64,000 nt of DNA from Lingula anatina (GCA_051362555.1 CM120640.1:15314001-15378000), one strand, 5' to 3'; numbered from the stretch's first letter, positions 1 to 64,000 are shown. The notes: generated from the letters alone by a model not told the origin. Translations and numbers: made by a program.

Positions 1-60
1 ATATGACATACTGATTTTGTTCAACTTTGATAAATGATTCCTGTTCCTTTTGATGTACAG

Positions 61-2200
61 ATGCTGCTCCACGTGACCTAATGGACCAGCTGCTTTTAGC
101 ACAGAAAGAGTCTGAAGAGGAGGGAGGTGAAGATACTAAGAACTTGCTGACAGACACACATGTTGTGCAGACTGTATTAGATGTGTTTTTTGGTATGAAT
201 TTAAGATCCTCATTATGAGAGAAGATAGTTTTGATGGAATAACTAACTTTCTAATTACATGTTACTCTTTCACTAGGGGAAAATTTAGATATTATTTATG
301 TATTTCAATCTCAATTTTAGAATTTGAATAAGCAACCTGTAATTTTTATCATTGACTCTTTAATTTGTCATTTTTACTTTCTAATTTGTCATTTGAGCTG
401 TTCATAAATTGCTATATTTAGCTTTTAATTAAACATCCATTGAGATTTTAATTGGAATTCTATATACAAATAAATTATTGTTATTATTATTATTTAGCTG
501 GAACAGAAACCTCTTCAGAAACTCTGAAATGGATACTTATGTATACAGCAGCTCATCCAGATGTTCAGGAAAAGATGCACAATGAAATATTGGATGTTTT
601 AGGTGATTGGTTTAAGGCAAATTGGAAAATTATTTGTATTGAAATAGGGAAAATTGTTCTAACATATTACCATAGTGTAGTTACATATGTGAATGGTAAA
701 AAAATCTGACAAAATCTCATTGCACCAAGAAATAGTTACGAATATCAATTTTGACAACTGAAATAAAGAATAAATTGTGCAAAAATTATATGAATAATTA
801 TCAAGGTGAAGTTGACATTGGTCTTGCAGAAAAAAGTGTCAAAGAACAGGATTAAAATCATTTTCATGGAATTTGTCTATATTTTTCTACCAATCAGTTT
901 TTACAGCAAACATTTATCCCATGCCACCAGTATATCATGTACCAGTTGCTGCTTCTACAATAGCATGTGCCATTCAAAGTTTTATTTTTGATACATGTAC
1001 CAATTTTTTGCTGTATCTTTGTTTCTATAACAGGAGGCAGTGATGACCTTCTCAAAAGCAAACCCAAGTTAACATACTGTGATGCTGTTTTGCATGAAGT
1101 GATGAGACTGAGGCCAGCAGTCCCAATGTCTCTGTTTCACAAAGTCCTGCAAGATACAAAACTGGGTAAGTCTACTGGCGATCTAGGAAAACTTTTTGGT
1201 GTATCTTTAATATATATGTATAATTAAAGTTAAAGATTAAAAAAATCATTTTTTAAAAGACTAAACATGTTTTGCTTACCTGGGAGCCATTACATTTCAA
1301 TTAATCAAATTAATTTTTTTATCAATTGTTCTTGATCATTTGATGTACAGTATTCATTATTTCTTCAAGGAAAGTATTATTTGCCGAAGGGAACAATTGT
1401 CACTCCAAACATATGGGGAATACACCATGATCCCGCAAACTGGGATTCACCAGAAGAATTCAGACCAGAAAGGTTCTTAGATGAACATGGCAACATACAT
1501 GTGGATTCTAAGATATGGCTTCCATTCTCCAGTGGGAAGAGAAAATGTCTTGGGGAAGCCCTGGCCAGATCTGACATAATGATGATCATGGTGTGTACCC
1601 TTTGGATAAATGAAATTTTTTTGATTGCACAACAGTATCTAGGACATCTTCACCCCCCCCCCCCTCCTCCAGAAATACTACCGTTCTTTTTGTTACATTT
1701 ATCTTTAAATAGAAATTACTTTACTGAAAAAAATCATGGGTAGATTTTTGTGTCAGAATTGAATTTTTTAACCTAAATACACCATATTTTAAATATCTGA
1801 CCTACATTACATGCCAAAAACATCAGAATTTAACATCATTTTGGCAGGATCATGATGAAAAGAGATAGAAATGAATATTGCATTCAAAACAAAATACATT
1901 TTAAATGTTCCAGAATATTTATGGACATATTTTTACAATAGTTTTCATGTTTTAATAAAATTTGATTCAGGAAAACCTTTTTAACGACGTCTTTGGTGTT
2001 GATAATATTCCCTTTGTCTTGATTTTGATGATTATTGACATGATTTGACTGTTTGTTTTTTGTTTCATCAGGCTTTGTTTTTCCGGGACTTCAAAGTGAG
2101 CTTTCCACCCAATGTTACAGGAGACTTCGAACCAGCAGATAAAATCATTGACTGCCACTGTAAACGTCAGAAACTGGTTATTGAAAAGAGGAAAGGCTAG
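61..2200 (+). CDS. Cytochrome P450, clan 2 (CYP17/CYP2-like), tandem copy 1; 5' part lies outside the window
   Basis: GT-AG exons 61-192, 498-602, 1034-1165, 1370-1590, 2072-2200 splice in frame. They give the I-helix AGTETS, K-helix EVMR, PERF and heme motif FSSGKRKCLG, ending ...KLVIEKRKG*. Confidence 0.93.
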
Positions 2201-2229
2201 ATTTACACACACACACAATAACATATATA

Positions 2230-3330
2230 ATACTGTATGAGTATTCCAGGACATGAATAATTTTATATTAAATCTTTTTTATTAATATCAGATCATGGTC
2301 TCCATTTACATCTAAATGTATAAATATGAATATAATAACCATTAAAAAAATTGCTATAAAACAGCTATGGATATTGGATGGAGTAACATGTTGATACACC
2401 ATGTTCCAATCTTTTATTGATAATTGTGGAAATACTTGACTAAATCTAACCACCGCTATGGCACTCGATTAAATTGTTATTACCATGTTGGTAACTGCGA
2501 TACATGACATTTGTAAAGTACAAGAACTTGAAGTGTAAATATCAAGACAATACATGGTGGAGCAGGACACAAAGGAACCGAAAGAACTGGCACCAAAGGA
2601 GCAACTGACTACTAACCTGATTTTCCTAGGCAGAACTTTAGACATAACATATTTCATATATTTCAAACCATATATAGTCCTTCATTTAGTGGATTTTTTG
2701 GAATGCTTACATTTTATTCTATTAAGACACCCTGTTTAGTACCTTCTATTTTATTAAGAAACACATCAGTAGGCCTACATTAAATCATGTACACAATATG
2801 ACATGTTTACCATGCAGTTTTTCCTTTAAGCCACCAACTGTGACACTCCGGGGGTCTTGGAGTAACATGTTAAGTAATGACAGTTCACAGTATATCCATT
2901 TAATTTTTTGCAAAGAAATAAATACATTAACAAATATTTTGGTGCAATTTCACCATCGGGCCTATATAAATCACTTGGGTGCCATTAAAACTTTGATTAT
3001 CACATAAGTACCAATAAACAATAACAGGATTGATGGATCATGTGCAAATGTAAACACACATAGATATAGAATTTAATGTAAAAAATAATGACATATACCA
3101 TCAAAGGTTATAGAATGAGATTTAAAACTTTGGAGAATATAGTACATAATTAATGACATCTTTAATGTGTACTACTAAGTCTGCTGTGTATGATCTCAGA
3201 AACATTGTCGAGACTCAGTCGTTATACTGTATATATTTATAAGAATGTCAAAAATATATATACAATATAATGTGTTCTTAAAAGATATATAATACATTCA
3301 AGAAAGTAAAGTTCAAATCTAATACATCTC
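2230..3330. repeat. 3' flank of CYP copy 1, paralogous to 14190-15290 (part of the tandem duplication unit)
   Basis: Long shared runs, e.g. GCACTCGATTAAATTGTTATTACCATGTTGGTAACTGCGATACAT at ~2461 and ~14433, and TAAGTACCAATAAACAATAACAGGA at ~3005 and ~14926. Confidence 0.9.
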
Positions 3331-5400
3331 TTTAGGGTGTTGTTACCTTTTATTATCATCCAGATACCAAAAATGAGGTTTTTTCCTGCATCTATAATTT
3401 GACAATAATGCATCTATTTTGTGCTGATTTAAAACAATAAAAAAACCCACGAAAATGTAAGATATCGGCTTTTATATCTCTCGTTGCAATTTAAAAGCAT
3501 AGTTAATTCAAAGCTTTAATCGCCAATTTAACACTTCTATTTTGAGGTAAGACACGTAGCAATCGTTATGGGGCGTAACTTCATCCCTGAACAAGATTTT
3601 ATCACGAAAATTTGCAGCATTGACCACGAGTGTATGAGCTACAATCCCGTGCAGTCATTTTGGTTTAAATGCTTTTGTTATGGAGTTATGAGCTCTTAAT
3701 TACATATTTTCATTGAACAAAGGCATTATTTAACTTTGTCGACGATAAAATCTGGCAGGGTTTTAGAGTACAAAATGATGTTATGGAATCAGCGTTGATA
3801 AGGTGATCATGGGTGCTGTAAGGTAAAGGAAAAATTAGAGAAAACGATTTTTTCAGTTTTTACCCCCAATTAAATGCCAATTGTGATGTCACCCGTAAGA
3901 TGCTTGAATGATCTGTGTGCGACCTTAACGATCACTGTGCGTTCTTTGAGTGTCCAACGTCGTCCTGGCCAGTTTCATGGTCGCACAAAGGACGCAGAAA
4001 GGACGCCGTCCAGTGTAAAGAGGGTTTAACCTTATGTGTTATTTGGGTTTCAAGGTATATTGTAGCAAGGAGTTATAACAGTTATAACTCCTTGATTGTA
4101 GAGTGCATTTTAGAAGTTCGATTTCAGAAACAATTAAGTCTTGGCTTCCTTCACAAAAGACTCAAATGACATAAAAGTCTGCAAAGGATAAGCCTATATT
4201 ATATCAGGCATAGGTGGGTCTAAATAGAGGGGGGTGGGGGGGGGTGGGGGTAAGACGGTAAAATATTAAAATCATTCCGCCATCCTATACTGTAGAAGGA
4301 AGAGGCGCCTAAAAATCAGCAAAATCATGGTTCACCCTCTTCAAGTAGGCCTAATATGGGAGAGTGGAATGTCGCCGCAGTTAGTGCAGTTAAACCCCTT
4401 AAACATTTGCTCTCCTTTTTATATATAGTCTGACCCACAATATTGGTAGGCCCTTTAAGTGCAGGTACACTTGAACCAGATGAACGCCATGTCAACAATA
4501 TTAGGCCTACTGCATCGTCATCTGTTGACAAATCGACGGCGCCCATAGTCGTGCCTGTGAGTCGTCTGGGGAAACCATGAGCATTTTTGCATCATTCTTT
4601 CGGCTCGATTCCTCTTTTTAATTTCAGTTGATGACTTCATATGCCGTGGTCGTGATATCATCTATGAAAATCCAAGCCTTAATAAGCGAACTTTTAGTCT
4701 AAGGACTAATGCACCACGAGGAACTGATACATTTTCGCGTCATCGTTACAATCTACTAGAAATAAGGTATCAAAGACACATTACCAGCGTTTTAAACATC
4801 TGTTGAAATTTTAGACTAGGTCAGAGGTACGTTAACTTGGTTAGAGTCATATTTTATTATTATTTGTTCTAAAACAAGTACGTTATTCATAGTTATTCTC
4901 AGTATTGTACCTGTGCACAGTGTAGCTCTGATATTAAACGGTAGAAAACATGCACCCGAAGGTCAGTTAAATTACGCATGCGTGTCACCAAGACCTTGAT
5001 TGCGTTGTGGTAGACTAGTGAGGTATATTCAGTGGTTTATGTGGTTTTTAGAGACATTGGCTGATCTAGTTGACAGACGAGCGATGGTTCAGTTGTACTA
5101 ACTAAGCTTGTTACACAGGAGGATCCATGTGTTTGTATCATGTAAACTATTTAATGTGTTTGCTATGCATTTTTAATTTGCACAATACAACTTAATTGCA
5201 TCTTCTACAGTTTTTTTTAACAGGGCAATTAATTTAATTAATTTTAAGGATGGTGTGTATCATAAAGTCTACATATGTATAAATTTACATTGAATATAAG
5301 AACATATAAGAAAAATATTGATATGACCTTATTGGTTTTTGTTATTAGGTAAATGTCACATGCTCAACATTTTTATATTTACCAGGTATATTAACAAAAG

Positions 5401-8400
5401 ATGGAAATAGTAGATTACGTGATTGGTCTAGATGTGAAGACGGTAGTTGTTGCCAGCCTGGCATTTCTTCTAGCCATGGTGTATCTAAGACGGAGGAAGG
5501 GAAATCTACCACCTGGACCCATGCAAGTGCCTTTTCTTGGAAGCATTTTTGGTAAATTGCTTAACCTTACAGTGTACTTTCTTATATCTGGGGGTGGGGT
5601 GGGGCAATTTCAGTGGATTGTGCCAGTGAGCATGTTTACAAGTATGTGGTAGAAAAGGTGAGATGTATGGTACCTTTTGCCACCTTAAAATTAGTTTTAA
5701 GTTACATCATATTAGCCTATCAATATCCTTTAGTTTTGAAAGTAATTTTTAGTTGTACTTTTAAAACATTATAAAAAAAGTGTCTTGTTTTAATTTTCTT
5801 CCAGCTCTCAATAAGGATGTTAGACTGTTCAAGGTGTGTGAAGAACTGGCAAAAACATATGGTGAAATGACAACAATTAGCTTAGGCAAGTTATGTAACA
5901 TATTTATTTATTTATTTATTTATTAGGTTAAAATATAATATTATTAATGCCTTTTTAAAAATAGCATAAGACTATGCAGTTGACATCATGACAAATTAGT
6001 TCTTTACTTTCTTGACAGTTGTATCGATAATAATTTGGTCTTATCAGCTGTTTAAAGATGCATTCAAAGTCAAAATTTTGCCATAAAATCCAACCAAATG
6101 TTACCATATAGTTTCAATTAGTATAATTTAGAAAAATACCAAAGGGCATCATTTCATATTTCCCAAACACTGATATTTGAATAGATATTTTTCTGCTTTC
6201 TTTCTGTGCTACACTGTATATATTATATATCCCTCAGCAGGCTCATTTAAATAAGTATGCAATTTTGGGCCCAGCTTTACATTCATATATATCATTATAA
6301 AGGAGGTGAGCGAGAGTGATTATGCAATGTGCGTGCAGCCATACGCCATTTAAGGGACTTCAACTAACTGGAGGGAAGGATACATAACCTGAGGTCAATT
6401 TACGACCAAAAAAGCTGGGGTTTTTTTGGCAAAATTTGGGATTATTTGGATGAATGACTTGACATGTCAACTTTATTTTAGTCATATAAGAAAATAGTGG
6501 AAGTGGTTAATATGCCTTATTGGGCATCCACACTTGCTTTATATGTATTATAACTTTAAAAATGTTATCCTTTCTTTTCAGGGTTGGTACTGGATAAGCT
6601 TGTCATTTTGAACTCTGCAGATGTGGTTCATGAAGCCTTCGTAGAGAAGAAAGAAATAATGGCAGGAAGAGACACAACTATTTGGTCATGTAAGACCTTG
6701 AGAAATGCAATATTTGACATAATTTTACCTTGTTGAAGGTTATCCTTTTCTTACAGTCGATTAAGTGCACTGAATGGTTCAGAAATATAGCATTTGGTGA
6801 ATTTGGCCCAAGCTTATTTATTGAAAATTTATAATCCTTTTCTTACAGTTGGCTACATCTCTGAAGGGTTTAAAGATATAGCAGTTGGTGACTTTGGTCC
6901 AACATGGAAGCTTCAAAGAAAATTGGCACTTAAAGCTATCAGGTACATGTACTTCTGTATAGCTTATTGCTCAGAAGACCAAGAATAAAGCTATTTGATG
7001 AAATGGGGTTTTCATTGTCTCTTGTGTCATAAATCAGTTCCTAAGAGGTAAAAATGTTTATCCATTAAGTTAATATAAAGTTCTTAAGAAATTTAAGTAT
7101 GATTGTTAAGGTTAAAAACTTCCCATTTTCTTTTCAAAGTATATATGAGGAAATGTAACATTTATTACCAATTCGTTTTTTTCCACTGTTTTTTTATGTA
7201 AGTACCATTTGGTCCACATACTATTGTAAAATTTTGATGAATGAGTATATAAAAATTTGTATATCGTTATACATGTATTTTAATGGTTTTGCAGGACATA
7301 CACCATGGGGACTAAGCTGGAGCAACTATTGAAGTCCTCCTACAGTGATGTGGCAGCTTTATTGGAGAAAGAGAAAGAACCTTTTTACTTTGGGGAGTAC
7401 ATCCATTTAATGTTGTACAATATTATCTGTAGAATGGCATTTGGGAAAAGGTAAGAACTTTAAAGACTTAAATCTTTATGTAGCAAAATATTATTGAAAT
7501 TTAATGTCTGAAATCTTTTCTTAATCTAGGGTATGTCCTGTCCCAAAGTGTTGGTACAATTTGGATTTATAAAGCAAAACTGTTGGTAAAATGACCTTTA
7601 AGTAACTTATCTTTTTTATATTTACCAGTACCAGCAGGTTAAAAAATACTATTAATAAAAACAATCCTGCTCAGTAAATATCCTAAAAATATGTTTTCAT
7701 TCAAGAGGCACATCTGTCACAGTATAATACCAATTTTATTTACAGCATTGTTGTTATTTTTTAGCTACAAAATTGATGACCCCGAGTTTCTTCAGTGGAG
7801 AAAATTACTAACCTTGCTGGTGGAAGATTTCTTCCAAAGTTTTCTACCACCAGATTTGCTACCTCTGCTGGAGCATGCACCAATAAAAAGAGTAGCTGCA
7901 TATAAAGAGTGTGTCAAGGAATTGCATGGATTAGCCTATAAGAAACTGAAAGAGCACAAGGCAACTTTTGATCCAGGTAATCCATGTTTTCTGTAGGTGT
8001 TTTAATGTCCTTGGGTACCATTTTCAAAGCCCACTCCATTTCTTAGAAAAGTACTTCAGTATTACTTTTTAGAAACATTTGTTTATTATTATTATTATTT
8101 ATTTTATAGTACAGTATGTGCAAACAATTTACCTTTGAGTCTGGATAGTAAGGTTGTACATGTAATACCAGTTTACTTTGTTTGTGGACAGATACCGTAT
8201 ATAATTTGAAATTTTTGTGCCCTCCCCCCCATTACTTTTTCAAAATTTGTACTTTTTAGTTGCCCATGAAAATGTACTCTATAACATGAAGTCATCTCAT
8301 TTCAGATCTTCTGAATCAACATTTGTATGCAATGCTAACAACATTGTTTCGGAGAATATGATCTATTAATTGTGTTCAACTTTGATAAAAGATCACTGTA

Positions 8401-10433
8401 CCTTTTGATATAGATGCTCCACGTGACCTAATGGATCAGCTGCTTTTAGCACAGAAAGAGTCTGAAGAAGAGGGAGGTGAAGATACTAAGAACTTGCTGA
8501 CAGACACACATGTTGTGCAGACTGTATTAGATGTGTTTTTTGGTATGAATTTGAAATTCTCACAATGAGAGTAAATAGTTTTGATGGATTAACTAACTTT
8601 GTTATTACATGTTACTCTTTCTTTAGATATCATTTATGTATTTCAATCTCAGTTTTAGAATGAGCAACCTGTAATTTTTATCATTGGCTTTTTAATTTGT
8701 AATTTTTACTTCTTAATTTGTCATTTAAGCGGTTAATAAATTGTAACATTAAGCTCATAATTGAACACCCATTGAGATTTTAATAGAAATGCCATATAGA
8801 AATAAATTGTTGTCATTATTATTATTATTTAGCTGGAACAGAAACCTCCTCAGAAACCCTGAAATGGACACTTATGTATACAGCAGCTTATCCAGATGTT
8901 CAGGAAAAGATGCACAATGAAATATTGGATGTTTTAGGTGAATGCTTAGAAGTAAATTCAATAAAATGTACAAAATTTGTTAAAATTTGTATGAACTTTT
9001 ATGAAAATCATAAAATTTTTATTAAAATCATTCTCATGGAAGTTTTTGATATTTTTGACAAATCAGTTTTTAAAGCACCAGTGGCATATAATTGTGCTGT
9101 TCATGATCTAAGTTTTGATGCCATTTTTTTGTACCTTTGTTTCTATAACAGGAGACAGTGATGACCTTCTCAAAAGCAAATCCAAGTTAACATACTGCGA
9201 TGCTGTTTTGCATGAAGTTATGAGACTGAGGCCAGTGGTCCCAATGTCTCTTTTTCACAAAGTCCTGCAAGATACAAAACTGAGTATGTCAGTTTGAATT
9301 ACTGCAATATTTGTGTATCTTTTCAGTTTATCTTGTATAAGTGTTTGGAATTTTAAAAAGGACATCATTTTTAAAAAAGAACGTTTTGCTCACTGTGAGA
9401 CATACACGTACATGTACATGTAATATTTTATCTCATCAAATTTAATTTTTCATCTATTGTCATTGATCACATGATTGACTTGTAGATGTAATATTGTGTA
9501 GCTTTAATCTCAAAAGTTGAAGTGATGTATCCATGAACAGAATGTATATATTATTTCTTTAAGGAGAATACGATTTGCCGAAGGGAACAATTGTCACTCC
9601 AAACATATGGGGAATACACCATGATCCCGCTAACTGGGATTCACCAGAAGAATTCAGACCAGAAAGGTTCTTAGATGAACATGGCAACATACATGTGGAT
9701 TCTAAGATTTGGCTTCCATTCTCCAGTGGGAAGAGAAAGTGTCTTGGGGAAGCCCTGGCCAGATCTGACATAATGATGATCATGGTGTGTACCCATTGGA
9801 TAAATGAAATTTAAAAAAAATTGTAAAACATAATCTAGGACTTTTTCACCCCCCTCACCCCCCCCCCCCCCCCCCCTCCAACAATACCATTGTTCTTTTT
9901 GTTACATCTTTAAATAGAAATTACTTCATTATTAAAGCATGGGTAGATTTTTATGTCAGAATTGAACTTTTTAACCTAGATACACCATATTTTAAATATC
10001 TGACCTACATTACATGCCAAAAACATCCAAATTTAACATCATTTTGGCAGGATCATGATGAAAAGAGATGAATACTGCATTCAAAACAAAATACATTATA
10101 AATGGTCCAGAAAAAGTGTATGGACATATTTTCACAATAGTTTGCATGTTTGAGTAAAATTTGATTGACATTTAGCATTCAGAAAAAGTAATCAAAAATC
10201 AATCAAAACCACTTAAATGATGTCTTCGGTGTTGATAATATCCCCTTTGTCTTAATTTTGAGGATTATTGACATGATTTGACTGTTTGTTTTTTGTTTCA
10301 TCAGGCTTTGTTTTTCCGGGACTTCAAAGTGAGCTTTCCACCCAATGTTACAGGAGACTTCGAACCTGCAGATAAAATCATTGACTGCCACTGTAAACGT
10401 CAGAAACTGGTTATTGAAAAGAGGAAAGGCTAG
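5401..10433 (+). CDS. Cytochrome P450, clan 2 (CYP17/CYP2-like), tandem copy 2, complete, about 505 aa
   Basis: Exons 5401-5551, 5805-5885, 6582-6689, 6849-6942, 7295-7450, 7765-7976, 8414-8542, 8833-8937, 9152-9283, 9564-9784, 10305-10433 sum to 1518 nt. N-terminal TM anchor + RRRK + LPPGP hinge, WKLQRK (WxxxR), AGTETS, EVMR, PERF, FSSGKRKCLG. Subfamily cannot be resolved by eye. Confidence 0.93.
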
Positions 10434-10458
10434 AATTACATATTATACTATGAAATAA

Positions 10459-10495
<37 letters not shown>

Positions 10496-10873
10496 TATAT
10501 ATAATAAAAGAAAAAGAAGAACAGCAACTTTCTTGCCCCGACCGGTTTCTTTCTTTCTTCAGGGGGTTTTGTTTATTTGTTACTAGGTGATGTCATAAAG
10601 GCTTAAATGTGACGTCTTTAACAATGAGTGTTTAATTGTTACTTTTACCAATGCTTTTATCTATTCAATGTAGGTTTATACTTATTAATGAATAGATTTT
10701 CTTTTATTTCCCTTTCTGTTTGGGTTGTTTCCCTGGTGAATTTATAAAATGGGAATACCGTAAAATCCTTGTTTTTGTTCATAGAGCATTCCCTAATGTG
10801 CCCACTCACAGACGTGCACTGATATTTAGGTTGTCTTATTTGTTGTCTGTGAACGGTCATTCTATGTCGGAGA
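10496..10873 (-). repeat. Inverted pseudo-LTR (antisense copy of the element 3' end 13428-13805)
   Basis: About 375 bp, apparently identical by eye. The minus ORF 10657-11001 reproduces the C-terminus LRHRMTVHRQ...YKPTLNR. Confidence 0.95.
10536..10566 (-). ncRNA. Second copy of the minimal hammerhead ribozyme, in the inverted pseudo-LTR
   Basis: CCCCGACCGGTTTCTTTCTTTCTTCAGGGGG is the exact reverse complement of 13735-13765. Confidence 0.72.
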
Positions 10874-11374
10874 AATGTCGATCGAGAAATGAGACAATTT
10901 CTGCAAGAAAATTCAAAGAATAACACCCTGGACACCCTCAATAAATTATGGCAAGAGGAATGCCTTGCAGAAGAGCAAAAATCGATAAACAGATGGCTCA
11001 AAACAGAAGGATGGTTAGAGAACTATCAAATGAAATTTCAAGAAATGTTCAAAGGAAAAAACCCCTTCTTTAAAATAAGGGACTCAACACCTAGCAAACA
11101 CAAAATCTTTCACCGACAAAGTAAATATCAAAAGGTAGCGATACAGAATCAAACTTATCCAGATGCATCTAGAAGACCTTTTTATCAGGCTGAACAAAAC
11201 AGCGTGCATGGGAGACAACAATATAATCCAACTTCCTTTATACCATATCACCCCAGCACGAACAAAGGAAACCGACAAATCCAATCAACAGTGAGACCAA
11301 ACCGACAAAAAGGCCATTTTTTAGGGAATGGTCAAGGGAAACCAGCCAGGAAAAAACGCTCGACTCAACAATAA
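10874..11374 (+). CDS. Upstream ORF (ORF1) of the Penelope-like element, probably 5'-truncated; helical N-part and basic Q/R/K-rich C-part
   Basis: Frame is open from the inversion junction at 10874 (ATG at 10889) to TAA at 11372-11374. It ends KPARKKRSTQQ and overlaps the RT frame by ~150 nt. Confidence 0.6.
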   Translation, partial: NVDREMRQFLQENSKNNTLDTLNKLWQEECLAEEQKSINRWLKTEGWLENYQMKFQEMFKGKNPFFKIRDSTPSKHKIFHRQSKYQKVAIQNQTYPDASRRPFYQAEQNSVHGRQQYNPTSFIPYHPSTNKGNRQIQSTVRPNRQKGHFLGNGQGKPARKKRSTQQ

Positions 11375-13644
11375 TAAATCCGAAAGTGATAAACCTATCA
11401 AAGAAAAAATTGTCACAAACTGAAATAAGTATACTAGAGAAAGGATTAAAATTCACACCCACACCCAAAAACCCCAATCATGAAGAACTTAAACAGGATA
11501 TTTCAAATTTTTGCAGACGGCTACGCTTAGCGGAGTTTTATAAAGACAAAGAAAGTACTGATGAATCGATTGTCCGCAATAAAAGTTCTTTTACACCAAA
11601 CAGAGGAAGGAATGCAGCATTAGACTTATATATAAACCATATATCAAAATTCCCAACGGATCAGATAAAAACTCAACCTGTAAAAGGAAATTTTAATAAA
11701 GAACAATGGAAAACTCTCAATACACTCAGAAATGACAATGACATAATTATCAAAGAAGCAGACAAAGGCAGTGCTGTAGTGATTATGGATACCCACACTT
11801 ATGAAAAATTATGTCTGAATATCTTAGATGACGAATCATACTATGGACAAATTACGACATATCACCCCGAAACCACTATGCACAAGTTAAACAATCTTTT
11901 AACGCTACATGGGAAAGGCCTACTAGATAAGGAACGTGACTATCTCACAAATTTTGAATACAAAGTGAGCAATTTCTATGGACTCCCTAAAATACATAAA
12001 AGCGAATGCATCAATAAAGCATGCAAGACAACAAAGTCGACCTACGTAGAAGTCAATGATACGAGTGATTTAAAAATGCGTCCAATTATAGCTGGGCCAG
12101 CATGCGAAACTCACAGACTTAGCAATTTTCTAGACATTTTATTAAAACCCTTTACGAAAGAAGTGAAAAGCTACATAAGGGACACGGTGGACTTCCTTAA
12201 CAACTTGCCAAAAAATATCAATGAAAATTCGATTCTAGTTTCCTTCGATATTACCAACATGTACTCAAACATCCCTCACGACCTGGGCATTGAGGCAATC
12301 AGCTATTGGATAGAAAGATACCCGTCACATATTCCAAAACGTATCCAAAATACCCTCATTATAGAAGGACTTAAGTTCATCTTGACAAACAATTCTTTCC
12401 ACTTCAACGGCAAACATTACCGCCAAAAAATAGGAACTGCAATGGGTACAAAAGTAGCCCCCACTTACACTACACTTGTCTTAGGATACATCGAAAAAGG
12501 CCTTTACAAAAGATGCGAAGAACGGTTTGGAGTCGAATTTAGGAATCAATTAGAAAACACATGGAAACGTTTCCTTGATGACTGTTTTATAATTTGGGAC
12601 AAAACAGAAAATGAATTGGAAGATTTCAACCTGATCCTCAACAACCTACATCCCTCTTTACATTTTACGATGGATTCAAGTTCAACACAACTCCCATTCC
12701 TCGATGTTATGGTAATGAGTGTAAAAGGAAAAATTGAGACAGATGTGTATTACAAAACAACAGACACAAAACAATATCTCCCTTTTAACTCGTGTCATCC
12801 CAGGCACATTAAGCACAACATACCATACAATCTAGCTCGAAGACTATGCACAATTGTCTCAAATGAAACCACATTAAAACAAAGGCTCAAAGAGCTGGAA
12901 GGATTCCTATTAAGGAGACAATACCCAAGACAACTGATACAAACTGGGATTAAAAAGGCAAAACAGATACCGAAGAACGACCTGAGGACCACCAAAGACA
13001 AAATTAAAATTAAAAAGGAAGCCATACCGTACATATCAACATATAATCCAAAAAATCCGGAAATACATAAGGTCATAACTGGAAACTTACCTTTGGTAAA
13101 ACAAGATGACAAAATGAATGAGATACTAACCGAAATGCAGATTATAAAGAGTAAGAGACAAAGTCCATCACTAAAGCAAATTTTAACAAAAGCAAAATTT
13201 GAAAACAATTCCAGGACATATGTGGAAACCTCAACAATACGAGTACAGAAATGTGAGGTACCCAGGTGTGGCACCTGTCCACTAATTAAAGAGGGGAGCC
13301 ATATAACATTTAAAAATGGACTTACATTCAGAATCAAACACCCATTCACCTGCACCAGCTCAAATTTAATCTATGTATTAACTTGCAGTGGATGCGGTGA
13401 GAACTATATAGGACAAACTGGAGACACTCTCCGACATAGAATGACCGTTCACAGACAACAAATAAGACAACCTAAATATCAGTGCACGTCTGTGAGTGGG
13501 CACATTAGGGAATGCTCTATGAACAAAAACAAGGATTTTACGGTATTCCCATTTTATAAATTCACCAGGGAAACAACCCAAACAGAAAGGGAAATAAAAG
13601 AAAATCTATTCATTAATAAGTATAAACCTACATTGAATAGATAA
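11227..13644 (+). CDS. Penelope-type reverse transcriptase with C-terminal GIY-YIG endonuclease
   Basis: Uninterrupted frame from 11227 (the ORF-track start at 11386 is a GTG). Motifs: VINLS, ADKGSAVVIM, FYGLPKIHK, RPII, LVSFDITNMYSNIP, GTAMGTKVAPTY, WKRFLDDCF, LPFLDV, linker CEVPRCGTC, NLIYVLTCSGCGENYIGQT...RMTVH...H...E...LN. Confidence 0.96.
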   Translation, partial: SNFLYTISPQHEQRKPTNPINSETKPTKRPFFREWSRETSQEKTLDSTIINPKVINLSKKKLSQTEISILEKGLKFTPTPKNPNHEELKQDISNFCRRLRLAEFYKDKESTDESIVRNKSSFTPNRGRNAALDLYINHISKFPTDQIKTQPVKGNFNKEQWKTLNTLRNDNDIIIKEADKGSAVVIMDTHTYEKLCLNILDDESYYGQITTYHPETTMHKLNNLLTLHGKGLLDKERDYLTNFEYKVSNFYGLPKIHKSECINKACKTTKSTYVEVNDTSDLKMRPIIAGPACETHRLSNFLDILLKPFTKEVKSYIRDTVDFLNNLPKNINENSILVSFDITNMYSNIPHDLGIEAISYWIERYPSHIPKRIQNTLIIEGLKFILTNNSFHFNGKHYRQKIGTAMGTKVAPTYTTLVLGYIEKGLYKRCEERFGVEFRNQLENTWKRFLDDCFIIWDKTENELEDFNLILNNLHPSLHFTMDSSSTQLPFLDVMVMSVKGKIETDVYYKTTDTKQYLPFNSCHPRHIKHNIPYNLARRLCTIVSNETTLKQRLKELEGFLLRRQYPRQLIQTGIKKAKQIPKNDLRTTKDKIKIKKEAIPYISTYNPKNPEIHKVITGNLPLVKQDDKMNEILTEMQIIKSKRQSPSLKQILTKAKFENNSRTYVETSTIRVQKCEVPRCGTCPLIKEGSHITFKNGLTFRIKHPFTCTSSNLIYVLTCSGCGENYIGQTGDTLRHRMTVHRQQIRQPKYQCTSVSGHIRECSMNKNKDFTVFPFYKFTRETTQTEREIKENLFINKYKPTLNR

Positions 13645-13734
13645 AAGCATTGGTAAAAGTAACAATTAAACACTCATTGTTAAAGACGTCACATTTAAGC
13701 CTTTATGACATCACCTAGTAACAAATAAACAAAA

Positions 13735-13765
13735 CCCCCTGAAGAAAGAAAGAAACCGGTCGGGG
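13735..13765 (+). ncRNA. Minimal type I hammerhead ribozyme in the 3' pseudo-LTR
   Basis: CCCC-CTGAAGA-AAGAAA-GAAA-CCGG-TC-GGGG: stem I CCCC/GGGG, CUGANGA and GAAA cores, palindromic ACCGGT stem III, GUC cleavage triplet; stem II is essentially absent. Confidence 0.75.
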
Positions 13766-13834
13766 CAAGAAAGTTGCTGTTCTTCTTTTTCTTTTATTAT
13801 ATATAATATTACTCGTACAGGAAAAACGTTTTCA

Positions 13835-13841
<7 letters not shown>

Positions 13842-13896
<55 letters not shown>
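13842..13896. repeat. (TA)n microsatellite
   Basis: Pure TA run; others at ~10460-10500, 14138-14188 and 15056-15096. Confidence 0.95.
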
Positions 13897-13900
<4 letters not shown>

Positions 13901-14135
13901 GAGAATATAGTTGATAGACTATGGAAAAATGCTCTACCCATGGTGACAGATGTGTGATGTAGCACTAACGTCACGTGTACATTTTGTACGACGTTTCACT
14001 TTGACCGTTTGTAATCAGAATCTTTTTTTTTTGTATTTTGATCTGTTTGCGCCCCTGACGAGGCCTCCGGGCCAAAACAGCTGTAGGGACTTATGTAAAT
14101 TATATTGGAGAGAACAGATTAACTTTGTTTTTTGT

Positions 14136-14138
<3 letters not shown>
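13897..14138 (+). mobile_element. Short (TA)n-flanked insertion, probably a solo pseudo-LTR or retrozyme-like fragment of a different Penelope family
   Basis: About 240 bp between two (TA)n tracts, unrelated to the neighbouring pLTR, absent from the paralogous CYP copy-1 flank, and carrying its own hammerhead-like motif. Confidence 0.65.
14052..14088 (+). ncRNA. Type I hammerhead-like motif with a core substitution (GAAA to AAAA)
   Basis: CCC-CTGACGA-GGCC-TCCG-GGCC-AAAA-CAGCTG-TA-GGG: stem I CCC/GGG, perfect stem II, palindromic CAGCTG stem III, GUA triplet. Confidence 0.7.
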
Positions 14139-14191
<53 letters not shown>

Positions 14192-15052
14192 CTGTATGAG
14201 TTTTCCAGGATTTCCAGGACAGAAATAATTTTATATAATATCTTTTTTATTTACATCAGATCATGTTCTCCGTTAACATCTAAATATATAAATATGAATA
14301 TAATAACAATAAAAATATTTTTTATATAAAACAGCTATGGATATTGGATGGAGTAACAGTTTGATACACCATGTTCAATTTTTTATTTATATATTTTGAT
14401 AATTGTGGAAACACTTGACTATATCTAACTATGGCACTCGATTAAATTGTTATTACCATGTTGGTAACTGCGATACATTACATTTGTAAAGTACAAGAAC
14501 TTGAAGTGTAAATATCAAGACAATACATGGTGGAGCTGAACACAAAAGAACCAAAAAGAACTGGCACCAAAGGAGCAATTGACTACAAATGTGAAAGTTT
14601 CTAAGCAGAGCTTAAGACAGATAACAATTTCTGACCATATATATTCCTTGGTTAAGCGGATTTTTTTTTAAATGCTTACATTTTATTTAAGACAATTTGC
14701 TTACTTTCTATTATATTAAGAAACAACTCATTAATCAGTACATTAAATAGTGTACACAATACAACATGTTCATCAGTTTTTCTTGGTGTTGGTGGGTCTC
14801 GGAGTTATGGCAGTTTACAGTATGTCCATTTTACAATTTCTTGCAATGACATATAACATTTACAAATATTTCAGTGCAATTTCACCTTTGGTCATATATG
14901 TGGCATTAAAACTTTGATTATCATGTAAGTACCAATAAACAATAACAGGACGGATTATGTGCAAACATAAACACATATAGAAATAGAACTCAATTTAAAA
15001 AATAATGGCATCATATACCTTTAAAAGTTATGGAATGAGACTTCAAACTTTG

Positions 15053-15099
<47 letters not shown>

Positions 15100-15455
15100 T
15101 AATCAAATCTTTAATGTGTACTTCAAAAGCCACTGTACATGATCTCAGAAACATTGTTGAGATTCTGTCATATGTGATACATATTTATAAGAATACCAAA
15201 AAATATATATACATAAATTTATATAATAAGTATAACTTGGGTTTTATGCCATCTGTAAAGAAGGTTAAATTCAAAACTAATACACCTCTTCATGTAGTCT
15301 GATCACTGTCAATTTGGAGATCCACCATATCATTACGAATCATTGATCCCCTGTATTTCTTAAGTAGCTCCAAAAACATGCAGTGAAAATGTGACGTGAT
15401 CAGATTAATATGATAAATATTTACATATGCACATACAAAGACAGCAAGTCCAGTT

Positions 15456-17846
15456 TTATACAGCATTATTGTTCTCCAAAATTAATTCTCTTTCTGTCTT
15501 CCCATCATCTTCACCAGAGTCCAGCCATCTAAAATAAAAGGTAAATAAACTGTTTAATTTAAAATTTAAACATCTTTAATAAAATTTTTCTAACAATGAT
15601 CAGTAAAAACAAATATACTGCGGTTAAGCGCCGCAAACAGCAATTTCAACACGTTTAAATTGAGAACTAAAATCAGGACTTCAAAATGTACCCTTGTATC
15701 CTTGGCCTCTAATATAGTCATCTAATACCTTATATAATCTGAGATATGATAATTATAACGTATAATATGTAACATGTTACATTAGCTAAGACCTAAAAAC
15801 CTGTATAGCGTGCATCAAGATTTAGAGAAAAAAACGGCTATGGGAGCATTTTTGAAAGAAAACTTCAATAACAAAATTTGTGTAAAATATCCCAAATGAA
15901 GGACATTGAAGACCAAAAGTATTATAATTATAAATGAAGTATTAAGATACTAGTCTAATGTGTGTAGCATATACCTGTTACATGGGAAAACACACTCCTG
16001 GCCATCCTCTCCCTCCTTGACGGTCACCTTTTCCAGGTACCAACCAGCCCCTGACCCCTCGCCATCATGACCTATGACCACTTTGGTCAGTTTACCGAGG
16101 CCGATTGCTTCCACATGGAAAGTATCCACCTGGAAGAGAAATGGGTAATGACATAGAAGGTCCGAGTAGCTACAGCATTTAGTTGTGTTTTATCAACTTT
16201 GTTGGAAGGATTGTATGTGTGTATGCCATTTGATTTTAGTTTTCACCCCTTGAAGCCTCAGCATGCTTTGATACTGCAACTAAACCTGCAAACATAAACA
16301 TAGTGACAGCTTCAGTAAAAATAAGCATAATAATAATTACAATAACAATTATATAAAAATTCTCACCTTTCCACTCTCAAACATGCCATCTCCCTCAATG
16401 TTCTTTCGCAAATGTCTCTTTCCTGAGTCTCCCTTCTCCCCATACAAGACAACATGGACATTGGCATCTGTCCCAGCCCCAAAGTCACTGCTGGTGTGGG
16501 TCTGCAGTATGTACTTGGTAGCTGAAATGGGTAGATATTACAATGAAGAACTTGAATTCTGCCTATAAAATTGTTTATCTGCCATACACCCCTTTTCATC
16601 AGAAATTTGATTGGCATCTATCCGATTTGTTGATGATTATAAGCAGTTCAAGTAAATATGAAAACTATTATGAAAATAATTATAAGAAGACATCTCTGTT
16701 ATAACTTAATTAGTTTAGAAACAGAATTTTAAAAAATACACGAATTCCACAAAGAGTTCTTGTACAATTTACAGATATGGCAAGCAATTTACAAATGGCA
16801 CTGTCATAGCTAATTAGGCTCACCTGTGATTGGTTCCTCTCCAGGCCAATGAGCTGGCATCTCTCTCACAGTGTCCCCATCCTCCTCTAGGGCATCCAGC
16901 CACCTGTTCACTGGGAACTCCAACTGGGTCTCATCCAACACATTATCCAGTACAATCTGTAAGGAAATAATGTCTTATCTAACTCATTCTCCAACACCAA
17001 AGAAAAAATTACAAAATGGTTTCCTGTTATGCAGTTAGAGATATGCAAGTATATTGTATTAATCCTAAGCAACCATAATGAAGTATACATATAATACTGG
17101 TTGTGCATTAAATATGTGTTGAGAAACACAGTGCTAATACTATTGCTTTATCTTACACAGATTTACTGTAATATGAAAAATCTGAAATTTAAATGGATTC
17201 ATAATGAACAGCAATGTAAAATCAACAGAAATGCTGAGTAAAAGTGAATGGCTTTATCTTTATCAATTTACAGTAATACTAGATCTTCAAGTTCCCAAGG
17301 GTCTCATACCTTTCCAACGTGCCACCCTGGTGCTGAACTGCTGTTGTCATGCTCCAGCCGCAACTTGGTGATTTTACCAACCTTCTCAGGGTCAACAAAT
17401 ATCTGAATATAGAGTAACAATTCATAATGACCTCCATTGAAGAGTGCACGGTTTTTTAAAATAAAAGGCAAGATTACATGAACAGTTTAAATTAAATTAA
17501 ATAAGAAAAATAAAAGGAGTTGACCCACCTTAAATTCATCCACCTTTCCACTCTCAAAGTGTCCTAGGCCTGGCTGTCCCAGTGGCAGAGGACCCGTGTC
17601 ACCAGTCTCTCCAAATACAGTGACAGTCACCCGGGCATCAGTGCCACTGTTCTCTATAGGACTGGTGGTTATTGTCAGTTTCCAGTCACCAGCTTAAATG
17701 TAGGAAATATAGGAGTGGGGATTTATATGTATGTATGATACATTTAATTTTGACCTCTTTTAAAATCCAATGAATAAGTAAGATGTCAATTCATCATATA
17801 GCAATGAAATGTACTTTCACATCCACAATATTGTCAATGAATTATT

Positions 17847-17884
<38 letters not shown>

Positions 17885-20800
17885 ATGCGTGTGAATGTCC
17901 CTGTTAGAATGCATGGTGTCTTGTTTAATTAATTTATTTTTTGCAAGAGAACAGTGCACAAGTAGGGGTACCTTTTGCTGGGGGTTCTCCACCTTCATCA
18001 ATGACTTCTGTCAACATCAGCTCCCTCTCTGTCAGTCCATCATCTTCACCCTCCTCCAACCACCTGACAAAATGTACATTAAACTGTATTCACAAAGTAT
18101 GCAGAAATGGAAAAAAATCAGAAAATTTGAACCCAAGTCTTATAAAATCACTGTAACTGATCGTGGATATCAGACTTTGAAATATCCTTTATTCTTAACA
18201 CACACACATGTGCCAACATTAACCACAACAATAACTAACATCATGTTCATGAAATATTAAGCCCAGTTCATCAGAAATAAAAAAGCTTACCTATCACAGT
18301 TAAACAGATACTTTTTCTTGGCCTGAGGAGACTCTGTGATGATGATCTTATCCAGGTACCAGCCAGAGCCCAGTCCACTGCCATCATGACCCACCATGAC
18401 CTTGGTCAGGTCCTTCATGTCCACTGCCTCAATCTCAAACAGGTCCATCTAAAAGCATTAGAGAGAGTTCACTTAGATCTAAACCTGTCGATTTGCATCC
18501 AAATTTCATAAACAAATTGATCAAAAGGTCTTGTTTAATTTAACAACAAATCCACCTGCTTCTGTCTGTCTGTGCGTGTGTGTCTAACAGTCCATCTCTT
18601 AACACATACTATCTATTCACAAACTATCTATTCAGTTAAATGTGGTGAGTATCAAGTAACTTCTGAAACCCAGGGTATTCACATACCTGTCCTTGTTCAA
18701 ATTTATTTGAGTTATTTGTTGACTTCAGTAATTTCCTTTTCCCGGTGTCTCCCCTCTCTCCAAACACCTGGAGGTAGACATTGGCATTGGTCCCTGCTCC
18801 ACTCTTGTCTCCAGTGTACACTTCAACCTGGTACTTGTACACTACAAAGTGTGGAAAAACTACATGTAGTGGAAATATCATTTTCCACAAAATTTCATGG
18901 AAAAAGCTATGTTTTTGAAAAAAAATTGTCTGAAGTAGTTTCACCTTATTTAATAAGTGTGTAAATGTTTGGTAAATTAAGTTTTTTGTTGTCTTACGTG
19001 TAATGATGATAAAAAGAAAATGGTTTTTAAAGAAACCATGTTGTGTTTTTCTATGAGGAATGATGTTTTGTTCCTTCATCAAAGAGCCTTGACCACATGA
19101 CTAACTCATCTACATGTGAATGTTGTTTATAAGGATAACCTTTTCTAAATAATAACCTTATCAAATCCTTTTTTAATAAAATTCACAAATATTTAGAGAT
19201 TCAAATCCAAAAATAACACAAAAGTAACTAACCACTGAAAACTTTTTCTTCTTCTTCCGTTCTGAGTGCAATTTCTCTCCAGCTGTCCTGTTCACTGTTG
19301 GCCCAGATCCAGCCATTCAACTCAAATATGTACTCTTTGGACGTGGTGGCATTAATGAATTTTACCTGGCAAATAAATCAAGAAGTTAGTCAGATAGTTA
19401 GCTAGTTGGTTAATCCTGTTCTTGTTGTGTTGCACAGAAGGCTGTCACCAGACTTCCAGTGCTGTCTGTCTTGGGACTACTGTTGTACTTGTCCCCATGT
19501 CAATCCTGCCTCCTTCATTTACTTCTCTATGAATCATCTCCAGGTTTTTCTTCTCTATACTAGAGGCCCCATAAGTTATAATATTATTTCCGTAAAAAAT
19601 TCTCACCCACAGAAAAGAAAAGTGTAAAGAATTAGCCAGAGATATATCTGTGAATATCTAGAGAAAATCAATCTGTAACCCTACTAGAGAGTAAGATTTT
19701 CCTGTTACGGGGCCTTACGCAAAAGGTGACTAAGATGATCTAAATTTACTGGTATAGAGTTGAGTACATCTGAAAGGGCCATTCTAACTTAGCCAAAAAA
19801 GGGCATATCCTAAGACATGTTTCACGCTCATATAATATTACACAATGTTAATCCATAGAGTGTTATACTCTGTCTGGTATATGTGTAACACTTCCATTTG
19901 CTTTTGTTAAATTACTTCAAATTAGAAATCAGTTCATGTCAAAGGAAACTTACCATCTTCATAAACCACTGAGGATCTCCACTGGGGTCTTCAAAGCCAA
20001 CTCGTAACTTGTAAATGTCTCCCAAGTCATCATCTACTTCCAGCTAAAACCCACATGTCATAAACAACTATTAACAATAGTTTATAATGTACCAATTTTC
20101 TTCACCAATAACTATTTTAAAGAAAATGAAAAATAACATTTCCTTTCTTCAGACTGAAATACAATTGGTAATAAAAATATCTAAAAGATCTGCACTGAAA
20201 CTAAATGCAACAATCCCATACAGTGTTTACATCTATGTGATAAATGTATATGCAAGCCACCAGAGTATCTTACCTCAAACTCATCAGGTGTCCCTTCAGT
20301 GATAGTGAACCCTCCTTCCTTCTGAACATGAAGCACCTTCGAGTGCCCCTTGTCTCCATATAGGACCATGGCGACCTGGGCCTCGGTGGTGTTCTCCTCA
20401 TCTGGGCCGGTAAAGGTCAGTGCTGTCCACTTGCTGGCTTGAGCTGCCAACTGTAACTCTCTCTCTATCAGGCCATCATCTTCTCCTTCATCTAGCCATC
20501 TAAGAGTTGAAAGGGAAATATTTTAATCTTTAGTATAAAAAATTGAAGGGATGATGTTTCAAATGTTTGTCAAAATCTTTTTCGGAGAGGTAAACCTTTC
20601 ATTTTTGTATCTATTAGGTTGAATAGCAATTGACCAACATCTACTAGCTTTATTTTGTATTCATTTTGTTCAGACATGTTATGTATTATTTCACTTGCAA
20701 TGGGGATAACTTAATATTCATATGCGGCTTTTGCTTGGTAATTTACCTATCACATTCAAAAGTGTATTCATGATCCTGTGGATCTTTGATGACCACTTTA

Positions 20801-23800
20801 TCCAAGAACCATCCGCTGCCCGCTCCAGTTCCATCATGCCCCACCACCACACTCTTCAACTGACCAAGGTCCACTGCTTCAAGGCTAAATGTGTCACTCT
20901 GAAATCAAAATGAGATTACCCATCATGCCCTAAGTACTCATCCAGATTTTTTGTCTGGCTTGTTTATTTGCTTACAATTTCAAAGTCCACTCTTGGTCAC
21001 CATTGGGCAATATCCTATTTTCAAAGTCTTCATAAACTACTGAGGATCTTATAGGATAGGATGGGATGGTCTGCAAGAATATACTGGCCCAAACCAAAAA
21101 CAGTGGCCAGCACTATTCTACAACATTAAGCAGGCCTGGGGTCATTTTTTCTGGCATTTGGCAGAGATAATCCTCTTTTTATTACTTAGTATTTTTTTAC
21201 ATAACAAGCTGTTTTACCTGTCCACTTTCAAATTTGTTGATGTTGTTCATGGACTTCAGCAGTCGTCTTGCTCCCGTGTCACCTCTCTCCCCAATTATCT
21301 TCAGGTAGACATTAGCATTGGTGCCTCCGCCTGACTTGTCTCCAGTGTGAACTGTCACTTCATATTTATATACTGGAAAATATATATTCAAGACTTATCA
21401 TCTTTAATTACTCATACAAATACACTTCCTGAACCTTACTTTAAAGAAATATCATGAATCAAAAATTTCAAGTATTAAATAACTGTAAAAAAACACTAAT
21501 CAAGTTAGAATATTTCACCCTATCTTAAAAAGTGATTTCATGTGTATTTTCAATCAATTTAATATAATTCATTCAAATTCAAAGAGCAATGTGTTCATAC
21601 CTGGCAGTAAGAGATCCTCAGTGACAGGCCTCTCCACCCACCAGTCCTGTTCATCAGTCAGAGACACCCAACAGTTGAACTCAAACTCATAGTTAGCACC
21701 AGAATCCAAGTGCTGCAGACGGACCTGAACAAGCATAAAAACAGTCATATCACACTGATTACCTCATGTTCTTTCTTTCTTCATTCTTTGAGCATATCAC
21801 ATTGATTGCCTCATTTTCTTTCTTTCTTTATACTTTAAGCCAAATGGCTTCATCAGCCATGCAGGACATATGAATGTATTTGTCCTAAATAAACTAGCTA
21901 AATATTGGTAACCCTTTAAACTGACGAGCCATTTCTAAAGAAGTATTACAGATATGCATGCAAATGTAGAAGACGTGTGCTGAAGTATGTTCACATTTGA
22001 GGAGTTAAAAAGACATTAGGATGAAGGGAAGAATTTGTACCCTTGTGACTCACCTTTTCAAGGTACCACGAAGGTTGACCTTGTGTATCTTCACTGAACC
22101 CAACACGCAGTTTGTAGATCTTACCCAGGTTGGCTTTGGCTTTGACCTAAAAACGTACAGGTAAATGAATCATTACCGCACTTTATAAAACTAGTAAATA
22201 TATGTGTGAAGATACTAATTTGATAAGCCTAAAATCATACATACAAGCCCTTTTACATTAATAATTGACAATGGAATTTCATAAAAAAGTGATAATAAGA
22301 ACTCTATCCTTTTCATTCTTTTTCATGGAGCTTACCCTGAACTCATCAGTCGAGGCCTTGAGGAACTTCTCCTCTCTGTCATGTCCAATGGGGATTTCCT
22401 CAGAGCGGTCATTCTCTCCATACAGTATCAGCACCACTTGTGAAGAGGCATCAGCATCAGGGAGGTCACCAGTGGTGGTCCACACCTTCCACAGCTCCTC
22501 TGAATCAAATACCAGTGTGTTAGGTGTGAAATTACAGCATTGTGTTGTGTTGTATGACATCACTACAGTGTGTTGTGTTATGTAATGCTGCTGCATTGTG
22601 TTTTAATATGTGGGATTACAGCACAATGTTGTGTTGGGTCTGATAGTATAGCATTGTGTTATATTGTGTTGCCGTAGGTGTGCAATTACAGCATTGCTCA
22701 GTGGCTAAATTGGTTAAACTGCATAGAGCAGTGTGGGAAACAACAAATGAGAATGTGTTAGGTGTGACAAAATGACAAGGTGTCATGTGGGGCAAATTCA
22801 TATATTCTGTATGACAATACCCATATGATTTCCACAAGAACATCAGCTAGGTTAAGCTGTGAAAGATACTTACTTGATTCTAAATCTTCTGCTTCTTCCT
22901 CTCCACTCTCTTCACTGGCTGTTACCAACAGTTCTCTTTCCACTTTGCCATCATCCTCACCCTCATCAAGCCATCTATTGGTGGGAAATCAAAATTTTCA
23001 CAATTTTGTTTTTAAAAATTCACAAATGATAATTCATACAAAGTACAAAGAGATACAACTGAAAAATACTACATCTCTTCATAGGTCTTCACCTAAATCA
23101 ATTCATGTGAGAACTGAAAAATACCTATATGGGTAATGTTAAACATTACCCATATAGGTATGCAGTTATCTCTCTAAATTTGACACAAATATGTCACATG
23201 CATCCAATGTAGCAGTAGTATACTCACTTATTGCACAAGAATTCATATTCCTTCTCAGCATCAGCATCCTCCTTGATGACCACTTTGTCCAGGAACCAGC
23301 CAGATCCTACACCTGCACCATCATGGCCGACCACTACTTTCTGGAGATCCTTCATCCACACAGACTCCAGGTTAAATATGTCCATCTGAAATATGTTGTT
23401 TATTCACTTGTAGGGCAACTCAGTGGTCTTGGACTAAATTATGTTTCAAATGTTGGCTGTCAGAGTATACCACATTATCTTTTACAGAAAGAGAGGTCAC
23501 TGTCATGTACCTTGTTTACTCACAAAGTCAGTTGTCACAGTCCTCAAACAAACACTTAGAGTGTATTTGATCTCAAGTGCTCAAGAAATTGTGGATACAA
23601 ATAAGCATATACTCTACTTGATTTTAACTTTCCCACAGATACACGTAGGATAATATAAACACCACACTGACCCACCAAGAAACCTACCTGTCCTTCTTCA
23701 AATTTATTATCATTATTCTGAGATTTTTTCAACCATCTTTTGCCTGTCCCGCCATCTTGTCCATCTATAATGATGTATACATTGGAATCTGTCCCCGCCC

Positions 23801-26800
23801 CACTGACTGCTCCCGTGTACACTGACAACTGGTACTTGATCACTGTGAAATGAAAGTAAAAGGATAAGCATCGCAAGCAGGTCACATCCACAACAGGGAG
23901 ATCAAATAGAGCTTCAGTAAGAAAGTAACCTATTTACGACAAAAGATGTGCGTGTATAGTTTACACCATAATCTTAAACTGTGCAAAAATTTGCATAGTT
24001 CATATCTTCTTGTACAGTGTAACAATGGCAATAGAACAATCTCTTACTGAGAAGTCATTTTGAAAGAGCTACCTAAAACCTTGCAAAACATTTGACCATC
24101 TCTCAGAAGATTGAAGATACCATTAACAAAACTAAAACGATCTGATGTCAACAGGTACAAATGTATTGAATCTGAACACAGTGCTTCAGAAAATGTCAAC
24201 ACAATGCCATCTTTATACATTTATGTACAGACTTTATCTCGGGTTCTCAGTGTTTATGACACCACTAAATAAATTTAAAATTAATATAAAGCAGAGACAC
24301 TTTAAATTATGTCAACATACATGGTGCAGGGGGTATTCCTGGCCAGACCACAGGGAACTCCACCACTCCGTCACACTCCCCATCCACCCTGACCCAGCCT
24401 CTGTACTCAAATCCAAACTCCTCACTGGTGGTGTCTTTATGGAACCGTATGATGTCCATATACCAGGATGGATCCCAGGAGGTATCCACGTAACCCAGAC
24501 GTATTTTCTTCAGAGGACCTATGTCTCCAGTCACTGTAATCTAATGGGAAAAAGACAACATGTTCTTATCTAAGAATCAATTCTTCAGTGGTGAATTTGG
24601 TGATAAAAAATGCCCTTTAAACCTCTCCCCAGCACTCCACTCCCCTCTATCCTACTGTACACGTATCATACACCTCTTCCCTTTCATCCACTCAATTATA
24701 ATCCCCTCTGACCTTTTCAATACTATTTTACTCTACTCATTGATGAGACTGCCATTTAGTGAAAAAGTTGGAAAATATGGAGCGGGGGCCAGGGGGCAGC
24801 TTAGGCAAATGATATTTTTGGCTCCCCAAAAGTCTGAAATCCAATGATAGACAAATCTGATCTCTGTGTACTTCCCTCTTGCCCCTCTATTCCATTCTTT
24901 TCTCTTCTTATCCTTAAAGAATATACCTTAAACTCGTCCCACTTCCCTCTTTCCTGTCTGAACTCTTCTGAAGCCACAGGCTGCAGTGGCAGCTGGTCAG
25001 TCTCTCCCTTCTCTCCACACATCACCACATACAGCTGCTTGTTGTTGTCTGCTTCGTCCAGGTCACCTGTTAGTGTCTGCACTGTCCACTCACCCTCTGT
25101 GACCACAGATAATGAAAAATTGGAAGATGTATTATATATGCATTTGACTACATGTGCCCTTGCATATAAGGACAAGACAGATTGGGCTACAAAGATTTAA
25201 TTATCTTGGCTAAAAAATCATCTAGTTACTAACCAAGAAGCAAGCCAACTGATAGAACCTTAAGAAAGTTTTGAATTGAATGAAAATGTATAACAAGGCA
25301 ATATTCCTTTTCTGAAAGAAACACTGTAGTCTACATTCTTCATATTTTCTTCCTATTTGTCATTACCTGCAATACCCCCTCCTTCCTTAGCTGTAGGTTG
25401 CATGGCTTCACACAGCCTGGTTTCACTCTCAGTCAGCTCAATGTCTACTGCTTCGTCTTTATTTCCAGTATCTCCCAGCCACCTAAAACAGAAAAATTCA
25501 TGTACTTTATAAGGGAATACTTAATGTTGAATTATTCTTTGTCCTCTCAATCGATGTCTTCTTCAGTATATGTCTGTCTCCATCTGGTTATAACAATGGT
25601 TTTATGCTGTCTGACCCTTACTACAGGAATTACATGTAATTATTCACAAGTCTTGATATCCCAGTCCAAATTAGTAAAAGAAGTTGCCTAGGGAGTAATA
25701 ACTTCCAGACTGAGTCAATCAGTACCCAAGTCTTCCTGGGAAATTCACTAGTTACCTGCAGGACCATGTTTCCATATACCCTGTAACTTTGATTTAAGCT
25801 GTGAACACCTATCTACAAAATTATAAGACTTGAATGATCTGATCAGAAAAAGAAGACCTCAAACTTCCTTACATAAAGACTTACTTATCATAAATGAAGA
25901 CTTTTTCCTCTGCCAAGCCCTCCTCCCTGATGATCATTTCTTTGAAAAGCCAGGGGTCACCGGGTCCCTTGGTGACCATGACCTTCTGAATGTCACCAAG
26001 GTCAACTGCTTCTATCAAGAACTCATCCACCTTTTGGGAATAAATAGAGGTAAAATCAATTATTTGACACAATTAATTTGTTTTAAAAAGAAAAAGGTTG
26101 AGAATGAAAATAATTATGTAGCATTCCCAATGCTCCTCTTCATTCCACAACCATTTTTTATTTCTTCAAAAAATGTAGTTAAAACATCTTTAAAGTAAAT
26201 TTCCACAAATAATTTTATATACTAGGCATAAAAGATTTGTAAGATTACTCCTTAACCTTTAATATCTTGATAACATCAAGTTTCAATCATACCTGTCCTT
26301 TCTGAAACTTGATGGAGTCATTTTTGTTCACAGATAACATCCTTTTCCCAGAGTCTCCCAAGGTGCCAATGACGTTGACAAAGATGTTGGAGAAAGTGCC
26401 AGCATCTACTCCCTCCTGGACATCACCAGTACATATGGAGACAGTGTATGGGACCACTGAATTAAAATGGTTAAAAATTTGATTTTATTAGTTTCATTTC
26501 TATATATTATTATAATACTATATCTATCACTGCTTGGTATTCTGAACAAATGCACTTCAAGGATAAATCACAATACTGTAAACAAGAAATTAGAAACAAA
26601 CAATATAAGAAAACATCTAGATCAGGCAAGATCCATCTTTCTGTAACCCCTGTAACCCCTTTTTATGTTAAAAATCATGATAATTTCATAGAAAAGAATA
26701 TTGTTTATCTGTCATCAACCAATCAACTTATCATTATTATTAAATCAGCATTTTCCCCTAATAAGTCCTACTGACTATTGATAAAGTCCTTCAAAATTGC

Positions 26801-29800
26801 AGTACAATGACATTGCATTTATTCTTACCTGGGGCCACCCACTTCCCAGTCCTGGCCACTGGCAGTTCCTCCACAGAGCTGGTGTTGTCTCCCAGCCATT
26901 TGGTAAAATTGAAATGCAGCATTTCTTTGGTATGGGTATCTTCCATAGTGAGCTTAAATGGAGAAAACAAAAATAAAATATTTATGTATCATGGACTCAG
27001 AGCACTGTTCAACAATTTAGATATTATAGGTGTAATAAAAGACATATTTTGAACTTTGTTTACCTCCTTGATGAACCAGGTCACATCCTGTTGTTCTTGG
27101 CAGACTCTGATCTTCTTAAGATCACCAATTTGTCCAACAGATACCTGGAGGAAGAGGAGCAGAGAAGTTAAACACCAATTTTTAAGAAGAAATCAAATGT
27201 TTTTGTAGATTCAGCTCAATTGCTATGTTATATCAAACAAATCTATTGGAATGAATTTAGTCTTTGGTGCATGTAAATGTAGAGGTTGAAATTTTACAAA
27301 CAGTGCCTAACTAGAATCTACATAAAACTCAAACAAATTCTCTGGAACCAAACCATCTGAAATATGAAAAGTCTATTGCACCACATGAATATTTCCCTTC
27401 TCAAATTATGATTTATATTTCTACAGAGACCTGTATCTGATATGTAAAAATGACACCATACACTTACATGACATTCCTGTGAATCTGGCTCGGATTGTTT
27501 TTCTGCTGAGTCATCCTTGAGTTCAAAGGGTCCTGCTGTGTTCTCTTCTCCTATCACAGTAAGGGTCACAGGGGCAGAGGGGGTGCCGTTCTGAGGCACA
27601 GTGACTATCTTCACCTTCCATTCACCTTCTATAAAGTAGTGGCAATGAATTTCATAAGCTGTGTTATGTACTCAAAGTTACAATGTAGTAATTACCAATT
27701 TATTTTTCAAATAATTCTACTTATCATTTTAGCTTTCCAGGGTTTATTGTTTTTAGACACCCAAAAAACGTATTTTTTGACACAAACCAACTAACTTTTC
27801 AAAACTTTTAAATTAAGTATTCACTTATTACTAACAAACAATTTTGGTCATATGTCATATTTTCACAGTTTATTTATAAACAGTCAAATTTTTTAGCTTA
27901 TCTCTCATATCCATAACTTACTGGACTCCAGCTCTTCAGAGGGTCCTTTCAGAGGTACCTCAGACATAGGCAGAAGTTCCCTCTCCAGCTGACCATCTCC
28001 TATCTCGCTGTCCAGCCATCTAAAACACAACATGTCCAATAAATATTTTTTTCATGTTACCTAAATAGAACAGTAATACATCAATCACAAAAATAAAAAG
28101 TGAAGTATATTCATCTGTTTTTCTTGCACTAAAATATATCAAAATACAGATATCAAGTGGCAAATTCAATGTACATAGCCTGCAGAGTCCAAGGATAACT
28201 TTTATGAGTATTTATATTGTACATTATAGGTAAGAAACATCATATTTTCAGCTTGTGAAATTCATCTTTGAATTGTATAAAAGTACAGAGAACAACCAAA
28301 CAAAATCAGATATTCCTCACCTGTGACATGGGAAAATAAGCTCATATTCTGGTGGGCTATCACCCTCATCCTTAACTTTGTCTTGTTCTTCCTCTGTTTC
28401 CTGACTCTCTTCCTTTGTTTCTTCTTTCCTTCTCACTGTGACAGACTCACAGAACCACCCTGCGCCATAGCCTTCGGTAGTATGTCCAACTATTACTTTC
28501 TCCAACTTTCCTAAATCTAAGCCTGATATATGGAATGTGTCAGACTAGAGGAAAATGAAAAAGAAAATACTATTAATTTTTTGTTATTTGTAAAGAAAAC
28601 ACTTCTTGTGAATAAATAAATAAATTTCGGGCAAGCAATCCACAAAAATCTCTGGGAGGGCAAATGCAACACCACAGCATGTGTACAGGGGCGGATCTAG
28701 AGATATTTTCTGACAGTCTTCCAAATTATCTTTGTTGATCCATCCTCCATTTTGACCAGAAAACACACGATACCCGTCAATGTAAACTTGAAAATCTGAC
28801 CGTCTTCTGGAAGACCCAGAAGACGGCCTAAATCCGCCCCTGTGTGTATGCTCACTAACTGTACCCCTTGTACTACTCACCTGTCCCTTCCTGAAGTTGA
28901 CATTATTAAGAGTGGTAGTGTCAGAGGCCACAGTCTGTGTGAGAGCTCTCCTCCCTGTGTCTCCCCACTCTCCCACCAACATACAGTACACATCAGCTCT
29001 TGTCTCTGCCCCTGGCTGGTGTCCTGTTGTCAAACTGACCACATAAGTGACATCTGAAATATCATGGTGACATATACCCTCAGTTTCAGTTCTGATTCAT
29101 GCCAGTTTTTTTTATTTTCAAATCTCCATACATGGGGATATTATTATGTGAAAACGTGAAGAAAAAAAGATGGCTTTGATATGCAGGCTAGGTGAATATA
29201 ACATAGTAAAATTAATGGAAAATTCATACTCATATAGCATGTCTTAGCGCAAAGTAATAAGCCACAACTTCCACTTTGAGATTGTAGATTCCTAGGCTTT
29301 GGTCTCCTGTAAGGCCAATATAGGGATAAATTGTTTCTGGTATAGACTGCACTTAATATTAGCTAAAATATGAAGTGGGGTTGGCAGCTGTATGAATATG
29401 TATTTACTGGTATATAGAACGACTGGATATCTTCCATATTTCTTCTGGTAAAAAGAACGCTTTCCATGTATCAGACTATCTTTAAATTTCCAGTTTTCTC
29501 ACCTTGCAGTGGCATGATATCAGGCCACACAGCAGGCAGCTCTACACATCCACTAGGGTTCTCTGCCGTCATCCTGAGCCAGTTGTCATAGGCAAAGTGG
29601 AACTCTTGCCCTGTATCCTGATCTTTCAGCTTCATCTGTAATATTGTGAATGAACATTTTCATTTTTCATTAAATTTGACATCTGCATTTGTTTATCTGT
29701 TTGTTAGTGGACAAGATATCTTAAAAAGCTTTTCACAAAATTTAAAATTTTCACTGAAACAATTCATATTTTTTTTCTTTGCAGAGGACTGCACTCTTTA

Positions 29801-32800
29801 ATCTTAATTTCTTTTTATATGTAAGATTGTTTTAGATCATATTTTTCCTTAAATTGATTAAAATGAAAATTGATGGTACTGTATAGTTCATAGCTGTTAT
29901 AACTGCTGACATATATAGTAAGTACAAATAAACAAAGCTACAACAAATGCCTTAACGGATGCTGAGCAACACACAGCACATCATTATAGAGGCCTCAGTC
30001 CGTAAGACAGCTTACCTTGCTGAGGTAGAATGTCTCCATCTCAGAACTCTGCAGTGCTAGTTGTACTTTGTAGATATTCCCAATGTCACCAACTGAGATC
30101 TGCAACAGAATTCATTTGCGAAATAAGCACACTCCATATCAATTAGAAGTGGAACTTTTTTTCCAACAAAGGTATAGATAGGAATACACTACCATTCAGG
30201 AACATTTAGTCCTCAAATTCATAACTTATCAGCCTGTTCTTGCTTAGTTATGTTTATATGATATATAAATTACCTGCAGTGAACTTTGAGGTGATTTAAA
30301 TTTGTTTAGACACTATAACAATAACTCTTTATTAAAAATAAAAATGCTATTTTCATTCAAAATATAACATAAAATTATTTGACTGCAGAAAAAAATTCAC
30401 ATACCTTGAAATCATCTGTCATCCCTGGCTTAAACCCTTCTCCTTCTTCTTTGCACAGGGGTATCTGGTCACTTTTTCCCTGGACACCATAGACGACCAT
30501 GGTCAGTGTGGCAGTGGTCCCTGCATCCTCTAACCCTCCTGTGGTTATCCATGCTGCCCAGTTACCTTTGCTGGACTCTGGCTCCATCTCTTTAACTGAT
30601 AAAATTAAAACACAGACATTTAAACTTGCCATCATTGATGTTATGTGGTTGTTGCAATGTGACAGAAAACACTTCCCAGAAATACACTATAAACCCACAA
30701 TTTAATTTTGTATTCAAAGTTCATCAAAGATCATCAAATTAATTAAAATACAGAGGCCATGCTTCTTTTAAGTTTATACACCCAGAACTTCATTTTCTAA
30801 TCAAAGTGAGTTAAAGCTGTTCTAGAACTATTCTAAACATGATACTTACTTGCTCTGGTCTCCTTTTCAATGTATGGCACTTCTTGGACATCATCTGTAA
30901 AAAGAGACCCCAATTGTTGTCAAGAGATAGTTAAATGTGCCATATTAATCCCTATACTGGGCTAACACACACACACACACAAGCACTCATATGTATGAGC
31001 ACACATCCACTTGCATGCACACATGCATCCACATATGCGTGCACACACACACACACACACACACATGCACACACACACAAACACACACCCACACATTATG
31101 AATAGCAAAACATTGTTTAGAATCAACAGGAGCAAACATCAGAAATCAACCCTACCTGCTGGGAAGAGTTCCATCTCCACTTTCTTGTCCTCTTCATGAT
31201 CGTCCAGCCAGTGTCCACATGGGAAAATGACCTCCCTGTCTGACCCGTCCGTTTCCTTGACCACAACCTTGTCCAAGAAAATACCAGCTCCGTGTCCCCT
31301 GCCGTCATGGCTGACCACAACCTTGGTCAAGTCCTCTAAGGACACTGCCTCCAGTTTGAACACATCCACCTGGGGATGGACAGATCAGGTCACATTTTAT
31401 GTTCCAGAGGCAACACTTAATTAGTTCTTAAATTACGTAATTCTTGAGAAAGAGAGATACAGAAAGAAATAATGCAGAGAAAGATATCTTGAGCAATGAA
31501 GGTAGCAATATTGACTGACAACCAGACAGATGAATGAATTAAGTAGAAGAGAAACAGTACATTCAGACAAACTATAGAAGAATCAGAAAGCCAGACAGTC
31601 AGACAGACCTGTTCTCTCTGGAACTTGCAGTCATTTTCTAAGGAATGGTACAGCTTTCTCTTGCCACTGTCCCCCTTGCTGCCACACAGGGTGATGTAGA
31701 GGTTGGCATCGCAGTCAGCTGCCCACCGTCTCCCAGTGTACACAGATACCTCATAATGTTGCACTGGTAGTAAAAGTATAGGAATGAGTTAAAACATGAA
31801 GAGTCACCTGTATGAAAAGCCACAAGAATATTAGAAGTAAATTCTGGTGCAGATACAAAAATAATATAAAATATTCAAAGTAGACATTTTTTCCAAATTT
31901 CAGCAATATATTTTAATACAACAGAAGTCTCAGTAATTGTTCTCCAATTTACCCTTTTCGAAGTTCTTCATCTAAAAAACCTAAATGCAAGTTTTGAAGG
32001 ATATCGATCTTATTTTCTTTCAACATCATTCTAAATCATATAAAAAATAAATTATGTACTTGGAAGCACTTCTTTTCCATCCTTCTGTACGGCCATCTCC
32101 CTGACCACATCATGGTCATCCATGTCTCTGGACATCCACCGGTCAAAACGGAATATGAAGGATTCCTCAGTGTGTTTGTCTTGGAGAATCACCTATAGTG
32201 CCAAAAATTATTCCATTTAAAATAATGAAACCTAATTTTTAAAGGGACTTTATGAATTTATCTAGGTGTTTACAATCGTCATTTCTAATTAGAATATTTG
32301 CATAATGAAGTCTTTCCCATTCATAAGCTAGAAAACAAACATTATCTTTCCTTCCCCTAAGTCAAAATAAACTACTAAATTATTTTTTTCAATAAATCAA
32401 TTAATAAATCATTAAAAATTTTTTCAATAAGGCAACTGTATAATTTGATACTTGTACTCTTGTAATAATGACATTTGTATTGTCAATCTATACATATGTG
32501 CGTATGTCTATTTGTGTCCAATATAGCAAAAAAAAAAAAAAGAACATCCTGACCTCTTCCAAGTGCCATGCCTCCCAACCTTTGCCTTCTTCCATTCCGA
32601 CACGAATCTTGTACAGATCACCAATGTCACCAGTATTAATCTAAAACCCAAAGTTTGAAACTGAGAATGTTGTTTCCAAGAGAAAGAAAGTGGACTCTGC
32701 ATAACTTGGATATTATGACCACCAGAAAAAGTTTTGACGGATCAAAAAGATTCAAGTGAGAAAACATTCATATTAGCATCTGAATCAGCTTATACTAAAG

Positions 32801-34873
32801 GAAAATCCATTCCATAATATGTTTGAGATAAATGATAATTTGAGCTATTAAAATGTTGAATTATGCAGAATTTTCTGTAGTAAAAAAAATGAACATCATA
32901 TGATACTGTCAGCATGACTTTTGACATATTTACATTTATTTAAACCAAAGACAATAATAATGAAAGACTTGTGCTTTAAATATGTTTTTAAGAAATTTCA
33001 AGTTTTTAATTCAAACTCATGATTTCAATGTGTATTGGTAAATTAAGAACAATTTCTCATGTATATTTTATTTGTTATTATCTGAATAAATTATCATTAT
33101 TATTTCATCAAATGCCGGTGTCCATATGCATATATACTCACCTGGAACTCATCAATATTTCCTGCCTCAAATAGTTTGTGCGGTGCCCCCAGTGCCCAAA
33201 GTTCAAAGTCTTCACTCACTCCCTCCTCCCCATACACAGTGATGACTGCCTTAGAGTCATTGGAGGGTTTGGAGTCTTTTGCAGTAGTCACCAGGACTCC
33301 ATAAACGCCCCCTATAGGAGGAAATCAGAACAAATGAAGTCAATGCTATTGTAAACACTATTTCCACAGCTAACATTTCTTTTATTCTTTGTATACCTCA
33401 CTATCAATGTCCACTTCAAAAACTATAAAGATATTTAGTGTATGATAAATTAGTTTTGGCTTTGTTATAGATCAATCAAGCCCCCAAAAATCATTTATTA
33501 CAAGCCATAATGTGTTTCGGATGAATTCAACATTGTTCAGAGGTAAGAGAAAAGGCTTCATTTAGCACCCCAGCTTTGATTCTCAATGGCTGTTTTCTAA
33601 AATCACATAGTGAAATCAAAACTTACTAGATTTATTTTCTTCTTTTTTATCTTCCTTTATGTCTTCTTCTTTTTCTGAAAGTAAGAAGGGGTGAACAAAT
33701 TATGAAAAGTATCAAATCATGAAACAAATTGTTAGTGTATTTCAAAATATTTCACTTTAATTTTTTATTAAAAGACACTTATGAAAATATACCAGACTCC
33801 TATCACATGAAAAACTTTCTTGCTTAAATGCAATGTTTTGCCTGTTAGTTTCTCTTGCACGAGACAGATATTATTGCAAACAATACTGGTTATAACATTA
33901 AAGATTTACTTATTTGATAAAGTCTTATATCTTTAAACTGCTTTGAAAGGAAAGATAAGGTAATGTATTAAATGTGGTATGCTGAAGCTAGTGCTGGACA
34001 TGCCTCAGTGACATTTCTGACTGTCATTTAATTATGACAATAACATGGCAATGACTCAAATTAAAACCACAAAGTTTACAATGCTTGCTATCATAAAATG
34101 TTAATATAACAAATAATATCGGGTAAACATAGAATACTCATGGTGTGTGAATGAATTATTCTGTGACCAAAATGATTTCTGTGATCAAAATGTGCTGAAG
34201 CAGAATATAAAATTCTTACATCTTTTATCATCTAAAAATTGCCACTGATTTAGTGTGAATAAGCAGAAGTCCGGGCTGAAGGAATCAAGCAAATAGAAGT
34301 AGCCTACTAACTCTTCTTCTTTAAAGAAGCAAAAGAGCCAGCATAAAGAGCTTTCCTGAGTAACCTAGCCATTCTTGATGCTGCTTTAGTCAGGAAAAGT
34401 AGGAGACAACCAATTAAAACAGCATTTACTCTGTATAACCCATTTTCAGACATTTCTGCATGCAGGATAAGATAATATCTATTTCAAAGCTATCAACATG
34501 TCTCTTTCAACCTGAACAGAGAGGAAGTTGTCTATTAAATTATTCAGTAGTACAAGAAGTACCAATTCAGTTTTTCTTGTTCCAAATTTATGTCAATGAA
34601 TTAACAGAGACACAATTTTAAAATGAATTGGGTTAAAAGAGACTTCATATGGCAATTACTTAAAATTTCAAGTGCCTCACTTTTTGTCATTTTATACTTT
34701 AGATGCTTACAAATATGACTTGAAGCATACTTACATTTTTTAACTTTTGAATTAATATTTTTAGGTATTACCAACAAAACATATTCTTTTTTTATCTGGT
34801 TCTTTGGGGGGTGGAGTTTTATTCATTGTTATGCAAATTTCTTGGGGAATTACCAAATACATGTATATTAAGG

Positions 34874-34957
<84 letters not shown>

Positions 34958-37900
34958 CCTGGCTTGGGAGAATTTCTGGTTTCCAAGGTAGCATTGACAC
35001 TTGTCTGCTCAGGTTTAATGTCTGAAAAACAAAATTACCACAAATCAATCACACTTCTTTATTATTCATTGTCAACAAGCTTTCAACATGAAGTGTTTGT
35101 TTTTATCTTAGAAACGTGGCTTAAGTCAGACTTGGCACTTTCTCCTTGGCACCTATGTTGTAGCTCTATTTTTCAATTTCTGATTTCCTGATAATTCTGG
35201 CATAATAAAATTTTTACCAAATTAAGTCATAAGTGGGCTTTTCCTGAGAACAAAGCTATCAAGAATCAAGTAATATGTCCCATTTTAAATATATATCTTA
35301 AATGTCCTGAAACAAACAGTATTTTTTTTCATTATCTTAGTTATTTCAGCTCTTGCTCAGGTTAAACCCAAAATCATACTAATTTTAAAACTGTTTTTGC
35401 CCAAACAAAAATGAGAAGCATTAATGTGATTATTTTTAGGTGTTTTCAAATAAATTACTGACACTGAAAAACAAGAAAAATAACAAAATAAAAAGCCTTT
35501 TGCTCTTCTTGAAAATATTGCAAAGGGAGCTATCTATTTATTTATGAAATTCATTCTGCAAATTATTTTTGTGCTCAGAATAAGTAAAAGATAATGAACC
35601 ATGCTGCACAGTCAAAATTCCTGCAAGTTGCACTTTGTTTAAAATTGCATCCAATTCACTCTTGAACTAATATTAGCAAAAGTGACAGTGGTGAATGAAT
35701 TTAGTAATCTAAGAAATTGGTAAGGAACAAAGTACGTATGACAGCATTGATGAAAACTGTCTGTCGCAGAGGTTTCCTGGCAGCTAGAGGGGGACAAAAA
35801 TAATATTCAGAGCTTTTTCATCAGAAAATGCTAAAATTTCAACAGACTTCAGTCCAACATTTTAAAATATATTTTACAACATTATTTTGCTTTACCAATT
35901 TCCCATAACCTATCAAGCATAATCAAGTAAACTGTGATTAAATTTGTCAGTGGTAATATATCAACTGCCAAATCATACAAGCAAACTGTAATTGAACCTT
36001 AGAACAAATTTTTCAGTAAGCAGAAGTAAACCATACAATGTATTGAATTTTTTTCAAAATTCAAAATACCTTCTTTGAGTTCGAGTATCCTGGTAATCTT
36101 CTTATCATCCTTCCCGGCATCAAGCCACTGGTCACACGGATAGATGAACTCTTTGTCACCCTCCTTGATGACCACTTGGTGACAGTACCAGCCATCCCCA
36201 GGGGAGTCAGTGTCTATGGACACCTCACAGGTGGACAGCTGACCCAGGGACACTGCCTCCAGCTCAAAGACATCAACCTAAACATAGAGATAAGTGGATG
36301 GTGTCATGTCATGTCATGTCAATCAAATTTTCAAAAAACAACATCAATGAGGTTTTTTTTTTTCAAAGAGAGAGAGAGAGAGATTTTTCTTACTACCCTA
36401 TATTACAACACATATAATATACAATAACATCCTACAACAATTGTAATGTGCAGGCAATAAGTAGTTCAGACATGCATATAATTCTGCATGCCCTTTGATA
36501 TATAACGATTTAACATGTATTTTTTAAGTCTTAGACATACAACCTTTTCTCATTGCAGTCATAGATATTAATCAATAGGCAAACCTTACCTGTCCTTGAA
36601 GAAACCTGTCCTTGTTATTGGATCTGTGTAACAATCTTTTCCCAGTATCTCCGTGCTCTCCATTCAACTGGATGTACACATTAGCCTTGGTGTCAGAGTC
36701 TACCTCTGTGCCAGTGTGAACAGAGACTTGATACTTAACAACTGCAAGGCAAGGCAAAAAACAAATTTAAAAAAATGAATACATAAATAAAAACTGTTTC
36801 TTGAAAATTGATTCTACAAACACTTATATTTACAATACACCTACATTGTGTTAAAAGCAAAATCAAGAATAGTTTTAAAAACAGCACAATTTTAATGATA
36901 TCATATCTTAGGAGGTCCATTTTTGTACTCAGTTAACTATTTTAGCCCCACATGTAGCACAAATAAGTTAGAAGTAAAATGATGGCTCTGATTTTAAGTT
37001 CCTGATGTGCAAAAAACAAAATAAACCAAGTTCATGACATGGCCAACAACAGATGCAGGTGATGGCTATGTATATTTTATTGAAACATTTTGTCTATGAA
37101 AAAAAAGAGACAAAAAAACCACTATCAATGAGTTTTTCTAACCTGGAAGCACTTTCTTTCCATTCTTCATCACGGGCAGTTCTCGGGCCACTGCACCATC
37201 ATCCTCAGCACGTGACAGGTAACGGTCGAACTTGAACAGGTGAGTCTCATTACTGAAGATGTCCTGCATTTTTACCTGGATGGTGGATGAAATCAGTGAA
37301 GTTAGAATGAAATATTATATTAGCAATCTCTTGTTATGATGCCAGTGAATGTATAAATATTTTTAACTTGCAAGCTGCTTTCTTAAAAATGTAATGAATA
37401 AAAAAATACAATTTTTACATACTTTCAAAATAACTTTACTTTTAGTTGTGGGTATAGTCATGGCAGTATAATTTCAATGAAATTATATGATACTGATACT
37501 TTTTAGTAATACTGCTCATTGTTCAAAAAAGGCCTGCCATTAACCCATCACCTTACCTCTTTGACTTTCCAAGTAGCAACTTGTTCTTCACTCATATCCT
37601 CTACCAGTTCTATGCGAATCTTATAGATTTCCCCAATCTTATTCTTTTCTAGATTGGCCTACAAAACATGATTTTATGACTCTTAAAATACTTTCACAGA
37701 CAGCATTCAAGTAATATACTTATACAATAGTCTTTTAATAGTGTTTTCATTAATCTGATGTATATATACAGCCAAACATCAGGCAAAATATTGGATGGTG
37801 AGCTATTTCTCAAATTACTGACAAAAGAGCTTCTAAATTTCTACTGAAATTATATAATTTAGCTGATAAACCTTTTTATCTCTCACTTTGGCAGTGCTTC

Positions 37901-40900
37901 TTCACTTACCTTGAAGACATCTCGGTTCCCTTTCTGGAAAACCTCATTGAGTCCTGATGCTCCCAGAATAACTGGTGAGGATTTCCCCTTGTCTCCATAT
38001 ACCATCAATACAATATAACCATGCTGTAGGCTCTCCAGAGTAGATATCCAGATCTTCCAGTCTCCCTCTGAAATATAGAATGTAGTCAGTTCGAGATTAC
38101 CAAGGCAACAGAATTTTAAGTTTTTTTTGTATTTAATGTCGGTGAAGCAAGATTCAAAGGATCACTTTCACTATCTCCAATAAAATTTCTGAATAAATAA
38201 ATAATAAAATCTTTTAAAAATGCATATCTACAAGATAAGAAAAGAAAAAAAAACTTGTTCAAACCTTCAATTGAATTAAGGTAAGAGAATGAAATGCTGT
38301 CTCAAAAACATATATAATATGACAGTTTTTATGAATGTGAGATCTGATGACCCAAAGGAATAGTTTCAAGAAAAAAGAAAAAAAAAAACATTGTTATCTT
38401 TATTATCCATCTGTTTTAAAACAGACCATGTGAAATATTTCATGACAACCAATTTCAAAATAGCTTGTTCGTTTTGAATTTTTTTTTCCTTTTTTTATCT
38501 TCTTTAAGAATCAATTCTTTAGCAGTGATCCATTGACATGAACTAATCATACCTGTGAACTCGGATACTGTGCTTTCTGGTTTGGAGGACATAGATGCCA
38601 CTGATTTTGCAGATTTTTTACTTTCTTTCTTTGGTGTCTTAGTCTTTTCCCTTGGTGTTTCTCTAGCAGGTGATGGAGTCCTGTTACCTAAGTTAATGTT
38701 AATATTAAGAACAGCTGACTCCTTTGCTGGAGAGGCTGTCTTCTCTCTCACAGGGCTCTTCACTGGTTCCTCCACCGGTTCCTCAACTGGGCTCTCCTCT
38801 TTCTTCTTTCTCTTTCCAACTGAAGAGGGAAAACATCATATGTGCAACTTTATTTCTAAATTAAAGGCACTATTTGCCACCCTAAAAGTGAACAAAAGCA
38901 CTATCTTTGTTTTGATTAAAAATAGAAATAGAAAGATGAAAGATGGTCTTAATATTTGAAAATCGTACTCTCACAGCTAACTTATACATTTCACCCTCAT
39001 CATCATTTTATCTAGATAATAGATAATATGTTTAATACAATACTTACATTTGATGACCTCTGGCCAGAATCTCACATTCCTCTCGCCAGTGTCTACTGTG
39101 GGGCGTACCGTCCCATCTGCGGTCATTCCCAAGGCAACACCTCTGTCAGACACCGACTCCAGAGTGATAAAACCTTTCTCTTTGTATCTTACCACGCGGA
39201 ATTCACAATGCCCATCACCAGTGCCCTAGAGGAAGGAGTACATTGATAATACAATACAATAATACATATCATGACTGATGTAAAATCATTTTCACCATGC
39301 AATAATGAAGTTTTCACAAATGAAACATGCATAGTGTAATATATACAAAGACTATTGCAACATAGTGCATAGTTCATAAATACTTTTTCCTCATGAATTT
39401 GTAAAATAAATTAATTTTCTAAATTCAAACGAAGAACTTAAAAAAACATGCTTTTGCTCATGTTTCTCTTGTAGCATATACTTCCACATCAGGAGGAATG
39501 CTGAATGAAAGAAATTTTACATTAGTTTTACTTACTTTGCAATCGGCTTGTCCATCCTTGATCTGTATGAACTGTCCTGGTAAAGCCAGACTCTCAAACT
39601 TTCTCACATTTCCTTCTGTGCCCACTTTGTGCACCTTAAAGTGTGCCAGTCTGTTCCTCTTCCCTGTGGCGATCAAGGTGTTGTCATTCTCCACAGCCAG
39701 GGTTTGGAATGGGGAGGTGCTCAGCATGATTTCACCAGTGTCACGGAACATACCCTGGGAAGAAGAAAAGAATGCAAATTTCAACCATGTCATGGAACAT
39801 ACCCATGGGACGAAAAGAAAAGAATACAAATTTCACCAGTGTTATGGAAAATACCCTGGGATGAAGAAAATAATACAAGCATCTCAAACTCAAGATATTT
39901 CATCCTCATTTTTGTCGCCTGCTGGTGATACAATGAAGATTAATAAAATGCCATAGTAAAGAAAAATGACTAGAGGATATGTGAAAAAAGCTTTTAATTA
40001 TTTGATTAAAAAAATCATTTCTAATGCAAATACCCCCTCCAGGGAAAAAAAGGGAAAAAAAGATTTTTTAACAACAATGTGTTCCTCATATAATAACAAA
40101 TTAATTTGAATGAGGATATTTAGGGTACCTTGCAGTAACAGAAGAACATCTTTGTGTGATCTAAGATAGACCCTCTGGGATCCCCAGCTTTCCCATTCTT
40201 CTGGATGGTGACAGTCTGGAGAGTGTGCTTCACAGACTCCAGGGCGATGCTACGGTCCCTCTGTGGACGGATGATAAACTCGCAGTAGGCACCTCCCTTA
40301 CCCTGAATCCAAGAGAATACACCATCATACTCATATACAAATAATCTTACACCATTACAGCAAGCATACAAAGGGGAGTATCAAGTGGCCTTTGAAACTC
40401 GGGGTGCAAGCAAAGCAGAGACAATACAAATCATGTAGGTTTAACAAGACCATTTCCTTACTAATATAACTATGGTCAAATCAAACAAATGTCATCATTT
40501 ACAAGGTGTACATCCTCACCTCATCTGTTACCCTAGATAATAAGGAGATTTAATTTATCTATACAAATGTGACTTCTCTACATTTAAGTGTTCCTTACCA
40601 TTCCTACCACTTTTCCATTATCAATGGCAAGATGATATTTTGGATTTTCCAAGCTTCTGAAAACACGGATGCTGCCCTTTTTAGCGACCACTGTGAATAC
40701 GCCTGATAAAAAATAAAAATTCATGTCACCATCACAATATCTTTCTGTTGCTTTTCATATAGAAAACAAACTTATCAAAACCATCTCAAAGTTAACTCTT
40801 TATGATTTCACACTTAAAAAACACCTTTCAGATGGCTGGGAATACACAAACATTATTGAATAATTAGCATAGAATATGATCTAATATGTGAGGCATGACA

Positions 40901-43900
40901 GAAATAATATTGTCCCTATCGTAATAATTATTGCTGATTTTATTCCGTTAGAGAAAAGGAGACATAACATCGATTAAATAACAGCAATTGAACAGAAATG
41001 CTGTTGTAACTTCTGATGTTATTGATGACACTGACATTCGGGCATTAAATTATATAGTAAAACAATTATTGACTTTTGCTTTGAATCAATATGTTATTTG
41101 GCAGAACTCAGGTAAGTGATATCGACCAAGGTGCGGCAGAGGTCAACATCACTTTTCTGAGGTATTCAAAACATGTTGACCTCAGCCAAATTCTGTAAGG
41201 CCTCCATGTCAACATGATCAAACAGAAAACAAGTTTACATATACAATTCAACTTGATTCCTTATTACTTCACACTTTAAAAAGTTTAAAACATCTTAACG
41301 TAACAGTTAAAAATTCCTTTAAAAAATATCATACCCAGTTCGTCCTTAAAATCCCCGTCACCATCCACGCTGCCGTCTGGTTTCAGGCGTAAGGCCCTCT
41401 GGGTCAAAAGATTTATAAACACCACCTTGTTGTCATTGGCATACTTCCACTGCTCATATTCCCACTGCAAAATAAACACCTTAGATCATTAAAATGTTGA
41501 AAACAGAACATTTATTAAATATACATGTGAACCTTGTTTGTTACGTACTTTAAATGTACCTAGCTACTACATCAAAATTATGAAACATCAATATTTTATT
41601 GGAGTACTTGATGGATTATGCAATTAAATAGAGATACAAAAGGGGAAAAATAAATAATAGACCCACCATTTCTTTCTCTATCTGAAACTGGGGGGATTCT
41701 TCCTGGACTTTTATTTCACGCACAATCTTCTTGTCATCTTCTCCTTCGTCCAGCCACCTTAGAGAAAATCATCATGACCACTTTATGCAGAGTATGTTTT
41801 ATGGGGTTGACTCAATGAAATAAATATAACTTCCTAGTTCTGAATATTATTTTCAATGCTTGCATTTGCTTTCACTGCAGATGTGTTTTATTATGGGCAT
41901 GTGTTAGAATCACATTCGTTAGTTTTTTGAAAAAAAAAAAAAAACATTCTCTTGAAATCCAATTCACTTGACTTATAACATCAGTTCAACATTCATTACA
42001 TATTTTTATATTTGCATTTCTCCAATTCTCAAGTATACTGTTGAGGGAAATTACCTGTGGCAGTAAAATAAATAATCTTCTTTTGCAGAGGGAGATTCTT
42101 TAATTATGACCTTCTCTAGGAACCACCCTTGACCTGAAAGAACAAAGATGAAAATATTATGAACTTATTATATAAGCAAATTGCAAGTAATCAGTTTGTT
42201 TCATGATAACAGAATGCCCAAACACTTTATAATTATTCCCCCGGTGCAATGTAATTGATTTTCACACTTGTTTCATCTCAGTATACAACTGCATGGGAAA
42301 CCAGCTAGTAATCTGAAAGGACTATGTAATGGTTTCAATTTTCAATTATGGTAGATCAGTTTTTAATGATAAAAATATTTGACTCTCATCAGATTTTGCT
42401 TGCAACAGGTGCCTGTAGCATATTTTCTCACCATGCCCTACTCCATCATGACCAATGATTATTTTCTTCAGTGCACCAAGTGAAACAGCTTCTATGGTAA
42501 AACTGTCATTCTGTAAATAAAAGACAATGCAATCACAAAGGCACCTCAGCAGAAATTTATAGAATGGACATCTTTTTATTCAAACTTTATATGAGAAGTA
42601 ATAGCTCAACCACAATCTGTTGAACATTTCAGCGCACAATCCAAGTGGTGGTGGTGGTGGGTGTGTGGGTGTGTGTGTGGGTGTGTGGGTGTGTGTGTCC
42701 ATTTCATCCTCCAAATCATCTCATAATGTCATTTAGGAGTATGTATGACCTTTTTTTCTCTACTGGACAACTAATATAATTATAATTCTGGATGAGGTGT
42801 TTTTAGAAATGGATTAAACAAATTATCACACCAATGACAGACCCTACAACATGCAATTAAATGTCAGTGTGCATGGGGTTAAGGGTGAAACTGGTACATG
42901 TAAGTGAATTTTTATCAAAGAAACAGAGATGACGGCTGACTGGGGTTCCACATGGTCATCTGAACAAACAAAGTAAAGATAATGTTAAACATTTTAGGCT
43001 TTATGAAATTACTGTAAATTTTTCTATGATGAAAAAAATGTGAGAAAGGCAAGTAAAATGGGTGAATTTTTGCATGGGGTAAAGCAGTAAACTTGTGCAT
43101 CAAAAACAGGTATGTAACACTGTGCAATGCTTTGTTACTATTCAAACTGTAAACAAAAATATACAGAATGGTGACAGCAACCCAAAGGACAAGTGAAAAT
43201 TGAATTTTGTCAGAATACTAAAAACACAGCAAAGACATATCTTATCCCATGCTAGTATGTGATAATAAATAAAGGTCTAATAAAAGTTATTTCATCCTTC
43301 ACTTTGCTGCCTGATGGTGATACAATGCAAAAAAATAATAAAATACTATCAATCAAAGAAAAACAACAAGAGGTGTAAAAAGTTTAATGCTTGTCCGACA
43401 GTAAATAACATCAGTGTGCATCATGCCACAACAAACTATCTACCTTGTCCATTGTAAATAACTTTTCATCATCCTACAAAGAAAAGTTCAAAGTTTGTTT
43501 CACTGGTATAAGGACAGTATCAACTACATGAAAAGAAACCTAAACTAGAATTTTACTAAAATAAAGAGAATAGTACTTAAATTTAGCACATTTAAAAGCT
43601 ACTGACAAGAATATGAAAGAAAAAATATACTGACATGCTAAAACTAGAAAATAAATAAATAAATAAATAAATTTTATTCCCCCGAGCAGTGTCAAAGCCT
43701 ACCTTTCCCTTCTCATACTGGAAGTCCGTCCTGTTGTGTTTGATGAGCTGCCTGACTCCAGTGTCACCCCTCTCCCCATAGATGGTCATGTACACATTGG
43801 CCTCTGTGCCTGCATTGTACACATCCCCCGTGAACACCTGGACACTGTACTTGAACACTGGAAACAGATTAAATCACTTGTTCAGATCTTTATAATATGC

Positions 43901-46900
43901 TTTTTTTTTCATTATCCCTTGTATATTGATCGACAGTAAAAAAAATGAATCATTTCTAGAGTTTGTTTTTTTTTATATAAGTCACATGATCAAGGTACCT
44001 TGATAAAGGGTCAAAATGTTATGCCTTGTGAAACATGTTTAATGAAACATTGAAACTATTCACTTTTTAACCATCTCCATGAATCTCATTGAATAAATGA
44101 AGTATAGTTGTATATATTATACACTTTGTCAAGTTTCTTGATATTCTCCCACACTGTACTTGAACTCAAAAAACAGATTTATTGAGGGAGCTGGAATCGA
44201 GGCTCAGAGTAGAATTCATTAAAACTGAGACTGAATGGAAGTCAATTCCGGGTGTCAAGGAAAATCCACCCAAAGTTCCTTCAAAATTTAGGAATCAGTG
44301 GTTGTTTTGTGGGTCCTAGGTTTCAAGAAATTTAGATAATTTTTTAATCACAACTACAGTAGTTTCCAGGCAGGGGCTGTGGTGTTTTCTCACCTGGTAG
44401 TGTGGGCTTATTCTCTCTGACAGCTGGCAATTCTCTCGTAATCTCACAGTCATCCTCCTTCCTGGACAGCCAGCGCCCACACGTGAACACGAGATCTTCT
44501 TCAGTGTGCATATCATGCATTTGCACCTAAAATATGCAATAGTTCCTTCAAATCAATGAAAACTACAAGAAAATGAACAAAAAAATCTCAAAAATGACTT
44601 TAAAAAAGCACATCATTCTCAAATCTGATGTGCATATTCATAAATGAAATCATTAAAGTTGTTAAAGGAATCAATCTTGATCAGATAATATGGGATATAA
44701 ATGAAGGCCAAGAGCTTCTGTTTAGACCAAACTGATGTAACCATCTGTAGTGTTTTTAGTCTGTAATTTAAGGTTTTTAATTCTGTAGAGTCTCTTGTAA
44801 AAAGTTTATACATCAGTGTATTGAGGAGGACATTTGGTGCAGTAGAAATAAATCTCTAATGTTTTGCTCTAGACGCTTTGGTTTCAGGCTTATACCCATA
44901 TATTGAGAATGATATCTTATCTAAATGCCATAGAAATAAAGCTTTATATAATTATTTTCTATAGCCTGAGACTAGATTCCATTTAACCTGATACCTTACC
45001 TGATCACAGAACCAGCCAGGGAACTCTCCAGCATTATCATGATGCAGTCGTATCTTGTATATTTCACCAATATTTCCAACAGATATCTGGAAAAGTCAAT
45101 TAATTTTAAGGAAAAACAAAACAATAAATTTTTTAACTGTTTGTTTTCTTTCACAAAACTGAAATCAGACAGTTTTTTATAACCCAAGAGATAAATGTGC
45201 CACACTAGCCATAGATGATTATAACATTTCACTTGTTATTGATTAACATTCTGAGCACTGTAGCATAAGAAAAAAGCATTATCTAAAAAAGAGACTTCAA
45301 TGACTAATTAAAATCTTGAATTGAGATGACATTTTGTTTTCTATATTTCAAGAAAATATCATACATAATATTTTGGAGGTAAGGTTACATTAATGTTCAC
45401 AACAATCTGACATGTTAATCAAGTAAGTGTTAAAAATCACATTTTTAATATTACATATAGTGTTTAGTTGTTATATGGAAAAGTTATTCTACCTTAAATT
45501 ATTTGTTTATGAAAAGGAAAAAATTAATTTAAATATTAAGTATCAATCATTTTCAAAGTGGTGTACATTTCGTTTTATTCCGCATTTCTTTTTTGCTTTC
45601 TAATATGAGACCAAGGAAAGGCCTGTTCTGTAAATCTAAGAGATTTTTTGCAAAAAAAAAACAAAAAAAAAACATTGGTTATGTATTGCAACATTATCAT
45701 ATTTTGCTAGTTAAAAAGTGAAAATATGCTAGAAGATTTAAGCTGTCAAAAGTGAAAGAAATAAAATAAATACAAAGAATCCATTCAGTGCAACATTTCA
45801 AAATGACAAAAAATCAAAGATCAGTGCTTTTTCTTCAACAAATGTTTCTGTTAGCAACCATGAACAATCCACCCCAGATGTTGGCTGTGATATACTTAGC
45901 AACAGTGATAAAGACACCACAACACTACCTTGGAAAACAACACAACTTTTCTTCCAGCCTGGAGACAAATCACATATAGACATGAATATCAATATGTGGG
46001 CACTGCTATATCTCATATTACCAACAGAAAAATCTATAGAATCACAACCTGGGCATTGACTCTCCACTGTAAAGTGCCTTACATAAATACAATATACTGT
46101 TATGATTATATCCAATAAATCAATAAGACAAACTTAAGCTTAAACATGTGTACGCAAACTTGTCACATCCTCACATTCAATGAGGTATATACTTTTTAAG
46201 GTATCAGTGAGTCCAAAAAAGGTTCTTGTATTGATTCTCATTTGTGTAAATCTCCCCACAAATACTTCATGAAGAAGAAGCGTGTCCTGACTGGCTTAAT
46301 TAATTCTTACCTCAAACTCGTCCTTGTGTTCGCTCTGGAAGGCGGAACCATCAGGCAACCCAAGGGGAATAGCACCAGAATTGCCTCTCTGTCCATACAC
46401 AGTGATGTACACCTGGGCCGTGGTGCCAGCTGTGGGGAGCTCATTGGTGGTCACCCACACCTTCCACTTACCATCTGGAAACAGTTACAATGAGCTAATA
46501 GGAACAGTAATGCAACTAATGCCAACATAACAAGTGGTAGCTAATTATAAAGATTTTTATTTAAGTGTTGCTTACATTCTCAGTGTCAATATATACAGTT
46601 TTGGTTTTATTTTAACAAATCAGGCTAAAGTATGGTAAGTGAGTATATGTCAGAAAATAAACATAACGACAAAGTTCAAATTCTGCATATAAGAAAGGAA
46701 TTAACGTAATACAAAAAAATTAATCAACATACGTGACTTTGATATTTTCTCTTTCTTCTCCCTGACTTTACTCTGCTCACTGTCACCAGTGACTATGCTC
46801 CTTCTTTTGCGCTGAGGAGGGCGAGGTGATATCCCTGCCTCAATCTCTGGCGTTATCATAGTCTTAAATGGCTCAGCCTTGGCAGCCACATACACATCAG

Positions 46901-46938
46901 GGCCATGGAATATAGCAGATAGGCTTGTTACCTGTGTG

Positions 46939-46979
<41 letters not shown>

Positions 46980-48776
46980 TCTGAATTGGAATGATATATT
47001 TCACTTTTCTGTGGTGTACAGCATTTACACTTACAGACATTTTATAATTTATTTAAAGCTTTTAAAGCTAATTCATATTTTTCCAATCTTGTTTTAGAGG
47101 GATACTCCATAAAGAAAATGATTATGATTAGAATAGAATATCATATTATATGCATAAGAAATATTTTATCAGTTCATAAAAGTGAAATCGATGAGTTTTG
47201 CTCTTAGCATCCAAATATTCCCAAAGAAAAAATAATGATCTGCTGGTTAATGTTTTTCTTATTGATTCATCTTTAGACCTTAAGTGTAAAGGTCAATCAC
47301 CCTCAGCTGGTGTCTTGTGTACTTTATCAATTAGCTCTTTAAATTTAAAGTTGACAATTATGATTCATTTTAAAAATATCATCCAACACTGAACATGTGA
47401 TTTTCATCTTCTATTGTCATAGATAACATGGTTTGCGAGTATATAACCAAAACCCGTTTACAAAAAATGAAGCTGAAATAATGAACAAAGCATGTGAGTA
47501 TTCCATGATCTCAGCTGACCGTGACTGCATTGAATGTAGAAACCTAACAATCATCTACTCCATTTTATCACTTATGGCAATTATGAAGTCTCCTTTTCCG
47601 GAGATATCATCTTTTTTAACAAACAAAGATGAAGTATAAAACAAAACTTCAAGCAAAAACTGAACTGACTCCTTATCGACTTTTTGTACCAATGTAAAGG
47701 CAAATTTTTACGATTCCTTAACTCCCATTTAGAATAAAAAAGTAATTCACTCATCAATTTAAAAAAATCAGATATGGGGTTAAACAGGTTTTTTTTTACT
47801 AATATAATTTTTTAATTGTCATGATCATACTATATATAACAGGCCATATCTCCTGCTTGGTTTAGTTTCATGTCAATTGATTGATGATCATACTTGTTTC
47901 ATGATTTTTCTTATAACAGGCAGGGGCGGTGTAGGTTACCAAAGTGTTATATATATAATATTATGGACTGTGTTTGTAAAAAATTCATGGATGTATCTCC
48001 CAGAAATTGCTAAATATCATGAGAGATGCTCTGTTCAATCAATACAGAATGATGACATCAAATAACCATACAGCGCATCAAACTCAGGAGATTGCTTCCC
48101 CCACGTGTTTTCTCTTCCAACAATTTCTCAATTTTCTGCAACTTACCAATTTCCCATCAGTTGTGAACAGGCGCCTGACAGCTATCCGAAACAAGTCACT
48201 CATGTCATCAAGTACTTGCTCAAACGTCTGAGCAGTCCTTCTATTCAGCATGATGACGTGCCGCTCATGTGGAAAGCCATTTTTCATCACAGTGATTTTT
48301 TTTGGAACTGTGGTTGTAGTAAGCAACCTTGATTCTGTCCGAGAAGTGTTTGCCACTTTCTTTTTTCGTATATTTCTCCCCAATAAATGGCTGTTATATG
48401 CATTCTTCCCACTTGGAGGTTTTCCACCATGCCAGGCACGAGGGGGGTGCACAACTTCCACTTTGATTCCTTTAGCATAATTCCTATGAGTGGAACATAC
48501 ATACCTCCCCTCATTCTGCATGTCACTGACATCCTTTACACTATGGCGACCCTTTGGCGTATATATACTTCGTACTCCAAACGACAACCCAGGCACTTTC
48601 ACAGACAAGTCTGACAACAAGGTGTCCATGCTGCGGTATTTTTTTGGACTGATAGCCATAGATACAGGGGAGAAGTAGTAGTCCCCATCCTTGTAGAAAT
48701 GAATTGTTTTGGCAACTTGGGTCGACCTAGGAGAGGCGCCAGACCCCTGCACATTCTGTTGAGGACTTCGCTGCAT
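15456..48776 (-). CDS. RP1: RP1-like / LOXHD1-like protein: 2 doublecortin domains, 2 beta-trefoil (FGF-like) domains and ~18 PLAT/LH2 repeats; more than 50 exons
   Basis: Exons 48147-48776 and 46733-46931 encode tandem DCX ([11 protein letters not shown]...[15 protein letters not shown]; [15 protein letters not shown]...[10 protein letters not shown]). PLAT exons such as [35 protein letters not shown] and [19 protein letters not shown] recur from ~46470 to 15456. Trefoil-like exons lie at ~39050-41465. Last exon 15456-15528 reads [25 protein letters not shown]1 orthology is inferred from architecture and neighbourhood. Confidence 0.88.
17848..17883. repeat. (GT)n microsatellite
   Basis: Pure GT run in an intron. 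Confidence 0.95.
19564..19715. mobile_element. MITE-like element with short terminal inverted repeats
   Basis: AGGCCCCATAA at the left end and TTACGGGGCCT at the right end, within an intron. Confidence 0.4.
28686..28842. mobile_element. Non-autonomous DNA transposon (MITE)
   Basis: TIRs CAGGGGCGGATCTAG ... CTAAATCCGCCCCTG, flanked by the direct repeat TGTGTA. Confidence 0.75.
30965..31092. repeat. Imperfect (CA)n microsatellite
   Basis: Interrupted CA runs. Confidence 0.85.
34878..34953. repeat. (TA)n microsatellite
   Basis: Pure TA run. Confidence 0.95.
39730..39878. repeat. Three ~50-bp tandem copies spanning an intron-exon junction
   Basis: TTTCACCAGTGTCACGGAACATACCCTGGGAAGAAGAAAAGAATGCAAA plus two diverged copies. 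Confidence 0.8.
46941..46978. repeat. (AAT)n microsatellite next to a splice acceptor
   Basis: About 12 AAT units. Confidence 0.9.
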
Positions 48777-49217
48777 ATCGTTGTTGTTCTGCTTCTACGC
48801 TGGGTGCATCTCGATTTTCAAGGCACAGTCAGGAATAGCAATTATTAACATGATGCTATATTCTTCCATATCTGAAATGCAGAGAAAATCTAAATTAAGA
48901 ATTGATAATGCAATAAAATAAAATATTAACAGACTTTTACAAACCAGCCAGTTTATTCTTGTCTTAAGATATGCAACATTTCAAGAATTGTTCTTTAAAA
49001 ATACTGGAACAGATACTGAACTGAGGATGCACTTTTATGATTCAAAGTAACACTGTTAAATATGAATGACCAATGACGATGAAATCAGACTTGCACTGAC
49101 AGGCTTGACCCTGTGTTGCCAGCATAAAAAAGTCCTTATGAACCTCAGACTTAAAGCCAGTCTAGTAAACTGGTGACAGCATGTTATCATTTAGAATATT
49201 TTAATTTCTGCGTAACA

Positions 49218-49335
49218 TTATTGAATACTTCTGTCAATCTTTCGTAGCAAACTCTATTTTCTATTAGAACCTCTATGTAACACTACTGAATACCTCTGTC
49301 AATCCTCTATGGCAAACTCAATTTTCTATTAGAAC
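49218..49335. repeat. Imperfect direct repeat (2 x ~53 bp core)
   Basis: TGAATAC(T/C)TCTGTCAATC...GCAAACTC(T/A)ATTTTCTATTAGAAC occurs twice. Confidence 0.7.
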
Positions 49336-51800
49336 TCAAATATCTTACATAATCCCATATCTGATTTTAGAAAATGTTGTTGAATGTGGCCATACACCGG
49401 CTCTTAGAAAACTAACATCACCATCAGCGTCTCCTTATATTCTAAGGAAATGTACTGTTTTCATCATTTTGATTAAAACTTTTAAGAAAGAAAAACCATT
49501 GATTTTTTTTCACAAAAATAGTAGTAGTGAAAACATTTCACAGGTATTCTCACATAAGATCTATTCATTATAGTTTAATCACATATCTATTTTTAGATTA
49601 CAGTAATGGGCAAAAGTTATCAAACTTTCATATACATAATTTTACAATCACTTAATAATATTTTTAACAGTGTTTTTGGTGTTTTACTGCAGAGAATAGA
49701 ACTAGAGTAGCCTGCTTTTTAATTTGTTGCTACCACTCAATAGGAATATTCTAAACTCAAGAAATTAAGACTTAAAAAATACAGTATCTTTAAAATTCAT
49801 AATTTTTCCAAACTGAAATGGAAATTATCGTTTGTGAAAGCTGACTGTTAATCTTAGTGCAGTGGAATTCATTTGAAACATAGATGTTTTATTCTTATTC
49901 AAAGTCAACAAAGAATGAACTCGACAGTCCTTGTGCAGCACACCTGAGAAGAATAGTCTCAATAACAGAGCAAGTAAACATAGCTAGGTTGCTAAAACAT
50001 GACTGAGACATCTGCACCCTAGTTAACAGATCATGTTTACCTTTATCAAAATGCTCTCAAGAAATAGCAGAAAAAAGGAAGGGTTCTTTACTGATAAAGT
50101 ACCATAAGAGATAGGGAATCTAAATTATATTCTTGGGTGATGAAAATTAATTTCTTATGCAGAAGTTAATTAAAAAAAGATGTTTCAAAATGTTTGAAAT
50201 TGATTTACCTAAAGTGACTAAGGCACCAAACTATTGAAACTTTGGTGAAGTAGGTTTTTTATTGCCTTTTGTGTAATGGTGGAGAGTACAAAAGTAAATT
50301 GTTTTTGAAGAGTCTTCAGAAACATATTTCCCATAGGTTCATCAACATGCCAGTTTTTTTTTTTTTCTTTTTTGAAATATCCAATCTTTTATCATTATTT
50401 GAAACTTTAATCAAAATGTAATAACAGCACAAAAAATTAAAATGTAAAGCCAGCTCAAGACGATGGAAAAGATGTATGAAAAGGAAAACAATGAACCTAA
50501 CACTTTTTAAGGTAGCACATTTTTGTTTACATGCAAATAAATGAAATATGACACTGTATTAAACAAGCCCTCTTTGGTCTGATTGTTTTTAAGCTGAAAA
50601 TTTAGATGACTTATGCAAACACCAGCTTCCACTGGTTCTTTACTACCAATGTAAAACAATCCTAACTACATGGCATCTGTAAACAAGAAGTGAGTACTTA
50701 ATAAACAAATTCCCAAATATCCATGAAAGATCAATCTTTTACCTGTCAACCAGTGCTAAAATAAGTATCGCCATATGGAAGATAACTCGGAAAATATAAA
50801 CATAGCAACTGAGGAATGGATCTGATACAAAACTACTAGCATCCAAATCAATCATGTATTAATTTTGTCACCAAACAAATTCTGCTTGATATTTACCTTG
50901 CGATGACTCAAAGATATGTCCCTATTTCAACCATGCTTTGATGGATGACTGCATCATTAAGGGTGTTTCTGGGAATCAACTTCAGTTCCACAAGCAATAA
51001 CCCAAGTGCACACTGACATTAAACCACTGGATTTATTGACAATCAACAAATAACATGATGTTGTCAGAACTGCTACCTAAGCTATAACGTACTTCAGTTA
51101 TCTGTTTTCATTCATAAATGACAGCTTATAGGGATTTACCAAATAAAAGGATATGGAAAAAATCCATAAAATTGCCAATCCTACAGCAATACATGTTTTG
51201 TATATAAACAAATACTTTATTGTGTAATCGTGTGTAGCACAAGTAGCACCAAGCCTCTACTATATGACTGTAATGGGATGACATGTAAAAAAATCAAATA
51301 TTGTTAGGAAATTTCCTGGTGTTCTCAACAATCACAACGTTTATCAAACACCACAAAAGTTAAGTTAGAAGACCATATTTCCTTTTCTTCAATTAATCTA
51401 ATGCAAAAAGAGAAAAATTAGAGATAATGATAATACCACAGTAGTCTGCATAGTAAATGTAGAACTCCAACAACCTATACAGTTTCTATATTAAACTTAC
51501 TCATTATTTGCCTCTTTCCTTTGAATTACTACAAAAGGTCTTCTCTCAGGAGTTATTGTTGTTACATCAAAGCTTATTTGCTAAAGAGATGTAACTAGTG
51601 ACAGAGAAATTTAATACAATCTACCTGAACCCAACAATCCATCAAGCACCATTTTCAGGAGAAAACTTTCAACTGCTTGACAACACCTCGATTACACACA
51701 AAGATAACTGTGCAACAGAAAACAAACTAATCCATTTAATTGTCTGCTTTCCATGTTTTCATTTTCCATTAACGGAGTGGCAATTCAGGCAAATAGTTAA

Positions 51801-51803
<3 letters not shown>

Positions 51804-51874
<71 letters not shown>
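51804..51874. repeat. (TA)n microsatellite
   Basis: Pure TA run. Confidence 0.95.
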
Positions 51875-51877
<3 letters not shown>

Positions 51878-51984
51878 GCACATAAAAATTACTGCAAAAA
51901 AATTTTTTTTTGTATTTCTAATATCAGTCATCTGAGGGCATTATGAATTAGTAAATTTCAAAGTAAATTTACGTCTAACACCCC

Positions 51985-52205
51985 ATTTCCATAGATTTTT
52001 ATATCGATCTATCTCTGTGGGGAGTCTCACTAGATTACTGTCAGCTTGGCCAGCTTAAGCGTCTGTCCCGCCTACTAAAAGCTGTAAGGGGGTAATTAAC
52101 TATGGTGCCCGCTCGGGTGACTGCAATTTAGCGTGAACCCCCAGGGAGTTAGGTTGATCTAAATCTTAATCTTTAGATCGATCTAAATCTTTGGGAAAGC
52201 ACCCT
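51985..52205. mobile_element. MITE-like element with imperfect TIRs
   Basis: TTTCCATAGATTTTTATATCGATCTA versus TAGATCGATCTAAATCTTTGGGAAA, with a more GC-rich interior. Confidence 0.45.
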
Positions 52206-53747
52206 AACTGTAACTTACATGCGGACCTCATTTGCTGCAATATGGCAACCAACAGATAAAAGTGCAGTGAAAGCTTCACAACAGGCAGATGAGAGTTTAT
52301 CTGCAGTTCAAACTATTGACAAACATGGCACAAAAGCATTGATCAATAAAAAGGTGATCAGCTTTTAGCAGACAACAAACAGAACAGAATGTAACTGCTT
52401 CCAAATACATATATTTTTCATTTGCCTGAAAATTAAATATATTACAATAATTTTTAATTCAATAACTAAACTATCAAAGCTAGTCACTTTTTTTCTCCTT
52501 TCAATGAATAAATAAATGATTTTAAAAATATATGGATTCTATTTAAAATAATGTGAACATCCTGTAAATTGCATTTTATTTAATCATGTCACATACAGTT
52601 ACCTTTTAAAATGTGCCCTATCATTATGTTCAAACATTAAAACTAACCTGTGATATGTCTGTGATATGATTAAATAACAAAATACAATAGACTTATTACC
52701 AGCCTAATGAATCTCTTCAAGAACAGGAACCTAATATTTGTGTGCCTTGTTTTTAAGGTGAGAAGCTCCCTTGGCACTTTCAGATGACTCTCAGGTGCAT
52801 GCCACATGCAAGCTACTCGTATAACGGATCTGACTGCGCACAGATATCCCCATGTCACTAATAAAACAAAACAATCAACTTAGCCACACCACAAATGGAT
52901 TAAGTACTAATCAATGGGATATATTCAATTAATAAAAGTACAGTCTTCATTTCTAGCACCTGTTCCTCTAAACATTATCAAAGACACTTTTTCTTTTAGT
53001 ATATGATTTCCTTTATCAAGTCAAACCTACAGAAAACCACCATTTTTACTTACAATATAAATATCATTATGTCTGCTTAATGGTTCAAATCAAATTTTTA
53101 GTGCTTTATTGTAATAAAATTAATTATTTAAGTCTAAAAGAGGACCTTAAAATTTGTCTACCTGGCAACTTTGCATCTCCCTCTCAGAAACTATGGATGG
53201 TCTACTGAGAATAGAGATCAACTATTCTCAGTCCTGTAAAGTAATCAGCCGACCTGCCGAAGTCTTGGAGAGGGAGACACAACGTCATCAACTAGACAAA
53301 TTTCAAAGTCCACTAACAGATTTGAATAATTTATTTTATGTGAAATACGACCAGGTGACTAACAAACATAGTAATATTTAACCGTAATCTTAATTTAAAA
53401 AGTAATAATGAGGTAAACACCCTTTTTATTATTCCTTGTGAAATACAACATAGTCTGCTAAATCTTTAAAGTCTAAGATTTTAGTCATTAGACTTTTTGT
53501 GCAACAAAACCCTGGGCTCTGCTATCATTCAGACCACTTTGAAGGATGTACACCCTTTTCACATTGAGTGGTATACTTTAGAGTTACTGTCAGTACTGGT
53601 ACATTCTGTGAGACTGACAACTTAAAAGCCCGGTATTTTATAAGAGAATCACCTAAACAGAGCCTCTGTGTTCAACAAAGCTTATTAACATAGAAACCAA
53701 GCCCATATTACATGGATCAACCCAACTCTTACGGGACTTTCACTAAG

Positions 53748-53869
53748 TGCAATCACCTTAACTGAATGACAAGCCTCCTCCTGTATCCAATGTACTTGTA
53801 TTATCATCAGCTTTTCTGTATTCTACTTAAAGCCAGGAGGCGGCTTGTCATTCAGTTAAGCTGACTGCA
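53748..53869. repeat. 36-bp inverted repeat with 50-nt spacer (fold-back, MITE-like)
   Basis: TGCAATCACCTTAACTGAATGACAAGCCTCCTCCTG pairs with CAGGAGGCGGCTTGTCATTCAGTTAAGCTGACTGCA (3 mismatches). Confidence 0.8.
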
Positions 53870-53945
53870 AGGGAATAGGGCCTTACTACCTAACAGCAAG
53901 AAAAGGAGTAAAACACCCTGGAGCCTAATAAACCATAGCGGCAGT

Positions 53946-54153
53946 CAGGGCTCTTCCAAGGATTGGGGGTACAGGCCATCCAAAATTACCACCGGTAATT
54001 TCCTACAAAATTTCTGGGGGTCCAAGTATGCCTAAAGCCCTCATATTTCAAAAAAATCCATAAGCCATCCAGCTGTCTTTGAAAATTTTGGCAGTCTGCT
54101 GGTGCTAGTGGCCATCCAAATGACAGACGAAGGGTTCGCTGGGAAAACCCTTG
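53946..54153. mobile_element. hAT-type MITE
   Basis: Ends CAGGGCTCTTCC ... GGGAAAACCCTTG, with a perfect 8-bp target-site duplication GCGGCAGT (53938-53945 and 54154-54161). Confidence 0.8.
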
Positions 54154-55929
54154 GCGGCAGTGGTACAGACTGTATCACTTAAGTTTCCCACTCCACGTGA
54201 AAAGGGCACAAGTTTTTGCCAACATAATTATCCCACTAGAGCCCTTATGACTAGGCCATGAAGCTTAACAAATTACAATCTTCTCAGTAGGTAGGACCTT
54301 TAGATCCCCAATGGACCGAGAGTTCAAACTGTAAAGTAAGCCCCCGCCCATTATTGCAATGCTTATCTGAAAGCCAGAAATGACTTTCAAGGTCTCAAAT
54401 TGGAATTAAAATTCACACCAGCTTCTTATCCTGCACTAATCTAAAAATGTCCCAGAGTTGACATGTAAACCAAAAGGCACTCCAGGAATGCTTCATCAGT
54501 TACTACAATGCCAAACTGTTATTACAGTAGCAATAGATAGGTTGCGTGAAACTTTTCATGTGCGAAATCTTCACCCACCAGATCACCAGAGATCGAAGGC
54601 CCCAGGTGTCGAAAAATAACATGCAACCCTATTAGGAAAGGGTGTCTTGGAATCCTTCCAATATTTCACAGTATGGTGAATAATAACTCATCAAAATATA
54701 CAGAAATTGTCCTAAAGGACAGATCTTGACAAATATCAGGCCTTGTAAATGATAATTGTCATTTGTGAACTAGAGCCATGGATCTGTGATAGCGAACCCC
54801 GAATCAACAACTCAAACCCCAATTTCATTAGCAAGAAGGTAAAAATAGTGATCACATAAAAAAGCATCACATAAAAGAATGTGAACAATTTAACCAGGTT
54901 TCAGCAAGGTACTATCTCTGTTGACATTGTGATACTATTCTTTTTCTCAGCCTGAAATATTTTCAATACAGGAATAACGCCTTTTCAATGTGGAAATAAA
55001 CATTGTCCCATTATGAGATAATGTTGTTACATCAAAAATACAGCTACTCCTTATCCATTAGCTAGTCCCTTACATATATTACTATGTCACATTTTCTGAA
55101 TTACCATTTGCATATAACAATAAGCATTATAGGTGACTGTCCGTTGTACAGGTATATATATAGCATGATAAAAACAGTGAAATTTACTTAATAATTCAGT
55201 TAATAAAATATATATGCACCTTAAAAGTAACCTAACATTGGTTTTCATGCCAAAGCAAATTTTCCTAGATAAAAAAGCAAATTTGTCTTACTCGTGTACC
55301 ATTGCTTGAACCAACAATTTAATCGAATTTGATCTTTTATACATTTGTAGAATTTCTAACTAAATATTTTAGCTCTAAATATCTGGCCGGCCGTTTTGAC
55401 TGCCATCAGTACGTTTATGGAGGAAATATCGACATCTGGGACATTTATTAAAGGGTTTTATTCTTTTACAGAAAACACAAGAAGCTTTGCATGATATGTA
55501 GACAAAGAAGATATGACTTGTGACATTTTCTAATGCGTACATTATACTTGTATACCATGGCAATTACATGTGGTAGTGGACAGTGGTAGTACATGTACAG
55601 TACATATACACGTACCTTTAAAATAATCGATGCCGATACTGGAAACACAAGCACATTTAACGCCTTTAAGTTCTCTATTCTCAGTTAACTGAAACTACTT
55701 TAATTACAAACAATTGGTCTGAAACCACACGTAATGTCAGTTATTACATTCAGTAAACTAATGCACATCCCACCAACCTTCTCCACAGGCACCTGCCTCT
55801 GTTGTTGTAAGCATGACCTACTTTCTGGTCATCTCGCACAGCGTGTGACTTAGATACAGCAGTTCTGTTTTCCAAGTCATACTTCTTTGTACAAAAGCAA
55901 AAGTATGAAATATATGGATAATTACGAAA

Positions 55930-56052
55930 ACGATTATACCATAGCTACAACTGATCACGGCTAATGCCCGAATTTTTAAGAAAGCCCGAATGATTTAAAA
56001 TTAGAGCAACGAGAAAGTCCGAGACTGAGTGGTTAGCAACAAAGATGGCGGG
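55930..56052. promoter_or_regulatory. Putative promoter of C8orf74, possibly bidirectional with the RP1-like gene
   Basis: Locally CpG-richer. X-box-like GTGGTTAGCAAC at 56029-56040 and YY1-like AAGATGGCGG overlapping the ATG. Confidence 0.4.
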
Positions 56053-58771
56053 ACTGACAACAGATCAAGTAAAGGCGATTGCAAGTACTAAGGTACATTT
56101 CCTGCAATGTTGTGTCAATCACTTAAAATTGAATATGTGTATCGAGAACGTCAGTTTCTCTTTTGCGATCCTTTCTTTTGTTTTTCTCTGACACTCGTCG
56201 ACCGTTTTGATAATGTACTAATCACTTCACTGCCTCAAATGAGCTACTCGGCTGTCTGCTAAAATTGCATGTTCTTCATGTTCCAAAGGGGCAAAGGAAT
56301 TTTGGTTTAAAGGTTCATTGCTATAGTTTGAAATTGGAACAGATTATTAAAACATTCATTTATAGATCTATAGCAAAATTCCCATTGTTGCTGTTATTAT
56401 TATTTTATTTATCATTATTATTATTTAATTTTATTATAATTATTATCATTTATCATTACTCATAAACCTCTGAACAATTGATGAAATGGCCTTTCAGATT
56501 AATTCACCTTCAGACTGTGGATGTGCACCTTGCCATTTTGTTAGTCTATTTTATATCTACCAGTAAATGTCCAGTACAGGAATTTACAGCCCTGCATTGA
56601 TGTCAATAAGTCCCACTTTTCCTATTATACACCTGCTTTTCCTGTAAAATACCTTTTATTTTTAATGACGGTTCTGGAAAAAGATCATTTTTTCTTTTTT
56701 TTTTTTTTCTTTCTCAACTTCTTAGAATTACGTTAAAGATACAGTACCACAATTTGTATCACTAACACAAACATAACGCTTTTTTTTTTTCATGCATAAA
56801 ATAGCCTTGATGGAAAAAAAAAATGGCTTGTAACACCTTGTACTCTGTAATGAAGATTGAATTACATATGATTATTCTTTGATATATAAATTTTTCATTT
56901 CTTAATGTAGGGTCGAAGAAGTGCCAGGGGTGTGCTGGCTGACTGTTTAAGCTGGGAATTGAATGAAGATGATGTAAAACAAATAATACAGTTGGACTAC
57001 CTCTATGACACAATTATGTTTGCCATAGAAAAGGGGTTTGCTTGGTCTCAAGTTTGTCTAGTTGTACAGTTATCAATGGAGTTACTAAAGGAGACTGTTG
57101 GTAAGAACTGAGATATATATTATTGGTTTTAGAACTACTGGTCTATTTGTTAACGACTATGCAAGTAGTTATTATCAGATTTTGATGACAATTTCAATGA
57201 GTGTAACAAGTAAACCAAGTAACGAAAAATCAGATTTTGGTGATGATCCATTAAATAGTTAATTAATTAATTAATCAATTAACAAAAAGACTAATTGTGC
57301 TGCCTTGGTGGAGGTCTGCACTCTCTGAATGCATTTCAAGTTAAGCTTATTATTATTATTAAAGTAAAGCTTTTAGAAAAGTGAATAGTATGAGACCATC
57401 ATGCCATTACAAAATATAAATGCCCTATCATGATGGTCTAATGCATGCAGCTTTTCTGAAGAATTTCTTTTAATAACAATAACAATATAGAGATTAAAAA
57501 ATAAAATTCCAAAAACATACCAGCTTAAATGACCAGTTCACTCTACAGGTTGGAGTCTTTATGTATTGGAACTATCTGTCCATCTCCATGTACATTTATT
57601 TAGTTTGTCATTATGAAAAGATACATTTTTTTAAATATTAGTATTTTTTTACATGTTTAATCTTCTTACTTTCAGATCAACCTATTACAGAAGCCATCAA
57701 GATTTTAAAGTCAAAATGTTGCCATTATAATGGGAAAATCAGTGGCAGAAACATTCAACTTTACACAGACTACTTTTTTGACACTTTTATGAAACACTTT
57801 AAATTATACCAATATGTTTTCACCAGAGAAAGAGAAAAATGGAACACACAACTGAATCTGACTGTAGAACTACCTCGTGACCCTCTTCCTTGTAGCAGTG
57901 GAAAGCAGCAGCACTTATGGGAATATGATCAAAAATGGACAGAAATAGAACAGAAAGAGACTGAAAAGAAGACTGAGCTTGCACAAAAGAAAACTGTTGT
58001 TTCTGAGGAGAATGATAAAACAATTAAGGAAGCTTACAGAGAAGTTGAACAGTTAGAGGAAACTGCTGATAAAGAGGTATGTTGTCATATTCATGGCAGA
58101 AAGCAATGTTTACAAAGTTAAAAAGAAAGATACATTTTGTTTATATCAACTTTCTCACTTGTGAACTTTAAGAAATCTAGTAGTATTTTCAATTTTCTTC
58201 TTACCATTCTGTTGAAAATTTTGTTTTCAAATATACAATTCTTCATTCTCAGACTATTGCTAAAACAGTAGCAGCATTTGCCTCTGCACATATGAAATCT
58301 GCCATAGATAACTTGAGACTCAGCATAGAGGAAACAGAATATGATCTGGACTTCAAGCTTGAAAAAACAAGTTTAGCTAGGCCACAAGAATTGGGTAAGT
58401 TGTATTTTGTCATGGAAAAGGCCTCTATTTTTCACAAAACTTGTCGTTCATTATTTGGAAAATTGATACTCTAATTCATGATTAATTCCCTTCGGATATG
58501 TGTATACAAATAAAACCACTTTCTTTACTGGATCAAAGTGATTTCCATTTTAGTACGTTATATTTTTCTTATGGGAATATATATTTGATTTTTTTTTCAA
58601 GCATAAAAAACTATCATAAATATTATTGTAAAACGTGAACTTGCCTTTATTCCAGGCCCTCCTCCCAGATATAATACTAAGTCTCCAATAAGAGGAAATT
58701 CCCCAGTTGGAAGAAAAAGTGCAAACTCAAAAGCAAAGGGAAGGGACAAATCTTCAAAAGGAAAAAAGTGA
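56045..58771 (+). CDS. C8orf74: C8orf74 homologue (CLAMP / flagellar C1a-32-like family), about 298 aa
   Basis: Exons 56045-56092, 56911-57100, 57676-58076, 58253-58394, 58656-58771 sum to 897 nt. LDYLYDTIMFAIEKGFAWSQV...ELLKET and DYFFDTFMKHFKLYQYVF match recalled human C8orf74 segments (LDTLYESIIFAVGKGFPW; DYFHHTFIRHYKLYQYVL). Basic C-terminal tail. AATAAA at 59253. Confidence 0.88.
57140..57342 (+). mobile_element. Degenerate short interspersed repeat, possibly a non-autonomous Helitron/Helentron type
   Basis: Ends GCCTTGGTGGAGGTCTGCACTCTCTGAATGCATTTCAAGTT; a related fragment lies at ~29690-29800 (GCAGAGGACTGCACTCT). Family assignment is from recall only. Confidence 0.35.
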
Positions 58772-59545
58772 AACCTATTCTTGCATAGAACTGTACTGAA
58801 AATGGAATACTTCAGTCACTCAGTCCCAGGCCATGTAGAAATTAGGTGCACACTTAAAATATTCACTGTGATGCTAATGTTAGTCACATGAAAGTTTTAG
58901 TGCTATGTATACAAAGTGTAGTAAAATAGGTGCATACATTTTGAACAGGTTCACTGTGATAGCAAATTGTGTAATGTTCTTTAAGACATTGTCATTACTG
59001 TTAAGTCCAAATGTTATTCATTTATTGTTGTATTTGTTAAGTAAAAACTAGGTGCCCAAATAGTGCAGAATGCTTCCAGTCTTATTTATAGTTTTTCATT
59101 CTTAGCCCCAAGTCACTATACAAGTCCATCATTTTATTATTAGTTGTTTTTTTTTTAGCAGAATGGGAGCTTTGAGACACATAATAGTTATCATTTGCCA
59201 TGTTAATATGAAATGTTGCCAATAATCTGTACACTTTTCACGTACTGTTTTGAATAAATGTTTTAAACCAACAAACAAAATGAAAAAGGTGAATTTTTTT
59301 ATTTGTTGACTTAAAAGATAAATATGATTATTACTTTTTTTTCTTTGATATTATATACCACTTTAAAAGTCCATTTCTGTTTCCATTTGGCATTGCATGT
59401 TTGATAAGCTTATACATCATAATCATGCTCATGACAATATTCTTCAGTGAGATAGTTATCTTTTTAAATATCCAATATGTATCAATCCTGGGTGGAATAT
59501 ATTATCAGTTTTCCTTCAATTTGATGATTGTTCAGCATGAATAAC

Positions 59546-62500
59546 TTATTGAACTTCAAAGTCAAACTCAAAGTATGGTGAATCAAACTGATGACATCTG
59601 ACAAATCCATCTTCACCACCACTGCTGTAGCTGAAATAAAAATAAATTATTCATTTTATCATTTTGAATCTCAAATATATAAGATCAAATATTTTGTGTG
59701 AAGTTCAATTTACTTATTTTCTAATAACAGTGCAAAATTTGTAGAGAACAGACTTTAAGCAGGTCTCTCGTCAAACTTGAACAGGGTTTTCGAATAATTC
59801 TATTAAAATGACATGTGGAACGGTCTGTTGTCTAAACTATGTTGTATCAACTATTTTTTCTTCGGCTTTAAAATACAGCATTAAAGCCCAATTCTGTTGT
59901 ACACAATATTACAAAGAAAATCTATTGACTAATGAAGAATACTTCAAAACATGCAATGCTGGTTAGGTTGTTTGTATAGCAAAAATATCATGGCGATTTA
60001 ATTTTTTTTATCAAGTTATAAATTAGGAGTGGAAGTAACCAGTCTTTGTATCCATTACTTAAGAACCACAAAATTAGAAACTTAAATATGAAAATGATAA
60101 ATTTGTCAACCCTTGGGGACATGAAGTAGTTTAAGGAAAAGTGTTGAAATTTATTTAAAACAAAGCTCTAAAACTCAAGAGTGCCTTTGAAGTAAAAAAA
60201 AAAAGTACAAACCTTTTGCCATCTGGGTGGAAAGCCAGACTGTTAATTGGTCCAAAATGCCCCTTGACCCTACCAAATTCTTCCTCAAATATAAGATGGT
60301 AGAACCTAGCATCAAACTTCCCTATCCTTGAGGATGTTGTAGTCACGTCCATAGCCTCCTGTCCACCACCTAGTACAACCTGAAATAATATTTTTCATAC
60401 ATATACACTTAATCAATAATAAAAACTTCCAGTGGTGGAGAGTGGAGAGAACACCCATCTTTGGGGCTGTCCACCTTTTGGATATTAACTATGACCATTT
60501 TATGTCCCAATACAAGACATAATGCCTTGCAAATGCCAAAACAAAAGCTTAGCAGACACACTTTGACAATTATTTGCACCGCTATCACGTGTGTACTTTG
60601 AACTGTACGCCATAATACATATTGAGGCTTCTGTCAACTGTGCATCGCTAAACAGTGTGACAACTCACTACCTTTTACATAGTGTTAAGTGTCTTCCGCA
60701 AATACTCAACTGACTAATACCTATCTGGAGTAAACTGCTATCATGAGTTCTGGGAATAAATCTAAATACTTTCACAGCAAATCGCCTAATGCTGATGGAA
60801 AAAAAGAAAAAAAAGACAAAGAACCACCACCACCACCTACAAAACGGCATCATAGTGAAGAATTTAACTCTACTAGTAATGCAGAAGAGTCTTTTTCCCT
60901 CATGAGTAAACTGGAAGAAATAGAATGAGAAGTTAAACGAGTTAAAATTGATACACTCCAGGGCATAATACAAAACATGATAAGTGATATTATGCAAGTA
61001 TTTACCCAAGAGACTGACAAAAAAAAATCAAGGAAATTCAAGACCAAAACAGAAGGGGGATCAAAGATCTGAGAGAATTGAATCACTTGAGATTGAAAAT
61101 CATGAACTCTGTGAGAAACTGGCCGAGAGGGACAAAATTGTGAGGGTACTTAAAATCAGATGAGGCTATCAAGTCCCCAGGGGAGGCACAAAAATGGCAA
61201 ATTACAATGAACAATATTCAAGAAAACAAATCTAAACAACATGAGAATGAAGGAGCTTGATGGAGAAAAATAGAGTGAAGTGGTTTGTACAATTCCAAAA
61301 GATATAGGCAAGTAAATCTAAAGGCAGAGGACATCATGGTGTGTCCCAGGATACCCAGGAAACCAGGTCAACCATGCCTTATACTGCTGAAAGTCAAAAT
61401 CACGGAAATAAAGGAGAGCACAATAAGGACCAGGAAAGTTTTTTAAACAAGTAGAAGTGGACTCAGATTAGAAATCAATGTCATTAGACTTGTACAAAGC
61501 TTGAATGAACATGATGCAGTGAAATGGCATGGTATTTCACCATGCAGTATACTGGAGGATAAAGGTGAAAGGTGAAACATGAAAGAGGAAATTTCAGCAT
61601 CTTTGATGACACTGACCAAAAAATAAGACAAAAACAAAACTTATGTTTTTTTCTCTCCTATGCAAAATTAATTATCTGTTGTTCTAGACTGAATTTTTTT
61701 TGTCTAAAAGTTACGACCAATTTTAAGGCCAATGTTCTTTGGAAACTGGTTTATTGTAAAATCCACAATCATTTTTTGTGAACTTCAAGATCAAAAAACA
61801 CTCAGGTTGTTAATCCTTCAGCAACTCTAATAAATGTATGTCATTTCTAAACCACTGTTAACATTTGAAATTTTTAATGATCTGACAATCCCAAAAGTTG
61901 AACTTCTTTTACCAGTAACTACTTACGTGATCCATGAGTGGAGAAATAGATGCAGAGTTAACTGGCCTCTCTGTCCTATATGTTTTCATGTGTTTAAGAG
62001 TAGCTGTATCAAATAACTGTAAAGAAAAACAACATCTTTAAAACCAGGACCATATTTACATGCAATAACTTGTGCCAGTCATTCACATGAAAAAAACAAA
62101 GACGGCTATGACAACTCATTAATTAAAATGTACCATTCAAAAACTTGTGTTGTATTAATTATCATACTTACACAGTTGACAGTATCTCAGAGCATTTACT
62201 AAATGCTATAAGACACTGAGAACTTTTTAAAATTTATACTCGGAAATGAAATGTTGTTATTATCTCCTTTAATTATATTGTTTTACACAAACCTTAGCTG
62301 TGCAATCCTTGGAGGCTGTTATCACCATCGTTTTGTCTTTGGAAGTCTGAATATCATTTATTTGCTTATTGTGGTCTTTGACTTGATGTACCAGATCCCC
62401 AGACTAAAAAGATAGTACACAAGCATACATCACACATATAAACACACATATTCACTTAATTTACAAACATTTCACTTCAAGTTCTTCAAAGTCCCCTTGC

Positions 62501-64000
62501 AAATAAACAAATTTTGATAATATCTGCTATCATGTTTTTTAACCTTTTGAATAAGATAATCACATTAAATCTTTTACTGCATTCTTTTACACTAAAACTT
62601 AAACAAAAAATCAATAATATACACATACCTTAAAATCCCATTGTCTCAAAGCTCCATTCTCATGACCTGTGATAATAAATTCATCCAAAGGTCCCCATAT
62701 AGAAGCTGTGATTTTACTGTCTCCTGCTGGCATCACCATTAGTGGATCAGCATTGGCTGAAATGAAATAATATTGAACTTCATAAAAAATGCTGTGTAAA
62801 AATCAGTGTAACAATAGTGGGGGTTTGACTCTGTACGCTGGTAGGGATAAGCCATTCAATTGGTATTGTCACTATTGAAAACAAATTATACCCACAGCTG
62901 GGACTTTCAATACATTCTGGAAAAGTGGATGGCATTGCGACTAGCAAATTTCCAAAGTATAAGCTCTACACCTGAAACTTGAAGACACATCTAATACTGC
63001 AGTAGGTTTATATGTATTGAAATGAAAATCTTAATTGCATATCAAGATCATGTTCACCTACTGGAGCACCTATATGTGGCAAAAGTCAGGACCATTTGTC
63101 TTTTGAAGAATGAAAAATTACCTACCTATTGAATTACTGTCCCTTAGATCATAGATGTGTATTTCTGAAGGCTGCCCCATAGTCTTGTCTGTAGTGTACA
63201 TGGCAATATTTCCACCATATGAGAAACCACAAGACCTTACTGCTGTTTTTGTTGGAAGATTACTGACAACTTTTCCTAATCAAAGATGAAAAAAGACAGA
63301 AAGATGAGTTAATACAAACGGCAAAACATTCACTTTCAATACATGCTCTAGAACCCTCACAAAGTCATGACCAATTCAAAAATAAAAAATTAACATATAA
63401 TATATACATAATGAATTATTGTGACTGAAAGATGTGTTCCACATAATCATCACAAGACATATCATTTTCTGTTAATATTCTCCCCAATTTATACTTACAA
63501 TTTTCATCATTACCATGACCAGTGTTCTTAGCTTTATAACAGTAGTCAATCTTAACAGTATATCAAGTAAAAACTGAGAATCATTAGTCTCACCTGTTTC
63601 GCAGTCCCATAGTCTACAGGAGTTATCAGCTGATCCTGTCATTACCCTTGTTGAATCCCCTGATTCTAGATTAAGGATTGCATTACTGATTAAAAGTGAA
63701 TTTATTTTACTATAACTTCAACAATATGGTCATTAAATTCCAATAAATAACAGACAAAATTCACCATTTCCAATTACTGTTGCATAGTTTTCTATATTAT
63801 GGATCAACTTTCTTCTTTAAAAAATAAAGTGAGCCACCAAAACTTTAAACTAATGATAGCAATTATTGTTTTAAATAAGTCAAACTCAGTGGTCAAGCAA
63901 GGATACAGGTCACGTCCACACACCAAATGGCACCATTGTGCCCATTAAATGTGCCCAGTCTTTCTCCATTTAAAGAATACCACACATTGGGGATGTTGTC
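59546..64000 (-). CDS. EIF3I: Eukaryotic translation initiation factor 3 subunit I (WD40); 5' end lies outside the window
   Basis: Exons 63907-64000, 63594-63659, 63126-63275, 62629-62756, 62293-62403, 61927-62016, 60213-60379, 59546-59630. Translation: [25 protein letters not shown]...[16 protein letters not shown]...TERPVNSAS...[64 protein letters not shown]. Confidence 0.97.
60690..61640 (+). pseudogene. Decayed LINE ORF1-like (coiled coil + RRM/CTD type) remnant in an EIF3I intron
   Basis: Frameshifted, stop-ridden pieces: MSSGNKSK...PTKRHHSE, a coiled-coil-like stretch, [10 protein letters not shown] (cf. xEQYSRRxN) and [18 protein letters not shown] (cf. HRI...PRPIIVKF). Confidence 0.55.
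63660..63906 (-). other. U12-type (minor spliceosome) GT-AG intron of EIF3I
   Basis: 5' splice site GTATCCTTG, branch sequence TCCTTAAT (63677-63670) about 10 nt before the AG, and no polypyrimidine tract. Confidence 0.92.

Follow-up and report, generated by a model that had tools for sequence, protein, structure and literature searches.

Penelope-like elements are described either as carrying a single ORF with an endonuclease (EN) or as carrying two ORFs without one (PMC6431247), and canonical EN+ elements are single-ORF elements according to the abstract of Craig et al. (2021; PMC8557442). The legend to Fig. 1 of the latter paper speaks of an ORF1 separable by a frameshift with a pseudoknot, so that for some Penelope-like elements an ORF1 set off by a frameshift has been published before; the legend alone does not assign it to a clade, and in the accessible part of the supplement "slippery" is absent and "ORF1" and "frameshift" occur only in the Chlamys rows. 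Esterases are known from Neptune-like elements of fish and molluscs (PMC5408684). At the HIV-1 gag-pol site the codon after U UUU UUA matters (PMC4373837), and in SARS-CoV-2 frameshifting is affected by where the zero-frame stop lies, which acts there by allowing the pseudoknot to refold (PMC8168617). The literature covered as text (figures, subscription papers and Repbase/Dfam entries lying outside this scope) holds no description or test of a -1 site in EN+ elements. For the EN-minus Athena/Terminon elements, a T6A -1 frameshift was reportedly found by Arkhipova et al. in 2017.

The window analysed here is a stretch of 64,000 nt from Lingula anatina (GCA_051362555.1 CM120640.1:15314001-15378000), and all positions are counted from its start. 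It contains a 5'-truncated copy of a Neptune-like EN+ Penelope retrotransposon with two ORFs. A left (TA)n-rich target flank (10459..10495, start approximate) is followed on the minus strand by an inverted pseudo-LTR (pLTR) copy (10496..10873), which marks the 5' truncation/inversion and over 378 nt is 100% identical to the 3' pLTR on the plus strand (13428..13805). The plus strand then carries the 3' part of ORF1 (10874..11374), encoding the end of a helical protein and a disordered tail, with its TAA stop at 11372-11374, and ORF2 (11227..13644), an open frame of 805 codons in the -1 register to ORF1. ORF2 comprises the Penelope-type N-terminal motifs VINLS (11386), GLKF (11443) and ADKG (11758), which together occupy 11386..11769 and are shared with homologues, a reverse transcriptase (RT) core (12079..12627; Pfam RVT_1, E 1e-08), a zinc-finger-like CX4CXXC linker of the Neptune/Nematis/Naiad type (13252..13278; as defined in PMC8557442) and, at its C-terminus, a GIY-YIG endonuclease carrying the CCHH residues (13366..13635; Pfam GIY-YIG, E 2.6e-05), all on the plus strand. 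A minimal hammerhead-ribozyme-like motif with CUGANGA and GAAA cores and a palindromic helix III was recognized by eye at 13735..13765 (plus strand), and its layout before ORF1 is identical in the related loci L001 and L011; the Rfam search left this motif undetected, with no match in four loci and only chance-level ones in the window. The right (TA)n target flank lies at 13841..13896.

The RT with GxKF and DKG, the GIY-YIG domain with CCHH and the inverted pLTR with the hammerhead-like motif affiliate the element with the EN+ group, although the single ORF of canonical EN+ elements is replaced by two ORFs in the -1 register. Its linker falls within the Neptune pattern CX2-5CxxC, and by eye the long spacer resembles the Neptune rather than the Nematis rows; we use the label Neptune-like because our trees were built from unnamed loci. 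Affiliation with Athena/Terminon, defined by the absence of an endonuclease and by telomeric 3' repeats, is contradicted by the GIY-YIG domain and the (TA)n flanks. Named homologues of the element are from bivalves, which taken alone would make a mollusc-like host likely. The element adjoins host exons of a cytochrome P450 gene (8787-9814, plus strand), and exons of a gene with a PLAT/LH2 domain lie at 15950-16537 (minus strand). A second hammerhead-like core (CTGACGA followed by a GAAA-like stretch, by eye) lies between two (TA)n runs just downstream, at 14040-14100, and may be what is left of a further Penelope-like pLTR.

The ORF1 frame is open from 10853 to 11374. A preliminary description had given 10874-11374 as an upstream ORF overlapping the RT frame in the -1 register; the overlap holds, but position 10874 is the junction with the inverted pLTR and not an ORF start, and ORF1 is therefore 5'-truncated in this copy. 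The remnant is matched by a profile made from 17 ORF1 relatives and excluding the window (E 1.7e-14 against a small local collection). Lacking the 5' half of ORF1, the window copy cannot yield the full protein. The contig assembled from one DNA sequencing run (X1) extends 255 letters or more beyond 10876 in the upstream direction, and the 30 letters displayed are by eye free of stops in the ORF1 frame; longer copies therefore exist.

As first described, the RT frame is open from 11227, yet its first ATG (11785) lies behind ADKG, so that all N-terminal motifs are situated 5' of it. Upstream of these motifs the ORF1 codons CAT TTT TTA GGG place the heptamer TTTTTTA (11317-11323) in perfect X_XXY_YYZ phase, again as described, with predicted entry into ORF2 at 11323. 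A relaxed slippery heptamer is expected by chance with a P of about 0.34 in the 49 in-phase positions of the overlap, and the site by itself therefore proves little. A six-T run within the overlap has a chance P of about 0.009, and this one is the only six-T run in the 2,789 coding bases of ORF1 and ORF2. Two features by which programmed -1 sites are recognized are present, namely an in-phase X_XXY_YYZ heptamer in a 0/-1 overlap and a conservation that exceeds the needs of the protein; a third, a stem-loop or pseudoknot that stimulates slipping from 5-9 nt downstream, is not evident in the window.

Contigs from all four DNA runs compared (three studies, one run possibly being the source of the window) span the site without gaps. 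Ten indels are listed between the window and these contigs, which as assemblies lose rare variants, and none falls inside 11227-11400. At 11377 and 10991 the window differs from all four runs; these are private substitutions that leave the ORF1 stop unaffected.

Conservation was assessed among 135 fetched loci, 80 of which were scored because 60 bases or more separated their RT N-terminal motif from a contig end; 18 further loci, partly repeats, were added. In quick trees (52 rows with intact RT, and 19 rows) the window groups with eight loci at an SH-aLRT of 100 (L001, L002, L007, L008, L011, L051, L079 and L140). Together with L005, whose RT is broken and which was placed by its ORF1 profile match, they form a clade of ten; L053 and L054, broken and near contig ends, were left unplaced. 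An in-phase six-T heptamer occurs in the overlap of 8/10 clade loci, as U6A in the window, L001, L002, L005, L008 and L011 and as U6G in L079 and L051, preceded by ORF1 frames that reach 434 codons and at RT identities to the window of at most about 53%. The two misfits are L140, with the non-canonical U_UAU_UUU and its own in-frame ATG, and L007, with A_AAA_AAC near a contig end and no significant ORF1 match. In the eight heptamer-bearing loci no ATG lies between the heptamer and the RT N-terminal motif, and in four of them the -1 frame opens no more than three codons from the heptamer. The Phe-Leu pair at the junction is coded T|TTT|TTR in 8/8 loci versus 2/35 other Phe-Leu pairs of the same elements (Fisher p 3e-7), and from the heptamer to the ORF1 stop the -1 frame is free of stops in all 105 codons versus a stop frequency of 8.25% just upstream (p about 1e-4), both p-values being inflated by shared ancestry, as L001 and L011 are close kin. 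In-phase U6A was also seen outside the clade in L097, and in L142/L147 a U6A directly precedes the ORF1 stop, where the RT frame is not simply -1. The locus L001:1-5354 contains a complete tandem unit (3,699 bp) composed of a hammerhead-like motif, an ORF1 of 393 aa, U6A and ORF2.

In relatives, ORF1 encodes proteins of 390-430 aa. The ORF1 profile matches 866 clusters (50% identity), and the best 150 among these were looked at. F[LF] is found within the last 35 residues in 62 of the 74 ORF1 representatives of at least 330 aa, and within the preceding 35 residues in eight. The residues K, E, Q, M and W have no U-ending codon and hence are unable to supply the first U of the heptamer; before the terminal FL they stand in only 3 of the 89 proteins with FL in their last 47 residues, some of them truncated, against a background of 21% (p 1e-6, likewise inflated by ancestry) and against 47/101 for other FL pairs, a bias that is partly one signal with the codon bias at the junction. 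The AlphaFold model of ORF1 consists of long helices and a disordered tail (pTM 0.47), the tail being rich in N, Q and R. No Pfam family is common to 20 ORF1 members, Foldseek at E 0.001 returned no match in the PDB and viral libraries, the Atlas search (best score 0.76) gave no family or fold match, and no relative was found among the viral contigs searched. By analogy, ORF1 may have a structural or RNA-binding role. Many such eukaryotic elements (L079-L135; P0023, P0050 and P0060) are filed under bacterial assemblies as host contamination.

These observations make it highly probable that the RT-endonuclease encoded by ORF2 would arise fused to the ORF1 protein, through programmed -1 frameshifting at U_UUU_UUA (11317-11323). 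On a full-length copy, ribosomes would initiate at the ORF1 AUG, and the majority would terminate at the ORF1 stop, releasing a helical protein of about 400 aa that is probably RNA-binding or oligomerising. A minority would shift back by one base and synthesize a fusion of about 1,150 aa with the junction ...GHFL-REWS..., and the slip rate would set a ratio of ORF1 protein to fusion similar to that of gag-pol. The preliminary description had already drawn the comparison with gag-pol and named what would speak against a -1 shift; so far as these conditions were examined, the reading withstood them, other copies showing no indel, the clade conserving heptamer and register, and splicing being disfavoured. 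For the ORF1 protein, no Gag similarity is detectable by Pfam or Foldseek, and the ORF1 of the window is incomplete.

The weak hairpin noted earlier downstream of the heptamer is no more stable than folds of shuffled sequence. The stretch 11324-11420 folds at -10.5 kcal/mol (z 0.09; 102 of 200 shuffles equally good), a second z-score for the window is 0.73, so that no structure is significant, and no pseudoknot is evident. Among the eight six-T loci, significant downstream folds occur in two (L002, z -2.9; L008, z -3.5) and are missing from the window and from five of the seven related loci. As the stimulator, a strong hairpin or pseudoknot close to the site is discounted; candidates are the slipperiness of U6A itself, the G-initial next codon and the place at which ORF1 stops. 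In the window the stop follows 16 zero-frame codons after the heptamer (11324..11374). Among the 89 proteins with a near-terminal Phe-Leu, the distance from this pair to the ORF1 stop is exactly ten codons in 25 and one codon in six; distances of 2-9 codons occur in only two, both truncated, and beyond ten the spread is flat. The ten-codon tails have no sequence in common and belong to several parts of the ORF1 tree, yet are clustered there. Within the clade, tails measure 12 codons in L001 and L011, 17 in L002 and 19 in L079.

Ten codons correspond approximately to the spacing of collided ribosomes. A ribosome terminating at the ORF1 stop might thus act as a roadblock that stalls the next one on the slippery codons, resulting in structure-free -1 frameshifting in a large EN+ clade, a proposal that we regard as speculative and rather doubtful. 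If true, it would couple RT synthesis to the ribosome load, and the window with its 16-codon tail would represent a relaxed or otherwise stimulated member. A single origin of the ten-codon tail with subsequent retention is another possible explanation, and the data would likewise agree with a C-terminal peptide signal of fixed length or with an RNA element that escaped recognition.

Two alternatives to frameshifting deserve discussion, each very improbable. According to the first and main one, TTTTTTAG is a 3' splice acceptor, and splicing removes the bulk of ORF1 from the mRNA, so that ORF2 is attached to an ATG-bearing exon lying upstream. Introns are known in Penelope-like elements (legend to Fig. 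1 in PMC8557442), and a G follows the heptamer in 6/6 U6A loci of the clade, where the AG phase is identical throughout, versus 6/56 exact T6A runs in the window; a G-initial codon is also compatible with the residue after the terminal F[LF] in 43/62 ORF1 relatives. In the remaining 19/62, however, this residue cannot be encoded by a codon starting with G, and L079 and L051 maintain the phase without an AG. The run consists of exactly six T preceded by purine-rich sequence and never includes C, which is unlike a pyrimidine tract. Such a tract is part of the acceptor consensus. In the stretches between the ORFs of L001 and L011, no donor or upstream in-frame ATG was found by eye. The G after U6A, i.e. 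TTTTTTAG, can equally be accounted for by the intercodon effect known from HIV-1 (PMC4373837).

The second alternative, to which we attach the same small weight, is separate translation of ORF2, by termination-reinitiation or from a near-cognate codon (ACG, AUA, GUG) in the vicinity of the ORF1 stop, the Phe-Leu pair being kept for the sake of the ORF1 protein. It finds support in the in-frame ACG and GTG of the window, the in-frame ATG of L140, the ATGA stop-start overlap of the more distant L032, L033 and L036, and the enrichment of a G-initial second codon at the predicted starts of homologues upstream of the motif (30/53 versus 19/67). In L005, L008 and L079, however, the interval from the heptamer to the motif is devoid of ATG, CTG, GTG, TTG and ACG, and separate translation leaves unexplained the 8/8 versus 2/35 codon choice, the U-ending codon before FL and the stop-free -1 frame.

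Slippage of the polymerase on the six-T run, adding a base during transcription and so fusing the frames, is less credible still: a T run is needed in either case and no RNA stimulator was found, but for transcriptional slippage neither the X_XXY_YYZ phase nor a constant spacing between run and ORF1 stop would be necessary. For such slippage six T is a short run. Finally, a single ORF split by a copy-specific or assembly indel can practically be discarded: homopolymers are prone to indels, and some more remote relatives are single-ORF elements extended at length on the N-terminal side (L014, L040, L045 and L065), but the identical arrangement in the contigs of 4/4 runs and in diverged families contradicts it, and no close homologue is fused (the best 120 RT homologues all have at most 803 aa, though fusions of up to 1,353 aa were within range, and a search for longer homologues gave, as weak evidence, 13 matches of 23-32% identity, mostly vertebrate host-gene chimeras and none of them close).

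Other Penelope-like loci differ in the coupling of ORF1 to ORF2. In a distant and well-supported group, 9/10 loci (L063, L066, L067, L068, L071, L072, L073, L075 and L078; e.g. L066:2141-2150) carry G_GGU_UUU/C 0-1 codons before the ORF1 stop, and the four that were folded have a similar small hairpin 5-9 nt downstream, none significant singly; G_GGU_UUU is also present in L085 and L055. In L032, L033 and L036 ORF1 is long (up to 695 codons) and is joined to ORF2 by the ATGA overlap, which suggests reinitiation, and the four loci with N-terminal extensions are single-ORF in appearance. The coupling mode switches among these elements.

EN+ Penelope-like elements are annotated as single-ORF elements, yet hundreds of unannotated ORF1 proteins belong to them. 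In current models, RT predictions begin at false codons and ORF1 is entered among the hypothetical proteins of the host; the gag-pol-style expression predicted here from sequence would correct such gene and transposon models. The elements also supply natural cellular -1 sites that have a conserved distance to the zero-frame stop and no evident RNA stimulator, and with which it can be tested directly how termination and queuing ribosomes bear on frameshifting.

Among the described systems, Athena/Terminon elements reportedly share with our element the two ORFs, an ORF1 (coiled-coil in their case) and a T6A -1 frameshift; they lack an endonuclease and reside at telomeres, whereas the window element encodes an endonuclease and is inserted into (TA)n. 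With the Neptune clade (PMC8557442, including the Neptune rows of Fig. S2) it has in common the order of RT and GIY-YIG with CCHH, the CX2-5CxxC linker and long spacer, the pLTRs with an inverted 5' copy, the (TA)n target and the hammerhead-like motif; it differs from canonical EN+ elements in the separate ORF1 of 400 aa in the -1 register, with no pseudoknot evident. Similar to this arrangement, a two-ORF Neptune element from Fundulus (PMC12602865) has an unannotated ORF1 before its RT-EN ORF, but there the ORFs are ATG-defined and reported as non-overlapping, and the paper does not use the term frameshift. HIV-1 gag-pol has the identical U UUU UUA followed by GGG, and in both a structural ORF precedes the RT ORF. 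The window lacks a stem-loop comparable to that of HIV-1, and its ORF1 shows no similarity to Gag by Pfam or Foldseek; the match is convergent.
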